From: Mycobacteriales bacterium
GTDB taxonomy: Bacteria > Actinomycetota > Actinomycetes > JAFAQI01
Reading direction: 5' to 3'
Assembly (NCBI GenBank): GCA_036267875.1
Contig: DATAVE010000064.1
Span: 3,546 to 67,545, forward strand
Length of the DNA: 64,000 nt
The notes below the pieces were generated by a model. That model made no database searches, had not been told where the DNA came from, and worked only from the letters and a program-made list of their open reading frames with translations. Below are positions 1-64,000 of the stretch, piece by piece; the stretch's first letter is position 1, and each line of letters begins with the position of its first letter. The translations under genes and the position numbers were made by a program.

Positions 1-850
1 CGGCCCGCACCGTCGTATCGAAGCCGTGCTCCTCGACCGTCGCACCGACGACGAGCTCGCCGCTCTTGCGCGGTACGAGATAGATCTCGTGACCGTTGAC
101 GAAGCCGCGGACGCTGCGGGTGGGCAGTTCGACGTCACCGCGGGTGCGCAGTCGGAGGATCTCTCCCTTCACCGGGCGGACTGGTGGTCGGGCCGAGTCG
201 GGGACCCCCTCGATCTGGGACGACCACGGTCCGGCGGCGAGGAGGACCGTCGGCGCAGAAAGCGTTGAGCCATCGCCCAGCCCTACGCCGCTGACCTTGT
301 CGTCGATCACGTCGAGTGCGGCGACTCGGTCATGAACGACGGCCGGGCCGAGTGCGGCAATCAGCGCGTCGGTGAGGCGGCGGTTGTCGACGGAGTGGTC
401 GCTGGCGGCGAGCAGTCCGCAGCGGATGTCCGGGCTCAGGGCCGGCTCGAGCGCCCGGGCCTCGCGCGACGTGAGCATCGAGGCGTCGAGTCCGAGCGAG
501 GTCTGGAAGTCGTGCAGGTCGACGAGTATCGCGCGATCGCCCGAATCGGTCGCGACGAGCAGCGTGCCTTCCGTCCGCAGTCCGACCGAGTGGCCGGTAG
601 CGGCTTCGAGGTCTGCCACGAAGGCTGGGTAACGACGCAGTGACTCGAGTGCGAGCTCGAGCAGCGGCTCCTCGCCGTACTTCACCTCGGTGACCGGCGC
701 GAGCATCCCGGCTGCCACATGCGAGGCCGCACTGGCCGGCGCCGGGTCGACTACCGCGACGCTCAGGCCCCGTTGGGTCAGCCGCCAACCGCAGGCCAGA
801 CCGATGACGCCGCCGCCGATCACGACGACGTCGCACGACCCGTCATCCAT
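1..850 (-). CDS. thiO: Glycine oxidase ThiO (FAD-dependent oxidoreductase). The 3' end lies beyond the window edge
   Basis: Minus-strand translation from ATG (plus 850-848) reads MDDGSCDVVVIGGGVIGLACGWRL... with a GxGxxG dinucleotide fold. The frame stays open to position 1. It is absent from the ORF track only because no stop lies in the window. It sits directly downstream of a TPP riboswitch. Confidence 0.8.
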   Translation of the reverse strand, partial: MDDGSCDVVVIGGGVIGLACGWRLTQRGLSVAVVDPAPASAASHVAAGMLAPVTEVKYGEEPLLELALESLRRYPAFVADLEAATGHSVGLRTEGTLLVATDSGDRAILVDLHDFQTSLGLDASMLTSREARALEPALSPDIRCGLLAASDHSVDNRRLTDALIAALGPAVVHDRVAALDVIDDKVSGVGLGDGSTLSAPTVLLAAGPWSSQIEGVPDSARPPVRPVKGEILRLRTRGDVELPTRSVRGFVNGHEIYLVPRKSGELVVGATVEEHGFDTTVRA

Positions 851-852
851 GG

Positions 853-945
853 CGACACGACTCCCTTCGCCGGCATTACCCGGATCAGGTTCAGCGGTCG
901 ACGGCTGTCGCCGTCCTCTCAGCCAAGTGGCTCCCGCGCAGACGC
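853..945 (-). promoter_or_regulatory. TPP (thiamine pyrophosphate) riboswitch in the thiO leader, ending at the start codon
   Basis: Reverse complement reads ...GGGAGCCACUUGGCUGAGAGG...GCUGAACCUGAUCCGGGUAAUGCCGGCGAAGGGAGUCGUGUCGCC-AUG. It carries the UGAGA box and the ACCUGAUC(C/U)GG(G/A)UAAUGCC(A/G)GCGAAGGGA core of the THI element. The AAGGGAG Shine-Dalgarno lies inside the aptamer 3' strand, suggesting translational control. Confidence 0.75.
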
Positions 946-971
946 CACGGTACGCCCGTAGGGTTGGCGAT

Positions 972-1322
972 GTGGAGCTCGTCGAACTCAGCGCGGAGTG
1001 GCTGACCATTGGCGACCTCGCTGTCCGCCTCGAACAGCGGCCGAGTCGCATCAAGGACCTGATCCGCGAGCGGAAGCTCGTCGTGGTCGATGTCGGTGAC
1101 CCGCCGAAGCCGAGCGTACCGATCGAGTTCCTTCACGACGGCGAGCTGATCAAGGGCCTGCCCGGTGCGCTGACGGTTCTTGCCGACGCGGGCTACTCGC
1201 CAGAACAGGCGGTGCGCTGGCTGCTCACCGAGAACGATCTGCTTCCCGGGCGACCGGTCGACTACATGGCCGCCGGGCGGCACACCGCGGTCAAGCGGGT
1301 CGCCATGTCCCTGGCGTTCTAG
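972..1322 (+). CDS. Rv2175c-family DNA-binding protein (small winged-HTH regulator)
   Basis: ORF 690..1322 trimmed to a GTG at 972, because the upstream part would overlap the riboswitch and thiO start. The C-terminus ...[35 protein letters not shown] matches the conserved LPGLLTIL.DGGY...RWLFT.D core of M. tuberculosis Rv2175c as I recall it. Confidence 0.55.
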
Positions 1323-1327
1323 CCGGC

Positions 1328-1969
1328 GTGGATCGCCGGACCAGGCTCGCTGACGCGAGGCTGTATCTCTGCACGGATGGCCGCCGCGATCGTGGTGACC
1401 TTGCGGACTTCCTCGACGCCGCGCTGGCTGGCGGGGTCGACATCGTCCAGCTGCGCGAGAAGGGTCTCGAAGCGCGCGAAGAGCTCGCCCTCGCCGAGGT
1501 GTTCGCGGATGCTGCGCGGCGTCACGGCGCGTTGTTCGCCGTGAATGACCGCGCCGACATTGCACGCGTCTGCGGCGCCGACGTGCTGCATGTCGGGCAG
1601 GGCGACCTGCCCGCAGACATCGCCCGCGAGCTTGTCGGCGACGATGTCCTGATCGGTCTCTCGTCGCACACCAACGACGAGGCGACCGCAGCTGCTACTT
1701 CGGCGGCTGTCGACTACTTCTGCGTCGGCCCGACCTGGCCGACACCGACCAAGCCAGGTCGGCCCGCGCCCGGCCTTCCGCTCGTCGCGCACACGGCCGG
1801 TCTTGCTGCCGACAAGCCCTGGTTCGCCATCGGCGGGATCGACCAAACGAACCTCGACCAGGTCATCCAGGCAGGTGCTCGCCGGATCGTCGTCGTGCGC
1901 GCCATCACCGAGGCCGAGAACCCGAAGGTGGCCGCGCAGTATCTCGCGCAGCGCGTCCGCGGCGCATGA
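1328..1969 (+). CDS. thiE: Thiamine-phosphate synthase ThiE
   Basis: 213 aa with a TIM-barrel ThiE-like sequence (…VDIVQLREK…[12 protein letters not shown]…FAIGGID…). Its stop overlaps the crtYc start (ATGA). Confidence 0.85.
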
Positions 1970-2280
1970 CCTATCTGCTCGTGATGGCGGGCTGCGCCGT
2001 CGTCACCCTTCCGCTGGAGCTCGTCCTACGGGCCCGCGTGTATGCGCGCTGGCGTCGCTTGCTGCTCACCTTGCTGCCGGTGCTCGCGGTCTTCGTCACG
2101 TGGGATGCACTGTCGATCCACGCCGGCTTCTGGAGCTATCGGCACCTGACCGGCGTACGGATCGGCAACCTGCCGATCGAAGAGCTGGTCTTCTTCGTCG
2201 TCGTACCGGTCTGTTCACTGCTGACGTTCGAGGCGGTGCGCCGGCTCCGTCCGTCGTGGTTCGGCGAGGACGACGAGTGA
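1966..2280 (+). CDS. crtYc: Lycopene cyclase domain protein, heterodimeric lycopene beta-cyclase subunit CrtYc
   Basis: 104-aa polytopic membrane protein with the PxE(E/D) motif ([13 protein letters not shown]). Overlapping start/stop codons with the second ~108-aa subunit. Confidence 0.7.
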
Positions 2281-2603
2281 CCTACACCGATGCGGCCGCG
2301 ATCGGTGTGGCCTTCGCCGTTGCCCTCGATCTGGTGGTGCTGCGGACGAATCTGTTGCGCCGCAAGGGATTCTGGGCCTCCTACGCCATCATCATCTGCT
2401 TCCAGCTCCTCGTGAACGGCATCCTCACCGGCGACAAGCTCGTCGTCTATTCGCCGCACGCGATCCTTGGCAACGCGACGCCTCACCTGTTCGGCGACTG
2501 GCGAATCGCCGATGGTCCGGTCGAGGACCTGCTGTTCGGCTTCTCTCTCGTCGTACAGACGCTGTCGTGGTGGACCTGGTGGGGCCGCCGTGCCCCGCAA
2601 TGA
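2277..2603 (+). CDS. crtYd: Lycopene cyclase domain protein, subunit CrtYd
   Basis: GTG at 2277 overlaps the crtYc stop (GTGA). Membrane protein with a second PxE(D) motif (GPVEDLLFGF). The ORF-track entry 1803..2603 is the same frame extended 5'. Confidence 0.7.
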   Translation: MTYTDAAAIGVAFAVALDLVVLRTNLLRRKGFWASYAIIICFQLLVNGILTGDKLVVYSPHAILGNATPHLFGDWRIADGPVEDLLFGFSLVVQTLSWWTWWGRRAPQ

Positions 2604-3651
2604 CGCGCTGCATGCCGCGCGGCTGACCGCACAGTTGCTTGCGGGCGACAAGGTCGGTACGCCGGAAGCCGTAGTCGAACGGGTGCTCGCCGTCCAGGGC
2701 CAGGATCCGCGCGGCTTTCGGCTAGCGATTCGCGCGCGGTCGGCCGGGCTGTCCGCGGCGGATGTCGACTCGGCGCTGACCGATCGACGATCGCTCGTCG
2801 TCACCTGGCTCAACCGGGGCACGCTGCACCTCGTCCGAGCAGAGGACTACTGGTGGCTGCATCCATTGACCACCCCGCAGCTCACAACCGGCAGTGAGAC
2901 CCGGCTTCGCCAGGAGGGTGTGTCGCCGATTCAGGCCGAGCGTGGTGTCGAGATCATCGCGGCCGAGGTCGCGCGTGGCCCGCGGACTCGTGACGAGCTG
3001 CGGGACGCGCTGGACAACGCGGGCATTGTCACCGCCGGACAGGCGACCTATCACCTGCTCTTCCTCGCGGCGCTGCGCGGCGACCTGGTGCGAGGACCGA
3101 TGCGTGGCAATGAGCAGGCGTTCGTCGGCGCCGTGGACTGGTTGGGTCCGGCGCCTGAGCCGTTGGAGCGATCGGAGGCTCTCGCAACGCTCGCCCTGCG
3201 CTACCTCGCGGGCCACGGTCCGGCGGCCGCCCAGGACCTGGCGAAGTGGGCGGGGATCACCTTGCGTGATGCCCGAGCCGGGCTTGCCGCGGGGGACGGT
3301 GTCGTCGAGATCTCAGACGGCCTGTTCGGCCTTGCTGATCGAGAGCAACCTGCGCCCATCCCGTCGCCGCGGTTGCTCGGACCCTTCGACCCGCTCCTGC
3401 TCGGATGGGCATCGCGCGCCGACGTCGTCGGCCTTGCGACGGGCCTCGTCACGAACAATGGCCTGTTCCGGCCCTTTGCGATGGTCGGCGGCCGGGCCGT
3501 CGCCACCTGGGGCCTAGCCGGCGGCAAGGTCGAGATCAAGCTGTTTGAGCCCATCAAGGTCTCTGCGCAAAAGGCGCTGATGGCAGACGCGCGCGACGTG
3601 CTTCGCTACCTGAGTCTTCCCGATGCGGATGGCACATGCGTACTGCCATAG
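2590..3651 (+). CDS. Winged-helix DNA-binding domain protein (YcaQ / DUF1006 family, putative DNA glycosylase)
   Basis: The ORF 2467..3651 C-terminal body resembles the YcaQ crosslink-repair glycosylase family. Start placed at GTG 2590, overlapping the crtYd stop. Confidence 0.5.
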   Translation: MPRNDALHAARLTAQLLAGDKVGTPEAVVERVLAVQGQDPRGFRLAIRARSAGLSAADVDSALTDRRSLVVTWLNRGTLHLVRAEDYWWLHPLTTPQLTTGSETRLRQEGVSPIQAERGVEIIAAEVARGPRTRDELRDALDNAGIVTAGQATYHLLFLAALRGDLVRGPMRGNEQAFVGAVDWLGPAPEPLERSEALATLALRYLAGHGPAAAQDLAKWAGITLRDARAGLAAGDGVVEISDGLFGLADREQPAPIPSPRLLGPFDPLLLGWASRADVVGLATGLVTNNGLFRPFAMVGGRAVATWGLAGGKVEIKLFEPIKVSAQKALMADARDVLRYLSLPDADGTCVLP

Positions 3652-3673
3652 CGATACCTATGTGCCATGCGCT

Positions 3674-4600
3674 CTAGCGGGCGCGGCGAGCTCGTACGAC
3701 GGCGGGACCCGCGACCGCGAGGCGTCGTGGGGTGCTGACGGCCGCGCGTCGGTCGAGCACTCGGTAGCCGGACCGCTCGACCGCATCGAGGATGCCGCGA
3801 TAGAGCCGGAACGCCGTACGCACGCAGTCGCGCGACGCCGGTCGGAGCAACTCGATCCCCGGCTCGGCGGATCGGTAAAGCTCGTGCGCGCGGCTGATCT
3901 CGAATGCCAGCAGCGCCTTGATGTTTGCGTCGATCTTGCGAGCACCCAGGTCATCCGTTGTCACTCCGAACGCCGCGAGGTCCTCCTTCGGCAGATACAC
4001 CCGGCCGCGGTCGAGGTCCTCACCGAAATCGCGGATGAAGTTCGTCAGCTGGAACGCGAGGCCGAGAGTGCGGGCATACGGCTCCGCGTCGGCCTTGGCA
4101 CCGCGCACCGTGCCCAGGACAGGGACGAGCTGTGATCCGATCGCCGCTGCGGAGCCGTTCATGTAGCCGAGCAGGTCTTCCCACGTCGCGTACTCAGACG
4201 TCGTGAGATCCATCCGCATCGACGCCAGGAAGTCGTCGAACGGCCCGAGCGGGATGTTGTTGCGGACGATCGTGTCGTGCACTGCCGGCATCACTGGATC
4301 CGAGCCGGTGCCACGCACCAGCATGTTCGTCCACTCGGTGAGCTGTCGCTCGCGCTCAGCAACATCGAGTGCCGGATCTATCGAGTCGACGATCTCGTCA
4401 GCGCGCCGCGCGAACCCGTACAACGCGTGCACCGGCGGTCGCTTCGCCGGTGGAAGCAGCAGCGTCGCGAGATAGAAGGTGCGGCCGTGGGCTGCGTTGA
4501 CCGCGCGGCACGCGCGGTACGACGCGCGGAGCTGCGGGTCGTTGATCCCGGCCGCGTCGAGGGCTCGCCACAGGTTCATCTCTGACTCAGCTTCACGCAA
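3674..4600 (-). CDS. crtB: Phytoene synthase CrtB (squalene/phytoene synthase family)
   Basis: 308 aa ...YLATLLLPPAKRPPVHALYGFARRADEIVD... with typical trans-IPPS head-to-head motifs. Start overlaps the crtI stop. Confidence 0.85.
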   Translation of the reverse strand: MREAESEMNLWRALDAAGINDPQLRASYRACRAVNAAHGRTFYLATLLLPPAKRPPVHALYGFARRADEIVDSIDPALDVAERERQLTEWTNMLVRGTGSDPVMPAVHDTIVRNNIPLGPFDDFLASMRMDLTTSEYATWEDLLGYMNGSAAAIGSQLVPVLGTVRGAKADAEPYARTLGLAFQLTNFIRDFGEDLDRGRVYLPKEDLAAFGVTTDDLGARKIDANIKALLAFEISRAHELYRSAEPGIELLRPASRDCVRTAFRLYRGILDAVERSGYRVLDRRAAVSTPRRLAVAGPAVVRARRAR

Positions 4601-6071
4601 CCGCCCCGACGATTCGCTCTGCGGCCAGGCGCCCCGACATCAGCACCATGGGCACTCCGACACCCGGCTGGGTGCCGGTCCCGACGAAGACGACGTTGTC
4701 GAAGGCGAGGTTGCTGGGGCGGAACGGTCCGGTCTGGCCGAAGCTGTGGGCGATCGAGAACGGCGTGCCGTGCGCCAGACCCCGCCCGGCCCAGTCGGCC
4801 GGGGTGGTCCACGACTCGGCTTCGATGGCGTCACCGAATCCGGTGTAACCGAGCGTCTCGAGGCGATTCACGACCCGGTTACGGTAGCCCTCTCGGGTTG
4901 CGCCCCAGTCAACCGGTCCGTCCAGATTGGGCGTCGGCACCAGCACGTACCAGGACGACTTGCCGGCTGGCGCGAGCATTGGATCGGTGACCGTCGGCGC
5001 GGACACGAGCAGCGAGGGATCGGTGGCTGTCACCCGCTCGTCGATCAGCTCGCGGAACGTCTCGCGCCATGCCGCGCCGAAGTGGATCGTGTGATGCGCC
5101 TGACCGATCTGCGGCAAGGACGAGCCGGCGAGCATCAGCGCGCACGATGGCGCGTGCTGCATCCGGGCGAGGCGCCGTGGCGCGCTACCCGACGGCAGCA
5201 ACTCCCATGCAGTCGGCAGGTCGGCGTTGAGGACGACGACATCGGCGGTGATTCGCTCACCCGACTCGGTGTGGACTGCGACGGCCCGCGACCCCGCCAT
5301 CTCCACTCGGGTCACGGTCGTGTCGTAACGAAGCTCGACGCCGTGCTTCGTTGCGGCGCCCGCCAGGGCGACCGGCACGGCGTGCATCCCACCGTCGGGA
5401 AACCACACACCTGCGATGCAGTCCATGTAGGCGATGACGGCAAAGATCGCCAGCGCGTCGTACGGCGAGCGGCCGGCATACATCGCCTGGAACGTGAAGA
5501 TCCGGCGGAGTCGCTCGTCGTCGAAGAAGCTCCCGACCTTCGCGTCGAGGCGCCGGAACCCACCGAGCGCCACAAGCCGCGCAAGTGACGGACGTAACAA
5601 GTCGAGCGGACCGTCGAGGTTGCGATCGATGAAGTCCCGACGCTCCAAGTCGTAGAGCCGTCGCGCGTAGTGGGCGAACCGCCGGTAGCCGGCAGCATCC
5701 TTGGGGCCGATCACCGACGCGAGCTGATCACTCATCGCGTCGACATCGGCGATGACGTCGAGCTGTGAACCGTCGGCGAACCGCGCTCGATACGCAGGCT
5801 CGACGCGGCGCAATGTCAGCCAGTCATCGACGTTCTCGCCGACACAGTGCAGCGCCTCGGCGATCAGCTCCGGCATCGTCAGAACCGTCGGCCCGGTGTC
5901 GAAGCGAAAGCCGTCGATGGTGAGCTGGCCGGCGCGCCCACCCGGAATGGACTCGCGCTCCAGCACCGTCACTGTTCGTCCGGCGCCGGCGAGGCGCAGC
6001 GCCGTCGACAACCCGCCGAGACCTGCGCCGACGACCACTACATGGTCGGTCGGCCCGCTGACCGTTCGCAC
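4593..6071 (-). CDS. crtI: Phytoene desaturase CrtI
   Basis: 492 aa with N-terminal VVVVGAGLGGLSTALRLAGAG (FAD fold). CrtI-family length and C-terminal motif. Confidence 0.85.
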   Translation of the reverse strand: MRTVSGPTDHVVVVGAGLGGLSTALRLAGAGRTVTVLERESIPGGRAGQLTIDGFRFDTGPTVLTMPELIAEALHCVGENVDDWLTLRRVEPAYRARFADGSQLDVIADVDAMSDQLASVIGPKDAAGYRRFAHYARRLYDLERRDFIDRNLDGPLDLLRPSLARLVALGGFRRLDAKVGSFFDDERLRRIFTFQAMYAGRSPYDALAIFAVIAYMDCIAGVWFPDGGMHAVPVALAGAATKHGVELRYDTTVTRVEMAGSRAVAVHTESGERITADVVVLNADLPTAWELLPSGSAPRRLARMQHAPSCALMLAGSSLPQIGQAHHTIHFGAAWRETFRELIDERVTATDPSLLVSAPTVTDPMLAPAGKSSWYVLVPTPNLDGPVDWGATREGYRNRVVNRLETLGYTGFGDAIEAESWTTPADWAGRGLAHGTPFSIAHSFGQTGPFRPSNLAFDNVVFVGTGTQPGVGVPMVLMSGRLAAERIVGAVA

Positions 6072-6079
6072 GCCGTCTG

Positions 6080-7168
6080 CTAGCGCTTTCCGAAGCCCGC
6101 AGCGGCGCTGGCCAGTCCGATCAGTCGGCTGCGTCCCGCCCGCTGTGTCTCGGTGCTCGCGACGGGAGCGTCGTTCAGCGCGTCGTGGGCGTCGCTCAGG
6201 CGCGCGGTGATCATCGTCATCACTTCGTCGGCCGCCCCCGAGTCCCTGATGATGCGGCGCAGGTGGTCGATCGCCTCCTCGCCGAGGTCAGGCCTCCCGA
6301 GGCTCGCGCGGAGCAGTTCAGCCTCCTGGTCCGATGCACGTTCGAGGGCCAACGCCGTGAGGACGGTCTGCTTGCCTTCCCGCAGGTCGTCGCCAGCCGG
6401 CTTGCCGGTCACAGTCGGGTCCCCGAAGACTCCGAGCATGTCGTCGTTGAGCTGGAAGGCTTCGCCGACCGGAATGCCGAACCGTGTGAAGGTTTCGGCG
6501 TACGCCGGATCCGCGCCCGCGATCGCGGCACCTAGATGCAGCGGTCGCTCGACCGTGTACTTCGCCGACTTCAGCCGCGCGACCCGCAGGGCACGCTCCA
6601 CGGTCGTCGCTCCGCGGGCTTGCTCGACGATGTCGAGGTACTGGCCGGCCATGACCTCCGTTCTCATCTTGGCCGACACCGGTTGCGCTCGCCGTAGGGC
6701 CTCGTCGTGCAGGCCACTCGTTGCGAACATCTCCTCGGACCAGGCCAACAGGACGTCGCCAAGCAGGATTGCGGCCGCGGCGCCGAAGTCGTCAGCGTCG
6801 CCGGCCCAACCGGCCGTGTCGTGCAACGACGCGAAGCGCCTGTGGACGGCCGGCCGGCCCCGGCGGGTGTCGCTGTGGTCGATCACGTCGTCGTGGACCA
6901 GCGCGCAGGCTTGGAGCAGCTCGAGGCTCGCGGCTGCTCGCACGAGTGCGTCAGAGTCGGGCGCCCCGGCGTACAACGCACCCCAGTAGCAGAACGCAGG
7001 GCGCAGCCGTTTGCCAGCATCGAGGACGAACTCGCTCGCCGCGTCGGCGACCGGCGATAGTTCGTCGCCCAGATCACGAAGGCCGGACGTTGCGTTGCCG
7101 ACGAACTCGTCCAGCGCGTTGTCGACGCGCTCTTTGAGGTCATCGCTCACCTGCCGAGCATCTCCCAC
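6080..7168 (-). CDS. crtE: Polyprenyl (geranylgeranyl) diphosphate synthase CrtE/IdsA
   Basis: 362 aa with two aspartate-rich motifs ([11 protein letters not shown] and [13 protein letters not shown]). GTG start. Confidence 0.85.
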
Positions 7169-7227
7169 GGGCGGACTGGTTCGACAATCCAGGTCAGGTT
7201 GCGGCTCGATTCACCGATACTGAACAG

Positions 7228-8157
7228 GTGCCAGCCCAATCGATGAGCCGGGTAGCAGACCGCACGCCGGCAACCCGCATGACGATCCGCGACCTGCTCG
7301 CGAGCGGCACCCGGTCCTACTCCTTCGAGTTCTTTCCGCCCAAGACGCCGGATGGCGAGCGCACGCTCTGGCAGGCGCTGCGCGAAGTCGAGGCGCTGCA
7401 CCCGACTTTCGTGTCGGTGACGTACGGCGCGGGCGGATCGACCCGAGACCACACCGTCTCGATCACGGAGCGAATCGCCTCGGAGACCACGCTCACGGCG
7501 GTCGGCCACCTCACCGCGGTCAACCACTCCGTCGCCGAGCTCCGTCATGTCATCGGCCAGTACGCCGATGCCGGCATCCGCAACGTGTTGGCTCTGCGCG
7601 GTGACCCGCCAGGCGATCCGCAGGCGGAGTGGCTCGCCCACCCCGAGGGCGTCAGCTACGCGTCGGACCTGGTGAAGCTGATCCGCGAGTCCGGCGACTT
7701 CTGCGTCGGCGTCGCGGCCTTCCCGGAGAAGCACCCGCGTTCGCCTGACTTCGACACCGACGTTCAGTGGTTCGTCAACAAGTGCCGCGCTGGTGCCGAC
7801 TTCGCGATCAGCCAGTTCTTCTTCCGCGCGGAGGACTACCTGCGGCTGCGCGACCGCGTCGTCGCCGCCGGCTGCGAAGTTCCGATCCTGCCGGGGATCA
7901 TGCCGGTCACGAACGTGTCGCAGATCGAGCGTTTCGCGGTGCTGTCGAATGCGGTGTTCCCGACTGAGCTCGCCGAGCGGTTGCACGCAGTCGAGGACGA
8001 TGCAGCCGCTGTGCGGGCGATCGGCGTCGAGGTTGCTACCGAGATGTGTGAGCGACTACTTGCCGAGGGCGCACCGGGCCTGCACTTCGTCACGCTCAAC
8101 CGGTCGACGTCGTCGAGAGAGATCTACCAGCAGCTGGGTCTAGCGACCCGCCCGTAG
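7228..8157 (+). CDS. metF: 5,10-methylenetetrahydrofolate reductase MetF
   Basis: ...[15 protein letters not shown]... and conserved MTHFR motifs. An alternative start at ATG 7279 (MTIRDLL) is possible. Confidence 0.85.
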
Positions 8158-8159
8158 GG

Positions 8160-9683
8160 CTATCGGCGCAGTCGTAGGTCGCGGGCGACGACTCGCGCCG
8201 CCGATCTTCCGCTGGCGCCCCAGACGCCGCCGCCCGGATGGGTCGATGCGCCGCAGACGTAGACGCCGCGATGTGGCGTGCGATACGCCGACCAGCCCGG
8301 CAACGGTCGGAACGCGAACATGGCGTCCAGCTCACTCTCGACGTGCATGACGTTGCCGGAGTGCAGGCCGAGCTCCGTCTCGAGATCCACCGGAGTCTGG
8401 ATGTGACGGTCGATGACACCGGCAGCAAAGCCGGGCGCCCATCGTTCGACGGTGGCGAGCAGCCGGTCGCCGATTCGCTCGCGCTCGCTGTCCCAGTCAC
8501 CGACGCGGAGCTCGCGCGGATGCCACTGCGCCCACACGGTCACGACGTGCTGTCCGGCAGGCGCGAGGGTCGAGTCGGTCGCACTTGGCGTCATCACGAT
8601 CAACGGCGGATCCTGCGATGCCTCGCCTCGCAGGAAGTCGCCATACGCCGCGCGCAACTGGCCGGGGGAGTCGACGAGCAGCTGCATCGCCGTATGAGCT
8701 CCCGGCACCTCCACGGCATACGTCGGAAGCCGGTCGGTCAGCAGCCGCATCACCATGCCGAGGCCGTCGCCGATTCGGATCTGTCGCCCCGCGTCGTCGT
8801 CACCGAGTAGTCGAGTGGTGTCTGCGATGTGGCATGCGGCGAGTACCGCGCGTGCGGGCAGCTCCTCGCCTGACTGTGTTGCAACTGTGCAACCGCCGCG
8901 TTGTCGGGGTGCGATCGACGTGACCGGGTCGGCGACGCGGATCGTTGCGCCGTAGGACCTGAGCCGGTCGGCGAGTGCATCGCTGAGCCGCCCGCTCCCA
9001 CCGCGTGGCCGTCCCGCTGCTCGCATATGAAACAGCGCTGCGGTGCCCGCCATCGGCGCCGTCCCTACAGCGTGCGGCGGCGGCCCCGACTGCGCCGCCC
9101 ACCAGCCGAGCGCTGCCCGCAGTCGTGGGTCGTCGAAGCGACGAGCAAGTGCCGACTCAGCGGGCTCGACGAACTCTCGTGCGAGCTGGGTCGCGCCGCC
9201 GTCGCGTCCGCGCATGAGTGACCAGCCGCGACGGCCCAATGCGCCTGGCGTCGGGGCAACGGCCGCGACGTCGAGGAACCAGCGCATCCGCGGGGTCCAC
9301 TCCTCGATGAAGGAGCGGTACGCCGCGGCGTCCTTCGAGCCACACGTCGCCTCGATCGACGTACACGTCGAGTCGAGGTCGCCCGAGAAGCGCAGCGGCC
9401 CGTCGGGATGAGGCAGGACCGCCCAGGGTTCGACGTCGTCGTAGACGAGCCCGACGTCCGCGAGTGCGAGCTCCTCGACGATGCCGGTGTGGCGGACCAT
9501 GACGTGGATGCTCGACCCGCGGTCGACTCGCACGCCCGGCCATCGCTCGACCGTGGAGACCGCGCCACCGATCACGGTGTCGCGCTCGACGACCTCCACG
9601 TCGTATCCCGCCTTGGCGAGGTAGCAAGCCGCGATGAGCCCGTTGTGGCCAGCGCCCACGACCACCACGTCGCGCCGCGTCAG
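8160..9683 (-). CDS. CrtI-family NAD(P)/FAD-dependent oxidoreductase (phytoene desaturase family; possibly a carotenoid ketolase or desaturase)
   Basis: VVVVGAGHNGLIAACYLAKAGYDVEVVERDTVIGGA fold, ~500 aa. The ORF-track 5' extension overlaps the GNAT gene. Start is uncertain: CTG 9683 or GTG 9668. Confidence 0.7.
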   Translation of the reverse strand: MTRRDVVVVGAGHNGLIAACYLAKAGYDVEVVERDTVIGGAVSTVERWPGVRVDRGSSIHVMVRHTGIVEELALADVGLVYDDVEPWAVLPHPDGPLRFSGDLDSTCTSIEATCGSKDAAAYRSFIEEWTPRMRWFLDVAAVAPTPGALGRRGWSLMRGRDGGATQLAREFVEPAESALARRFDDPRLRAALGWWAAQSGPPPHAVGTAPMAGTAALFHMRAAGRPRGGSGRLSDALADRLRSYGATIRVADPVTSIAPRQRGGCTVATQSGEELPARAVLAACHIADTTRLLGDDDAGRQIRIGDGLGMVMRLLTDRLPTYAVEVPGAHTAMQLLVDSPGQLRAAYGDFLRGEASQDPPLIVMTPSATDSTLAPAGQHVVTVWAQWHPRELRVGDWDSERERIGDRLLATVERWAPGFAAGVIDRHIQTPVDLETELGLHSGNVMHVESELDAMFAFRPLPGWSAYRTPHRGVYVCGASTHPGGGVWGASGRSAARVVARDLRLRR

Positions 9684-10231
9684 AGATCGACTCCCATGAT
9701 CGCGTAGACCTCGGCGCTCCCCGGGAAGTTGAATCCGCACAGCAGGTCGACGAAGCCGCACGACCGGTAGAGCTGGCGCGCAGGGGTTTCGGAGTCGGGC
9801 GTCGAGAGCACCGCCTGTCGAGCCCGGGTCTGGCTCAGCACGTCGGTCAGCAGCTGACGGCCGATGCCGCTGCCCTGATGGCCGGGCTGGACGTGAAGCT
9901 CGGCGAGCTCGAAGCCGTCCCGCAGCCATCGCTTTGCGGCTTCACGACCGAGCGCGTGCGCGACGGTGTCGTACCACCACTGTCCGCCGGCGCCCAGATA
10001 GCCGTAGCCGAAGCCGACCAGCTCGCCGTCGAGGACGTCGTCGGAGTCAGCTGCACCGCCGTCGAACGCTGCTGTGCAGACGAACCCCGGGTTGCCGGCG
10101 TGCTCGGAGATGATCTCGCGCCGCTGTATGACGACCTCGGGGGAGCGGCGCATTGCCGCGCCATAGACCGACGCCGCAGGCCCAGCGACGGCGCGAAACT
10201 GGCCGCCGTCGAGTCGGCTCACGCGGGTCAT
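9680..10231 (-). CDS. GNAT family N-acetyltransferase
   Basis: 183 aa with acetyl-CoA binding motif (HVQPGHQGSGIGRQLL). Overlapping start/stop codons with ybaK upstream and the oxidoreductase downstream. Confidence 0.75.
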   Translation of the reverse strand: MTRVSRLDGGQFRAVAGPAASVYGAAMRRSPEVVIQRREIISEHAGNPGFVCTAAFDGGAADSDDVLDGELVGFGYGYLGAGGQWWYDTVAHALGREAAKRWLRDGFELAELHVQPGHQGSGIGRQLLTDVLSQTRARQAVLSTPDSETPARQLYRSCGFVDLLCGFNFPGSAEVYAIMGVDL

Positions 10232-10707
10232 GACCGCGCGACTTCTGCCGGTGTGCCGCCCGAGACCCGGACCAGCTCGTCGTAAGACGTGGGGAACACC
10301 GCGTGCGGCGTCCCTGCTGCGGCCCAGACGATCTCGAAGTCGCCGAGATGCTCATCGACCACGGTGGCCAGCGGCGCGGGATGTCCGACCGGCGCGACTC
10401 CGCCGATGGGGAAGCCGGTCGCCTCGCGGACCAGGTCGGCGTCGGCGCGCTTGACGGTGCCGACCCCGAGGACCGTCGCGACCTTGGCGGTGTCGACCTG
10501 GTGGTCACCACTTGCCAGGACCAGGATCGGCTGGCCATCGGCGGCGAAGACCAGGGACTTGACGATGGCACCGACCGGTACGCCAAGCGCGTCGGCGGCC
10601 TCGACCGCGGTGCGGGCCGAGTCGGCAAGCTCCTGGATTCGGTCAGCTGCGCCGTTGGCTTCGGCAGCTCGCAGGGCGGCGGCTACCCGCTCGGCATTCG
10701 CGTGCAC
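10228..10707 (-). CDS. ybaK: YbaK/ProX-type aminoacyl-tRNA deacylase domain protein
   Basis: C-terminal 159 aa of ORF 10228..11028 (…LGVPVGAIVKSLVF…GFPIGGVAPVGH…). Start trimmed to GTG 10707 just downstream of the divergent promoter. Confidence 0.65.
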   Translation of the reverse strand: MHANAERVAAALRAAEANGAADRIQELADSARTAVEAADALGVPVGAIVKSLVFAADGQPILVLASGDHQVDTAKVATVLGVGTVKRADADLVREATGFPIGGVAPVGHPAPLATVVDEHLGDFEIVWAAAGTPHAVFPTSYDELVRVSGGTPAEVARS

Positions 10708-10739
10708 CTTTCGGACCTTAGAACACGCCGAGTGAATGC

Positions 10740-10768
10740 TTGACGAGACAGGTATTCGAACATATGTT
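10740..10768 (+). promoter_or_regulatory. Sigma-A-like promoter for the HEPN-dinB operon (-35 TTGACG 10740-10745, 17-nt spacer, -10 TATGTT 10763-10768)
   Basis: Hexamers read directly from the sequence. It lies in an AT-richer 88-nt divergent intergenic region, with an AGGAGG RBS 7 nt before ATG 10795. Confidence 0.5.
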
Positions 10769-10771
10769 CGA
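10756..10771. promoter_or_regulatory. LexA SOS box (actinobacterial consensus TCGAAC-N4-GTTCGA)
   Basis: Perfect 16-bp palindrome TCGAACATATGTTCGA overlapping the spacer and -10 of the promoter above. Confidence 0.75.
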
Positions 10772-10794
10772 TACCTGAGCCAGGAGGTGGCGCG

Positions 10795-11310
10795 ATGACC
10801 CAGGCAGTGCTGGACAGGCCAGCTGAGGTGCGGCGCTCGGTAGCAGTCTTGCCGCAGCGAACGACAGTTCCGGCGTCGGCGTTGCGGCTGGTCGTGGCTG
10901 CCCGGCGTGCCCTTGGCGAGTCCGAGCAGGCGACCGATGTCGGCGAGCGCTACGCCGCGGCGCATCTCGCTGCGCTTCGCGCCGCCGCGGCCATCCTCGC
11001 GGCCGATGCTCGCCCGGAGTCGGAGCACCCGCTGCGACGCGGTCGACCGACCAGCGTCTGGACGCTGCTCCAGCGAGTCGCGCCGGAGCTCGCTGAGTGG
11101 GCCGCCTTCTTCGCTGCGGGTGCCGATCGACGGATTGCGGCTCAGGCCGGCTTGCGCGGTGCGGTCAGCCCGCGACAGGCCGATGACTTGCTGCGCGACT
11201 CGGGCCTGTTCCTCGATCTCGTTGCGGCGCGACTTGGCATGCCAGCCGTCGGTCAGGCAATGCTGCCGCTCGGCATGTCACCGGTCTACCCCGTCGGCGG
11301 CAACGCCTAG
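10795..11310 (+). CDS. SAV_6107-family HEPN domain protein
   Basis: 171 aa, alanine-rich helical protein recognised as the NCBI family 'SAV_6107 family HEPN domain-containing protein'. Strong RBS. It is followed after 63 nt by dinB. Confidence 0.6.
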   Translation: MTQAVLDRPAEVRRSVAVLPQRTTVPASALRLVVAARRALGESEQATDVGERYAAAHLAALRAAAAILAADARPESEHPLRRGRPTSVWTLLQRVAPELAEWAAFFAAGADRRIAAQAGLRGAVSPRQADDLLRDSGLFLDLVAARLGMPAVGQAMLPLGMSPVYPVGGNA

Positions 11311-11373
11311 CGTTGCATTGGTAGGGCCGGCGCAGCCGGCACCGCTAATCGGTGGTGGCGGGGCGGAGGACGT

Positions 11374-12603
11374 GTGAGCAGGCGCCAGCTCGAGCGTGGC
11401 GCTCGGCCGATTGACCTGCCGGGTGACGACACCGGCTGCACGATCCTGCACGCCGACATGGACGCGTTCTATGCCAGCGTCGAGCTTCGCCGTCACCCCG
11501 ATCTCGTCGGGAAGCCGGTCGTCGTTGGCCACCCGAGCGGCCGGGCGGTCGTGCTGGCGGCCACGTACGAGGCTCGCGAGTTCGGGATCCACAGCGCGAT
11601 GCCGATGGCGCAGGCGGTGCGCCGCTGTGCCGGCCTGGTCGTCGTACCGCCCGATCATGCGGCGTACGGCGACGCCTCTCGCGCGGTCATGGCGATCTTC
11701 CGGTCGGTGACCCCGGAGGTTGAGCCACTGTCGCTCGACGAGGCGTTTCTTGACGTGTCCGGGGCCATCAGGCGGCTCGGGAGTGCGCGCCAGATCGCCG
11801 TCGACATCCGCACCCGGATCGCTGAACAAGAGCGCCTGCCGTGTTCGATCGGAGTCGCGAGCACGAAGTTCGTCGCCAAGCTCGCATCATCGCGTGCCAA
11901 GCCCGACGGACTGCTGGTGGTGCCACGCGAATCGGTGCTCGCGTTCCTTCATCCGTTGCCGATCGGGGCGCTGTGGGGAGTTGGTGAGAAGACCGAAGCC
12001 GCGCTGACCCAGATCGGGCTGCGGACGATCGGCGAGCTCGCCGCGACCCCGGTCTCGACGCTCGTGCACACGCTCGGGAAGGCTGCCGGCGCACACCTGC
12101 ACTCGCTTGCCAACGGCCAGGATCCACGGCCCGTCGTACCCAACGAGCCCGACCGGAGCATCGGTGCAGAGGAGACCTTCGCGCAGGACATCGATGATCA
12201 CGACGGCATCCTGCGCGAGCTGCTTCGGCTCTCGGAGCGCTGCGCGGAGCGTTGCCGGGCGAGCGGCCAGGTGGGGCGCACGATCGCGATCAAGGTGCGC
12301 TTTTCCGACTTCCGCACGATCAGCCGGTCGCGCACCCTCACCGAGCCGACTGACGTCGCCCGGACGATCTACGAGACCGCCGTCCAGCTCTACGACGCGC
12401 TCGGCATCGAGGGCACCCCGTTGCGCCTCGTGGGCGTCCGGTTGGAAGGCATCGCGAGAGCCGCGGACGTCCCGCAGCAGCTCACCTTGAGCGGTGACGA
12501 CGAGGAGTGGCGCGCCGCCGAGCAGGCGGTGGATCGGGTCGCCGCGAAGTTCGGGAGGGATGCAGTTCGACCCGCCGCATTGGTCAAACGAAAGGCCGAA
12601 TGA
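11374..12603 (+). CDS. dinB: DNA polymerase IV (Y-family, DinB)
   Basis: ...ILHADMDAFYASVELRRHPDL...VVVG...EARE.GIHSAMP... UmuC/DinB motifs, 409 aa. Confidence 0.9.
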   Translation: MSRRQLERGARPIDLPGDDTGCTILHADMDAFYASVELRRHPDLVGKPVVVGHPSGRAVVLAATYEAREFGIHSAMPMAQAVRRCAGLVVVPPDHAAYGDASRAVMAIFRSVTPEVEPLSLDEAFLDVSGAIRRLGSARQIAVDIRTRIAEQERLPCSIGVASTKFVAKLASSRAKPDGLLVVPRESVLAFLHPLPIGALWGVGEKTEAALTQIGLRTIGELAATPVSTLVHTLGKAAGAHLHSLANGQDPRPVVPNEPDRSIGAEETFAQDIDDHDGILRELLRLSERCAERCRASGQVGRTIAIKVRFSDFRTISRSRTLTEPTDVARTIYETAVQLYDALGIEGTPLRLVGVRLEGIARAADVPQQLTLSGDDEEWRAAEQAVDRVAAKFGRDAVRPAALVKRKAE

Positions 12604-12694
12604 GCCGATCTGGGGCCCGGTACGAAGGTCTGTTGGGCGAGCACCCCGCTGCGCCCGTATCCTTAAGGCTGTCCGAGGCGTCCGAGGAGGCGTC

Positions 12695-13120
12695 GTGCCG
12701 CTCTCCGATCACGAGCAGCGTCTGCTCGAGCAGATCGAGCAAGCGCTGTATGACGAAGATCCGAAGTTCGCGCGCCTCTACCAGACCACCGATGTCCGCA
12801 GTCACTATCGGCGTCGGCTGATCAGAGCTGCGATCGGCGTGGTCTTCGGTCTCGCCATGCTCCTGGCCGCCGTCATCGTGCCGTTGATCCCGCTCGGCGT
12901 CGCGGCCTTCCTGGTGATGCTGGCCAGCGCGTCGTACGGCATCGCGTCATGGCAGCGGATGGTCGGTCAGCGCATTGGAAGGTCCGCCGACCAGCCTGGC
13001 CCGGCTCGCCGGTCACGTCGTACCAAGACGCGGGGTAGCAAGGTCCAGGGCGGCGATGGCCAGTCGTTGCTGCAGCGGCTCGAGGAGCGCTGGCAGCGCC
13101 GCCAGGACGGCGACCGTTAG
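12695..13120 (+). CDS. DUF3040 domain membrane protein (Rv2169c-like)
   Basis: VPLSDHEQRLLEQIEQALYDEDPKF signature followed by 2 transmembrane helices. GTG start with a GAGGAGG RBS. Confidence 0.7.
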   Translation: MPLSDHEQRLLEQIEQALYDEDPKFARLYQTTDVRSHYRRRLIRAAIGVVFGLAMLLAAVIVPLIPLGVAAFLVMLASASYGIASWQRMVGQRIGRSADQPGPARRSRRTKTRGSKVQGGDGQSLLQRLEERWQRRQDGDR

Positions 13121-15418
13121 TTAGCTGACCCTGCCCGTAAGGGATCGGATCGTCGAGGGCGGAAGCAATGCCGAGCGGATCCAGCGGCTAGTTGATGCCT
13201 GTCGCCGCATCGCCGTCCGAAGTACGCGCAAATCCGCGGCCAGGGTCGCCGAGAACGGACCCGGATCGGCGGCGTATCGCTCCCGTTCCTCGGCCCGGGC
13301 GAGCCGGATCAGTGCAGCGTGCACGCTCGAGTCCGTCGGGCTGGCCTGGACGTTGGTGAACCAACCGTTCAGGGCGGTAGCCACCTGCCGAGGCGACGTG
13401 CCCTCCGTCCAGGGTGCACCGACGTCGATCGCACTGTCGCGCAGCTCGGCCCACGCGGCCGGCACGGAATGCTTGCCGTGGATCAGCAGGGCGCGTCGAC
13501 GACGGATGACCTGCCGCGCTGTTGCTGGCGTGATCCCCGCGAGCACGACCAGTCCAGCGAGGATCAGAAGAAGGGTCGACACGACGCCAGAGCCGGAGGT
13601 GTTGGTCGAGCCCGTGGACTTGCTGCCACCCCCTCCACCGCCGAGCTGGTGGTTGCCGGCCCCGGACGGCAACTTGGTCGGCGTCGGGTTCGCAGTCGTG
13701 TTCCCGGCGCCGTCGTCGGGGCCGCCGTTCGTGTTCGGCGCCGCCCGCGCGTACGACGGTGCGACGGCTTGGCCGTCGCCGCGAGGCGTCGGCTCGAACG
13801 GCAGCCACCCGTAGTCGGGGAAGTACAGCTCAGGCCAGGCATGCGCGTCGTGCGTCGTGACCAAGTAGCTGCCGTCCGGCTGCTGGGCGCCTGCAGTAAA
13901 GCCGACGGCGACTCGCGACGGGATACCGGCGAGGCGGGCCATGACCGCCATGGCAGTGGCGAACTGCTGGCAAAAGCCGGTGCGGCTGTGCAGCAGGAAG
14001 AAGGTGAGCGGATCCGTCCCAGCCGGAGCGGCCGGCGGCTCCGGGTTGTAGCTGAACAAGCTGCTGGTCAGATATCGCTGGATGTCCAACGCCGCGTCGT
14101 AGCTGCTGTTTGCGCCGTTGATGATCTGCTGAGTCAGCGTGCGGACCTGAGGGTCGATCCGGGAGTGGGCAAGGTCGTCCGCCATCGTCGCGGCGACCGT
14201 CCGTGGCTCCTGCGCCAGCTCAGACGGGGTCGGCAGGTTCGGCGAGCTGACGACGGTGTAACTCAGACCTTGGGTCGTGTCACTGGCTGAGAAGGCGGTC
14301 GCCGTCGTCGGGTCGTAGCGCCAGTCCCCAGGCACCGTGACCGACAGTGTGGTCGCCGGCATCGGGAGCCACCGGAATGCGTCCTGGTCGCGAACGGTGA
14401 TCGATGTCGTGATCCGTTGAGTGGAGGACGGCAGCACGCCGAGTCCATTTGTCACCCGCGCACTGACCGGCGCGTTGAGGGCCGAGGCGGTGAACGATCC
14501 TTCAGACAGGTTGTCGAGCGAGGTCATCCGCAGATAGCCAGGCGTCGACGTCGAGGTGCGATAGGACAACACCGGCGCGTCCACACTGCTCTCGAGATCG
14601 TGGTCGACCGACACGATCGGGTCGATCGTCGTGACGCTGCCGCCGCCATCGCCCGATCCGCCGTTGCCGTGGCCATGGAATCCGGAATGGACGCCGGGGA
14701 TGATCAGGGGTACGACCACGCTGATGCTGATCGCAGCTACCCCGATCCGGCTGCCCAGTGAAGCCGTCGCCGCCGGTAGGTATTCGCCAGCCGTGCGAGG
14801 GGCCGTCGGCCGTCCTTGGCCGCTTGCACCGGTCGCCGTGCCCCAGCGGTTGACGCGCTCCCGGCTGTCGACGTAGAGCAGCACCAGGAAGCCGAACCCG
14901 GCGGCGATGAAGCCGAACGCGTTGACTCCGCGGTGGCTCGACGCCGCGCAGAGCGTGTACAGCGCCAGCAGCGGCAGGCCGGCAAGCGCCGCCCGCCGAA
15001 CGGTGACCGTGAGCAGGTCGACCAGCAGTGCGACAACCGCGACGCCGATCACCGTGATCAGGACCAACCCGTCGTGGGTCGGCACCGGCGCTGGCAGCTT
15101 GTGGATGTCGGTGAAACCGTTGCGTGCCAATGTGTCGAGCCGGCTGAGCGCGGCGCCGTTCGGTATCACGCCAGCGACAGCCTGCTGCGAAGCAAAGCGC
15201 CAGGTGACCCACAACGTCACGACGATCGCGGCGACAAGCGGCTCGAACAGCGAAGGAAGCGGACTCCATCGCACTGCCGCGCAGGATGCGCTGACGAGGA
15301 CCACGGCACCGATGACGGGCAGCGCCCAGCCGTTCGAGGCGAAGACGGCCGCGAGTGACGCGCAGGTCGCGACAGTGGCGATCATCGAGGCGAGGGTCAG
15401 TCGTAGCCGCCCGCTCAT
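13121..15418 (-). CDS. Transglutaminase-like domain membrane protein (TgpA/DUF3488 type)
   Basis: ...GFCQQFATAMAVMARLAGIPSRVAVGF...HAWPELYFPDYGWLPFEPTP catalytic Cys-His-Asp core with an N-terminal polytopic membrane domain. Start set at the ATG overlapping the DUF58 stop. Confidence 0.8.
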   Translation of the reverse strand: MSGRLRLTLASMIATVATCASLAAVFASNGWALPVIGAVVLVSASCAAVRWSPLPSLFEPLVAAIVVTLWVTWRFASQQAVAGVIPNGAALSRLDTLARNGFTDIHKLPAPVPTHDGLVLITVIGVAVVALLVDLLTVTVRRAALAGLPLLALYTLCAASSHRGVNAFGFIAAGFGFLVLLYVDSRERVNRWGTATGASGQGRPTAPRTAGEYLPAATASLGSRIGVAAISISVVVPLIIPGVHSGFHGHGNGGSGDGGGSVTTIDPIVSVDHDLESSVDAPVLSYRTSTSTPGYLRMTSLDNLSEGSFTASALNAPVSARVTNGLGVLPSSTQRITTSITVRDQDAFRWLPMPATTLSVTVPGDWRYDPTTATAFSASDTTQGLSYTVVSSPNLPTPSELAQEPRTVAATMADDLAHSRIDPQVRTLTQQIINGANSSYDAALDIQRYLTSSLFSYNPEPPAAPAGTDPLTFFLLHSRTGFCQQFATAMAVMARLAGIPSRVAVGFTAGAQQPDGSYLVTTHDAHAWPELYFPDYGWLPFEPTPRGDGQAVAPSYARAAPNTNGGPDDGAGNTTANPTPTKLPSGAGNHQLGGGGGGSKSTGSTNTSGSGVVSTLLLILAGLVVLAGITPATARQVIRRRRALLIHGKHSVPAAWAELRDSAIDVGAPWTEGTSPRQVATALNGWFTNVQASPTDSSVHAALIRLARAEERERYAADPGPFSATLAADLRVLRTAMRRQASTSRWIRSALLPPSTIRSLTGRVS

Positions 15419-16707
15419 CAGGCGGCTCCCAACGGAGTCGGCCGAGCCGCTCCGGAGGAACGGGCACCGAGACCGGCCCAGACGTTCGACAGCGACTCGC
15501 CGCGCCGGATCTCGACCACCTGCCAACCCGCGCCGGTGAGCATTGGGATCACCCGCGCGCGATCGGTCCCGGTCGACGTCGTCGTCGCACTCCAGCTGTC
15601 GGTGTCGAGCAGCAGGGCTACGCCTGTCGACCGGTTGGTCGTGCGCAGCCGCACGAGCCGGTCGGCATCATCAGGTCCGATCGCGCCGAGGATCGCGACG
15701 ATCAGGCCCTGTCCGCCGGTGCGCTGAGCTGCCTCGACGCCGGTGTGAAGTCCGGTGCCGTTCGACGGGGTAAGCGCCGCGAGCACGTCGAGCAATGCGC
15801 CGTCGAAGCCGACACCGCCAAGGGCAGCCGACGACACCTCTCCGCCGCTGTCCGTCACGAGCCGGACGTCGAAGCCACGATGGGCGAGGTGCAGGCCGAT
15901 CGAGGCAGCCGCCGAGATTGCCCATTCGACCGAGGAGGCAGGGCCTTCGCCGCGGTGTGCGATCAGCCGGGAGTCGAGCAGCACAGCCGCGCGACTCTCC
16001 CAAGGTTGCTCCTCGCGACGGACGGTGAGCTCGCCCCGGCGAGCCGTCGTACGCCAATGAATGCGTCGTAGGTCGTCGCCTTGCCGGTACTCGCGGGTGG
16101 CGACGTCGTCGTCGCCGTGCGTTGCGACGGCCCGACTCGTGCTCTGACCGGCGCCACCCCACTCACCCCGCAGCATGGCGTCGGGAAGTGCCTCGACCCG
16201 CGGGGTGACGACCAAGGTGTCGACCGCCGTGAAGGCACGCGGCAGCTCACACATTCCAAACGGGTCGAGCAGGCGAACGGTCAGCGGTCCTACGCGATAG
16301 CGGCCACGGGTTTCACCGCTCAGGTGGTAGCCAACCTCGATGGGTCGCCGTGGCGCGAGTCGTTCGATCACGACGCGCGGTCGGCCGCCGAGCAGGTACG
16401 GAATCGTGTCCTCGACCAAGAGCAGTCCGGTTGGCAGCCGCGACACGTTCTCGACACGCAGCACGGTGCGCGCCTGCGTCCCGGCAGTGATCCGGGCCGG
16501 CTCGAGGCGGCGCGAGCAACTCAACCGGAAACGGGTTCGCACGACCAGCGCCACCGAGATCAGTGGCAGACACAGCAGGAGTACGCCGAGCCGCAGCAGA
16601 TCCGCATTGTGCAACCCGAGTCCCACGATGGCCGAGCTCAGGCCGGCGGCGAGAGTGCAGCGGCCGCGCACCGTCAACGACCGCAATGCCAGCCGTACCG
16701 ATTTCAC
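15418..16707 (-). CDS. DUF58 domain protein (MoxR partner)
   Basis: 429 aa containing the ...REYRQGDDLRRIHW... DUF58 signature, immediately downstream of the moxR ATPase. Confidence 0.8.
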   Translation of the reverse strand: MKSVRLALRSLTVRGRCTLAAGLSSAIVGLGLHNADLLRLGVLLLCLPLISVALVVRTRFRLSCSRRLEPARITAGTQARTVLRVENVSRLPTGLLLVEDTIPYLLGGRPRVVIERLAPRRPIEVGYHLSGETRGRYRVGPLTVRLLDPFGMCELPRAFTAVDTLVVTPRVEALPDAMLRGEWGGAGQSTSRAVATHGDDDVATREYRQGDDLRRIHWRTTARRGELTVRREEQPWESRAAVLLDSRLIAHRGEGPASSVEWAISAAASIGLHLAHRGFDVRLVTDSGGEVSSAALGGVGFDGALLDVLAALTPSNGTGLHTGVEAAQRTGGQGLIVAILGAIGPDDADRLVRLRTTNRSTGVALLLDTDSWSATTTSTGTDRARVIPMLTGAGWQVVEIRRGESLSNVWAGLGARSSGAARPTPLGAA

Positions 16708-16738
16708 CTTTGCCCCCCGCCGCTGAGTGGCGGGCGAG

Positions 16739-17755
16739 TCATGCTGGTCGGCGGGTGGAGGCAGCCGGCACGGGGACCGACGCGACGATGTCGTTGAGCA
16801 CGGTCGTCACCGGACGGCGGGCGATATGAGCGTCGGCCGACAGCAGCAGGCGATGCGCCAGCACCGGCTGGGCGAGCGCCTGCAGGTCATCTGGCAGCAC
16901 GTAGTCGCGCTCGTCGAGCGCCGCGACCGCGCGACCCGCCCTGAGTAGGTGCAGCGTGGCGCGCGGTGAAGCGCCGAGCCGCAGGTCGGGATGCTTGCGG
17001 GTGGCGGTGACGAGGTCGACGGCATAGCTCCGGACGCTGTCCGCGACGTGGATCTGCCGTACGCCTTCGATGAGCTGTGCGACCTCGCGGTCATCCGAGA
17101 CCGGCTGCAGATCGTCGAGCGGCGAACCTGCGCCGTGCGTGTCGAGCATTGCGAGCTCAGCCTCGGGCGCCGGATATCCCAAGGCGAGTCGCGCCGTGAA
17201 GCGGTCGCGCTGAGCCTCCGGAAGGGGGTAGGTGCCTTCCATCTCGATCGGGTTCTGGGTGGCCACGACCATGAACGGCGTTTCGAGCCCGTAGGTGACG
17301 CCGTCGACGGTGACTTGGTGCTCTTCCATGCACTCCAGCAGCGCTGACTGGGTCTTGGGAGATGCCCGGTTGATCTCGTCGCCGACCACGACGTTCGCGA
17401 AGATCGCGCCCGGCTTGAACTCGAACTCGCGCGTGTTCTGGTTGTAGACCGACACGCCGGTGATGTCGCTGGGCAGCAGGTCGGGGGTGAACTGCACCCG
17501 GCGTACCGAGCAGTCGATGGCCTTGCCGAGCGCTTTGGCCAGCATCGTCTTGCCGACACCCGGAACGTCCTCGATCAACAGGTGTCCCTCAGCCAGCAGC
17601 ACCGCCACTGCGAGGTGAACCTCGTTGGTCTTGCCCTCGATGACGCGGTCCACCGCATCGGCGATCCGCAGTCCGGCAGCCGAGATCTCACGCGCGGTCG
17701 GCGTGTAGGTGGCGTTTCGAGCGCTCACTCGGCTGCTGGGACGGCTCGAGGCCAT
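16739..17755 (-). CDS. moxR: MoxR-family AAA+ ATPase
   Basis: 338 aa, Walker A GHLLIEDVPGVGKT, MoxR length and motifs. Confidence 0.85.
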   Translation of the reverse strand: MASSRPSSRVSARNATYTPTAREISAAGLRIADAVDRVIEGKTNEVHLAVAVLLAEGHLLIEDVPGVGKTMLAKALGKAIDCSVRRVQFTPDLLPSDITGVSVYNQNTREFEFKPGAIFANVVVGDEINRASPKTQSALLECMEEHQVTVDGVTYGLETPFMVVATQNPIEMEGTYPLPEAQRDRFTARLALGYPAPEAELAMLDTHGAGSPLDDLQPVSDDREVAQLIEGVRQIHVADSVRSYAVDLVTATRKHPDLRLGASPRATLHLLRAGRAVAALDERDYVLPDDLQALAQPVLAHRLLLSADAHIARRPVTTVLNDIVASVPVPAASTRRPA

Positions 17756-17806
17756 GAATCCGAGTCTGCCACAGCCCTCGAGTGGAGCGAATTGCCGCCG
17801 ATGTGG

Positions 17807-17834
17807 TTGACAGAGGAGTGAAGTGGAGTAAGTT
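17807..17834 (+). promoter_or_regulatory. Putative Pmra promoter (-35 TTGACA, 16-nt spacer, -10 TAAGTT) embedded in AGTGGAG direct repeats
   Basis: Consensus -35 and a TANNNT -10 read from the sequence. AGTGG(A/G)G repeats at ~17781, 17822 and 17854. Confidence 0.4.
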
Positions 17835-17904
17835 GGCGCGTCATGGGGAGCGGAGTGGGGCGGAAGCCCGATTCGCGAGCCGGAGCTCGTAAGGGAGGTG
17901 GAGC

Positions 17905-18336
17905 GTGTTTCTTGGCACCTTCACGCCTCGCCTTGACGAGAAAGGCCGGCTGTTCCTGCCCGCCAAGTTCCGCGACGAGCTCGCGGCAGGCCTCGTGATC
18001 ACCCCCGGCCAGGAACGCTGCCTGCGCGTGTTCCCGATGGCGGAGTTCGCCCGGGTCACCGAGGTCGCCCGAGAGGCGCCGACAGCACTGCGCGAGACCC
18101 GCGACTTCCACCGAATGGCATTCGGTGACGCTCACGACGAGGTACCGGACCGGCAGGGCCGCGTCACCGTGCCGCCCGCCCTGCGCGAGTACGCCGGGCT
18201 GACCCGCGACTGTGCGGTCGTCGGGCTCAACAGCTACCTCGAGATCTGGGACGACGCAGCGTGGCGGGAGTACAAGGCCAGCCAGGCCGACGGCTATGCC
18301 TCGCTGTCCGAGCAGGGGGTGCCAGGCCTGTTCTAG
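17905..18336 (+). CDS. mraZ: Transcriptional regulator MraZ
   Basis: 143 aa with a duplicated SpoVT/AbrB-like MraZ fold ([23 protein letters not shown]...). GTG start with a GGGAGGTGGAG RBS. Confidence 0.9.
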
Positions 18337-18502
18337 AGGCCCAGTGAGCAGAGCCGCTTCTAGCGAACGTGCAGGTGTGTGTCGTGGCCCCTGCCGACGT
18401 CCCCTGAGATCACTTCCCCGGTCTCAGGCGTCGGCGGCAGGGACCAGGCCACACACCAGGTTCAGATTCCAAATCCCAGCGAGAGCAGCCCGAAAGGACG
18501 TC

Positions 18503-19459
18503 ATGGACCTGGCTCCTGAGCACGTCCCTGTGCTGCTCGATCGCGTGCTGGAGCTGCTGGCGCCTGCTGCGAGCCGCGATGGCGCTGTGGTCGTGGACGC
18601 GACGCTCGGCTTGGGTGGGCACACCGAGGCGCTACTCGAGCGTCATCCCGGACTGCGGATGATCGGGATCGACCGGGATCCGAGCGCGTTGGCGCGCAGC
18701 GCCACGCGGCTGGCCGTCCACGCAGACCGCGTACAGCTGGTCCACGGTGTCTACGACACGCTTCCTGAGGTACTCGACGCGGCTGGTGTCGATCGTGTGG
18801 ACGGCGTGCTGTTCGACCTCGGCGTCTCTTCGATGCAGCTCGACGCTGACGACCGCGGCTTCTCCTACTCCCGCGACACCGCGCTCGACATGCGGATGGA
18901 CCCCACCCGCGGGCTCACCGCGGCCGACGTGGTCAACACCTACGACGCCCGCGACCTCGCGCACATCCTGTCGAGGTACGGCGAGGAGCGCTTCGCTCGT
19001 CGGATCGCTGACGCGATCGTTCGTGAGCGTGCGACGCAGCCGTTGACTTCGTCAGCTCGGCTGGCCGAGCTGGTGCGTGACGCGGTTCCGGCAGCGACCC
19101 GGCGTACTGGTGGCCACCCGGCCAAACGCACCTTCCAGGCGCTGCGCATCGAGGTCAACGACGAGCTCGGTGCGCTGGAGCGGGCCCTCCCGGCAGCCGT
19201 CACCGCACTTCGGGTCGGCGGCCGGTTGGTCGTCCTCGCCTACCAGTCGCTCGAAGACCGAATCGTCAAGCGCACGCTTGCCGCCGGTACGTCGGTGACT
19301 GCACCGGCTGACCTACCCGTCGTCCCGGAGAGTGCTCAGCCCCGGCTGCGGCTACTCACCCGCGGCGCCGAGCAGGCCTCCGAGGCCGAGATCGAAGAGA
19401 ACCCACGCGCAGCCTCCGTCCGGCTTCGTGCGGTCGAGCGGATCAGAGAAGCGGCATGA
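18503..19459 (+). CDS. rsmH: 16S rRNA (cytosine1402-N4)-methyltransferase RsmH (MraW)
   Basis: [19 protein letters not shown]...DATLGLGGH. The ORF-track 5' extension overlaps mraZ, so the start is taken at ATG 18503. Confidence 0.9.
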
Positions 19460-19974
19460 GCGCCACGTATCCGCTGCGGAAGCCCGCAACTGCGAAGCCG
19501 CGTCCTGCCGCGTCTCGCCCGCGCCTCACGGTCATCTCCTCGACGAAGCACAAGGTCGCGCGCGGTCCGTTCATCGTGCTCGTCAGCGCCCTGCTCATCG
19601 GCGGTCTGCTCGCTCTGTTGATGCTGCACACGCTTGCGGCACAGGACGCCTTCCGCCAGACGACGCTTCAGCAGAAGCTCGCAACACTGACCGACCAGCA
19701 GCAGCAGCTCGAACAGCAGGTGCAGCTCGACTCGGCACCGGCTGCCCTCGAGGCCCGGGCTCGCGCGCTCGGGATGGTGCCTTCGACGATCACGTCGTAC
19801 CACCGAGGGGCCAACGGGACGACGATCGCTCGCGAGCTGCCGACCTCACAGGTCGCCACTGTCGACACGACGCCGACAACGGCTCCGTCTACGGCGCCAA
19901 GCACCGACCCGACGACGCCACCGTCAGCGAAGGACTCACCGAATCCGCGGGCGAAGGCATCCACGCGTCCATGA
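19456..19974 (+). CDS. ftsL: Cell division protein FtsL
   Basis: 172 aa with basic N-terminus, a single TM ([19 protein letters not shown]), a coiled coil, and a Pro/Thr-rich tail. Its position between rsmH and ftsI supports the call. Confidence 0.7.
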
Positions 19975-21752
19975 CGTCACGACCGCCGGCGCGCTCAGCG
20001 GACAGGCGCCGTCCGACCGCTCGTACTGCTACGCGTCGGCGCGGACCGAGTGCTCGGCGCCGCCTCAACACGGTGCTGCTCGTGACGATGATGCTCGCGT
20101 CGCTGATCGCGGCGCGACTCGTTCAGCTGCAAGGTGTCGACCGCGCTGCGTACTCCGCCGCGGCTCAGGAGCAGCGGCTGCACACCGTGACGCTGACCGC
20201 TACCCGCGGAACGATCACCGACCGCAGCGGCGACCCGCTCGCCGAGACCGTCGATGCGCGCGATGTCGTCGCGGACCCGAGCGAGATCGACAAGCCCGCG
20301 GCTGTTGCCGCTGCACTCGCGCCCGTGCTCAGCATCAAGCCAGGCAAGCTCGTACCACTTCTGACGGGTACCGGGCAGTACTCGCGGCTCGACGCGGCGG
20401 TCTCGCCCGCCGTCGGTGACGCGGTCGATTCGCTGAACCTGACCGGGATCACCACCCCGGACACCAGCCGTCGCGTCTACCCGAATGGCCGGCTCGCCTC
20501 CAACGTCGTCGGATTCGTCGACTCGCAGGGCCAGGGAGCGGGCGGACTGGAGCTCGAGTATCAAAAGCAGCTCGCCGGGCGCAACGGGGTTGCGCACTAC
20601 GAGGTCGCCGCGGACGGATCGCCGATCCCCGACGGCGAGAACGTCGAGACCGCTGCAGTGCCGGGCGAGGGACTGCGGCTGACGCTGCAGCGTGACATCC
20701 AGTTCGAGGCGCAGCAGGCGATCGCCGATCAGGTAAAGGCCACCGGAGCGTTGTCCGGCACGGTGATCGTGATGAACCCGAAGAACGGCCAGATCTACGC
20801 ACTTGCCGTTGCGCCCGGCTTCAACCCGAACGACCTGAGTACGGCGAACAGCGCCGACCTCGGTGACCCAGCGGTGACCGATGCCTACGAGCCCGGCAGC
20901 GTCATCAAGGCCGTGACCGTCTCCGCCGCTCTGCAGAACGGTCTGGTCACCCCGACGTCCGACTTCGTGATCCCGAACACCTATCAGTACAACGGCACGA
21001 CGTTCCACGATGCTGAGAGCCACGGGACCGAGCGGCTCACGCTGACCGGGATCCTGGCCTACTCGAGCAACATCGGCGCCATCAAGATCGCTCAGCGAGT
21101 TGGTGCCCAGCGACTCGACGACTACCTGCGAGCCTTCGGTTTCGGGCACACCACCGGGGTGAACCTGCCCGGCGAGAGTGCGGGACTGCTGCTCCCGGTC
21201 GACCAGTGGTCGGGCACCACGCTCCCGACGCTGGCCTTCGGCCAGGGCCTCGGCGTGACGGCCATGCAGGTGGCCAGTCTCTACTCGACGATCGCCGATG
21301 ACGGGGTTCGCGTCACCCCGACGCTCATCGAGGGCACGACGAACTCGAAGGACAAGTACGAAGCGGCCCCCGCACCTGCTCAGCACCGCGTGATCAGTGT
21401 CGATGTCGCAGCCGAGATGCGCCAGATCCTCGAGTCCGTCACGACGAACGAGGGCACTGCTCCGGCGGCCCGGATCCCGGGCTATCGGATCGCCGGCAAG
21501 ACCGGTACTGCGAACCGTTCCAACGGACACGGCGGCTACTCCGGCGCAGGGTACGACGCGTCGTTCGTCGGCATGGTGCCTGCCGACGACCCGAAGCTGG
21601 TGTGCGAAGTCGTCCTCGAGCGACCGGTGCGCGGCTACTTCGGTGGACTGGTTGCCGCGCCCGTCTTCAAGACCGTGATGTCCTTCGCGTTGCGAACGCT
21701 GGGTATCGCGCCGACCTTCACCAAGGCGGCCCACGCCGCGCTTACCTGGTAA
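19971..21752 (+). CDS. ftsI: Peptidoglycan D,D-transpeptidase FtsI (class B PBP)
   Basis: Start ATG 19971 overlaps the ftsL stop. Carries the transpeptidase motifs SVIK, SSN and KTGT. Confidence 0.9.
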   Translation: MTSRPPARSADRRRPTARTATRRRGPSARRRLNTVLLVTMMLASLIAARLVQLQGVDRAAYSAAAQEQRLHTVTLTATRGTITDRSGDPLAETVDARDVVADPSEIDKPAAVAAALAPVLSIKPGKLVPLLTGTGQYSRLDAAVSPAVGDAVDSLNLTGITTPDTSRRVYPNGRLASNVVGFVDSQGQGAGGLELEYQKQLAGRNGVAHYEVAADGSPIPDGENVETAAVPGEGLRLTLQRDIQFEAQQAIADQVKATGALSGTVIVMNPKNGQIYALAVAPGFNPNDLSTANSADLGDPAVTDAYEPGSVIKAVTVSAALQNGLVTPTSDFVIPNTYQYNGTTFHDAESHGTERLTLTGILAYSSNIGAIKIAQRVGAQRLDDYLRAFGFGHTTGVNLPGESAGLLLPVDQWSGTTLPTLAFGQGLGVTAMQVASLYSTIADDGVRVTPTLIEGTTNSKDKYEAAPAPAQHRVISVDVAAEMRQILESVTTNEGTAPAARIPGYRIAGKTGTANRSNGHGGYSGAGYDASFVGMVPADDPKLVCEVVLERPVRGYFGGLVAAPVFKTVMSFALRTLGIAPTFTKAAHAALTW

Positions 21753-21794
21753 CTGACCAGGTAAATCGCTCTTCTGCTACTAGCGTTTTCCTCG

Positions 21795-23336
21795 ATGACC
21801 GAGCCTCCCGTGCGACCTTCGGTCGTCTTGCCGCGCCGCATCGCGTCGTTGCTCGACCGACTGCACGCTGCGGGCTTCTCGGCTGTTCAGCTCGTGGGTG
21901 ACCCAGCCGTCGAGATCACCGGCATCACGCACGACTCACGCTTGGTTCTTCCCGGCGACCTGTACGTGGCCCGTAGCGGTGAGAACACCCACGGCATCGC
22001 CCACGTCAGCGAGGCAGTCGCGAGTGGCGCAGCGGCGGTCTTGACCGATCGTGATGCAGCGCAGACCGCGATCGAGTCCGGGGTAGCCGCGGTGCTCGCT
22101 GTCGACGAGCCGCGCGAGGCGATGGGACCGGCCGCGGCATGGACCTACGGCGACCCCGCGCAGGCGATGACGCTGCTGGGTGTCACGGGGACCAATGGCA
22201 AGACGACGACGAGCTACCTGATCGAGGCCGGCCTTCGCGCGGCCGGCCGGCGGACCGGTCTGGTCGGCACGATCGAGACTCGCATCGACGGCGAGGCCGT
22301 ACCGAGCGCTCGCACCACGCCGGAGGCGACCGAGCTGCACGCCTTGCTCGCTGTCATGAAGGAGCGTGGTGTCGACTCGGTCGTGATGGAGGTCTCGAGT
22401 CACGCGCTCGCACTCGGTCGCGTCGATGGCGTCGTCTTCGACGTCGCGGGATTTACCAACCTGTCGCGAGATCATCTCGACTTTCACGGCGACATGGCCG
22501 GCTACTACGCGGCCAAGGCCTCGCTGTTCGCGCCTTCCCGAGCGAGTCGTGGCGTCATCAACGTCGATGACGACTGGGGCCTACGGCTTGCAGCTGAGGC
22601 GACCGTGCCGTCGGTGACGACCGGGCTGCGTGCTGACAGCACCTGGCGGCGCTACGACGAGACGCCGGCCACTGCAACCTCGCTTGGCGTTGTACACCTC
22701 CTCGGGCCCGATGCTGGGACCGTCGAGATCCGGTGTGCGTTGCTTGGCACCGTCAATCTCGTCAACGTGGTGACCGCGTTCGTAATGTTGGTCGAGACGG
22801 GCATCGAGGTCGGCGTCGCCCGAGACGGTGTTGCTTCGCTGACGGCTGTGCCCGGCCGCCTCGAGCGCGTCGATGTCGGGCAGCCCTATCTAGCGCTGGT
22901 CGACTACGCCCACACGCCCGGTGCCGTCACCGCTGTGCTCGCGGATGCCCGAGCTCTTGCCGTCCCAGGTGGCCGGGTGCTCGTGGTGCTCGGCTGCGGG
23001 GGAGACCGCGATCGCGAGAAGCGCCCGATGATGGGTGCCGCTGCCGCGACCGGTGCCGACCTCGCGGTGTTCACCAACGACAATCCACGCTCAGAGGATG
23101 CGAATGAGATCCTCGCAGCGATGCAGAGCGGAGTGCCGGCCGGATTGCGCGTCCTCGTCGAGCCGGACCGCGCCCGGGCGATCGACGCGGCCGTCGGCCT
23201 GGCCCGGCCCGGGGACGTCCTCGTCATTGCCGGTAAGGGTCACGAGCAGGGCCAAGAGGCTGCGGGCGTCGTCGTCCCGTTCGACGATCGGGTTGTCCTG
23301 CGCGATGCATTGACCGCCCATCTCGGGGCGGCGTAG
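21795..23336 (+). CDS. murE: UDP-N-acetylmuramoyl-L-alanyl-D-glutamate--2,6-diaminopimelate ligase MurE
   Basis: Mur ligase with GVTGTNGKTTTSYL P-loop, 513 aa. Confidence 0.9.
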   Translation: MTEPPVRPSVVLPRRIASLLDRLHAAGFSAVQLVGDPAVEITGITHDSRLVLPGDLYVARSGENTHGIAHVSEAVASGAAAVLTDRDAAQTAIESGVAAVLAVDEPREAMGPAAAWTYGDPAQAMTLLGVTGTNGKTTTSYLIEAGLRAAGRRTGLVGTIETRIDGEAVPSARTTPEATELHALLAVMKERGVDSVVMEVSSHALALGRVDGVVFDVAGFTNLSRDHLDFHGDMAGYYAAKASLFAPSRASRGVINVDDDWGLRLAAEATVPSVTTGLRADSTWRRYDETPATATSLGVVHLLGPDAGTVEIRCALLGTVNLVNVVTAFVMLVETGIEVGVARDGVASLTAVPGRLERVDVGQPYLALVDYAHTPGAVTAVLADARALAVPGGRVLVVLGCGGDRDREKRPMMGAAAATGADLAVFTNDNPRSEDANEILAAMQSGVPAGLRVLVEPDRARAIDAAVGLARPGDVLVIAGKGHEQGQEAAGVVVPFDDRVVLRDALTAHLGAA

Positions 23337-24724
23337 TGCTCGTCCTGCCCGCGGATGAGATCGCGGCACTCAGTGGCGGGCGTCTTGATCTCGCGGACCC
23401 CGCGATGATCGTCGACGGCCCCGTGGTCATCGACTCGCGCGTCGCGGCCCGCGGCAGCGTGTTCATCGCATTGCCCGGCGATCACCGAGACGGTCACGAC
23501 TTCGTCGGCGACGCGATGCGGCGTGGTGCCGTACTCGCCATCGTCGATCGGCCGGTCGACTATCCGGCCGTCATCGTCGATGACGTCGAGAAAGCGCTCG
23601 GCTATCTCGCCGGCGGCGTGCTGCGGCGTACTCCCGGAATCCGGGTGTGCGGCGTGACGGGATCGTCCGGCAAGACCTCGACGAAGGACCTGATCGCCTC
23701 GCTGCTTCGGCGAAGTGGTCCCACAATCGCGCCGCAGGGGTCGTTCAACAACGAGATCGGACTGCCGATCACGGTGCTCGACGTGGACAGCGAGACCGAG
23801 CATCTCGTCCTGGAGTACAGCGCCCGCGGCGTCGGTCACATTGCGTATCTGACCGGGATCGCGCGGCCCCGGATCGGCGTCGTTCTCAATGTCGGCACTG
23901 CCCACCTCGGTGAGTTCGGCAGCCGCGAGGCCATCGCCGCGGCCAAGGGCGAGCTCATCGAGGCTCTGCCCGCGGACGGCATCGCGGTGCTCAATATCGA
24001 TGATCCGCTGGTCGCAGCGATGGCGTCACGTACGACTGCCCGGGTGGTGACGTACGGCGAGGCCGACGCTGCTGATGTCCGCATCGTCGAGCTCAGCCTC
24101 GATGAGGAGGCGCGCCCCCGCTTTCGGCTCGTGACGCCTCAGGGTGACGCGATCGTCTCGATGCTGCTGCACGGATGGCATCACGCGAGCAACGCCGCTG
24201 CAGCCGCGGCCGTCGCCTTGGAGTCCGGAATGGGTCTCGGCGAGGTGGCCGAGGTCCTGGCGCTTGCTGTGCCTGAGAGTGCTCACCGGATGGCGGTGCA
24301 GCGCCGAGTCGACGGTCTGCTTGTCGTCGACGACGCCTACAACGCCAACCCTGAATCGATGCAGGCCGCGCTCGAGGCACTGCTCGGCCTTGCCGGTCCT
24401 CGTGGTGGAGCGACCTGGGCGGTGCTGGGCGAGATGCGCGAGCTCGGAGACGACTCGCCTGAGCTGCATCGGGCGACCGGTCGCACGGCAGCGCAGCTCG
24501 GCGTAGATCATCTGGTCGTGGTCGGAGACGTCGCGGCTGCTATCGGCGAGGGTGCGCGCGGTGTCGAGGGTTGGGCGGGAGACTGCACCGTCGTTGCAAC
24601 GCGTGACGAGGCGGCCGACGTGGCCGCAGCCGCAGGCCCGGAGGACGTCGTGCTCGTCAAGGCTTCCAACGCAGCTCGGCTATGGCTCGCGGCCGAGCGG
24701 ATCGTCGGGGGAGTGGCGGCGTGA
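23336..24724 (+). CDS. murF: UDP-N-acetylmuramoyl-tripeptide--D-alanyl-D-alanine ligase MurF
   Basis: [15 protein letters not shown]-loop. GTG start overlaps the murE stop. Confidence 0.9.
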
Positions 24725-25779
24725 GGGATGTATTCGTCGCGGCACTCGTTGCGCTGATCGTCTCGCTGGTCGGCACACCGATCGCGATCCGGACCTTCAC
24801 CAAACGTGGCTACGGCCAGCTGATCCGAGATGACGGACCCACAAGTCATCACACCAAGCGGGGTACGCCGACGATGGGCGGCACCGTCATCATCCTGGCG
24901 ACCCTGCTGGGTTACGCGGCTGCTCATCTCGTCTTCCTGAGCGGCTTCACGGCGTCCGGGTTGCTCGTGCTGCTCCTGATGGCAGGCCTCGGGCTGGTCG
25001 GCTTCATCGACGACTTCATCAAGATCAGCAAGCAGCGCAGCCTCGGCCTGACCAAGCTGGCGAAGTTCGCCGGCCAGGCCGTCGTCGCGATCGTGTTCGG
25101 CATCCTCGCGACGCGCTTCGTCAACCATCACCACCTGGCACCCGCATCGACGCATCTGTCGTTCACCCGCGACTACGGCTGGGCCCTCGGCACGGTCGGC
25201 TTCGTCGTCTGGGCGTATCTGATGATCACGGCGACGTCCAACGGCGTGAACCTTACCGACGGTCTCGACGGTCTGGCGAGCGGCGCGTCATGCATGGTGT
25301 TCGGCGCCTACGTCGTCATTGCGTTCTGGCAGTACGGCAACAACTGCGTCAACGTGACCAGCACGAACTGCTACGCAGTTCGTGACCCGCTGGACGCGGC
25401 GGTCATCGCGGCGGCGGCGATGGGTGCCTGTTTCGGCTTCCTGTGGTGGAACGCCTCTCCCGCGCGCATCTTCATGGGTGACACCGGTTCGCTCGCAATC
25501 GGCGGACTGCTGGCCGGCCTAGCCGTCACCACCCGCACCGAGCTGTTGCTGCTCATCCTTGGTGGCCTCTTCGTCATCGAGACCTTGTCGGTGATCATCC
25601 AGGTCGCGTCGTTCCGCGGGTTCGGGCGCCGGGTGTTCCGAATGGCGCCGTTCCATCACCACTTCGAGCTCGCGGGCTGGTCGGAGAACACCGTCATCGT
25701 GCGGTTCTGGATCATCGCCGGGCTGGCGGTCGCATTCGGGCTCGGGGTCTTCTACGCGGCCTTCCTCAACTTCAAATGA
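24721..25779 (+). CDS. mraY: Phospho-N-acetylmuramoyl-pentapeptide transferase MraY
   Basis: Polytopic membrane protein with ...[13 protein letters not shown]... and ...[11 protein letters not shown]... motifs. GTG at 24721 overlaps the murF stop. Confidence 0.9.
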
Positions 25780-25792
25780 GCACGGTTTCGAG

Positions 25793-27214
25793 TTGACACC
25801 AGTCGACTTCGCAGGGAGCCGGGTAGCAGTCGCGGGTGCGGCCGTGTCGGGCCTGTCGGTTGCCCGCGTGATGCTCGAAAGGGGCGCGCGGGTTCTCGTC
25901 GTCGATGGGCGTGACGACGAGCCGCTTCATGAGTCGCTCGCGCCACTTATTGCTGGTGGCGCCGAGGTCCGGCTGGGCGATGCCGAATCACCGATCGACG
26001 CCGATCTCGTCGTCACCTCGCCGGGTTGGCGCCCGGACCAGCCGATGCTGGCAGCCGCGCAAGCTGCCGGAATCGAGGTCATCGGTGAGCCGGAGCTGGC
26101 CTGGCGGCTGCGGCCGTGGCTCGATGGCGGCGGCTACGCGCCCTGGGTGGCGATCACCGGCACCAACGGCAAGACCACCACCGTCGGCATGGTCGAGTCG
26201 ATCCTGCAAGCGGCGGGTTTCCGGACGGTCGCCGCAGGCAACGTCGGCCGGCCGCTGATCGACGTCGTGCTCGATCCGAAGCCGTACGACGTGATCGCCG
26301 TCGAGCTGTCGAGCTTCCAGCTGCACTGGAGCAGCGAACTCGCTCCGGATGTCGGAGTCGTGCTCAACATCGCTGAGGATCATCTCGACTGGCACGGATC
26401 GATGGAGGCGTACGCCGCAGCGAAGGCGGCGATCTGGCGACAGGGCGGCGAGGGCGTCTACAACGCCGAAGACGCGCACGTCGCGGCGATGGCGACGGAC
26501 GCACTGAGCTGTCCACACCCGTTCTCGACGACTGTGCCGTCGATCGGTGGCATCGGGGTCGTCGGCGGCGTCATCATCGACGAGCTCACGAACGGCCTCA
26601 CTCACACGCCGCTGGTCGACCTTCATGACCTCGCCGTCAGTGGGCCTCACAACGTCGCCAACGCAGTTGCAGCCGCGACCGCCACCCGGGTGTTCGGGCT
26701 GAAAGGCGGCTACGAGCTCTCCGCGGAAGCCGTCGGCGACGGGCTGCGGGCCTACCGCCCCGGCCACCATCGCAACGAGGTGGTGGGACAGGCAGGCGGG
26801 GTCACCTGGGTCAACGACTCGAAGGCCACCAACCCTCATGCGGCGGCCGCGAGTCTGTCGGCGTACCCGTCCGTGGTCTGGATCGCGGGCGGGCTGCTGA
26901 AGGGCGCCGACGTCGAGCCACTGGTCGCCGAGCAGGGTGGCCGGCTCCGCGGGGCGGTGCTGATCGGCCGGGACAAGGCGCAGATTGCCGAAGCTCTTGC
27001 GCGACACGCGCCGGATGTGCCGGTTGTGACGGTCGTGACGGATGAAACTAGCGGGATGGATGAGGCAGTGCAGGCTGCCGCCGAGCTGGCCCAGCCCGGC
27101 GACACCGTGCTGCTCGCTCCCGCTGCCGCCAGCATGGACATGTTCCGTGACTACGCCGAGCGAGGGGACCGTTACGCCGCCGCCGTGCGCCGGATCATCG
27201 ACTACCTCTCATGA
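25793..27214 (+). CDS. murD: UDP-N-acetylmuramoylalanine--D-glutamate ligase MurD
   Basis: ITGTNGKTTTVGM P-loop, 473 aa, TTG start. Confidence 0.9.
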   Translation: MTPVDFAGSRVAVAGAAVSGLSVARVMLERGARVLVVDGRDDEPLHESLAPLIAGGAEVRLGDAESPIDADLVVTSPGWRPDQPMLAAAQAAGIEVIGEPELAWRLRPWLDGGGYAPWVAITGTNGKTTTVGMVESILQAAGFRTVAAGNVGRPLIDVVLDPKPYDVIAVELSSFQLHWSSELAPDVGVVLNIAEDHLDWHGSMEAYAAAKAAIWRQGGEGVYNAEDAHVAAMATDALSCPHPFSTTVPSIGGIGVVGGVIIDELTNGLTHTPLVDLHDLAVSGPHNVANAVAAATATRVFGLKGGYELSAEAVGDGLRAYRPGHHRNEVVGQAGGVTWVNDSKATNPHAAAASLSAYPSVVWIAGGLLKGADVEPLVAEQGGRLRGAVLIGRDKAQIAEALARHAPDVPVVTVVTDETSGMDEAVQAAAELAQPGDTVLLAPAAASMDMFRDYAERGDRYAAAVRRIIDYLS

Positions 27215-28467
27215 CGGTCAGTACGACGGCGGGCCGGGCTCGCCGTAAGCCCGCACCTGCACCCAAGTCGCCGGTCGCAACGGTCGTTCGGCTGCTCAAC
27301 CGACCGCAGGCCTCCTATTACCTGGTGATCGGCAGTGCCGCCGCGCTTCTGGTGCTCGGCCTGGTCATGGTGTTGTCGGCCTCGAGCGTCACGTCGTACA
27401 CCTCGAGCGGCTCGTCGTTCACGATCGCGTCGCGCCAGGCGCTGTGGGTCGTGATCGGTCTGCCGGTGCTGCTGATCGGTGCGCGGTTGCCGGTCAAGGC
27501 GTACCGGATGCTCGCCTATCCGATGATGCTGATCTCGATCGCCCTGCTGCTCGCGGTCCTCGTGCCCGGCGTCGGTCAGAACGTGTCCGGGGCGACGCGC
27601 TGGATCGCATTGCCCGGCGGGATGCAGTTGCAGCCGTCGGAGCCGGCCAAGCTCGCACTGGTCCTTTGGGGAGCCGATCTGCTTTCCCGCAAGGAGAAGC
27701 GGCTCGGCGAGGCCAAGCACCTGCTCGTCCCGCTGGTCCCGATGGCGCTGCTGATCGCGCTGCTCGTGATGGCGGAGCCCGACATGGGCACGACGATCGT
27801 GCTGATGGTTGTGCTGCTCGCCTTGTTGTTCACCGCCGGCGCGCCGATGTGGCTGTTCGCCCGGCTCGGGATCGGCCTCGCGGGGCTCGCCGGGTTGCTC
27901 GCGGTCACCGAGCCGTACCGGTTGCGGCGGCTGGTCGGCTTTCGCGACCCGTGTGCCGAGGGGCATGCGCTCTCGGTCGGCTACCAGGCCTGTCAGGGTC
28001 TCTACGCGTTGTCTTCGGGTGGCTGGTTCGGCGTGGGCCTGGGCGGCAGCCGTGAGAAGTTCGGTTACCTGCCGAACCTCTACACCGACTACATCTTCGC
28101 GATCATCGGCGAAGAGCTCGGGCTGCTCGGCTCGCTGCTAGTGCTGGGGTTGTTCGCGCTGCTGGCCTACGCCGGTATTCGGATCGCGCAGCGGTGCCGC
28201 GACACGTTCAGCCAGCTCGCCGCGGCCGGCGTCACCGCTTGGCTGCTCGGCCAGGCGCTGGTCAACATGGGCGCCGTCGTCGGGCTGCTCCCGATCACCG
28301 GAATCCCGCTGCCGCTGGTGTCGTTCGGCGGATCCGCCCTCGTGCCGACGATGTTTGCGATCGGGATGCTGATCTCGTTCGCCCGCAACGAGCCCGCCAC
28401 GGCCAAGGCGCTGTCGGCCCGCCGCAAGGCGCGGGGTCGGCTCCCCAGGTTCGCCTGGGCCCGATAA
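27211..28467 (+). CDS. ftsW: Peptidoglycan glycosyltransferase FtsW (SEDS family)
   Basis: 10-TM SEDS protein. ATGA overlap with the murD stop. Confidence 0.9.
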   Translation: MTVSTTAGRARRKPAPAPKSPVATVVRLLNRPQASYYLVIGSAAALLVLGLVMVLSASSVTSYTSSGSSFTIASRQALWVVIGLPVLLIGARLPVKAYRMLAYPMMLISIALLLAVLVPGVGQNVSGATRWIALPGGMQLQPSEPAKLALVLWGADLLSRKEKRLGEAKHLLVPLVPMALLIALLVMAEPDMGTTIVLMVVLLALLFTAGAPMWLFARLGIGLAGLAGLLAVTEPYRLRRLVGFRDPCAEGHALSVGYQACQGLYALSSGGWFGVGLGGSREKFGYLPNLYTDYIFAIIGEELGLLGSLLVLGLFALLAYAGIRIAQRCRDTFSQLAAAGVTAWLLGQALVNMGAVVGLLPITGIPLPLVSFGGSALVPTMFAIGMLISFARNEPATAKALSARRKARGRLPRFAWAR

Positions 28468-28483
28468 CCCGAACCCGACTGAC

Positions 28484-29572
28484 ATGCGTGCCGTCCTGGC
28501 CGGTGGCGGAAGTGCCGGCCACGTCTCGCCGTTGCTCGCGCTGGCGGATCGTCTGGTTGCGGATGACCCGGCGACCGAGATCCTCGCGCTGGGCACCACG
28601 ACCGGCCTGGAAGCTCGGCTGGTGCCGGCGAGGGGCTACCGGCTGCATCCCGTGCCGAAGGTTCCGCTGCCCCGGCGTCCCTCCACCGCACTGCTGCGGC
28701 TGCCCGTCAACCTGCGCGCCGCGGTCCGGGAAGCCCGCCGGGCGATCGATGAGATCGACGCCCAGGTCGTCGTGGGATTCGGCGGCTACGTCTCGGCCCC
28801 GGCGTACCTCGCCGCCCGTCAGGCCAAGGTGCCGATCGTCGTCCATGAGCAGAACAGCCGTCCTGGCTTCGCCAACCGGCTCGGCGCGCGGCTGACCCGC
28901 TCGGTCGCGGTCACCTTTCCCGACACGCCGCTCCGTCACGCCATCCGTACCGGCATGCCGCTGCGAGCCGAGATTGTCGGTCTCGATGTCGCGACTGCCC
29001 GATCGGGCGCGCGAGAGACCTTTGGCCTCGACCCGGCGCGGACGACGTTGCTGGTATTCGGCGGCTCGCTGGGGGCGCAGCGGCTCAATGACGTCGTCCC
29101 ACAGATCGCGGTAGATCTTCGCCGGCGCGGCATCCAGGTGTTGCATGTCACCGGGGCGGGCAAGGCGGTCGAGGTGAGCGCAGTCGAGGCCGGCGCCCCG
29201 GCCTACCTCGCCGTGGACTACGTCGACCAGATGGAGCTCGCTTACGCCGCCGCGGACTTCGTGATCGGGCGGGCCGGTGCCAACACGGTCAGCGAACTCA
29301 CCGCGCTCGGCCTGCCGGCGGCGTACGTTCCGCTGCCGATCGGCAACGGCGAGCAGCGGCTGAACGCGCTACCGGTTGTCGAGGCGGGTGGCGGACTGAT
29401 GGTCGCGGACGCCGACCTTGACCGCTCGTGGCTCCTCGATCAAGTACTCCCGCTGATGGACGATCCAGAGAAGCTGCGGACGATGGGGGCAGCCGCGCGC
29501 GGCTTCGGGCGGCTGGATGCCGACCGGCTGCTCGCCGACCTCGTTCGCGCAGCTATCGGAGGCTCTCGTTGA
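28484..29572 (+). CDS. murG: UDP-GlcNAc--undecaprenyl-PP-MurNAc-pentapeptide GlcNAc transferase MurG
   Basis: MRAVLAGGGSAGHVSPLLALA... GT28 fold. Confidence 0.9.
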   Translation: MRAVLAGGGSAGHVSPLLALADRLVADDPATEILALGTTTGLEARLVPARGYRLHPVPKVPLPRRPSTALLRLPVNLRAAVREARRAIDEIDAQVVVGFGGYVSAPAYLAARQAKVPIVVHEQNSRPGFANRLGARLTRSVAVTFPDTPLRHAIRTGMPLRAEIVGLDVATARSGARETFGLDPARTTLLVFGGSLGAQRLNDVVPQIAVDLRRRGIQVLHVTGAGKAVEVSAVEAGAPAYLAVDYVDQMELAYAAADFVIGRAGANTVSELTALGLPAAYVPLPIGNGEQRLNALPVVEAGGGLMVADADLDRSWLLDQVLPLMDDPEKLRTMGAAARGFGRLDADRLLADLVRAAIGGSR

Positions 29573-30990
29573 GCGGGATCGTCGAGCCGGTCGGCGACAT
29601 TCCGGCGGCCGAGGAGCTCGGCCGGGTCCACCTGATGGGCATCGGCGGCGCCGGGATGAGCGGCATCGCCCGGATCCTGCTCGCAAGAGGGCTGGCGGTG
29701 AGCGGCTGCGACGCCAAGGAGTCAGCCGCGCTCGCCGCGTTGCGCCCGCTCGGGGTCGAGGTGTCGGTCGGCCACGACCCGGCCCACTGCGAAACCGCTG
29801 ACACCGTCGTCGTATCGAGCGCGATTCGGCCAGCCAACCCGGAGCTGGTCCACGCGCGTGAGCTGGGCCGGCTGGTGCTCCCGCGGGCGGCGGCGCTGGC
29901 ATCGGTCATGGCGGACCGGATCGGGCTGGCGATCGCCGGCACCCACGGCAAGACGACGACCACCTCGATGCTCACGGTCGCGATGCACGCCTGCGGCCGC
30001 GACCCGAGCTATGCCATCGGCGGGGACCTCAACGAACCAGGCTCGAACGCGCACCACGGCACAGGCGAGTTCTTCGTCGCGGAGGCCGATGAGAGCGATC
30101 GGTCCTTCCTGCTGCTCTCGCCCCAGGGCGCGGTCATCACGAATGTCGAGCCGGATCACCTGGACAACTACGGCGACTCTGACGCCGTCCACGCCGCCTT
30201 CGAGGCGTTCATCGACCGGATCGACGTGGGCGGCCCGCTGCTGCTCGGGGCGGACGATCCCGGCTCGCTCGCCCTCGTCGAACCGGCTCGTGCCCGTGGC
30301 CTCGAGGTGCGAACCTTCGGACAGTCACCGGACGCCGACGTCCGGGTCGACGACCTGGAAGTCAACCCCGCCGGCTCGCGCTTCGAGCTAGTGGTCGGCG
30401 GCCGCCGGCTCGGTCCGGTGGAGCTGACCGTGCCGGGTGCTTTCAACGCCGTCAACGCCGCCGGAGCCCTCGGCCTCGGTCTCGCTGTCGGCCTGCCGTA
30501 CGCCGACATGGTCCGGGGGCTCGCGGCCTTTTCCGGGGCCCGCCGACGGTTCGAGCTCAAGGGCATCGCCGGGGGAGTGCGGGTCTTCGACGACTACGCC
30601 CATCACCCCACCGAGGTCGCCCGAGGCGCTCTCGTCGCGGCCCGCGGCGCGGCCCGCGACGGCCGGGTGATCGCGGTGTTCCAGCCGCACCTCTACAGCC
30701 GCACTCAACGCTTCGCCACCGACTTCGGGGAGGCACTGGGGGCAGCCGACGTGGTTGTCGTCATGGAGGTCTACGCCGCTCGTGAAGACCCGCTGCCAGG
30801 GGTTACCGGAAGGCTGATCGCCGACGCGATTGCGTTGCCGGCAGGTCGGGTCCACTTCGAGCCGTCCTGGTCCAGCGTGCCCAAGCTCGTGGCGAAACTC
30901 ACAAGGCCTGGCGACGTGGTGATCACCATCGGAGCGGGAGACGTCACGATGATCGGCCCCGCCGTCCTGGACGAGCTCGCCAGCCGCTGA
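29569..30990 (+). CDS. murC: UDP-N-acetylmuramate--L-alanine ligase MurC
   Basis: HLMGIGGAGMSGIA and GTHGKTTTTSM motifs. TTG 29569 overlaps the murG stop, whereas the ORF-track start 29428 would overlap murG extensively. Confidence 0.85.
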   Translation: MSGIVEPVGDIPAAEELGRVHLMGIGGAGMSGIARILLARGLAVSGCDAKESAALAALRPLGVEVSVGHDPAHCETADTVVVSSAIRPANPELVHARELGRLVLPRAAALASVMADRIGLAIAGTHGKTTTTSMLTVAMHACGRDPSYAIGGDLNEPGSNAHHGTGEFFVAEADESDRSFLLLSPQGAVITNVEPDHLDNYGDSDAVHAAFEAFIDRIDVGGPLLLGADDPGSLALVEPARARGLEVRTFGQSPDADVRVDDLEVNPAGSRFELVVGGRRLGPVELTVPGAFNAVNAAGALGLGLAVGLPYADMVRGLAAFSGARRRFELKGIAGGVRVFDDYAHHPTEVARGALVAARGAARDGRVIAVFQPHLYSRTQRFATDFGEALGAADVVVVMEVYAAREDPLPGVTGRLIADAIALPAGRVHFEPSWSSVPKLVAKLTRPGDVVITIGAGDVTMIGPAVLDELASR

Positions 30991-31298
30991 GCGCGGATTT
31001 CCTTGACCTTAGGTCGAGATAAAGACTGCCGCCCTGGCGAACTTATGCACGAGTACGCTGCAATGATGCTTCTTGGCCTTGACCACAGATCGGGCTCACC
31101 CGTATTGTCCCCGGGCTTCGAGCGGGGATTCCCCAGCCCTCCACTTGAGGTTGAGAGTTTTTCCCCGACTCTCGAGGACACTCGAGCCAGTCATCGGAGC
31201 TCGGTGACCGCAGTGTCGGCGACACCTTCCCCGGGTCGCCGGCGTGCGGTCACCGCCGTGGACAGCGATCCCGCTCCGCCGTCTCAAATCGTGGAGGC
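30991..31298 (+). promoter_or_regulatory. Non-coding ftsZ leader/promoter region, lower GC, occupying the position where ftsQ is expected
   Basis: 308 nt between the murC stop and the ftsZ start. The only ORF (31003..31302) lacks GC3 codon bias. Candidate promoters: TTGACC (31007) and TTGACC (~31077) followed by TATTGT. Confidence 0.5.
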
Positions 31299-32564
31299 AT
31301 GAAGCTCGTGGCAGCACCCCAGAACTACCTCGCCGTGATCAAGGTCGTCGGCATCGGCGGTGGTGGCGTCAACGCCGTCAACCGCATGATCGAAGTCGGC
31401 CTCAAGGGCGTCGAGTTCATCGCCGTCAACACTGACGCGCAGGCCCTCCTGATGAGCGACGCCGACGTGAAGCTGGACGTCGGCCGTGACCTCACCCGTG
31501 GCCTCGGCGCAGGTGCCGACCCGGCCGTCGGGCGACAGGCCGCGGAGGACAACATCGAGGAGATCGAGGAGGTCCTCAAGGGGGCCGACATGGTCTTCGT
31601 GACAGCCGGCGAGGGCGGCGGCACCGGGACCGGTGGGGCTCCGGTCGTGGCGCGGCTGGCTCGGGAGCAGGGCGCTCTCACCATCGGCGTGGTCACCCGG
31701 CCGTTCTCCTTCGAGGGCAAGCGCCGCTCGTCCCAGGCCGAGGAGGGGATTGCCGCACTCCGCGAGGAGGTGGACACCCTCATCGTGATCCCGAACGACC
31801 GCTTGCTGTCGATCAGCGACAAGCGGGTCAGCGTCCTGGAGGCGTTCCACTCGGCCGACCAGGTGCTGCTATCGGGCGTCCAGGGCATCACCGACCTGAT
31901 CACGACCCCGGGTCTGATCAACCTCGACTTCGCCGACGTGAAGTCGGTCATGACCGGGGCGGGCACCGCCCTGATGGGCATCGGTTCCGCCCGCGGCGAC
32001 GACCGCGCGCTGGTGGCGGCAGAGTTTGCCATCGCGAGTCCGTTACTCGAGGCCTCGATCGAGGGCGCCCACGGCGTCCTCATGAACATTTCCGGCGGTA
32101 GTGACCTCGGCCTGTTCGAGATCCACGAGGCGGCGCAGCTCGTCGCTGAGGCGGCTCACCCAGAGGCCAACATCATCTTCGGTGCGGTCATCGATGACGC
32201 CCTCGGCGACGAGGTGCGGGTCACCGTCATCGCGGCCGGCTTCGATGGCGGCATGCCGCGAGCCCGGCTCTTCGAGCCGCGGCGTACCGAGACTCGGGCG
32301 CCAGTCGAACGCGAGCGACCGGCGCCAGTGGTCCAGTTCGACGACGATGTCGACGAGGAGGACGACGGTCTGCTGCTTGCCGAGCTGACCGAAGAGCCGC
32401 CGCCCCCGCCGGTGCGTAGTCCGCGCCGGGCGCCTGCGCCGGAGCCGGCTCCCGAGCCGACCCGCGAGCGCGAACCGGCCCGCGCGTCGCGGCCGACCCC
32501 GCCCCGTCGCACGATCGTGTTCGACGACTCCGACGATCTCGACGTTCCCGACTTCCTGAAGTAG
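31299..32564 (+). CDS. ftsZ: Cell division GTPase FtsZ
   Basis: [18 protein letters not shown] and [13 protein letters not shown] tubulin signature. Pro/Glu-rich C-terminal linker and conserved C-terminal peptide [10 protein letters not shown]. Confidence 0.95.
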
Positions 32565-32574
32565 CGGCCGGCCG

Positions 32575-33345
32575 GTGACCGGCATCGAGCTGATCGACGC
32601 GGAGCTTCCGGCTGGAGTCGTCGGTGGATTCACCACCCGCGGCGGAGGTGTCAGTCCGCCGCCGTGGGCCGAGTTGAACCTGGCGTTGCACGTGACGGAC
32701 CGGCGTTCTCGGGTTCTCACGAATCGCGATCGGCTCGGCTGTGAGATCGGGATCGGTCGGGTGGGCTTCCCGCAGCAGGTGCACGGCGCCCGGGTCCTCG
32801 TCGTGGACCGGAAGGCGGCAGGACGCCGTCAACTCACGCGGCGAGCAGGCGCGGCCGGTGTCGATGCGCTCGTGACGGCAGCGCATGAGGCGCCAATCGG
32901 GGTACTGGTGGCCGACTGCATGCCCGTGCTGATCGCCGACCCGGTTGCGGGGGTCGTGGCGGCGGCACACGCTGGGCGCAAAGGTCTCGTCGCTGGGGTG
33001 TTGCAGGCCACGATCGAGGCGATGACCACGCTCGGCGCCGAGCCGGGGCGGATGGCCGCGGTGGTCGGTCCGTCAATCTGCGGACGCTGCTACGAGGTGC
33101 CGGAGCAGATGCGCGACGAGGTATCGGCCCAACTCCCCGCGAGCTTCGCGCAGACTCGAGCAGGCACAGCCGCGCTCGACCTGCCGGCGGGCGCGACCAG
33201 CGTGATCAGGGCGGAAGGCGTCAACGACGTCAGGTTCGTTGGGCTGTGTACGGCGGAAGACGAGCGGTTCTACTCATACCGCCGCGATGGGGTCACCGGC
33301 CGCTTTGCCGGCGTGATCATGCTGGAGCCCGATGTCCACCGATAG
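32575..33345 (+). CDS. pgeF: Peptidoglycan editing factor PgeF (YfiH / laccase-domain protein, DUF152)
   Basis: 256 aa with ...GGVSPPPWAELNLALHV... and conserved His/Cys residues. Canonical position after ftsZ. Confidence 0.8.
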   Translation: MTGIELIDAELPAGVVGGFTTRGGGVSPPPWAELNLALHVTDRRSRVLTNRDRLGCEIGIGRVGFPQQVHGARVLVVDRKAAGRRQLTRRAGAAGVDALVTAAHEAPIGVLVADCMPVLIADPVAGVVAAAHAGRKGLVAGVLQATIEAMTTLGAEPGRMAAVVGPSICGRCYEVPEQMRDEVSAQLPASFAQTRAGTAALDLPAGATSVIRAEGVNDVRFVGLCTAEDERFYSYRRDGVTGRFAGVIMLEPDVHR

Positions 33346-34039
33346 GGGCGCCGAACTGGCGGCCAGTCTCGCCGCGTTGAACGAGCGGGTCGCGCGGGCT
33401 TGCGGGGCAGCCGATCGGGATCCGGCCTCGGTCACGCTGATCGCGGTGACAAAGACGTTTCCGGCATCGGATATCCGATTGCTGGCCGACCTCGGCGTCA
33501 CCGACGTGGGGGAGAACCGCGATGACGAGGCCGCCGGCAAACACGCTGAGTGCCGGGATCTTGGCCTGGCGTGGCACTTCGTCGGGCAGGTCCAGCGGCG
33601 AAAGGCGCGATCGGTCGCGGCGTACGCCGATGTCGTCCATTCGATCGACCGGCCCGAGCTGGCCGTCGCTCTCAGCGCTGCAGTGACCTCCGAAGCGCGG
33701 CTGCTTGCCGGATTGGTCCAGATCTGCCTCGACCCAGTCGGCAGTCAGGGTCGAGCGGGCGTGGCCCCCGAGGCCGTTGTCGAGCTGGCGGAGCAGGTAG
33801 TCCGCTCGCCCGGGCTTGCGCTCGCCGGGGTCATGGCAGTCGCTCCGTTGGGCGGCGATCCAGACATCGCGTTCGCGCGGCTGGCTGAGCTGTCGGCGCA
33901 GGTCAGAGCCGCGTTTCCGGCCGCAACGATGATCTCGGCCGGGATGAGCGGGGATCTCGAGGCGGCGATCCGACACGGCGCGACACACCTTCGTGTCGGA
34001 AGTGCGTTGATGGGCGGTCGAAGCGGCTTGGTCGGTTAG
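33332..34039 (+). CDS. YggS-family pyridoxal-phosphate homeostasis protein
   Basis: 235 aa alanine-racemase-N-like barrel (…[12 protein letters not shown]…[14 protein letters not shown]…). Conserved dcw position. Confidence 0.8.
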
Positions 34040-34103
34040 CCTTGACGGGAACGTTCGCGCGCGATTTGCACGCTCGGGCGACCGATTGACCGGAGGACGT
34101 CGA

Positions 34104-34625
34104 ATGGCCGGCGCGATGCGCAAGATGGCCGTCTATCTCGGGCTTGTCGAAGATGAGGACATCGATGGCGGGTACGACGAGGACGACGTCGACTTCGACG
34201 AGCGTCCGCACGTGATCCGTCGTGGTGAAGAGCCGGTGCTGCGGGTGACGCGCCCGGATGAGGTTGCCGAGCGGCGCCCACGCGCAAGCGAGCGACACAG
34301 CGCGAGCGTCAATCGCCCGAGCGCGGACCCGATCGATGCCCTGGAGGCGTACCGCATCACTACTGTTCACCCCCGCAACTACAACGAAGCGCGAGTCATC
34401 GGCGAGCACTTCCGCGACGGCACCCCGGTGATCATGAACCTCACCGACATGGACGACTCGGACGCGAAGCGCCTGGTCGACTTCGCCGCGGGCCTGGTCT
34501 TCGGTCGTCACGGCAGCATCGAGCGGGTGACCCAGAAGGTGTTCCTGCTCACCCCGGCCAACGTCGAGATCACCGCCGAGGACAAGTCCCGGCTCGCGGG
34601 GGCTGGCTTCTTCAACCAGAGCTGA
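34104..34625 (+). CDS. sepF: Cell division protein SepF
   Basis: [18 protein letters not shown]-terminal membrane-targeting helix and a C-terminal SepF domain. ATG 34104 with a GGAGGA RBS. Confidence 0.85.
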
Positions 34626-34653
34626 CCGGCCCGGGAAGACAAGCGGCGCAACG

Positions 34654-34941
34654 GTGGCCATCGCAGCATCGATCGGGGTCTACGCCCTGTACGTGCTGAT
34701 CGCGTTGCTGATCGTCCGGTTTGTCATGGATTGGATCATGGTGCTCTCGCGGAACTACCGGCCGACAGGTGCGGTAGCCGCGGCGCTCGAGTTGGCCTAC
34801 ACCGTGACCGATCCGCCGATCAAAGCGCTGCGCCGGGTGATTCCGCCGCTGCCGCTGGGTCGGGCGAGCCTTGACCTGGCCTTTCTGGTGCTCTGGATCG
34901 CAGCGGGGATTCTCATTCGGGTGCTGAGTGCATATGCCTGA
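34654..34941 (+). CDS. YggT-family membrane protein
   Basis: 95 aa with 2 transmembrane helices, at the usual position between sepF and divIVA. Confidence 0.75.
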   Translation: MAIAASIGVYALYVLIALLIVRFVMDWIMVLSRNYRPTGAVAAALELAYTVTDPPIKALRRVIPPLPLGRASLDLAFLVLWIAAGILIRVLSAYA

Positions 34942-34983
34942 GCTCACGGGTAACCCGGCCCGGTGCCGGGAAGGTGATCTGCC

Positions 34984-35949
34984 ATGCCGCTGAGTCCCGA
35001 CGACGTCCAGAACAAGCGGTTCACCGTCGTGCGCTTCAAGTTCGGCTACGACGAGGAAGAGGTCGACAACTTCCTCGACGAGATCGAGGAAGAGCTGCGT
35101 CGGCTGATCAGCGAGAACCGGGCGCTGCATACCGCCGCGACGAGGGTGCCCGGCGCGCCCGGTCCGACCGCCGTGCTGCCGCCTGCGCTCCCACACGCCG
35201 TGCCACCGCCACAGCCGTCGCCGCAGGTAGTGATGCCTCCGCCGCAGCCAGTCCCGGCACCGCCACCCCCGCCCGCACCGATCGCGATTCCCGAGTTGGC
35301 CGGGCTCTCCGGACTCGCAGATACCGACGACACGGCGCTGCGCACGCTGATGCTTGCCCAGCGCACCGCAGAGGACGCGATCGCCAAGGCCCACGCAGAT
35401 GCCGAGGAGATCCTCAACGGTGCCCGGGCGAAGGCCACCGCGCTCGAGCAGGAGCTGCGCGCGGTCCATGCCGGCCGGCTCGCGGCGCTCGAGAAGGAGC
35501 GGTCCGGGCTCGTCGAGGAGATCGCCGCGCTCCGCGGGTTCGAGCGGGAGTTTCGCAACCGGCTCCGTATGTATCTGCAGTCGACGATCGGCGACCTCGA
35601 TGCTCGGCCGAGCGTCGAACCGGCGCAGGCCCAACCGGTGGCTGCCGCACAGGTCTCGGCGGAGACCCAGAGCGTCGGCCGGCACTCGGCGCCAATGCCG
35701 CAGCGACCGCCGCAGGCACCACCGCCGCAAGCCCGACCGCCGCAGGCCCGACCGCCGCAGGCCCCAGCGCCGCAGGCGCCGCAGCAACCTGCGGCCCAGC
35801 CAGTGGCGCCCGCTCAGCCCCCCGCTCAGCCCTCCGCTCACCCTCCCGCGGCAGTGCCACCTGTGGCCCCGCCGGCGGCTCCGCCACCACCGCCCCCGAA
35901 CCCGTTCAGCAGCGCCCCGCCGCCCGCTGGGCCGCCCGCTCAGGCGTGA
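34984..35949 (+). CDS. divIVA: DivIVA (Wag31) polar growth/cell division protein with a long Pro/Gln/Ala-rich C-terminus
   Basis: MPLSPDDVQNKRFTVVRFKFGYDEEEVDNFLDEIE is the canonical DivIVA N-domain. Coiled coil, then PQA repeats. Confidence 0.9.
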   Translation: MPLSPDDVQNKRFTVVRFKFGYDEEEVDNFLDEIEEELRRLISENRALHTAATRVPGAPGPTAVLPPALPHAVPPPQPSPQVVMPPPQPVPAPPPPPAPIAIPELAGLSGLADTDDTALRTLMLAQRTAEDAIAKAHADAEEILNGARAKATALEQELRAVHAGRLAALEKERSGLVEEIAALRGFEREFRNRLRMYLQSTIGDLDARPSVEPAQAQPVAAAQVSAETQSVGRHSAPMPQRPPQAPPPQARPPQARPPQAPAPQAPQQPAAQPVAPAQPPAQPSAHPPAAVPPVAPPAAPPPPPPNPFSSAPPPAGPPAQA

Positions 35950-36117
35950 CCAGCGCTACGTGATGTTTGCCGGGCCAGCCGCCGTCTGTCGCCGTGCTGC
36001 CACTACGATGTGGCGCGATAGCCGCGAATCACCAGATTCGCCAGGTGTGGTCTGGTGTTCGCGGCGCGTGCCGTCGCACCACCAATCGCACTTGATGAGG
36101 GAAATGGAGTCGACGAC

Positions 36118-36831
36118 GTGATCGTCATCAGCGGGATCCTGCTGCTCATCGCGGTTGTGTTCCTCGTCATCGGGTTGTTTGGCCCGCTGGCGTGGGTCTA
36201 CGCCTCGATTGCTGTCAGCGTGTTGTCATTCGTGTTCTTGCTGGTCGGAGTGCGTCAGCGTCGCGACGTGGTCGCGCCGTCGGGTGCGCCCGCACCTTCC
36301 GCGCCTCGAGGCGACTCCCTCGCTTCGGATGAGCCGGCGAGCACCGACGTGACCCTGGTCCCGGCAGGTGGTCGTCGTCCGGCTGCTGCGGTTGCCGCTG
36401 CCGCGGCCACTGCCGCAGTGCTGGAGGAGCGCGAGGCTTCCGAGTCGGCGCCTGCCCGCGTGGTCGAGCGACCGCGTCCGGCCGCTGTACCCGCGCGTCC
36501 TGCCCGTGCGACCAGCCCGGCGGCAAGCCGGCTGCGTAGCGCGTCGACGACCCGTCCGCGCGCCGTTCTGCCGGCTCGCATCGCCGAGGCTGAGGCCACC
36601 GGCGGCTCTGCCAAGAAGACGGCTGCGAAGAAGACGACCGCCAAGAAGGCTGCCCCGGCCAAGGTCGCCGCGAAGAAGGCTGCTCCGGCGAAGACGGCCG
36701 CGCCAGCCAAGGCTGCGGCCCCGGCCAAGAAGACGGCCGCCAAGTCGGCTGCTCCGGCCAAGAAGGCCGCGCCTGCGGCGGCTAAGAAGACCGCTGCGAA
36801 GAAGACAGCCGCCAAGAAGACGGCGCGCTAG
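36118..36831 (+). CDS. Small membrane protein with a histone-H1-like lysine/alanine-rich C-terminal tail
   Basis: From GTG 36118: two transmembrane helices (ISGILLLIAVVFLVIGLFGPLAWVYASIAVSVLSFVFLLVGV), a disordered Ala/Pro/Ser region, then (T)AAKK/PAKKAA repeats. Confidence 0.6.
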   Translation: MIVISGILLLIAVVFLVIGLFGPLAWVYASIAVSVLSFVFLLVGVRQRRDVVAPSGAPAPSAPRGDSLASDEPASTDVTLVPAGGRRPAAAVAAAAATAAVLEEREASESAPARVVERPRPAAVPARPARATSPAASRLRSASTTRPRAVLPARIAEAEATGGSAKKTAAKKTTAKKAAPAKVAAKKAAPAKTAAPAKAAAPAKKTAAKSAAPAKKAAPAAAKKTAAKKTAAKKTAR

Positions 36832-36850
36832 CAGCAGCTACCGACCAACT

Positions 36851-36887
36851 AGAGAAGGCCCCCGCCAGATTGGCGGGGGCCTTCTCT
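36851..36887 (+). terminator. Intrinsic terminator-like hairpin (16-bp perfect GC-rich stem, 5-nt loop)
   Basis: AGAGAAGGCCCCCGCC-AGATT-GGCGGGGGCCTTCTCT followed on the plus strand by the U-rich TTGATGTCTTGGTTATTCTTC. It sits between convergent genes. Confidence 0.65.
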
Positions 36888-36901
36888 AGTTGATGTCTTG
36901 G

Positions 36902-37375
36902 TTATTCTTCAGGGTTCGACACCCGGCGGAACGGGTCGCGTGCCGGGGGAGTGGGCAGCTGCACCCGGTCACCTTCGATGGACAGCCCCGTGAGCCCGAG
37001 CACGTGGCACAGGACCGACAGTGTCGTCTCGCCGGCCTCGATGCCCTCCTGCGTCACCATGGCGCGGTAGATCAGCGCCCAGTGCTTCGCGGGGGTGTCA
37101 TAGGTCCAGTCGACCGAGCCGAGGTGGATCGCGGTACCGCGACTGCCATCCGGCCCGTTGAACGCGCCGCTCCACAGCTGGATGCCTGCCGGGCCAGCCG
37201 AGAAGCGGCCACCCTGCGTCACGTCCTCGTGGGCGGCGGCGTCGAGCAGCGCACGCGCCTGAAGCTCAGGCAGGACCAGCGCCGGGCGTACCTGGCTGGT
37301 GAGAGCGGGGACCGCAACGGCCTCAGTTTTGAGACGCAGTCCGTCCGCTGACGTCTTGAGAAGCGTCAAAGACAC
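36902..37375 (-). CDS. Hypothetical conserved protein (no family assigned)
   Basis: ORF 36902..37420 trimmed to a GTG at 37375, which has a near-perfect SD (GGAGGTGCGAG-GTG). Good GC3 bias. An AT-rich intergenic region lies upstream. Confidence 0.45.
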   Translation of the reverse strand: MSLTLLKTSADGLRLKTEAVAVPALTSQVRPALVLPELQARALLDAAAHEDVTQGGRFSAGPAGIQLWSGAFNGPDGSRGTAIHLGSVDWTYDTPAKHWALIYRAMVTQEGIEAGETTLSVLCHVLGLTGLSIEGDRVQLPTPPARDPFRRVSNPEE

Positions 37376-37595
37376 CTCGCACCTCCGGGATCGTGCGCGT
37401 CGCTTTTGGGTATCTAACATGACGCACCTACAGCATCGGGCTAGATACGCGTGAGAATCACTAGACCGAACGGGTTAATTGTCGCTCAGACTACTGCTCC
37501 GAGCGCCAATTTTGGCACAAATACGCCAGTTTGGCCATGGCCCGGTCTGGCCCGCAATGCCTACCCGGACTACGAGCCTGCGGCGCTGGGCACGA

Positions 37596-40500
37596 CTACG
37601 AGCCTGCGGCTCGAAGCCAGAACCGGATCGGCGGCTCGCTCAGCGTGTGCTCGGCCAGCGGGGCCGCCGGCGCGCCTTCGGTGACGGACACGGCGAGCAC
37701 TTCGGTGCCCAGCAGGTCGGCGCCGCCACGGACGGCCGGGGCGACCGCCTCGTCGGCCTGCCACCAGAGCTCGATGCGGTCGGTGACCTCCAAGCCGGTC
37801 GACTTACGCGCGTCCTGGACGCAACGCACGAGTTCGCGCACCACCCCGGCAGCGCGCAGCTCGTCGTCGAGCGACAGATCGAGGGCGACCGTGTCCGGAC
37901 CTGAGCTCGCCACCGCCCAGCCGGCTCGCGGCGTCTCGGTGCTGATCACGTCATCTACGTCGAGCTCGATCGTCTCGCCGTCGAGCTCCACCGTGGCGTT
38001 ACCGGTTGCCCGCAGCGACGCGACCAGCGCGGCGTGATCGGCGGCGTGAATCGTGTCGGCGACCGTCTGAGTCCGCTTCCCGAATCGCTTGCCGAGGGCG
38101 CGGAAGTTCGCCTTCACGCTGACCTCGACGAGGTCGCCTGCTCCGGAGAGCGGCTCGACCTGACGCACGTTGAGCTCGTCGGCGACCTCCGCGACCAGCC
38201 CGGCCGGCAGGGTGTCCCAGCCGGGAGCTGACACCAGCGCGCGACCCAGCGGCTGGCGGGTGCGTACCGAGGACTCCGCTCGGGCGGATCGACCCAGCTC
38301 CACGACGCGGCGGATCAGCGCCATCTGGCCGCCTAGATCGGCCGAGACGGCTGCCGGGTCTGCAACCGGCCATGGCTCGAGGTGCACGCTGTCCGCGGCG
38401 TCTGGGTCGACGTCGCGGGCGAGGCGCTCGTGGACCTCCTCGGTGACGAACGGTACGAAGGGCGCGAGCAGGCGGGTAATGACGTCGAGGCATTCCGCGA
38501 GAGTTGCCAGCGCTGCCGGATCGCCCTCCCAGAACCGCCTTCGCGAGCGCCGGACGTACCAGTTCGACAGGTCGTCGACGAGCTCGGTGAGCCGGCGTCC
38601 GGCACGCGTCGGATCGAAGTCGTCGAGCGCCTCGGTGACTTCCACGATCGTGCGGTGAAGTTCGGATCGGGCCCATCGGTCCAACGCCGGCCGCTCGGCA
38701 GGAGGCGGAGCCGCGTGGTCAGGCGTCCAGTCGTTCGCCCGCGCGTACAGGACGAGAAACGACGCGGTGTTCCAGTAGGTCAGCAGGACCTTGCGGACCA
38801 CCTCGCCGACCGATTCGTGACCGACTCGCCTGGCCGACCACGGGTTGCCGGCGGTGAGCATGAACCAGCGCAGCGCATCGGCGCCGTGGCGCTCGAAGAG
38901 CTCGAACGGGTCGAGCACGTTCCCGAGGTGCTTGCTCATCTTGCGGCCCTGCTCGTCGAGGATGTGACCGAGGCAGAGCACGGTTTGGTACGACGAGCGG
39001 TCGAAGACGAGCGTGCCGATCGCCATCAACGTGTAGAACCAGCCGCGCGTCTGGTCGATGGCCTCACAGATGTAGTCGGCCGGGTACGACGCGTCGAACT
39101 CGGCCTGGTTGCGGTGTGGCGCACCCCACTGGGCGAACGGCATCGAGCCCGCGTCGTACCAGCAGTCGATGACCTCAGGCACGCGTCGGGCCTGCTCGCC
39201 GCACGTCGGACAGGCGAAGGTCACGTCGTCCACGAAGGGCCGGTGCGGGTCAAGGGCGCTCAGGTCCTGGCCGGCGTGAGAGCCCAGCTCGGCGAGGGAC
39301 CCCACGACGGTGAGGTGCTCGGCCTCGCAGCGCCAGATCGGCAGCGGCGTGCCCCAGTAGCGATTACGGGACAGCGCCCAGTCGACGTTGTTCTCGAGCC
39401 AGTCGCCGTAGCGGCCGGTCTTGATGGTGGCCGGATGCCAGTCTGTCGCGGCGTTCTCCCGAAGCAGCGCGTCCTTGACCGCGGTCGTACGGATGTACCA
39501 GGACGGCAGCGCGTAGTAGATGAGAGGCGTGTCGCAGCGCCAGCAGTGCGGATAGGAGTGGGTGTAGTCCTCCTTGCGCAGCAGCAGCCCGCGCTCCTGG
39601 AGGTCCGCGACGATCGTCGGATCGGCGGCCTTGAAGAACTGCCCGCCGACGAGCGGCAGATCCGCCTCGAAATGGCCGTCCGCCTCGATCGGGTTGACCA
39701 CCGGCAGCCCGTAGCGGCGGGCGACGGCGAGGTCGTCCGCGCCGAATGCAGGCGCCTGGTGGACCAGGCCGGTGCCGTCCTCGACGGTGACGTAGCTCGC
39801 CAGGCCGACGAAGTGGGCCTCGGGGATGTCGACGAGCTCGAAAGGGCGAGAGTAGGTGACGTGCTCCAGGGACGTTCCGGACATCCGGTCGATGATCTCC
39901 GCGCCCTCGCCGAGGGCGTGGTCGACGAGCGGCTCGGCGACGACGAGCAGCTCGTCCGACCCGCTCGGGCGGGCGACGACGTAGGTCACGTCCGGGTTGA
40001 CCGCGACCGCGGTGTTGCTGACGAGCGTCCACGGAGTCGTCGTCCAGACCAGCAGCGCCACGCTTCGCCCGTACGTACTGGGCTCAGCGAGCGGACCGCT
40101 GGTGATCGGAAACCGGACATAAACGGATGGATCGGTCACATCGAGGTATCCCTGCGCGACCTCGTGGTCGCTCAGTCCGGTGCCACAGCGCGGGCAGTAC
40201 GGCGTGACGCGGTGGTCCTGGACGAGCAGGCCCTTGTCGAAGATCTGCTTGAGCGACCACCACACGCTCTCGATGTATGCCGCGTCCATGGTCCAGTACG
40301 CGGTGTCCAGGTCGACCCAGTAACCCATTCGCTCGGTCATCTGGGTGAACGCATCGACGTGCTCCAGCACCGACTCGCGGCACTTGGCGTTGAACGCCTC
40401 GATGCCGTAGTCCTCGATGTCGTCCTTGCCGGAGAAACCGAGCCGCTTCTCGACTTCGAGCTCGACCGGGAGCCCGTGGCAGTCCCAGCCTGCTCGGCGA

Positions 40501-40727
40501 GGCACGTGATAGCCCCGCATCGTGCGGTAGCGGGGGAACAGGTCCTTGAAGACGCGGGCTTCGACGTGGTGGGTGCCTGGGCGGCCGTTAGCGGTCGGCG
40601 GACCCTCGTAGAAGGTCCACAACGGGCCGTCCGCGGTCTGCTCCAGGCTGCGCGCGAAGACGTCGCGGGCCTGCCAGCGGGCGAGTACGTCGTGCTCGAG
40701 GGCCGGCAGGTCGACTTGGGGGCTCAT
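37596..40727 (-). CDS. ileS: Isoleucine--tRNA ligase IleS
   Basis: Class I aaRS with ...PPTANGRPGTHHV (HIGH) and KMSKHLGN (KMSKS). Start set at ATG 40727 (MSPQVDLPALEHDVLARWQ). The ORF-track start at 40766 is 13 codons upstream. Confidence 0.9.
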   Translation of the reverse strand: MSPQVDLPALEHDVLARWQARDVFARSLEQTADGPLWTFYEGPPTANGRPGTHHVEARVFKDLFPRYRTMRGYHVPRRAGWDCHGLPVELEVEKRLGFSGKDDIEDYGIEAFNAKCRESVLEHVDAFTQMTERMGYWVDLDTAYWTMDAAYIESVWWSLKQIFDKGLLVQDHRVTPYCPRCGTGLSDHEVAQGYLDVTDPSVYVRFPITSGPLAEPSTYGRSVALLVWTTTPWTLVSNTAVAVNPDVTYVVARPSGSDELLVVAEPLVDHALGEGAEIIDRMSGTSLEHVTYSRPFELVDIPEAHFVGLASYVTVEDGTGLVHQAPAFGADDLAVARRYGLPVVNPIEADGHFEADLPLVGGQFFKAADPTIVADLQERGLLLRKEDYTHSYPHCWRCDTPLIYYALPSWYIRTTAVKDALLRENAATDWHPATIKTGRYGDWLENNVDWALSRNRYWGTPLPIWRCEAEHLTVVGSLAELGSHAGQDLSALDPHRPFVDDVTFACPTCGEQARRVPEVIDCWYDAGSMPFAQWGAPHRNQAEFDASYPADYICEAIDQTRGWFYTLMAIGTLVFDRSSYQTVLCLGHILDEQGRKMSKHLGNVLDPFELFERHGADALRWFMLTAGNPWSARRVGHESVGEVVRKVLLTYWNTASFLVLYARANDWTPDHAAPPPAERPALDRWARSELHRTIVEVTEALDDFDPTRAGRRLTELVDDLSNWYVRRSRRRFWEGDPAALATLAECLDVITRLLAPFVPFVTEEVHERLARDVDPDAADSVHLEPWPVADPAAVSADLGGQMALIRRVVELGRSARAESSVRTRQPLGRALVSAPGWDTLPAGLVAEVADELNVRQVEPLSGAGDLVEVSVKANFRALGKRFGKRTQTVADTIHAADHAALVASLRATGNATVELDGETIELDVDDVISTETPRAGWAVASSGPDTVALDLSLDDELRAAGVVRELVRCVQDARKSTGLEVTDRIELWWQADEAVAPAVRGGADLLGTEVLAVSVTEGAPAAPLAEHTLSEPPIRFWLRAAGS

Positions 40728-40920
40728 CTGGCGGTAGCCCTGCCGCTGCTCGTGCGGGGCTTCCACGAAACGCGAGCGTAGCCTTGCTGGTACGGGAGAG
40801 TCGGATGGGCCAGTTGCGGCGCGGCGCGTTGCTGGCAGGTGAACGCGGTTCTATTCTGCGCGCACCCACGATCGGCGGTGGCTGGGCCGGCGAAACCGGC
40901 GGAGGTTCGGGAGGCCGAGA

Positions 40921-42300
40921 ATGGCACGGGAGCACTCGACCCTAGGTGGTCGGTTGCGTCGCCTCGTGACCCCTCGCGGCGTCGTGGACTCCGTTTCGGG
41001 TGCCGGAGCGGCTGTCGCGGGTGCCGCAACATTCGCCACACAGGTCACGTCAGCAGCAGCCGGAACAGCACAGCGGGCGACTCAGCGCTCGGCCACCGAC
41101 GCGCTACGGCGCGGCGGCCGCTCGAGCACGACATCCACGGTCGCGCGGAACACCAGCTCACGCTCCACCGTTGCAAAGCCAGCTGCGGTCAGCCGGCCGG
41201 CTGCCAAGAAGGTGGCCCCGCGAACCGCAGCGGCGAATACGACGAAGCAGACAGCGACTGGAAAGGCGCTTGTGAAGCAGGCAGTGACCAAGACGGCCGT
41301 GGCGAAGTCAGCTGCGGCAAAGGTGGCGCCAAAGAAGGTTGCCGCCACCAAAGCGGCGCCCGCGAAGGTGGCGGCCACCAAGGCTGCGCCGACCAAGGTT
41401 GCCGTGAAGAAAGCGCCAGCGAAGGCTGCGCCCGCGAAGGCGGCGCCGGCGAAGGCTGCTGCGAAGAAGGCTCCGGCTAAGGCTGCGCCCGCGACGGCTG
41501 CCGTGAAGAAGGTGCCGGCCAAGGCTGCTCCGACCAGGGCGGCTGCGCCGACCAGGGCGGCTGCGCCGACCAAGGCGGCTGCGCCGGCAAAGAAGGCTGC
41601 CGCTCCCGCCGTCAAGAAGGTGGCTGCTCCGGTCGCGAAGGCGCCTGCGAAGAAAGTTGCTCCCGCTAAGACTGTCGGGACGAAGCGGGAGGCCGTGAAG
41701 GCTCCTGCCGCGGACCCCGTGACCGAGGTTGTTCCGACTACTCCGGTCAAAGCCCCCTCCAAGGCCGCTGCGAAGAAGGCAGCCGCCCTCGCCCTCGAGG
41801 CAGCGGCCGACGACGACACTCCGGCGCCGCCGACGCGTGCCGAGCTGCTGGCTGCTGCCGCGGCCGCCCAGGCGAAGCCGGTACAGGCCGATGTGGTCGC
41901 GCCGAAGTCCGGTGCGACCGTGCTGGTCGGCGAGCGACCGTGGACCAAGCCCGAGCTCGCGAAGGTTCGCGGGTCGCTCGAGGCTCAGGTGCGTGACTTG
42001 CGCGGCGAGATCACCGACGCCGAAGAGAACTGGGCCGCCTTGCAGCGGGACAGCGGCGAAGGCGCCGGCGACGACCAGGCCGATGCGGGTACCAAGACCT
42101 TCGAGCGCGAGCACGAGATGTCGCTCGCGGCGAACAGCCGCGACCTGCTCTCGCAGGTCGAGCGGGCGCTCCAGCGCCTCGACGACGGCTCCTACCCGGT
42201 CTGCGAGAGCTGTGGCAACCCGATCGGCAAGGCCCGGCTGCAGGCGTTTCCCCGTGCAACCCTGTGCGTGTCATGCAAACAACGCGAGGAGCGTCGGTAG
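40921..42300 (+). CDS. TraR/DksA-family C4-type zinc-finger protein with a ~330-aa histone-H1-like Lys/Ala-rich N-terminal extension
   Basis: The C-terminal ~120 aa carries the DksA/TraR fold with CxxC-N17-CxxC (...[34 protein letters not shown]). The N-terminus consists of dozens of AAKKAAPAK/KKVAA repeats. GGGAGG RBS. Confidence 0.75.
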
Positions 42301-42824
42301 AGGCCGACGCGCCACCCCAGCAACCAGATCGGCGTCGCACGGCGTTGCTCGCTGCGATCGCGCTGCTCGTGGTGGCTGTCGATGTCGTCACGAAGCTCAT
42401 CGCCGTTGCGAAGCTGGCGGATCGGGCGAGGGTCACCGTCGTGCCGCACGTCCTGTGGCTGACCTTCACTCGAAACTCCGGCGCGGCCTTCAGCGTCGGG
42501 ACCGGCGCGACCTGGATCTTCACGGCGGTCGCTATCGCAGTCGTGGTCGTGATCGTGCGGACGGCACGGTCGCTGACCTCCCTCGGGTGGGCCGTGTCGC
42601 TCGGGCTGCTGCTCGGCGGCGCACTGGGCAACCTCAGCGACCGGATCTTCCGGGAACCAGGTCCGCTTCGTGGCCATGTCGTCGACTGGATCGAACTGCC
42701 GCACTGGCCGATCTTCAACATCGCAGATGCCTCCATCGTGGTCGGCGGTGTCCTCGCGGTGCTGCTGGCGAGCCGAGGCATCGAGATCGACGGCAGCAAG
42801 CGGTCGGAGAACACAGCACGATGA
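42273..42824 (+). CDS. lspA: Lipoprotein signal peptidase II LspA
   Basis: 4-TM protein with NxGAAFS and FNIAD active-site motifs. The start overlaps the 3' end of the DksA-like gene. Confidence 0.85.
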
Positions 42825-43747
42825 GCCAGAGCCGGGGCCTCGAGCTACCGGAGGGCCTTGACGGCTCCCGGGTCGATGCGGCAGTCGCTCGGCTCTTCGG
42901 GCTGTCGCGGACTGCGGCGGCGGACCTCGTCGCCTCAGGTGGCGTCCTGCTCGAAGGCGTTGCTCCGGCAAAGTCGCAGCGGGTCAACGCAGGCGAGTGG
43001 ATCGAGGTCGAGCTTCCCGAGCCCGTCACGGTGACCGTGTCAGCTGAGCTCGTCGACGGGCTGCGGATCGTGTACGACGACGACGACATCGTCGTGGTGG
43101 ACAAGCCGGTCGGAGTTGCGGCGCATCCCAGCCCGGGATGGTCCGGCCCGACGGTGATCGGTGGTCTGGCCGGCGCGGGCTATCGCATTGCGACCTCGGG
43201 CGCGGCCGAGCGGCAGGGCGTGGTGCACCGTCTCGACGTCGGCACCACCGGGCTGATGGTCGTCGCCAAGAGCGAGCTCGCGTACTCGGTGTTGAAGGAC
43301 GCTTTCCGCAACCGGACGGTCGACAAGCGATACCGCGCGCTGGTCCAGGGCCATCCGGACCCGAGCCGCGGGACGATCGACGCGCCGATCGGCCGGCACC
43401 CGAGTCACGACTACCGCTGGGCGGTAGTCAGCGAAGGCCGCCCGAGCGTGACGCACTACGAGACTGTCGAGGCGTTCCGGGCGGCGAGCCTGCTCGACAT
43501 CCGACTGGAAACCGGCCGTACCCATCAGATCCGGGTGCACATGTCCGCGGTCCGGCACCCGTGTGTCGGCGACCTCACCTACGGCGCTGATCCGACCCTT
43601 GCGGCGCGGATCGGCCTCGAGCGGCAGTGGCTGCATGCCCGCAGCCTCGCGTTCGAGCATCCGACCGAGCATCGGCCGGTCGAGTTCGTCAGCGAGCCCC
43701 CGGCTGACCTGAACAAGGCGCTGGCAGCTCTGGCTGAACAGTCATGA
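42821..43747 (+). CDS. rluD: 23S rRNA pseudouridine synthase RluD-family (RluA superfamily)
   Basis: S4 domain followed by the [15 protein letters not shown] catalytic motif. ATGA overlap with the lspA stop. Confidence 0.85.
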
Positions 43748-44643
43748 GCGGCGACCGCCAGCCCCGGTTCGCCGGGCTCGACGAGCGGGCGCTGCCCAAG
43801 TTGGCCGGGATCTTGCGTGGTATCGGGTCGGCTGCGGGCGCCGTCGTGGGTCCGCGTAGTGTCGCGGGTCGCGTCGTCGGTCCGTGGATCCGGCGCGAAC
43901 CTGTGATCGCGATCTCGCTGGTGTCCGTCGCCTTCGCGGCGGTGCTGATCGTCGCGACCGGCGGGGATGACCACGGCGCCGTACGCCCGTCGAAGCAGTC
44001 GGTCGGACCGGTGCTCCCGACCGCACACCGGCTCGGGCCGGCTCCGGGTGCTTCAGTGCCGTCGTACCTGGCTGCCGCAGCCACGCGACGTGACGCGCTG
44101 CAGTCGCTCGGCGCCTCGGAGCACGTAGCTGCGCTCGTCGACTTCACCGCCTACATCAGCCCACTTGCGATCGACACGTTGCTCGCCACGACGCCTGACG
44201 TGACAGTGCTACGCGGGTTTGCCCGGGTGCCGCCCCCGGTCGATGCGTTGGTGCATGTCCTGGTGACGTCGGTTGATGCGAACCTGTCGACGGAGCTGGC
44301 GAGCGCGCAAGCCGCCGCGAGCCAGATCGCGGAGCACTACAAGAGCGAGATCACGCAGTCGCTGGCGAGCCCCTCGACGGAGCTGAACGACGAGATCGAC
44401 GCTGGGGCTGCCGCGGCGGCGGATGCCCGAGTCGATGCGGCAGGTCTTAGCTCCGACTGCGGCTGTGTGTTCGCGTTGATCGTGTCGGGCCCGGTGTCGG
44501 AGCTTCAGGAGCTCGCCGGCGCAGCATCGGTACGCGTCCTCGATCCGGCGCCTGTTGACACCTCGATCGAGTCGTTGATGGTGGTGCCGCTCGAGCCGCA
44601 GGACACCAAGACGGCGTCGGAGCTGGCCTACGCCGGGGACTAG
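43744..44643 (+). CDS. Hypothetical single-pass membrane protein (N-in, ~230-aa extracytoplasmic domain)
   Basis: ATGA overlap with the rluD stop. One TM helix ([21 protein letters not shown]). Ala/Ser-rich ectodomain with a CGC motif. No recognisable family. Confidence 0.5.
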
Positions 44644-45482
44644 ACGGGTTTGATCTTCAGTGATCGCAGGATGACCGAGTGCGTGCCGTGCACCGGCGGC
44701 AACCCGTGGTTGAGCCACAGCGTCAGGTAGAGGTACATGTGCTGGCTCGTGGGGTCGCTCGCCCCGTAGTACTTCCACTTGGTCAGCAGCCGCGAGTGCG
44801 GGGAAGCACCCACTCGGGTCTCGAAAGCGACGGTTCCCTTGCCATTCGACGGCGGGTACCAGGTGAACTGCTCGAGCAAGTGGCCGTAGCTCGGCTTCAC
44901 GTAGTAGTGGTGCTCGTGACCCGAGAGCTTGTAGGGCTGTACCGCGAACTGGGCGTTGTCAGGCGCAGGAAGGTACTTCGGGAATCGGGAGTTCTCGACA
45001 TCGATCTCGTTGGTGTACAGCTTGGAGTTGGGGCGGTACGTGAACATCCCGAACACCGTGCGGTCGGAGAACTTGCCGGTCGCCGAATCGACGATCAGGC
45101 GGTAGCGGCCATAGCTGACCGGGGCCGCCGAGCGAAGCTCCACGGAGCGCCACGCGCCTCGTAGCTGAATGATGTTGAGGTGCAGTCGGCCGCTGCTGTC
45201 GACATATACGGCGTCGGAGGAGTTCGTCAGCCCATCGTTCTCGGGACCTTTGCCTACGTTGGACATGACGTTCCAGGCGAACCCGGACCAGTTGAGCTGG
45301 CTAGGGAACAAGCTGCCCGACGGACCCGGACCCTTGGCGAGATGCGCCCTGGTCACGGCGGGCGGCTGCCCGCTGGGCGTCGCTGCGAGCGCGGTAGTGC
45401 CGACGGCGAGAGTCCCGACCGTGGTGAGGACCGCGAGGGCGCGAAGGGCGCGCGAGAACCCCGGCTGAGTGCGGCTGGGCAA
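44640..45482 (-). CDS. Secreted GH16-like (concanavalin-A-like glucanase fold) protein, paralog A
   Basis: Signal peptide (…AVLTTVGTLAVGTTALAA). ExDxE catalytic-type motif NEIDVENSRFP. ~45% identical to the adjacent paralog. Confidence 0.45.
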   Translation of the reverse strand: MPSRTQPGFSRALRALAVLTTVGTLAVGTTALAATPSGQPPAVTRAHLAKGPGPSGSLFPSQLNWSGFAWNVMSNVGKGPENDGLTNSSDAVYVDSSGRLHLNIIQLRGAWRSVELRSAAPVSYGRYRLIVDSATGKFSDRTVFGMFTYRPNSKLYTNEIDVENSRFPKYLPAPDNAQFAVQPYKLSGHEHHYYVKPSYGHLLEQFTWYPPSNGKGTVAFETRVGASPHSRLLTKWKYYGASDPTSQHMYLYLTLWLNHGLPPVHGTHSVILRSLKIKPV

Positions 45483-45485
45483 CTC

Positions 45486-46340
45486 TCAACCCCCTAGCGG
45501 CGAGATGGTCAGGTTGCGAATGACCGCAGAGTGCGTCCCGGTCGTGGGGGGCGTGTTCTTGTTCATCCACAAGACCACGAAAAGCTGCATGTTCTCGGAC
45601 GTAGGTACGGCATAGCCCCCGTAGCTGAAGCGAGACAGCAGCGGCGAGTTCGGCGTCGTACCGACCCGCGCCTCGAACTGCACCAATCCGTGGGTCTCGT
45701 TGCCGAAGGCCGGACTCCAGGTGAACTGCTGGAGGAGCGGGTGGTAGTCGGGGCTGATGTAGTAGCCGTGCTGGTGGCCCGCGGGCTTGTACGGCTGCAC
45801 GGTGAACTGCGCATTGTCGGGCGCATGGAGAAGGTGAGGGAACCGCGAGTCCTCGATGTCGATCTCGTTCGTGTACTGCGCCGTACCTGGGCGATAGACG
45901 AACATGCCGAGTACGGCCCACGGGTCGAGGTCGGCCGTCTGGCTGTTCACGACCCAGCGATAGGTCCCGTACGGCACGTCGGTAAGCGCACGCATCTCGA
46001 CGCCCCGCCACTTGCCATCGATCTTCGTGACGTTCATGTGCAGCCAGCCGCGGCTGTCGACGTAGAGGGCCTTCGCGGCATTGGTGGTGGGTGTCTGCTC
46101 AGGCCCGCAGTTGGGGCAGTTGGGGTAGACGAGCCAGGTGATTCCAGACCAGTTGAGCAGCCGCTGGCCGGCGGTGCCGAGATCCACCGGCGTCGGCTGG
46201 ACGGCAACGGTGCCGTTGGTGGTCGCCGGCGCTGCCTGGGTGGCGACGGCGGTCAGTCCGAGCCCGGTTACGCCCACGATCGCGAGTGCCAGACAGACCA
46301 GAAAGATCCGCGATTGGGCAAGCAGGCGCGAGCTGGGCAC
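45486..46340 (-). CDS. Secreted GH16-like (concanavalin-A-like glucanase fold) protein, paralog B
   Basis: Signal peptide. NEIDIEDSRFP motif. A CPNCGPEQ insert. In tandem with paralog A. Confidence 0.45.
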   Translation of the reverse strand: MPSSRLLAQSRIFLVCLALAIVGVTGLGLTAVATQAAPATTNGTVAVQPTPVDLGTAGQRLLNWSGITWLVYPNCPNCGPEQTPTTNAAKALYVDSRGWLHMNVTKIDGKWRGVEMRALTDVPYGTYRWVVNSQTADLDPWAVLGMFVYRPGTAQYTNEIDIEDSRFPHLLHAPDNAQFTVQPYKPAGHQHGYYISPDYHPLLQQFTWSPAFGNETHGLVQFEARVGTTPNSPLLSRFSYGGYAVPTSENMQLFVVLWMNKNTPPTTGTHSAVIRNLTISPLGG

Positions 46341-46427
46341 CGGTTGAGCCTACGTGCCACCGATGTCCTGCGACTCGCCATCACCGACACGCCGATCCCG
46401 TCGCCGGGAGGTGTTAGAACTCTTCCG

Positions 46428-49400
46428 ATGGACTCCGTGGGTGCCGACAAGTTCGTGCACCTGCACGTCCACAGCGAGTACTCGATGCTCGACGGCGCCG
46501 CCCGGGTGTCCGAGCTGTTCGAGGAAGCCGCCCGCCAGGAGATGCCCGCGCTGGCGATGACCGACCACGGCAACGTGTTCGGTGCGTATGAGTTCTGGAA
46601 GAAGGGCAAGGCCGCCGGGGTCAAGCCGATCATCGGCATGGAGGCGTACATCACGCCTGGGACCTCTCGCTACGAGCGGACCAGGGTTCGCTGGGCCGAG
46701 GGCGGCGAAGACGACGTCTCCGGTGGCGGCGCCTTCACCCACATGACGCTGCTCGCCGAGACCACGCAGGGGATGCACAACCTCTTTCGGCTGGCGAGCC
46801 GGTCCAGCCTCGAGGGCTACTTCTACAAGCCGCGTGCCGATCGCGAGCTGATCAGCGAGTATGCGAAGGGCATGATCGCGAGCACCGGCTGCCCGTCGGG
46901 GGAGATCCAGACCAAGCTGCGGATCGGCGACTACGAGGGCGCGAAGCTGGTCGCCGGCGAGCTGCAGGACATCTTCGGCCGTGAGTCGTTCTTCTGCGAG
47001 CTGATGAACCACGGCCTCGACATCGAGACCCGAGTCCACGCCGATCTGATCCGGCTGTCCAAGGATCTGAACATCCCGACGATCGCGACCAATGACCTGC
47101 ACTACACCTACGCCAAGGATGCCGAGGCCCACGAGGTCCTGCTCTGCGTGCAGTCCGGCAAGACGATGGCGGACCCCAACCGCTTCAAGTTCGACGCCAA
47201 GGACTTCTACCTCAAGAGTGCGCAGGAGATGCGACAGCTCTGGCGGGAGCTGCCCGAGGCCTGCGACAACACCCTGCTGATCGCACAGCGCTGCGAGGTC
47301 GAGTTCGACGAAGGCGCGGACCTGATGCCGCGTTTCGAGGTGCCCGAGGGGCAGACCGAGGACACCTGGCTGCGTGACGAGGTCCACCGTGGGCTGGACG
47401 CGCGCATGCGGGGTGCCGTCGTACCCCCCGAGTACCGCGAGCGGGCGGACTTCGAGCTCGGCGTGATCATCCAGATGGGCTTCCCGGGCTACTTCCTCGT
47501 GGTTGCTGACCTGTGCCGCCACGCGCGCGAGTCGGGCATCCGGGTCGGTCCCGGGCGTGGCTCGGCGGCTGGGTCGCTCGTCGCCTGGGCGTTGCGCATC
47601 ACCGAGCTCGACCCGATCGAGCACGGGCTGCTGTTCGAGCGCTTTCTCAACCCCGAGCGCGTGTCGATGCCTGACGTCGACCTGGACTTCGACGAGCGTC
47701 GGCGCGGCGACATGATCCGCTACGCCACGGAGAAGTACGGCGAGGATCGGGTCAGCCAGATCATCACCTACAGCACCATCAAGGCGAAGGCGGCCGTCAA
47801 GGACGCGGCCCGGGTCCTTGGCTTCCCGTATGGCATCGGCGACAAGATCACGAAGGCGATGCCCGCGCCGGTCATGGGCAAGGACCTTCCGCTGGCCGCG
47901 ATCTTCGACCCAGCGCACGAGCGCTACGGCGAGGGCAAGGACTTCCGCCAGCTCTACGAGACCGAGCACGACGTCAAGAAGGTCGTCGACACCGCTCGCG
48001 GCCTCGAGGGGCTTCGTCGCCAGTGGGGCGTCCATGCGGCCGGCGTGATCCTGTCGCGGTACCCGCTGCTCGACGTCATCCCCATCCAGCGGCGAGAGGT
48101 CGACGGCGCGATCATCACGCAGTTCGACATGGGTGCCTGCGAGTCACTCGGCCTGCTGAAGATGGACTTCCTCGGGCTGCGCAACCTCACGGTGCTCGAC
48201 GATGCGCTACGGCACATCCAGACCAACCGGGGCGAGACGATCGACCTCGAGACGTTGCCGTTGGATCGCCCGGAGGCCTACGAGCTGCTGTGCCGTGGCG
48301 ACACGATCGGCGTCTTCCAGTTCGAGGGCGGGCCGATGCGCTCGCTCATCAGGTCGCTGCAGCCGTCGGCGTTCGAGGACATCGCGGCGCTCAACGCGCT
48401 GTATCGACCTGGCCCGATGGGCATGGGCAGCCACCTCGCCTACGTCGAGCGGAAGCACGGTCGCCAGAAGATCGACCCGATCCACCCGGAGTTCGCCGAG
48501 TCGCTTGTCGACCTGCTCGCCGAGACCTACGGCGTGATCGTCTATCAGGAGCAGGTCATGGCGATCGCGCAGCGCGTCGCCGGCTACTCGCTTGCACAAG
48601 CGGACACGCTGCGCCGGGCGATGGGCAAGAAGAAGAAGGAGATCCTCGACAAGGAGAAGATCCCGTTCAGCGACGGCATGAAGTCGCGCGGCTACAGCCA
48701 GCCGGCGATCGACAAGCTGTGGGAGACGTTGATCCCGTTCGCGGACTACGCCTTCAACAAGTCCCACGCCGCGGGCTACGGCTTGGTGTCGTACTGGACG
48801 GCATTTCTCAAGTCGCACTACCCGGCGGAGTACATGGCCGCGCTGCTCACGTCGGTGCGCGACGACAAGGACAAGAGCGCGCTCTACCTGCACGAGTGCC
48901 GTCGGATGGGCATCAAGGTGCTGCCGCCGGATGTGAACTCCTCCGATGCGGACTTTGCGCCGGTTGGCACCGACATCCGCTATGGCATGGCTGGCATCCG
49001 CAACGTCGGTGCCAACGTGGTCTCGTCGATCTGCGCCACCCGGCGCAGCAAGGGCATGTACCTCGACTTCGCCGACTTCCTGACCAAGGTCGATCCGGTG
49101 GTCTGCAACAAGAAGACGATCGAGTCGCTGATCAAAGCCGGTGCGTTCGACTCCCTCGGCCACACCCGACAGGGCTTGTTGCGGGTCCACGCCGAGGCGA
49201 TCGACGCCTGCATGGACACCAAGCGCAACGAGGCAGTTGGTCAGTTCGATCTGTTCAGCGCGGGTGATGGCGATGGTGGGGCCGAGCCGACGATGGCGCT
49301 GAACCTGATCATCCCGGTGAGCGAGTGGGACAAGACGATGCTGCTCGCCTACGAGCGAGAGATGCTCGGCCTCTACGTCTCGGACCATCCACTGTTCGGG

Positions 49401-49958
49401 ATCGAGCATGTGCTCGCGGCCGCGGTCGACTGCCCGATCTCCGCGCTGTCCGGTGAGGAGCGCAGCGACGGCCAGATCGTCACGGTCGGCGGCATCATCT
49501 CCTCGGTCACGCGCAAGATGACCAAGCGCGGCGACTCGTGGGCGACAGCGGTGCTCGAGGACCTCGAAGGTGCGATCGAGGTGTTGTTCTTCCCCAAGGC
49601 GTACGAGGAGCACGGGATCCACCTCGCGGAGGACGCGGTGCTCCTGGTGCGCGCCCGGATCGACAAGCGCGAGGAAGCGCCGCGGCTGATGGCGATGGAG
49701 GTCGCGATCCCCGACATCAGTCAGGGACCGCGTGGCCCGATCGTGATCACGCTTCCGGCGAACCGCTGCACGCCCCCGGTCGTGGAGCGCCTCAAGGACG
49801 TGCTGGCCGGGCATCCCGGCGCGACCGAGGTGCGGCTGTGCCTGCAGTCAGCGGGCCGCGAGACCGTCGTACGAATCGACGATCGCCTGCGAGTAGCCCC
49901 GACGCCAGCCCTGATGGCCGACCTCAAACAGCTATTGGGTCCCAACGCCGTCAGCTAG
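46428..49958 (+). CDS. dnaE: DNA polymerase III alpha subunit DnaE
   Basis: From ATG 46428: MDSVGADKFVHLHVHSEYSMLDGAARV PHP domain, then pol III alpha core and OB domain, 1176 aa. The ORF-track 5' extension overlaps the GH16-like gene. Confidence 0.95.
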   Translation: MDSVGADKFVHLHVHSEYSMLDGAARVSELFEEAARQEMPALAMTDHGNVFGAYEFWKKGKAAGVKPIIGMEAYITPGTSRYERTRVRWAEGGEDDVSGGGAFTHMTLLAETTQGMHNLFRLASRSSLEGYFYKPRADRELISEYAKGMIASTGCPSGEIQTKLRIGDYEGAKLVAGELQDIFGRESFFCELMNHGLDIETRVHADLIRLSKDLNIPTIATNDLHYTYAKDAEAHEVLLCVQSGKTMADPNRFKFDAKDFYLKSAQEMRQLWRELPEACDNTLLIAQRCEVEFDEGADLMPRFEVPEGQTEDTWLRDEVHRGLDARMRGAVVPPEYRERADFELGVIIQMGFPGYFLVVADLCRHARESGIRVGPGRGSAAGSLVAWALRITELDPIEHGLLFERFLNPERVSMPDVDLDFDERRRGDMIRYATEKYGEDRVSQIITYSTIKAKAAVKDAARVLGFPYGIGDKITKAMPAPVMGKDLPLAAIFDPAHERYGEGKDFRQLYETEHDVKKVVDTARGLEGLRRQWGVHAAGVILSRYPLLDVIPIQRREVDGAIITQFDMGACESLGLLKMDFLGLRNLTVLDDALRHIQTNRGETIDLETLPLDRPEAYELLCRGDTIGVFQFEGGPMRSLIRSLQPSAFEDIAALNALYRPGPMGMGSHLAYVERKHGRQKIDPIHPEFAESLVDLLAETYGVIVYQEQVMAIAQRVAGYSLAQADTLRRAMGKKKKEILDKEKIPFSDGMKSRGYSQPAIDKLWETLIPFADYAFNKSHAAGYGLVSYWTAFLKSHYPAEYMAALLTSVRDDKDKSALYLHECRRMGIKVLPPDVNSSDADFAPVGTDIRYGMAGIRNVGANVVSSICATRRSKGMYLDFADFLTKVDPVVCNKKTIESLIKAGAFDSLGHTRQGLLRVHAEAIDACMDTKRNEAVGQFDLFSAGDGDGGAEPTMALNLIIPVSEWDKTMLLAYEREMLGLYVSDHPLFGIEHVLAAAVDCPISALSGEERSDGQIVTVGGIISSVTRKMTKRGDSWATAVLEDLEGAIEVLFFPKAYEEHGIHLAEDAVLLVRARIDKREEAPRLMAMEVAIPDISQGPRGPIVITLPANRCTPPVVERLKDVLAGHPGATEVRLCLQSAGRETVVRIDDRLRVAPTPALMADLKQLLGPNAVS

Positions 49959-49996
49959 CGGGTTTCGACCATGCCCCGTTTGGGCCATGAAATAGC

Positions 49997-51061
49997 GTGA
50001 GCTTGATGGGTTCTAAGCGGTTGCTCATCGTTTCGGCATCGATGGGCGCGGGCCATGACGCCGCCGCTGCTGCGCTTGCCGTGCAGGCTGAGGCAGAGGG
50101 CCACACGGTTCGCACGGTCGACCTGCTGAAGATGCCGCCGCACGGCCAGGGCGCGGTGCTGCGAGCGTTCTACCACTCGATGCTCGCGGTCATCCCGTGG
50201 CTCTACGACTGGGCGATGCGGACGTGGGTGACCCATCCCGGCATCTTCGAGGCGATCACCCACAACGGCGGGCGAAGCGCGGAGAAGCCGTTGCTTGCCG
50301 AGGTCGAGCAGTTTCAGCCGGATGCGATCGTCGCGGTCTACAACCTCGCCGCCCAGGTGCTCGGCCGGTTGCGCAGCCAGGGTCGGTTGAGCACGCCGAT
50401 TGCGACGTACGTCACCGATCCAGGCGCGCATCCCTACTGGGTCTGGTCCGGCGTCGATCTCACCCTGGCGCCGATGGGCGCCACCGCAGTTGCGCTGGAG
50501 GACATGGGCGCCGACGTCGTAAAGCCGATCGCACCGCTCGTGGCCGCGCGCTACCTCGAGCCGGTCGATCGCGACGCTGCGCGCGAACGCTGGGAGATCG
50601 ACGCGAACGCTCGGGTCGTCGTCGTCAATGGCGGCAGCTGGGGTGTCGGCGAAGTGGTCTCGGCTGTGCGACAGCTGACAGCGGCTGCCGATGTCGTACT
50701 GGTGCTCTGTGGTCACTCGACGCGGCTGGCTCGGCGGATAGCCGGGGTGCCGGGCGTGCGCGCCGTCCCCTGGACGAGCGACGTGATCGGAGTGCTCGCT
50801 TCGGCCGATGTCGTCGTCGACAACGCAGGGGGCACAACGTGCTGGGAGGCGCTGGCGCTCGGCAAGCCGACCGTCCTGTATCGCCCGATCGCAGGGCATG
50901 GCCGTCTCAACGCTGAGGCGCTCCAGCAGGTCGGACTCGCCCGCTGGGCGACGGACGTTCCTGAACTGCTGGCTTCGGTTCGCCGGGCGACTCCTCCGGC
51001 CGACACCGTCGGCGTCTTCGGCTGTGAGCGGGCCGTCGACGTGTTGGACACGTTGTGGTGA
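49997..51061 (+). CDS. MGDG-synthase/UgtP-like lipid glycosyltransferase (GT28 family, diacylglycerol glycosyltransferase)
   Basis: N-terminal KRLLIVSASMGAGHDAAAAAL resembles the MGDG synthase N-domain. C-terminal GT-B domain (...DVVVDNAGGTTCWEALALGKP...). Confidence 0.6.
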   Translation: MSLMGSKRLLIVSASMGAGHDAAAAALAVQAEAEGHTVRTVDLLKMPPHGQGAVLRAFYHSMLAVIPWLYDWAMRTWVTHPGIFEAITHNGGRSAEKPLLAEVEQFQPDAIVAVYNLAAQVLGRLRSQGRLSTPIATYVTDPGAHPYWVWSGVDLTLAPMGATAVALEDMGADVVKPIAPLVAARYLEPVDRDAARERWEIDANARVVVVNGGSWGVGEVVSAVRQLTAAADVVLVLCGHSTRLARRIAGVPGVRAVPWTSDVIGVLASADVVVDNAGGTTCWEALALGKPTVLYRPIAGHGRLNAEALQQVGLARWATDVPELLASVRRATPPADTVGVFGCERAVDVLDTLW

Positions 51062-51062
51062 C

Positions 51063-51767
51063 GTGAACGGCTACGAGATCGGGGCTGTTGCCCTCGGTGC
51101 TGTGGCGGCCGTCCAGATCGGGCCGGCCGGCACCTGGCTGCCTGGACTGCGGCGAGCGGTCACGCCCTCGTTGTGCGGCCCGATGCCGGCAGGCACGGTG
51201 GCCCTGACGTTCGACGACGGACCTCATCCCGAGGGCACCATCGCGATCCTTGACGAACTCGATCGGCTTGGCTGGCCGGCGACCTTCTTTGTGCTCGGCT
51301 CCGAAGTGCGCCGCTATCCCGCGGTGGTCCTCGAGACTCTGCGCCGCGGTCATGGGATCGGCCTGCACGGCGACCAGCACCGCTACACGATTGCGCGGAC
51401 GCCGTGGGGGATCGCGGCGGATCTTCGACGAGGTCGTGACGCAGTCGCCGAGGTCGTCGGCGAGGTCCCCAGCTGGTGGCGCCCGACGTACGGCGTGATG
51501 TCCGGGCCGTCCTACCTTGCTGCGCGGGCGCTTGGGCTGCGGCCGGTGCTGTGGTCGGCGTGGGGAGTCGACTGGCTCGCGAGCTCGTCGCCCGAGTCGG
51601 TCGTGGCAAAGCTCGAGTCCGGTCGACTCGCTGGGGGAACCATGCTGTTGCACGACTCCGATGTGACGAGCGCAGCCGACTCCTGGCGGACGACGCTCGC
51701 CGCTCTGCCGCTGCTCGCCGAGCGGTTGTCACAGCGCAATCTCGTTGTCGCGGCGCTCGGCAGTTAG
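51063..51767 (+). CDS. Polysaccharide deacetylase (NodB/CE4 family)
   Basis: TFDDGP motif, His-His metal site (HGDQH). GTG 51063 immediately follows the glycosyltransferase stop. Confidence 0.7.
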   Translation: MNGYEIGAVALGAVAAVQIGPAGTWLPGLRRAVTPSLCGPMPAGTVALTFDDGPHPEGTIAILDELDRLGWPATFFVLGSEVRRYPAVVLETLRRGHGIGLHGDQHRYTIARTPWGIAADLRRGRDAVAEVVGEVPSWWRPTYGVMSGPSYLAARALGLRPVLWSAWGVDWLASSSPESVVAKLESGRLAGGTMLLHDSDVTSAADSWRTTLAALPLLAERLSQRNLVVAALGS

Positions 51768-51789
51768 CGAGGTAAGCGACACTGTTCGG

Positions 51790-52355
51790 ATGCAAGAGCG
51801 GCCCGTTGCCCCGATCAACTGGCGGGCCGAGATCGTGACGGCGGTCGTCCTGGCGATCTTCGTCGCGCTGCTTGGGTCCGCAGTCGGTCTGATCTGGCAC
51901 GCGGTCGCACCGCATATCGATGTGAACGCGGCGCTCGACAATCCCGAAGAGAAGACCAAGGCGCTCATGGGAGACGACCTGTGGCTCGGGCTGCTCGGGC
52001 TGATCGGTGGCGTCGTGTGTGTTGCGCTGGTTGCTGTCGCGGCGCCGGATTCGCTCGACGGTCCCGGCGCTCTGGTCGGGCTGGTAGTCGGTGGCTTTCT
52101 CGCGATGTACGTGGCGGATCGGGTGGGTTACCTCGTGTCGGGCTCCTCGTTGCGCATGACACTCAGCGCGGCCTTTCCGGACGCGACGCCGAAGGGGCTC
52201 GACAGCGTCGTCGGGTTGCTCGACTTCAAGGTGCGGGCGATGGCTGTGATGATCAGCTGGCCGTTGGCCTCACTGCTGGTCAGCAGCACGATCACCTGGC
52301 TGCGCGCGATAAAGCAGCCGACGGTGCGGCCGGTCCCGGCCTACCCTGGCTCCCC

Positions 52356-52359
<4 letters not shown>
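51790..52359 (+). CDS. DUF2567-like integral membrane protein
   Basis: 4 predicted TM helices. Conserved position upstream of hisD, as in mycobacteria (Rv1598c-like). Start ATG 51790. Confidence 0.5.
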
Positions 52360-55281
<2,922 letters not shown>

Positions 55282-55353
55282 ATCGGGATTGTCGCCGCCT
55301 CACTGGGCGGTTATTGCGACGGGTCCGGAGCCGGCTTCCGCGATACTGGTGAC

Positions 55354-55941
55354 GTGGCAAGAACCGCGCTCGTGGAGCGTTCCACCAAGGAATCCCAGGT
55401 CTCCGTGTCGCTCGACCTCGATGGCACCGGGGTGAGCGAGATCTCGACGGGCGTGCCGTTCTACGACCACATGCTTGCCCAACTGTCGAAGCACGGGGGA
55501 ATCGACCTGACCGTGAAGACGGTCGGCGACCTCGAAGTCGATGCCCACCACACTGTCGAGGACACCGCGATCGCACTTGGACAAGCACTCCGCGAAGCGC
55601 TTGGAGACAAGGTCGGCATCCGCCGGTTCGCTGATGCCTTTGTGCCGCTCGACGAGGCGCTCGCCCACGCAGTGGTCGACGTCTCCGGCCGGCCCTACCT
55701 CGTGCACGACGAGCCGCCGCTCGTCGAGCTGATCGGCAGCTACGACACGACGCTGACTCGCCACATCTGGGAGTCGATGGTGTCGAGTGCGCAGATCTGT
55801 CTGCATGTTCGTGTCCTCGGCGGGCGCAACGCGCACCACATCGTCGAGGCACAGTTCAAGGCGGTCGCGCGCGCTCTGCGGGACGCGGTATCGCTCGACC
55901 CGCGCTCGGTCGGCGTGCCGTCGACCAAGGGCGTTCTCTAG
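55354..55941 (+). CDS. hisB: Imidazoleglycerol-phosphate dehydratase HisB
   Basis: [25 protein letters not shown]...DAHHTVED... The ORF-track 5' extension (55153) overlaps the antisense gene, so the start is trimmed to GTG 55354. Confidence 0.85.
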
Positions 55942-55945
55942 TCCG

Positions 55946-56557
55946 GTGACCAGCAAAGCAACCGTGGTCGTCATCGACCACGGCTCCGGAAACCTGCGAT
56001 CGGCCGAGCGGGCACTCGCGCGGGTCGGTGCGGACGTCAGCGTCACTGATGATCTCTCCGCCGCACGCGAGGCCGACGGTGTCGTACTGCCGGGCGTCGG
56101 TGCCTTCGCTGCTTGCATGGCGGGCGTTCGTCAGGTGGGTGCCGACTCGCTGGTCCGCGAGCGGGTCGCTGCGGGACGGCCGGTGCTCGGGATCTGCGTC
56201 GGGATGCAGGTGCTCTACGACGCAGGCGAGGAGCACGGGCTGCGTACCGAAGGCATCGGTGCGCTCGGCGGCCAGGTGGTGCGTCTCGAGGCGCCGATCC
56301 TGCCGCACATGGGCTGGAACACCGTTGCGCCCGCAGCGTCCTCGGCGCTGTTCACCGGGATCGGCGACCAGCGGTTCTACTTCGTGCACTCCTACGGCGT
56401 TCGAGCGTTCGGTGCCGCTGGCGAGACCACAGCGACACACGGTGGGCGCTTCGTCGCGGCCGTCGAACAGGGCCCGCTGTCGGCGACGCAGTTTCACCCT
56501 GAGAAGTCCGGTGACGCCGGGCTCACCCTTCTCGAGAACTGGCTGAAGACGCTGTGA
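55946..56557 (+). CDS. hisH: Imidazole glycerol phosphate synthase glutaminase subunit HisH
   Basis: [13 protein letters not shown]...GICVGMQVL...FHPEKS class-I glutamine amidotransferase triad. GTG 55946. Confidence 0.9.
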
Positions 56558-57285
56558 CCGACTCATCGCTTGTGCTGCTTCCCGCCGTCGATGTCGCCGA
56601 CGGTCAGGCGGTGCGGTTGGTCCAGGGTGAGGCCGGGTCGGAGACGGCCTACGGCGCACCCCTGGACGCCGCACTTGCTTGGCAGAGCGGCGGCGCGGAG
56701 TGGGTGCATCTGGTGGATCTCGACGCCGCGTTCGGTCGCGGCTCGAACCGTGACCTGATCGCAGAGGTCGTCGGTCGACTCGACGTCGCCGTCGAGCTCT
56801 CGGGCGGCATCCGTGACGACGTGTCGCTCGAGGCTGCGTTGGCGACGGGGTGCGCGCGCGTCAACATCGGCACGGCTGCGCTCGAGCAGCCGGACTGGGT
56901 GCGATCGGCGATCGCGAAGCACGGTGACCGGATAGCCGTCGGGCTGGACGTGCGCGGCACGACTCTGTCGGCGCGCGGCTGGACGCAGGACGGCGGCGAG
57001 CTGTTCGACGTACTCGCGCGACTCGATGCTGATGGCTGTGCGCGCTACGTCGTCACCGATGTGCGCCGCGATGGGACGTTGACCGGCCCGAACCTCGAGC
57101 TGCTGCGAGAGGTCTGTGCCGCAACGGACCGCCCGGTGATTGCCAGCGGCGGTGTCAGCAGTCTCGACGACCTGCGTGCGATCTCGGGTCTGGTTGGTGT
57201 CGGAGTCGAAGGGGCCATCGTCGGGAAGGCGCTCTACGCCGGTGCCTTCACGCTGCCCGAGGCGCTTGCGGCAGTGAGTTCGTAG
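56554..57285 (+). CDS. priA: Phosphoribosyl isomerase A PriA (bifunctional HisA/TrpF type of Actinobacteria)
   Basis: [19 protein letters not shown] HisA barrel. No trpF is present in the adjacent trp operon. Confidence 0.85.
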
Positions 57286-58055
57286 TGGCCGTCGCGACGC
57301 GGGTGATTCCTTGTCTCGACGTCGATGGCGGACGGGTCGTGAAGGGCGTCAACTTCCGCGATCTGCGCGATGCCGGAGATCCGGTCGAGCTCGCGAAGCG
57401 GTACGACGACGAGGGTGCCGACGAGCTGGTGTTCCTGGACATCACCGCATCGAGCGGCGACCGGGAGACGACGTACGACGTCGTCCGTCGTACTGCGGAG
57501 CAGGTCTTCATCCCGTTGACGGTCGGTGGCGGGGTACGCAGCGTCGAGGACGTAGATCGGCTGCTGCGGGCCGGCGCCGACAAGGTCGGCGTCAACACCG
57601 CGGCGATTGCGCGGCCTGAGCTGTTGCACGAGATCGCGCAGCGCTTCGGGAACCAGGTGCTGGTGCTCTCGGTCGACGCACGCCGGACGCAGGGCGAGAC
57701 GCGAACCGAGAGTGGGTACGAAGTTACGACGCACGGCGGGCGGCAGGGCACGGGCATCGACGCGGTCCAGTGGGCCGCGCGAGGCGAAGAGCTCGGGGTG
57801 GGGGAGATCCTGCTCAACTCGATGGATGCCGACGGCACGACGGCAGGCTTCGACATCGAGATGGTGGAGGCGGTTCGGCGCGTCGTGACGGTTCCGCTGA
57901 TCGCCTCAGGTGGCGCGGGCAAGGTCGCGGACTTCCCGCCGCCGGTCGCCGCAGGGGCCGACGCCGTCCTCGCTGCCAGCGTCTTCCACTTCGGCACGTT
58001 GAGCATCGGTGAGGTCAAGGAAGCGCTTCGCGCAGCCGGCAACGAGGTCCGCTAG
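57285..58055 (+). CDS. hisF: Imidazole glycerol phosphate synthase cyclase subunit HisF
   Basis: [16 protein letters not shown]...[11 protein letters not shown] HisF barrel. Confidence 0.9.
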
Positions 58056-58111
58056 AGCGGATGTGTCATCCGCTCTGAAAATCGGGATGCGGACACCGGC
58101 ACAATGGATGC

Positions 58112-58492
58112 ATGTCTGGTCCGGCGCGTCCGTCCTCGCTCGACCCGGCCATTGCGGAGCGCCTCAAGCGCGACGACAACGGCCTGATCGCCGCGGTGGC
58201 CCAGCAGTGGGACACCGGTGAGGTCTTGATGGTCGGTTGGATGGACGACGAGGCGCTGCACCGCACGCTGACCACCGGCCGCTGCACCTACTGGAGCCGC
58301 AGCCGGGGGGAGTACTGGGTCAAGGGCGATACGTCCGGGCACCAGCAGTGGGTGAAGGCAGTCGCGCTCGATTGCGACGGCGACACGCTTCTGGTGTCGG
58401 TCGACCAGGTCGGCGCGGCCTGCCACACCGGCGACCGCCGTTGCTTCGACGCCGACGTGCTTGATGCGGTCGTCGGCGAACCAGCCGCGTGA
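58112..58492 (+). CDS. hisI: Phosphoribosyl-AMP cyclohydrolase HisI
   Basis: 126 aa with ...[20 protein letters not shown]...CHTGDRRCF... metal-binding cysteines. Confidence 0.85.
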
Positions 58493-60009
58493 GCGCGTCA
58501 TCCGCGCGACCGGACGGAGTCGTACGTCCGGATCGCGAGGGCTTCCTTGCGGCGTTCGCCAACGACCGAGTCGTGCCCGTCGTACGACGCGTGCTGGCTG
58601 ATGCCGAGACACCGATCAGTGCCTACCGCAAGCTCGCGGCCGGCCGGCCGGGGACGTTCCTGCTCGAATCGGCGGAGCACGGCGGTGTGTGGGCTCGCTA
58701 CTCGTTCATCGGCGTCCGCTCGGCGGCGACGCTGTCCGAGCAGGGCGGGCATGCCGTGTGGACCGGCATCGGTCCGGACGACCATCCCGACGATCCGCTC
58801 GAGGCGCTGCACGACGCAGCGGCTCGGCTGCACACGCCACGCAACCCGGAGCTGCCACCGCTGACCTGTGGGCTCGTCGGGTACATGGGCTACGACACGG
58901 TGCGTCGGATCGAGCGACTGCCGGTGCTCGCCGAGGACGACATCGCGATGCCGGAGCTGCACTTCCTGCTAGCGACCGATGTCGCGGTCGTTGATCACCG
59001 CGACGGGTCGATCGTGCTCGTTGCGAACGTGATCCATCGCCTCACTCCTGGGGCCGACGAGGACCCCGGGTCGGCGTACGACGAGGCCGTCGCGCGGCTG
59101 GACGCAATGACGGCGGACCTCGCCAAGCCCGCCGAGCCTTCGGTCTCCACGCTGGCGCGCTCCGATGTGCCGGACTACCGGGAGCGAACCACCCGCGAGG
59201 ACTACATGGCGGCGGTGGAGACCGCCAAGGAGCACATCCGCGCCGGCGACTGCTTCCAGATCGTGGTCTCGCAGCGCTTCGAGACCGACTGCGCGGCCGA
59301 CCCGCTCGACGTCTATCGGGCGCTGCGTACGTCGAACCCTTCGCCGTACATGTACCTGCTCCGGTTCGATGATCTCGACGTAGTCGGTTCGTCGCCTGAG
59401 GCGCTGGTCAAGGTGGAGGGCGGTCGGGCGCTGATGCATCCGATCGCCGGCACGCGGCCTCGTGGCGCGACGCCCGAGGAGGACGCCGCGTATGCGCACG
59501 AGCTCTTCACGGATCCCAAGGAGCGCGCCGAGCACGTGATGCTCGTCGACCTCGGCCGCAACGACCTGGGCCGGATTGCGGTTCCGGGCTCGGTCGAGGT
59601 GGTCGACCTGATGGCGGTGGAGCGGTTCTCCCACGTCATGCATCTGGTCTCGACCGTGGTGTGCGACGTCGCGCCCGCTGCCACGTCTCTGGACGTGCTG
59701 TGCGCGTGCTTCCCGGCAGGCACCTTGTCAGGGGCCCCGAAGGTGCGCGCGATGGAGGTCATCGAGGCGCTCGAGCCGACCCGACGCGGCCTCTACGGCG
59801 GGATCGTCGGCTATGTCGACGTCGCGGGTGACCTAGACACGGCGGTGGCGATTCGCACCGTCGTGATGCGCGATGGTCACGCCTACGTCCAGGCCGGCGC
59901 CGGCATCGTCGCCGACTCCGACCCTGCCGCCGAGGATGCCGAGTCGCGCAACAAGGCCGCCGCCGTACTAGCCGCGTTGGCCTCGGCGGAGGCCATCCAC
60001 CAAATATGA
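58489..60009 (+). CDS. trpE: Anthranilate synthase component I TrpE
   Basis: 506 aa chorismate-binding enzyme (…[10 protein letters not shown]…[13 protein letters not shown]…). Confidence 0.9.
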
Positions 60010-60575
60010 ACAAGGCTGTCGCTGGCTTGCTCCGCGCGATGTTCGGCACAGCTGTCGGCGGGCTGATTGTCCTGGTCGCGAGCGGTCGAGTGTGGTCGCG
60101 CATGACCGTGCACATCCCCGCTGCCGCGGCTACGCGGGTGTCCGTCACCGGGCATGCGGTCGAGCCGTCGTTGCCGGCGCTTGGCATCGCCCTGCTGGCT
60201 CTCGCCGCCGGGCTGGTTGCGGCGCGCGGTGTGCTTCGGCGCGCGGTCGGTGTTGTGATCGCGCTGGTCGGGGCGATCGCGCTCGTCGTCGCGATCCAAG
60301 GCCGGGGCTCCGTCTCGTCGGCGCTCACCTCGCACGAGGTGGGTGGTCTGGCGATCCCGGTCCACGGCAGCGCGAACGGCTGGTGGGTCGTCGCCGCGGT
60401 CGGTGGGCTGGTCGCGATGGCAGCCGGCGTACTCGCAGCGTGGCGCAGCGGCGAATGGGCCGCCATGGGACGCAAGTACGAAGCACCCGACACCGCACAA
60501 CCGACGGTCGCCAAGGGCGACCCGGCCGATACCGCATGGGACGCACTGGACAGGGGGGAGGACCCGACCGAATGA
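60006..60575 (+). CDS. Trp-biosynthesis-associated membrane protein (TIGR02234, Rv1610-like)
   Basis: 4-TM protein between trpE and trpC, as in mycobacteria. ATGA overlaps at both ends. Confidence 0.7.
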
Positions 60576-61411
60576 GCACTGCACTCGATCACTACCCTTG
60601 CCGAATGTCCGTCCTCGACGACATCGTGCGCGGGGTTCGTGAGGATCTCGCAGAGCGAGAGCGGGCCCTCCCGCTCGATGCTGTCAAGGAGCTGGCGGCG
60701 CGCGCCCCTGCTCCCCGCGATGCGGTTGCCGCATTGTCCGGCGAGGGTGTCGCCGTCATCGCCGAGGTAAAGCGCTCCAGCCCGAGCGCCGGCAACCTCG
60801 CGTCGATCGGTGATCCCGCCGCGCTTGCGAAGGAGTACGCCGCAGGTGGCGCCGCTGTCATCTCGGTGCTGACCGAGCAGCGCCGCTTCAACGGCTCGCT
60901 CGCAGATCTCGACGCGGTGCGCGCCGCCGTCGAGATCCCGGTGCTCCGCAAGGACTTCGTGGTCACGCCGTACCAGGTGTGGGAGGCCCGTGCCCACGGT
61001 GCCGACGTCGTGCTGCTGATCGTCGCTGCTCTCGAGCAGCAGGTGCTCGTCAGCTTGCGCGAGCGGATCGAGAGTCTCGGAATGACCGCACTGGTCGAGG
61101 CACACGACGAGACCGAGGCACTGCGTGCACTTGACGCCGGAGCCCGCGTGATCGGCGTGAACAATCGCAACTTGCGAACCCTCGAGGTTGACCGGGAAAC
61201 GTTCACCCGCGTTGCCGCGGAGATTCCGTCATCGGTCATCCGGGTCGCCGAGAGCGGCATCCGCGGGCCACACGATCTGCTGGCGGCAGCGGCGTCCGGT
61301 GCGGACGCGGTGCTGGTGGGCGAAGGCCTGGTGAAGGCCGACAGTCCCCGGCAGGCTGTTGCTGACCTGGTAGCAGCGGGCGTTCACCCGTCGTGCCGCC
61401 ACCCAGCCTGA
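60572..61411 (+). CDS. trpC: Indole-3-glycerol phosphate synthase TrpC
   Basis: ...[14 protein letters not shown]...FLIGE... barrel. Start ATG 60572 (alternative ATG 60605, MSVLDDIV). Confidence 0.9.
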
Positions 61412-62598
61412 TGGAGCCGACGATCGAGCACTCCGACGGCCGGTTTGGGCCGTATGGCGGTCGTTACGTCCCTGAGGCGCTGATTGCCGCTCTCGACCAG
61501 CTCGATGACGTCTACGCAGCGGCGCGCCGCGACCCGGAGTTCGTCGCGGAGTTCGACCGGCTGTTGCGCGAGTACGCCGGTCGCCCGTCGATGCTCTACG
61601 AAGCTGAGCGATTCTCCGAAGCCGTGGGTGCTCGCGTGCTGCTCAAGCGCGAGGACCTCAACCACACCGGTGCCCACAAGATCAACAACGTGCTGGGTCA
61701 AGCGCTGCTGACGAAGCGGATGGGCAAGCCGCGGGTGATCGCCGAGACAGGTGCCGGCCAGCACGGCGTTGCCACGGCAACCGCGGCTGCCCTCTTCGGA
61801 CTCGAGTGCACCGTCTACATGGGCGAGGTCGACACCAAACGACAGGCGCTCAACGTCGCGCGGATGCGGTTGCTCGGTGCTGAGGTAACGCCGGTCACGA
61901 GCGGCTCGCGGACTCTCAAGGACGCCATGAATGAGGCGTTTCGGGACTGGGTGACGAACGTCGACACCACGCACTACGTCATCGGCTCGGTCGGCGGGCC
62001 CGCGCCGTTCCCGGCGATGGTGCGTGACTTCGCCTCCGTCATCGGCACCGAGGCTCGTGCGCAGTGCCTGGACAAGCTGGGCCGGCTCCCGGATGTCGTC
62101 TGCGCCTGTGTCGGCGGCGGCTCGAACGCGATGGGCATCTTCAGCGCCTTCATCCCTGACGCGGATGTGCGGCTCTACGGGTTCGAAGCCGGCGGCGAGG
62201 GGATCGAGACCGGCAAGCACGCCGCGACGCTTACCGGCGGATCGCCGGGCGTCCTGCACGGCTCCCGGTCGTACGTGTTGCAGGACGAGGACGGCCAGAC
62301 CCGCGAGTCGCATTCGATCTCCGCCGGCCTGGACTATCCCGGAGTTGGGCCAGAGCACGCTTGGCTCAAGGACATCGGCCGGGCCACCTACGAACCGATC
62401 GATGACGAGGACGCGATGGAGGCCTTCCGGCTGCTGTGCCGGACGGAAGGCATCATTCCTGCGATCGAGAGCTCGCACGCGCTTGCCGGGGCACGGTCGA
62501 TTGCCCGCCGCGAGCCCGACTCGATCCTGTTGGTCAACCTCTCCGGCCGGGGCGACAAGGACATGGATACGGCCGCCCACTGGTTCGGCCTGGTCTGA
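61411..62598 (+). CDS. trpB: Tryptophan synthase beta subunit TrpB
   Basis: ...[14 protein letters not shown]... PLP lysine motif. Start ATG 61411 overlaps the trpC stop (alternative ATG 61393). Confidence 0.9.
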
Positions 62599-63395
62599 TG
62601 GGCTCGGGGGAGGCGTACGCCGCGGCCAAGGCGGAGGGTCGCGCGGCGCTGGTCGGATACCTGCCAGCCGGCTTCCCGTCGTACGACGGATGCGTCGAGG
62701 CGATGCGCGCGCTCGTCGACGGTGGGGCCGACATCATCGAGGTCGGTCTGCCCTATAGCGACCCGGTGCTCGACGGACCGACGATCCAGGCTGCGACCGA
62801 GCACGCGCTGCGCAGCGGCACGCGGATCACCGACGTGCTCCGGACCGTCGAGGCGACGGCGGCGCTCGGCGTCTCGGTGGTCCTGATGACGTACTGGAAT
62901 CCCGTGCTCGCGTACGGCGTCGAGCGTTTTGCCAAGGACCTGCAGTCGGCGGGTGGGCAAGGGCTGATCACTCCCGACCTGATACCCGACGAGGGACAGG
63001 AGTGGGTGGAGGTATCCGAGCGACTTGGGCTCGAGCGGATCTTTCTGGTCGCGCCTTCGTCATCGCCTGCACGAATCGCGAGCACAGTGGCGGACTGCCG
63101 TGGCTGGGTCTACGCCGCATCGACGATGGGGGTCACCGGTGCACGCACTGCTACCTCAGCCGGCGCTCCTGATCTTGTGACCAAGGTCCGAGCGGCGACC
63201 GATCTGCCCGTGGGAGTCGGCCTCGGGGTATCGACCGGCGCGCAGGCGGCCGAGGTAGCCGCCTATGCGGACGGCGTGATCGTCGGCTCCGCGCTGGTGC
63301 GGTGTCTGCTCGACGCCGCCGACGACGCCGCGGGCGCAGTTGCCGTCGGTGCGCTCGCGACCGAGCTCGCGGCCGGCGTACGCGCCGGGCGCTGA
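62598..63395 (+). CDS. trpA: Tryptophan synthase alpha subunit TrpA
   Basis: ...YLPAGFPSYD...EVGLPYSDPVLDGPTIQ... Start ATG overlaps the trpB stop. Confidence 0.9.
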   Translation: MGSGEAYAAAKAEGRAALVGYLPAGFPSYDGCVEAMRALVDGGADIIEVGLPYSDPVLDGPTIQAATEHALRSGTRITDVLRTVEATAALGVSVVLMTYWNPVLAYGVERFAKDLQSAGGQGLITPDLIPDEGQEWVEVSERLGLERIFLVAPSSSPARIASTVADCRGWVYAASTMGVTGARTATSAGAPDLVTKVRAATDLPVGVGLGVSTGAQAAEVAAYADGVIVGSALVRCLLDAADDAAGAVAVGALATELAAGVRAGR

Positions 63396-63398
63396 TGG

Positions 63399-63446
63399 AC
63401 TTGTCAGACCCCAGCGACGCTCGGGGGCGCTGTGAGTCTGACAAGT
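63399..63446 (+). terminator. Terminator-like hairpin between trpA and lgt (11-bp outer stem ACTTGTCAGAC/GTCTGACAAGT with a nested inner GC stem)
   Basis: Perfect inverted repeat read from the sequence, 4 nt after the trpA stop and 15 nt before the lgt start. Confidence 0.45.
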
Positions 63447-63461
63447 AACCTCGGCGCGGCG

Positions 63462-64000
63462 ATGCTTCCTGTTCACATCCCGAGTCCGTCGCGTGCGATC
63501 GTCCACCTCGGGCCGGTCCCGATCCGGTTCTACGCGCTGTGCATCATCGCCGGTGTCATCGCGGCGGCGATCATCGGCGACCGCCGTTTCGTCGCTCGCG
63601 GCGGCCGCAAAGGCGCGATCGCCGATGTCGCGACGTGGGCAGTCCCGTTCGGTCTGGTTGGTGCCCGGCTCTACCACTTGGCGACCAACCCTGAGCTCTA
63701 TTGGGGGAAGAACGGCCAGGGCACTCTCGCGGCTTTCAAGATCTGGGATGGGGGACTCGGGATCTGGGGTGGGGTCCTCCTAGGCGCGCTAGGCGCCTGG
63801 TTGGCCTGCAAGCACTACAAGCTCGAGTTCGGGGTCGTCGCCGACTCTCTGGCGCCGGCGTTGCCGGTCGCCCAGGCGCTTGGCCGTTGGGGCAACTGGT
63901 TCAACCAAGAGCTCTACGGTCGCCCGACCTCGCTGCCGTGGGGCCTGCACATCGGTACTGCGCATCGCCCCGTCGGCGCGAAGTACGCGGCGATCGCGTA
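63462..64000 (+). CDS. lgt: Prolipoprotein diacylglyceryl transferase Lgt (partial, continues past the window)
   Basis: MLPVHIPSPSRAIVHLGPVPIRFYALCIIAG...GARLYH...FKIWDGGLGIWGG...RWGNWFNQELYG Lgt signature. The frame is open to the window end. Confidence 0.85.
   Translation, partial: MLPVHIPSPSRAIVHLGPVPIRFYALCIIAGVIAAAIIGDRRFVARGGRKGAIADVATWAVPFGLVGARLYHLATNPELYWGKNGQGTLAAFKIWDGGLGIWGGVLLGALGAWLACKHYKLEFGVVADSLAPALPVAQALGRWGNWFNQELYGRPTSLPWGLHIGTAHRPVGAKYAAIA

Follow-up and report, generated by a model that had tools for sequence, protein, structure and literature searches.

The window (the whole 64 kb stretch of DNA that was analysed) probably contains a LexA-repressed, damage-inducible operon of a HEPN gene and dinB, best explained as a reduced derivative of an ancestral cassette with the HEPN protein as a putative non-enzymatic partner. 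In undamaged cells, a LexA dimer would sit on a 16-bp palindrome that holds the -10 element of the sole promoter, and because this element lies inside the palindrome, LexA would block RNA polymerase. Upon damage, RecA-stimulated self-cleavage of LexA would free the promoter, and one mRNA would then encode both the HEPN-fold protein and DNA polymerase IV (DinB), the latter carrying out translesion synthesis. The ancestral cassette is predicted to have had the order operator, DUF6504, HEPN, second DnaE-family polymerase, in some cases a SAM methyltransferase, and DinB, between ybaK and DUF3040 plus the dcw cluster; in the window's lineage, DUF6504 and the DnaE copy would have disappeared, followed most recently by the methyltransferase.

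The operator was located by a window-wide search for TCGAAC-N4-GTTCGA, which we take to be the M. tuberculosis LexA consensus. A single site without mismatches was found, the perfect 16-bp palindrome TCGAACATATGTTCGA (10756..10771, no strand assigned), against 0.0014 such boxes expected per 64 kb from base composition; the exact operator match claimed by the sequence-only reading is thus the sole perfect box in the window. Allowing up to two mismatches raises the number in the window to 8, where 3.7 are expected, which marks the weaker matches as noise. A promoter scan of 10500-12900 returned one sigma-70-like site, TTGACG-N17-TATGTT, with the -35 hexamer TTGACG at 10740..10745 (+ strand) and the -10 hexamer TATGTT at 10763..10768 (+ strand), inside the box; that reading had noted the overlap. 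A ribosome-binding site read from the sequence, AGGAGG (10783..10788, + strand), lies 6 nt 5' of the HEPN ATG and is also found in the related loci L161-L163. The ATG itself (10795) falls 23 nt past the box and 26 nt past the -10, near enough to the 25 nt given earlier between promoter and HEPN gene. S. venezuelae LexA has been demonstrated experimentally to bind TCGAAC-type sites (PMC9380542). LexA repression of the window's operon is very likely on this sequence evidence, and we hold with high confidence that LexA would bind at this promoter and that damage would induce it.

Comparison with related loci provides further evidence. The comparison set comprised approximately 170 loci, most of them metagenomic. 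Among the loci with a polymerase gene 3' of HEPN and at least 800 bp of upstream sequence, the box is present in 45/45 (41 perfect, 4 with one mismatch); these loci are phylogenetically non-independent, and they represent 22 different box sequences and 41 distinct HEPN sequences. The full cassettes of L168 and L169 both have perfect boxes. Outside these upstream zones, the 895 kb of locus sequence contain only 3 perfect boxes, all directly 5' of a downstream polymerase gene. Between relatives whose HEPN proteins are 56-91% identical, the intergenic footprint is narrow: CTTGAC and TCGAAC.TATGTTCGA alone do not vary, and an alignment of 7 related upstream regions shows the same invariant CTTGAC between variable flanks. 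Two promoter classes can be distinguished. In the window's class, TATGTT arises because the operator invariably has [AG]TAT as its spacer, and in the other the box begins 8-10 nt past the -10. Transcription in the window's class is predicted to start about 7 nt past TATGTT, and the L165 type is predicted to be leaderless. Promoters of the form TGTCRGTG-N8-(T/C)AnnnT, candidate targets of PafBC, are present in Streptomyces and in loci with both motifs. The conservation of operator and promoter in relatives, together with tight gene spacing, points strongly to a LexA-controlled, damage-inducible HEPN-dinB unit.

The second gene of this unit, dinB (11374..12603, + strand), encodes a 409-aa DNA polymerase IV with intact catalytic residues (IMS PF00817, 8.4e-51; IMS_C PF11799, 1.6e-31) and passes the NCBIfam DNA polymerase IV model (PRK03858, NF003015) with 393.9 bits against a cut-off of 367. 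Its translation contains the motifs HADMDAFYASVE and SLDEAFLDV, with an aromatic steric gate and the catalytic carboxylates (D..D in motif I and DE in motif III, presumably the counterparts of E. coli D8/D103/E104), as well as QQLTLSG, a possible clamp-binding motif. In the PDB, it matches structures of bacterial Pol IV best. ImuB, the inactive Y-family subunit of the mutasome, has lost the carboxylates, carries a long C-terminal extension and is about 500 aa in length. Unlike ImuB, the window's Y-family member keeps its carboxylates; with its 409 aa and with best NCBIfam models that are all DNA polymerase IV, it was identified as DinB and an ImuB identity was rejected.

The two open reading frames (10795-11310 and 11374-12603) confirm that dinB follows HEPN after 63 nt. 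This spacer (11311..11373, + strand) contains no terminator-like site, no unusual RNA folding (z = -0.19) and no repeat, and alignment with the closest relatives identifies a 54-nt insertion in it: in L161-L163, whose HEPN proteins are 91% identical to that of the window, the HEPN stop lies 9 nt from the dinB ATG. Several neighbouring pairs in relatives (DUF6504/HEPN, HEPN/DnaE, methyltransferase/dinB) overlap by 4 nt. Because the window's spacer is longer than that of its relatives, an internal dinB promoter keeps a small probability; none was detected in the promoter scan of 10500-12900. From this arrangement, HEPN and dinB are predicted with considerable assurance to be co-transcribed.

The locus occupies a recognizable chromosomal site. 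Upstream, the divergent ybaK-like tRNA-editing gene (10228..10707, - strand; Pfam tRNA_edit, 8.4e-30) serves as one synteny anchor, and downstream, a DUF3040/SCO2097-family gene (12695..13120, + strand; Pfam DUF3040, 1e-23; NCBIfam SCO2097_fam, 1.1e-37) forms the anchor to the dcw cluster, with an mraW RNA motif at 18369-18466. The interval between ybaK and DUF3040 plus the dcw cluster is also the usual site of the larger cassette, which typically runs from the box through DUF6504, HEPN, a second DnaE-family polymerase and, in some cases, a methyltransferase to DinB. The window retains box, HEPN and dinB in this frame and lacks DUF6504, DnaE and the methyltransferase; tblastn found no DUF6504 match in the 64 kb, and the 23 nt between box and HEPN ATG leave no room for one. 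The same ybaK/DUF3040 context is seen in L161, L165 and L169, and a DUF3040 neighbour, based on Pfam-labelled gene calls, in L161, L165, L168, L169 and the Streptomyces locus L017. At this site, L168 and L169 encode DUF6504-HEPN-DnaE (1240-1315 aa)-IMS-DUF3040. The L169 cassette has a divergent ybaK on its upstream side; in L168 the cassette is accompanied by DUF3040 and TgpA and ybaK is not adjacent. L165, with 80% HEPN identity, has the intermediate form HEPN-MTase-dinB-DUF3040.

Within this family of arrangements, all variants with a polymerase, down to the most reduced ones, have HEPN in first or second position, and DUF6504 is always paired with HEPN, also in searches started from DUF6504. 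Carriers of the cassette include Frankiales, Geodermatophilaceae, Propionibacteriales and Kineococcus-type strains. The common partner of HEPN is the second DnaE-family polymerase, and direct HEPN-dinB adjacency is a minority arrangement. The cassette's DnaE-like polymerase scores below the cut-offs of both the "error-prone DNA polymerase" and the "Pol III alpha" models, and its PDB matches are generic Pol III alpha; it is therefore named here a second DnaE-family copy and not ImuC. By comparison with the related loci, the window holds a cut-down version of a widespread DUF6504–HEPN–second DnaE–DinB cassette. The sequence-only reading had described a DNA-damage-induced two-gene module. The LexA-controlled unit is backed by the conservation of the operator, but the module is not self-standing, being the reduced form of something larger. 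The check that it proposed, whether SAV_6107-family genes adjoin dinB and carry SOS boxes, has a clear outcome: the boxes are present at all 45 polymerase-linked loci, and the direct adjacency is confined to a minority. The actinobacterial cassette is apparently undescribed: "DUF6504" was found in no paper, "HEPN" and "DnaE2" together in none, no paper was found that links SAV_6107 or DUF6504 to translesion polymerases, and "SAV_6107" was found only in a 2013 HEPN survey, there without gene context (PMC3710099).

The first gene (10795..11310, + strand) encodes a 171-aa SAV_6107-family HEPN-fold protein without the catalytic motif (Pfam PF18726, HEPN_SAV_6107, 8.9e-35). Its AF2 model (pLDDT 83) is all-helical, with helices at residues 27-45, 49-71, 88-117 and 126-146. 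The best fold matches by Foldseek in the PDB are the HEPN domains 2hsb, 3o10, 1wol and 4nqf, the top matches having a probability of ~1, E values of 0.02-0.5 and TM scores of 0.5-0.68 on the target. Pfam and the AF2/Foldseek comparison thus agree on a four-helix up-down HEPN fold. At the sequence level, neither the HEPN profile nor DUF6504 had a significant match among all PDB chains.

Several known systems resemble this arrangement in part. In the E. coli dinB-yafN-yafO-yafP and umuDC operons, a LexA operator likewise covers the promoter of a translesion polymerase, with which small accessory or unrelated genes are co-transcribed. The operator there is CTGT-N8-ACAG as against TCGAAC-N4-GTTCGA in the window, and the accessory genes are unrelated; in the window, a small gene for a HEPN-fold protein takes the first position. 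ImuA/ImuA' is a RecA/SulA-like alpha/beta protein encoded upstream of imuB. The imuA–imuB–dnaE2 and mycobacterial ImuA'–ImuB–DnaE2 systems are similar in being LexA-box operons that encode small proteins of unclear function ahead of error-prone polymerases inducible by damage, just as two small genes (DUF6504 and HEPN) precede the second DnaE-family and Y-family polymerases in the window's relatives. However, the HEPN protein is all-helical and not RecA-like, the small DUF6504 protein is all-beta and matches no fold in the PDB, and the window has no DnaE2. With its all-helical HEPN fold and no NCBIfam match, the upstream protein was rejected as an ImuA/ImuA' homologue. The regulation and variability of imu-type cassettes have been reviewed (PMC3901139).

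The Streptomyces dnaE2–dinB2 (dinP) pair shares with the cassette a DinB directly 3' of a second DnaE, an order also found in L112, L138, L144, L168 and L169, and LexA/SOS control. In S. venezuelae, LexA control of the dnaE2-dinP operon is documented by ChIP-seq, RNA-seq and SPR, with TCGAAC-type boxes (PMC9380542); in S. coelicolor, dnaE2-dinB2 is UV-induced, and the second DnaE of Streptomyces has no assigned function (PMC3273824). In contrast to the window, which keeps HEPN and DinB and lost the DnaE copy, this pair lies at another location, where neither HEPN nor DUF6504 adjoins it. The S. venezuelae plasmid pair pvnz_37140 (hypothetical, 252 bp)–pvnz_37135 (Pol IV) also places a small gene of unknown function before Pol IV and is LexA-bound and mitomycin C-induced (PMC9380542). 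The product of pvnz_37140 has only ~83 aa. Since tblastn with the HEPN protein found no relative in 72,556 plasmids, the pair was rejected as a homologue.

The alternative that survives best accepts the operator and the regulation of dinB and treats HEPN as a passenger, a resident of the ancestral site whose function is unrelated to translesion synthesis (for instance, with the SAM methyltransferase) and whose promoter the polymerases merely share. Streptomyces, to which most sequenced members belong, furnishes its main evidence: in 85 loci, nearly all from this genus, HEPN is followed by the methyltransferase only, without a polymerase, and a perfect box was found in just 1 of 71 Streptomyces-type loci. 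HEPN-MTase-DUF3040 is retained there at the ancestral site, as in L017, while dnaE2-dinB2 lies elsewhere with its own LexA sites (PMC3273824, PMC9380542). This retention indicates that the HEPN protein can clearly function without an adjacent polymerase. In addition, vnz_08605, which we infer from gene order and gene lengths to be the S. venezuelae orthologue, is absent from the LexA ChIP lists of that species and does not occur among the matches listed for its mitomycin-C RNA-seq response, a weak hint in view of the inferred mapping. Given the lack of a box at the Streptomyces HEPN genes and the absence of vnz_08605 from these lists, the box follows the polymerases more closely than the HEPN gene.

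Against a passenger role stands the retention of HEPN as first or second gene whenever a polymerase is present, often translationally coupled, and its invariable pairing with DUF6504. In the lineage of L110, L116, L131, L140 and L141, HEPN has its own one-mismatch box, and in L123 and L140 a second perfect box lies directly 5' of dinB. Two loci that lack a polymerase within 4 kb, L086 and L122, still have a perfect box ahead of HEPN. We consider the passenger reading a possibility of lesser probability that deserves to be kept in view, and an accessory role of the HEPN protein in translesion synthesis, taken by itself, is plausible and still falls short of being probable.

Repression of the divergent genes, as the main or an additional role of the box, is unlikely. 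The gene calls agree with the earlier description of this side (ybaK-like, then GNAT, then amine oxidase, the oxidoreductase of that description), and the box does lie in the shared 87-bp divergent intergenic region, about 49 bp from the ybaK start, with ybaK as divergent neighbour in many relatives. However, the promoter scan found no minus-strand promoter overlapping the box. A plausible minus-strand -10, TAAGGT, is located 7 nt before the GTG and ~35-40 bp from the box, and L161, L165 and L081 have a TAnnnT in its place, so LexA would sit upstream of the -35 of the ybaK promoter, a geometry that disfavours ybaK repression. Furthermore, ybaK is missing in L165/L166 and other genes intervene in L168 and L170, whereas the relation of the box to the plus-strand promoter stays fixed.

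Still less likely is that the HEPN protein acts as an RNase or toxin, induced in the SOS response to halt growth while damage is repaired, a role at which the sequence-only reading had hinted. In E. coli, toxin-antitoxin genes are co-transcribed with dinB (dinB-yafNOP), which provides a precedent for an SOS polymerase operon with a toxin. RNase toxins are frequent in the HEPN superfamily (PMC3710099), and R127, invariant in the SAV_6107 alignment together with D130 and R134, lies at the canonical position of the HEPN arginine, the N-terminus of the last helix. As in HEPN–MNT and other HEPN RNases, a four-helix fold is combined with a conserved arginine that starts the last helix. The Rx4-6H RNase motif, however, was not found in 90 sequences: positions +5 to +7 from R127 are L, L/V/M and R134, the histidine position being occupied by L/V/R, and there is no conserved histidine. 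The 2013 survey accordingly lists "No" for Rx4-6H conservation in this family (PMC3710099). The window contains no MNT or other antitoxin-like partner, the adjoining genes being ybaK and dinB, and none of the PADLOC, PHROG and NCBIfam models matches the protein. Unlike HEPN–MNT, it shows no sign of mobility: no copy was found in the 72,556 plasmids, and throughout the phylum the gene keeps one chromosomal site and is inherited vertically, in contrast to mobile toxin-antitoxin modules. The HEPN protein is most likely a non-catalytic nucleic-acid- or protein-binding partner of the damage-induced polymerases and not an RNase. Finally, a chance match or another regulator's site is scarcely credible for a palindrome that is so rarely expected in the window, recurs with variable spacers at all 45 polymerase-linked loci and is nearly absent from the rest of the 895 kb.

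A more specific and speculative reading is that HEPN_SAV_6107 and DUF6504 are dedicated accessory subunits of a damage-inducible second-DnaE plus DinB complex, filling the role of mycobacterial ImuA'/ImuB in lineages earlier scored as carrying a "lone" imuC or dnaE2; the window would then hold this complex in its minimal form, HEPN–DinB. In Actinobacteria, error-prone polymerases under SOS control are drivers of mutation under stress and of the evolution of drug resistance. To our knowledge, accessory factors of such actinobacterial polymerases have been described only for mycobacterial ImuA'–ImuB–DnaE2. The conserved operon structure and LexA operator tie two uncharacterised, phylum-wide families, the SAV_6107-type HEPN proteins and DUF6504, to SOS polymerases and make them concrete, testable candidates for the missing polymerase partners or regulators. 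This provides a first functional context for a HEPN family that was listed without any in the 2013 survey (PMC3710099).

The HEPN-dinB operon of the window is preceded by a LexA (SOS) box, TCGAACATATGTTCGA (10756-10771), that matches the consensus TCGAAC-N4-GTTCGA without mismatch. It is the only zero-mismatch site in the 64 kb window, for which base composition predicts 0.0014 perfect boxes; the eight two-mismatch sites (3.7 expected) are noise. A consensus promoter scan identified a TTGACG -35 element (10740-10745) and, 17 nt further on, a TATGTT -10 element inside the palindrome (10763-10768), the sole promoter-like site in 10500-12900 (0.2 expected), and an AGGAGG site lies ahead of the ATG at 10795. 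The perfect box and its overlap with the -10, both claimed in a sequence-only reading, are borne out. In the SOS response, LexA acts as a repressor, and its RecA-stimulated cleavage brings derepression. LexA bound to the -10-overlapping operator would thus repress this promoter, and RecA-stimulated cleavage would derepress it. The sequence observation holds up, the interpretation as a LexA-regulated operon is well supported, and LexA control of the operon is highly probable.

The HEPN gene (10795-11310, 171 aa; Pfam HEPN_SAV_6107, 8.9e-35) is followed after 63 nt by dinB (11374-12603, 409 aa; IMS, IMS_HHH and IMS_C domains), whose product scores above the cut-off of the NCBIfam model for DNA polymerase IV; Pfam and NCBIfam matches agree with the gene order first proposed. 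Its translation keeps the catalytic carboxylate motifs HADMDAFYASVE and SLDEAFLDV and an aromatic steric gate, which identifies the enzyme as a DinB of the active type, as opposed to an ImuB. The 63-nt gap contains no terminator-like site, has no second copy in the window and shows no unusual folding. Divergent ybaK-like, GNAT and amine oxidase genes flank the operon, and a DUF3040/SCO2097-family gene and a transglutaminase gene follow dinB. An mraW RNA motif (18369-18466, plus strand; Rfam match above gathering score) puts the operon close upstream of the dcw cell-division cluster. Elsewhere in the window lie a TPP riboswitch (845-947, minus strand; Rfam match above gathering score) and a DnaE-family gene (~46437-49157, plus strand), presumably the replicative dnaE1, whose product shares 31% identity with the cassette-type DnaE from the related locus L026. 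The 64 kb yielded no further DnaE gene and no DUF6504 or imuB-like gene.

Three metagenomic contigs with a 91%-identical HEPN share the order of the window (GNAT and ybaK divergent; HEPN, dinB, DUF3040), with the dinB ATG 9 nt past the HEPN stop. The longer spacer of the window is due to a 54-nt insertion, visible against L161 and L162 of these relatives as a GC-rich stretch at 11317-11370 that folds no more stably than shuffled controls. A Mycobacteriales MAG with an 80%-identical HEPN (L165) instead has HEPN, a SAM methyltransferase, dinB and DUF3040, with a 4-nt overlap of methyltransferase and dinB.

To place the window in its family, the HEPN-family alignment was scanned against one genome per GTDB species and JGI metagenomes, and the best 80 loci per scan were compared. 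Streptomyces accounts for 73 of the best 80 genome loci; these read HEPN, class I SAM methyltransferase, DUF3040, with no polymerase within 4 kb and no perfect box. All seven remaining genome loci and most metagenome loci carry a perfect box, then DUF6504 (~100 aa) and HEPN, followed 3' by a DnaE-family polymerase (1220-1315 aa) and/or a methyltransferase and dinB. A search seeded with DUF6504 instead of HEPN again finds DUF6504-HEPN pairs. Counts by architecture are lower bounds, many contigs being cut: HEPN adjoins dinB directly, as the sequence-only reading had it, in at least 8 loci (window included), but at least 38 read DUF6504>HEPN>DnaE and at least 85 HEPN>methyltransferase only, the remainder being (DUF6504>)HEPN>methyltransferase>dinB (at least 8), HEPN>DnaE with upstream cut off (at least 4) and (DUF6504>)HEPN>DnaE>dinB (at least 3).

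The full cassette of DUF6504, HEPN, DnaE-like polymerase, DinB and DUF3040 occupies the chromosomal address of the window in L168 and L169, both with perfect boxes; ybaK is divergent upstream in L169 and TgpA lies downstream in L168. In L167 and L170 the DnaE copy is followed by a methyltransferase and, in L167, by a Y-family polymerase gene further on. The window accordingly carries a pared-down version of a conserved cassette, from which DUF6504, the DnaE copy and the methyltransferase have disappeared, the last probably most recently, judging from L165. The proposed two-gene module holds as a HEPN-dinB operon under the box, but it is a reduced member of a larger cassette and not self-standing. 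The methyltransferase accompanying HEPN in most genomes (L040:4399-5358, L165:5539-6294, L017:4667-5437), absent from the window, has a weak, far-below-cut-off likeness to the tRNA methyltransferase CmoM. The database gene call of P0127, the DUF6504 cluster representative, begins upstream of the true Met-Pro-Ala start and translates the LexA box itself ('FERMFE' = TTCGAACGTATGTTCGAA); this N-terminal extension is an annotation artefact.

Conservation of the box was checked across these relatives. A polymerase gene lies 3' of HEPN in 67 loci, and in 45 of them the upstream sequence extends to 800 bp or more. Each of these 45 has a box (41 perfect, four one-mismatch; 22 different box sequences, 41 distinct HEPN sequences), against one perfect and three one-mismatch boxes in 71 comparable loci without a polymerase, counts that are not probabilities since the loci are not phylogenetically independent. 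The contrast is stark. In the 15 polymerase-linked loci that lack a box, the available upstream sequence is in every case too short. Outside the upstream zones, 895 kb of locus sequence holds only three perfect boxes (L140:3860-3875, L123:458-473, L114:1655-1670). Because these lie between HEPN and the downstream polymerase gene, they are second operators for the polymerase, and in these lineages HEPN and the polymerase each have one of their own.

In the aligned upstream regions of seven relatives (HEPN identity 56-91%), only CTTGAC and TCGAAC.TATGTTCGA are invariant and the surroundings vary throughout, a clean phylogenetic footprint of promoter and operator. Two promoter designs recur. In the first (window clade and several others: L004, L081, L085, L130, L133, L150, L160-L166), the spacer of the operator invariably reads [AG]TAT, which builds the TATGTT -10 into the operator, 17 nt past TTGAC. 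An ATG only 3-5 nt after the box suggests leaderless mRNA in L165, L166 and L081. A GGGGAAGCA-like element soon after the box, in a long leader without DUF6504 (L004:~3885-3900, L122:~1235-1250, L085:~400-415), could be a DUF6504-start remnant or a leader element.

The second design, found in most DUF6504-containing loci, is TTGACG..TGTCGGnG-N7/8-TAnnnT, the operator beginning 8-10 nt past the -10. Its upstream element corresponds to the RecA-NDp motif, tTGTCRgtg-8 nt-TAnnnT (PMC5656591), which in mycobacteria is targeted by PafBC, an activator independent of LexA (PMC6789036, PMC8223512). This match suggests dual control of the cassette by PafBC as activator and LexA as repressor in many lineages. 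Such promoters lie 30-31 bp before the box start in six loci, as TGTCGGTG-N8-TAnnnT (L026:3334-3379, L045:3270-3316, L119:48-93, L158:3260-3306), with TGTCAGTG-N8 (L138:3343-3389) or with N7 spacing (L168:~5340-5386); the box is perfect in all but L138 (one mismatch). The window has no RecA-NDp-type motif. In 80 of 85 HEPN-methyltransferase loci (L001-L079 and other Streptomyces-type loci), TGTCAGTG-N8-CA(C/G)nAT occupies a fixed position ~70-110 bp ahead of the HEPN start codon (e.g. L037:3835-3856, L017:3824-3845), against a background of 8 motifs in 1725 kb; it resembles the PafBC/RecA-NDp promoter but its -10 begins with C. A conserved palindrome, TTTGAACTGAC(C/T)GGTCAGT(G/T)CAAAA, sits between divergent ABC-transporter genes and HEPN (L017:~3750-3776, equivalent position in most Streptomyces loci) and is probably the operator of a nearby TetR-family regulator.

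The HEPN protein has no sequence relatives in the PDB. Its AF2 model is all-helical with a confident core (pLDDT 83, pTM 0.72), and the PDB structures closest to it are HEPN domains: AF_0298 (2hsb), sacsin (3o10), ST0689 (1wol) and 4nqf. R127, D130 and R134 of the last helix are invariant in 90 family members. These sequences lack the conserved histidine of the Rx4-6H RNase motif, in agreement with a 2013 survey that describes the SAV_6107 family as actinobacterial and without this motif and lists no gene context (PMC3710099).

HEPN heads every polymerase-containing variant, is often translationally coupled and in one lineage has its own operator, apart from that of dinB; these features tentatively suggest an accessory partner of damage-induced polymerases. 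Against such a role, Streptomyces retains HEPN-methyltransferase at the old site without box or polymerases, and vnz_08605, the likely orthologue in S. venezuelae, is absent from the LexA ChIP lists and from the listed part of the mitomycin-C table. That HEPN is instead a passenger is only slightly less probable, and neither reading is more likely than not. A toxin, as the RNase flavour of the sequence-only reading implied, is very improbable for this HEPN-fold protein: the missing motif, the lack of NCBIfam, PADLOC and PHROG matches, the lack of plasmid copies and vertical inheritance at one chromosomal site speak against any function in toxicity or defence and favour a non-catalytic binding protein.

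Damage induction of comparable polymerase operons is established in Streptomyces. LexA binds the S. venezuelae dnaE2-dinP operon (ChIP-seq, SPR), which mitomycin C induces 14- to 31-fold (PMC9380542), and S. coelicolor dnaE2-dinB2 is UV-induced (PMC3273824). The dinB genes that come after the DnaE copy in L112, L138 and L144 encode proteins with 52-59% identity to the window DinB, and the window DinB holds the position of the DnaE-following DinB in L168 and L169. It is therefore regarded as a probable orthologue of the 'DnaE2-coupled' DinB.

The cassette is functionally similar to imuA-imuB-dnaE2 and the mycobacterial ImuA'-ImuB-DnaE2 mutasome (reviewed in PMC3901139). However, ImuA is RecA-like whereas the upstream protein here has a HEPN fold, the Y-family enzyme is catalytically intact, unlike ImuB, and the relatives' DnaE copy scores below curated cut-offs of both error-prone and replicative families; together these rule out membership in that family. 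In the searched literature, DUF6504 is not mentioned and no paper combines HEPN with DnaE2. The larger actinobacterial SOS polymerase cassette, parent of the window form, is apparently undescribed so far, and where 'lone imuC' genes have been recorded in some Actinobacteria (PMC3901139, citing Erill 2006), the small DUF6504 and HEPN genes may have been overlooked.

Follow-up and report, generated by a model that had tools for sequence, protein, structure and literature searches.

FtsQ is regarded as a core scaffold of the divisome, where it recruits and regulates FtsWI as part of the FtsQLB complex, and for pathogenic actinobacteria it has been suggested as a target of drugs. In Mycobacterium tuberculosis, its gene belongs to a dcw cluster (Rv2166c-Rv2150c) with the order mraZ-rsmH-ftsL-ftsI-murE-murF-mraY-murD-ftsW-murG-murC-ftsQ-ftsZ. 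The DNA analyzed here, a stretch of 64 kb (the window), stems from a clade of uncultured soil Actinomycetes, comprising metagenome-assembled genomes (MAGs) labelled "Mycobacteriales bacterium" at NCBI with MurC at least ~74% identical to that of the window. Its murC is followed by ftsZ, which raises the question of whether ftsQ is truly absent and whether it was lost or has moved elsewhere.

The dcw cluster and the murC-ftsZ spacer

The dcw cluster of the window starts with mraZ at position 17905 and is canonical in order, strand and gene sizes, with ftsQ alone missing. It shares its genes and their order with the M. tuberculosis cluster and continues after ftsZ with pgeF-yggS-sepF-yggT-divIVA. 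The flanks likewise match those of M. tuberculosis in synteny, with an Rv2175c-like gene, MoxR/DUF58/TgpA genes, then ileS, lspA, rluD and dnaE, and the operons for his and trp. Besides murC and ftsZ (Table 1), Pfam identified murG (28484-29572), mraZ, rsmH, ftsI, ftsW, pgeF, yggS, sepF, yggT and divIVA. The genes murE, murF, mraY and murD were assigned from ORF size and position, additionally based on annotated homologues in the relative L164 and, for murD, on the JGI Pfam annotation of the near-identical locus L081.

FtsL is a partner of FtsQ in characterised divisomes. Its gene is retained in the window despite the absence of ftsQ, although it was recognized only by a sub-threshold match. 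The FtsL motif ALGMVP...NG is kept in the window and in L165, L167 and L168, the ftsQ-less loci whose sequence covers it, and this C-terminal motif appears to be under purifying selection within the clade. An earlier note on this DNA had described all dcw genes other than ftsQ as present, which agrees with these assignments. It had also described tight packing with overlapping ends from ftsL to murC; the packing is indeed tight, but gaps of 13-42 nt at ftsI/murE, mraY/murD and ftsW/murG interrupt the overlaps.

Table 1. Coordinates of genes and predicted elements in the window
Feature	Position	Strand	Basis or remark
ftsL	19456..19974	+	sub-threshold Pfam DivIC, E 1.9e-06, 28.0 bits vs gathering cutoff 28.9
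murC (UDP-N-acetylmuramate--L-alanine ligase)	29569..30990	+	Pfam Mur_ligase, Mur_ligase_M, Mur_ligase_C, all three domains
Non-coding murC-ftsZ spacer	30991..31298	+	slot of ftsQ in other Actinomycetes
Clade-specific conserved block GTCGAGATAAAGACT ... GAACTTATG	31013..31047	+	alignment A2
Sigma-70-type promoter-like site "P1", TTGACC-N18-TATTGT	31079..31108	+	consensus match
Predicted FtsR-type (MerR-family) operator AGCCCTCCACTTGAGGTTGAGAGTT	31135..31159	+	similarity to published sites
Conserved 5'-UTR hairpin, 22 pairs	31203..31254	+	invariant loop CUUCCCC at 31226-31232
ftsZ	31299..32564	+	Pfam Tubulin + FtsZ_C
Uncharacterised bitopic membrane protein	43744..44643	+	tested as FtsQ analogue, rejected; outside the feature

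The end of murC at 30990 leaves 308 nt to the ATG at 31299, or 317 nt to a GTG at 31308. The latter is likely the true start of ftsZ, since the alignment shows the surrounding region (GTGGCAGCACC), including the GTG, to be kept throughout the ftsQ-less clade and since it is better spaced than the ATG from the Shine-Dalgarno sequence GGAGG at 31293-31297. GC3 is 0.61 in the gap's sole long ORF, which spans 31003-31302 and encodes 99 aa, compared with 0.87 for murC and ftsZ. Similarity among relatives was seen in all six frames, with the frame shifting from sequence to sequence; thus, the gap is conserved as nucleotides and not as peptide. Its GC content is 0.62 versus ~0.70 in the flanks. Both the non-coding nature and the lower GC content had been claimed before and are borne out. 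When 54 FtsQ sequences were searched against the gap by tblastn, the matches, present on either strand, were all short and of low complexity, and no ftsQ remnant was found, in line with the earlier view that it hides no frameshifted ftsQ. Among the Rfam 15 families, only hairpin-like miRNA-precursor matches far below threshold were obtained for the spacer, and no terminator-like site was found in it after murC.

Furthermore, 52 actinobacterial FtsQ sequences served to build a hidden Markov model (HMM). Complete FtsQ proteins of relatives, taken from loci that extend far enough upstream, reach E values of at most 1e-45 with this model, and its best match in a six-frame translation of the entire window reached only E = 0.64. 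Neither PF08478 (FtsQ-type POTRA) nor PF03799 (FtsQ/DivIB C-terminal beta domain) turned up when nearly all genes called in the window were scanned with Pfam. With a spacer of 308 nt and no FtsQ HMM match, the absence of ftsQ between murC and ftsZ in the window is confirmed, as the earlier note had stated. In contrast to the canonical actinobacterial dcw cluster, ftsQ is missing here and what is probably the ftsZ promoter region lies directly after murC.

Distribution of ftsQ among relatives

The murC-ftsZ junction of the window is unchanged in two independent metagenome assemblies from other samples, L081 (99.94% identical to the window over 8121 nt) and L082 (99.46% identical). In six more distant relatives, originating from JGI, ENA and NCBI, ftsZ likewise comes right after murC, at distances of 270-449 nt; their MurC identities to the window are 92% (L163), 89% (L164, GCA_036268405.1), 84% (L165), 80% (L166, GCA_025980465.1), 76% (L167, on a 1.03-Mb contig) and 74% (L168). 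No FtsQ HMM match was found around murC in any of the six within up to 10 kb per side, a range narrowed in L166, whose contig ends ~0.6 kb downstream. Metagenome assemblies carry a general risk of artefacts, be it a mis-assembly, a chimera of contigs or an ftsQ pseudogene with a frameshift. As an explanation of this locus an artefact is next to negligible, considering the identical junction in assemblies of other samples, the matching architecture in six diverged relatives from three sources, the size of the gene (~750 nt, which cannot fit in 308 nt) and the tblastn result. The earlier judgment that an assembly error is unlikely therefore holds.

In contrast, ftsQ is present in L169 (70% MurC identity) and in L083 and L084 (67-69%), and ~140 other actinobacterial loci carry it between murC and ftsZ. 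Among GTDB species representatives with both genes, murC and ftsZ are at least 845 nt apart with an FtsQ match in between in 75 of 75, and metagenome loci agree with this pattern with the single exception of L141. The earlier note had suggested a loss in this lineage; murC-ftsZ spacing in relatives shows that the absence is not peculiar to one genome and extends across the clade (L163-L168). Since ftsQ-less loci span MurC identities of 92-74% and ftsQ-bearing ones occur at ~70% and in the ~140 further loci, the distribution is best explained by an old ftsQ deletion that related lineages have in common.

Predicted promoter and FtsR operator, and a conserved hairpin, upstream of ftsZ

Normal ftsQ-ftsZ spacers have a median length of 210 nt (interquartile range 173-302) and measure 263-384 nt in the closest ftsQ-bearing relatives, comparable to the 308 nt of the window. 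P1 is the only consensus promoter match in 30800-31400 (0.1 expected from shuffles) and sits upstream of the predicted FtsR box. Its -35 (GGCCTTGACC) and -10 (TAnnGT(CC)) elements are kept at a fixed 18-nt spacing in the window, L163-L168 and L169, with similar ones in L083 and L084, and would specify a transcription start of ftsZ. The published 25-bp FtsR sites of Corynebacterium glutamicum (AACCCTAAAGTAAAGGTTGAGGGTA) and M. tuberculosis are imperfect inverted repeats that precede the start codon of ftsZ by 41-193 bp (PMC6683498). By manual count, the box of the window matches them at 17/25 and 15/25 positions, respectively, and it ends 139-148 nt before the ftsZ start (31299 or 31308), within the published range. 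Compared with the ftsZ promoter activated by FtsR (Cg1631/Rv1828) (PMC6683498), it lies similarly far upstream and agrees in its right half, GGTTGAG.GT, but has a more diverged left half (AGCCCTC versus AACCCTA). The box is kept in all relatives examined and occurs once in the window, and FtsR may bind to it; Pfam scans of the window revealed no MerR-family or ftsR gene.

Folding 31112-31310 gives a minimum free energy of -105.7 kcal/mol (z = -5.7). In an alignment of nine sequences (A4), 81.8% of the hairpin cells are paired, whereas shuffles reach 70%, and both partners differ in 11 of the pairs. The inner-stem pairs 18/42 to 24/36 are paired in 9/9 sequences, with GC>AU, CG>UA and AU>GC swaps, and the hairpin may be functional. 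All three elements occur in the ftsQ-bearing L169; L083 and L084 have the promoter and the FtsR box, with a matching hairpin in L083 and a similar one visible by eye in L084. The earlier note had proposed that a long structured leader became the main control point of ftsZ after the loss of ftsQ. A structured leader does exist in the form of this strong, conserved hairpin, but the spacer is not unusually long and its elements are shared with ftsQ-bearing relatives, and the proposal is not supported. From the sequence comparison, the spacer appears to be an ordinary ftsZ promoter region.

We therefore favor an ancestral, clean deletion of ftsQ from the dcw cluster that is shared clade-wide and left an ordinary ftsZ promoter region behind, with a probability of roughly 0.75. 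The ancestor of the clade would have lost ftsQ together with a short C-terminal tail of murC; the murC of the window lacks the 10-25 C-terminal amino acids present in ftsQ-bearing relatives (compared with L083, L084, L001 and L004). Since such a deletion would have spared the ancestral ftsZ upstream region, the 308 nt would represent its ordinary promoter and leader, comprising in this order a putative SigA-type promoter, the predicted FtsR operator, the hairpin and a ribosome-binding site. As in ftsQ-keeping relatives, ftsZ would be transcribed both from its own FtsR-controlled promoter(s) and by read-through from the dcw operon, the latter because no terminator follows murC.

Loss, relocation or replacement of ftsQ

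The deletion from the dcw cluster leaves several possibilities for FtsQ itself. A new product of the spacer, for example a small protein or an sRNA acting in trans, might have taken over part of its role. The clade-specific block, kept in the window and L163-L168 and missing in the ftsQ-bearing L169, occurs once in the window and is without explanation, and the spacer folds much better than shuffles. However, the low GC3 and lack of a conserved frame speak against a protein, the structured hairpin also exists in ftsQ-bearing relatives, there is no Rfam match, and an RNA is an implausible stand-in for a periplasmic scaffold protein, which makes this very improbable. Slightly less probable still is a functional replacement by the bitopic protein of Table 1, which the earlier note had singled out, or by another window protein of unknown function. 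The bitopic protein has one transmembrane helix (residues 53-71), followed in an AlphaFold2 model by a folded extracytoplasmic domain of ~225 aa; all of its 62 detected homologues are unnamed and of metagenome or MAG origin, some of them encoded on ftsQ-less dcw contigs (P0012 on the 118,403-nt contig of L165; P0021 on the 41,755-nt contig of P0074). Its topology is thus as described, but any likeness to FtsQ/DivIB in sequence, profile or fold is missing: neither Pfam nor the FtsQ HMM matched, comparing the alignments of its family (A3) and of FtsQ (A5) by hhalign gave a probability of 0.13%, and the ectodomain, instead of a POTRA and a beta domain, is ferredoxin-like with a helical insertion and resembles a subtilisin propeptide. 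Moreover, the gene is translationally coupled to rluD in a neighbourhood unrelated to division, 11 kb from ftsZ. Bitopic topology of this kind is common to many unrelated proteins.

A far stronger contender, at somewhat below even odds, is relocation, with a functional, possibly fast-evolving FtsQ encoded elsewhere and the dcw copy lost after duplication or transposition; a relocated or strongly diverged ftsQ elsewhere in the clade genomes is given the same chance. FtsQ is nearly universal in Actinomycetes, as the ~140 loci illustrate. It is essential in mycobacteria, and in characterised divisomes FtsL, FtsW and FtsI work together with it; since the clade keeps these three, with the FtsL motif apparently under selection, a hidden copy is quite plausible. 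In addition, FtsQ is poorly conserved and the difficulty of detecting its orthologues is known (PMC8871954), and the inspected DNA, 64 kb of the window genome and up to 10 kb per side of murC in each relative, is a small fraction of each genome. On the other hand, no FtsQ was found in these regions of the window and the six relatives. We also searched for homologues with the FtsQ of L169 as query (shared-word prefilter, best 120 matches, down to 43% identity) and compared the sizes of their contigs with those of MurC matches, which detects only ftsQ copies that share their contig with the dcw cluster. While 13 of the listed FtsQ matches lay on contigs size-matched to MurC matches of 70-73% identity, the sole such pairing with MurC of at least 74% was a 2,050-nt contig of different source, too short for both genes, and none of the listed homologues was size-matched to the large clade contigs (1.03 Mb, 385 kb, 125 kb and 118 kb). 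FtsQ identity between L169, L083 and L084 is ~50%, and more than 70 MurC clusters come from the clade; a relocated orthologue of normal divergence would therefore be expected many times among the matches. Instead, these contain no sizeable coherent group of non-canonical FtsQ: the three largest clusters listed each include canonically placed members, and in each of the four matches examined for their position, ftsQ is the next gene after murC within the dcw cluster and precedes ftsZ, although L170 has four unrelated genes between ftsQ and ftsZ. The distribution of matches thus leans toward loss.

We give even odds to clade genomes being without any canonical FtsQ. Just short of even is the broader reading that a walled soil Actinomycete clade of roughly genus-to-family breadth has dispensed with FtsQ entirely, while keeping FtsL, FtsW, FtsI, FtsZ, SepF and DivIVA. 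McCormick and Losick reportedly described viable ftsQ-null mutants of Streptomyces coelicolor in 1996, and Bennett et al. (cited in PMC4255298) are said to have described ftsL/divIC mutants of this species in 2007. Since an actinomycete can thus survive without FtsQ, a natural loss would be biologically plausible. However, the mutants were made in the laboratory from a filamentous organism whose growth is independent of division, whereas the absence in the clade is natural, old and clade-wide. Clostridioides difficile, which lacks a canonical pair of FtsW and FtsI, and whose replacement was identified experimentally, likewise misses a "core" divisome component from an otherwise conserved dcw cluster, but belongs to another phylum and concerns another component (PMC10693644).

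If ftsQ sits elsewhere in these genomes, the finding shrinks to a minor change in gene order. The spacer before ftsZ would represent a conserved regulatory module of promoter, FtsR box and CUUCCCC hairpin that stayed intact after the deletion. A natural dcw cluster without ftsQ that is stable across a diversified clade amounts to an experiment of nature, asking if assembly of FtsL, FtsB and FtsWI is possible in the absence of FtsQ, and the clade delimits the genomes to be searched for an FtsQ replacement. If complete loss is true, its divisome would assemble without the scaffold thought to join early and late division proteins.

Absence of ftsQ from the dcw cluster

The window, high in GC, is part of an actinobacterial chromosome and shows synteny with the dcw region of M. 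tuberculosis and the part downstream of it. An Rv2175c-like gene, thiE, carotenoid genes, metF, dinB and MoxR/DUF58/TgpA genes precede the dcw cluster, which runs mraZ-rsmH-ftsL-ftsI-murE-murF-mraY-murD-ftsW-murG-murC and is followed by ftsZ-pgeF-yggS-sepF-yggT-divIVA, ileS, a DksA/TraR-like gene, lspA, rluD, dnaE and the his and trp operons. Here murE, murF, mraY and murD were named from position, size and annotated homologues in L081, a near-identical metagenome locus, and in the relative L164.

Features of the window discussed in the text
Feature	Position (strand)	Remarks
TPP riboswitch	845-947 (-)	Rfam match above gathering score
thiE-like gene	1328-1969 (+)	near the TPP riboswitch
mraW RNA motif	18369-18466 (+)	between mraZ and rsmH; Rfam match above gathering score
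murC	29569-30990
Conserved MurC end, ...GPAVLDELASR	30940-30990
murC-ftsZ spacer	30991-31298	308 nt; GC 0.62
Clade-specific block	31013-31047	GTCGAGATAAAGACT...GAACTTATG; non-coding; unique in window
Promoter-like site	31079-31108	TTGACC-N18-TATTGT; only consensus match in the region, vs. 0.1 expected
Predicted leader fold	31112-31310	-105.7 kcal/mol, z = -5.7
Candidate FtsR-type box (25 bp)	31135-31159	AGCCCTCCACTTGAGGTTGAGAGTT; matches operator of the MerR-type ftsZ activator FtsR
Predicted long hairpin	31203-31254	loop CUUCCCC; folding and covariation
CTTCCCC heptamer	31226-31232	hairpin loop
GGAGG	31293-31297
Called ftsZ start, ATG	31299	1 nt past GGAGG
Probable ftsZ start, GTG	31308	in frame with the ATG; 10 nt past GGAGG
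Bitopic membrane protein	43744-44643	299 aa; one transmembrane helix; ectodomain ~225 aa; start codon overlaps rluD stop codon

An FtsQ HMM was made from 52 FtsQ genes of related loci, nine of them confirmed by Pfam as POTRA_1 plus FtsQ_DivIB_C. This profile recognized complete FtsQ copies of relatives at E<=1e-45, and when all six frames of the 64-kb window were searched with it, the best score was E=0.64. Neither PF08478 nor PF03799 turned up when nearly all called genes of the window were scanned with Pfam. A search for an ftsQ remnant or pseudogene between murC and ftsZ, using tblastn with 54 FtsQ sequences and the HMM, returned low-complexity noise only on both strands. Since HMM, Pfam and tblastn were all without FtsQ, the claim of an earlier note that murC is followed by ftsZ in a cluster lacking ftsQ is confirmed. 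That note had also considered an assembly error unlikely, and this is borne out by the missing remnant and by L081, an independent sample assembly that spans murD to pgeF, is 99.94% identical to the window and has the same 308-nt junction. L082 is 99.46% identical; these two loci are the JGI contigs, each from a different sample than the window, that encode exactly its FtsZ protein.

Distribution among relatives

All 75 GTDB species-representative loci having both genes showed a murC-ftsZ distance of at least 845 nt with an FtsQ match in between. The metagenome loci followed the same pattern with the single exception of L141 (169-5000), in which a second Mur-ligase gene on the opposite strand (2184-3767) lies between murC and ftsZ and no FtsQ match was found; this arrangement may reflect rearrangement or mis-assembly. 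In two Actinomycetota contigs, ftsZ lies apart from murC and ftsQ, directly preceded by a PAS-GGDEF gene (L085, 714-2306) or a multicopper oxidase gene (L086, 135-1445), and in L008 and L064 there was no murC or FtsQ match within 1-2.9 kb upstream of ftsZ. The cluster tolerates insertions at other places: L170 (6858-10926) has four unrelated genes between ftsQ and ftsZ (DinB/MST-like, MarR, a metallo-beta-lactamase-fold gene and a 794-aa unknown), and L171 and L173 (~1560-3600) have an NTP-transferase and an epimerase between murG and murC.

Scans of GTDB and of metagenomes with FtsZ, each limited to 600 candidate stretches, had brought up distant relatives only; a MurC protein search then recovered a dense set of uncultured relatives carrying the NCBI label 'Mycobacteriales bacterium'. 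Comparison of the murC-ftsZ spacing in these close relatives, a check proposed in the earlier note, extended the absence of ftsQ to a whole clade: the gaps in L163-L168 are 270-449 nt, and the gene is present in L169 and in the next relatives, L083 and L084 (MurC identity 67-69%).

Loci recovered by the MurC protein search
Locus	MurC identity	Source	murC-ftsZ gap (nt)	ftsQ between murC and ftsZ
L163	92%	JGI	378	no
L164	89%	GCA_036268405.1	449	no
L165	84%	118-kb ENA contig	277	no
L166	80%	GCA_025980465.1	343	no
L167	76%	1.03-Mb contig	295	no
L168	74%	JGI	270	no
L169	70%	JGI		yes (POTRA_1 gene)

The FtsQ HMM gave no match around murC (up to 10 kb per side) in the six ftsQ-less loci, of which the L166 contig stops ~0.6 kb downstream. 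Because six relatives down to 74% MurC identity are without ftsQ and the relative at 70% has it, the deletion appears to be old, stable and common to a diversified clade. MurC of the window stops right after its conserved end. In the ftsQ-bearing relatives L083, L084, L001 and L004 it continues with 10-25 low-complexity residues whose codons overlap the start of ftsQ; their absence here fits a deletion extending into the 3' end of murC. Sequences were too diverged for the breakpoints to be placed by alignment against L083 and L084.

The region upstream of ftsZ

The earlier note had described the gap as non-coding and proposed a long structured leader as the main control point of ftsZ expression; the former held up, the latter did not. 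Among 141 loci with ftsQ, the median length of the ftsQ-ftsZ spacer is 210 nt (interquartile range, 173-302 nt), and in the nearest ftsQ-bearing relatives it measures 263 nt (L084), 280 nt (L083) and 384 nt (L169). The 308-nt spacer of the window fits these values and is thus an ftsZ upstream region of normal length. Its sole long ORF has a GC3 of 0.61 versus 0.87 in the flanking genes. A small conserved ORF was rejected, as similarity was seen in all six frames, frame shifts occur between sequences and no reading frame is kept. No known RNA family in Rfam matched the gap. Translation of ftsZ probably starts at the GTG, three codons downstream of the called ATG, since the GTG is kept in all relatives and better spaced from GGAGG.

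All members of the clade have the -35 GGCCTTGACC and the -10 TAnnGT(CC) of the promoter-like site with unchanged spacing; L169 shares both, and L083 and L084 have similar versions of them. Experimentally defined FtsR operators are AACCCTAAAGTAAAGGTTGAGGGTA in C. glutamicum and AACTCTAAGCCTATGGTTGAGGTTT in M. tuberculosis, and the distance of the candidate box from the start codon is inside the published range (PMC6683498). In both sequence and position, the predicted operator agrees with that of the ftsZ promoters under FtsR control in Corynebacterium and Mycobacterium, and judged from this likeness the region would behave like such a promoter. Over nine sequences, the 22-pair helix of the hairpin was 81.8% paired versus 70% in shuffles, with 11 pairs altered on both sides; inner-stem pairs 18/42 to 24/36 were kept in all nine via GC>AU, CG>UA and AU>GC swaps.

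Promoter-like site, FtsR-type box and hairpin are all present in ftsQ-bearing L169, and L083 and L084 have the promoter-like site, the box and a matching hairpin (judged by eye in L084). For this reason, none of the three elements is an adaptation to ftsQ loss, and the spacer is best read as a conserved ftsZ promoter and leader of the ordinary kind. Just past murC lies a conserved block, composed of GTYGAGRTARAGACT followed ~11 nt on by GAACTTATG, that only the ftsQ-less clade has; L169 is without it. Since no terminator-like site was found after murC, read-through into ftsZ from the dcw operon is likely.

In 169 actinobacterial loci, the heptamer CTTCCCC, which forms the hairpin loop in the clade of the window, is ~13 times as frequent within the 250 nt preceding ftsZ (0.86 per kb) as elsewhere on the same strand (0.065 per kb). 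Thirty-two loci contain it, for the most part 50-92 nt ahead of the start codon. Pairing of CCUUC with the GGAGG ribosome-binding site is conceivable, making the loop a possible anti-SD mimic.

Loss or relocation of ftsQ

The absence from the cluster could reflect true loss of ftsQ in the clade, to which we assign a probability of about 0.5, or a copy that was relocated or has diverged, which we consider a serious possibility at somewhat less than even odds. The search for a relocated gene drew on limited stretches of each genome. With FtsQ of L169, the nearest ftsQ-bearing relative, as query, a word-filtered search gave 154 homologues, of which the best 120, down to 43% identity, were examined. 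Thirteen of these 120 lie on contigs equal in size to those with a MurC of 70-73% identity, and in their genomes ftsQ adjoins murC. The only contig size that the 120 matches share with MurC matches of at least 74% is 2,050 nt, and these contigs are of different source and too short for both genes; the 1.03-Mb, 385-kb, 125-kb and 118-kb contigs of the latter group were not paired with any of the 120. When the same 120 were clustered, the three largest groups (27, 25 and 14 members) each included verified members in the canonical position, and no unverified group exceeded six members. All four FtsQ matches examined in context were located directly after murC and upstream of ftsZ.

Search, contig pairing, clustering and context thus revealed no relocated ftsQ in a hunt that was not exhaustive. 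FtsQ proteins of L169, L083 and L084 are ~50% identical to one another and the ftsQ-less clade comprises >70 MurC clusters, so that a normally diverging orthologue should have shown up many times, and none did. This outcome leans toward real loss or toward a strongly accelerated copy. Conservation of the FtsL C-terminal motif was uninformative as a sign of a surviving FtsQ, because this motif also contacts FtsB and FtsI, as in FtsQLBWI structures. FtsQ is notoriously divergent (PMC8871954).

As a functional analogue, the earlier note had offered the bitopic membrane protein encoded downstream of rluD, together with a structure-based search. Its 62 detected homologues are all hypothetical or unnamed and come from metagenomes or MAGs. 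The protein belongs to no Pfam family and did not match the FtsQ HMM, and hhalign of its family against the FtsQ profile gave a probability of 0.13%. In a confident AlphaFold2 model (pLDDT 86.7; best Foldseek PDB E-value, 0.27), the ectodomain is confidently predicted to be a ferredoxin-like fold that resembles a subtilisin propeptide and contains a long helical hairpin as an insertion. Only the membrane topology is FtsQ-like, and the candidate was rejected on profile and fold. What stands of the earlier interpretation is hence the absence of ftsQ and the non-coding gap, not the special leader or the analogue.

Loss of ftsQ in nature is plausible, given that Streptomyces mutants null for ftsQ survive. 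A precedent exists in C. difficile, whose dcw cluster has lost a 'core' divisome gene (PMC10693644). For actinobacteria, we found neither a report of a naturally ftsQ-less lineage nor a direct precedent in the searchable literature. Apart from the missing ftsQ, the cluster matches the canonical actinobacterial one in every respect tested.
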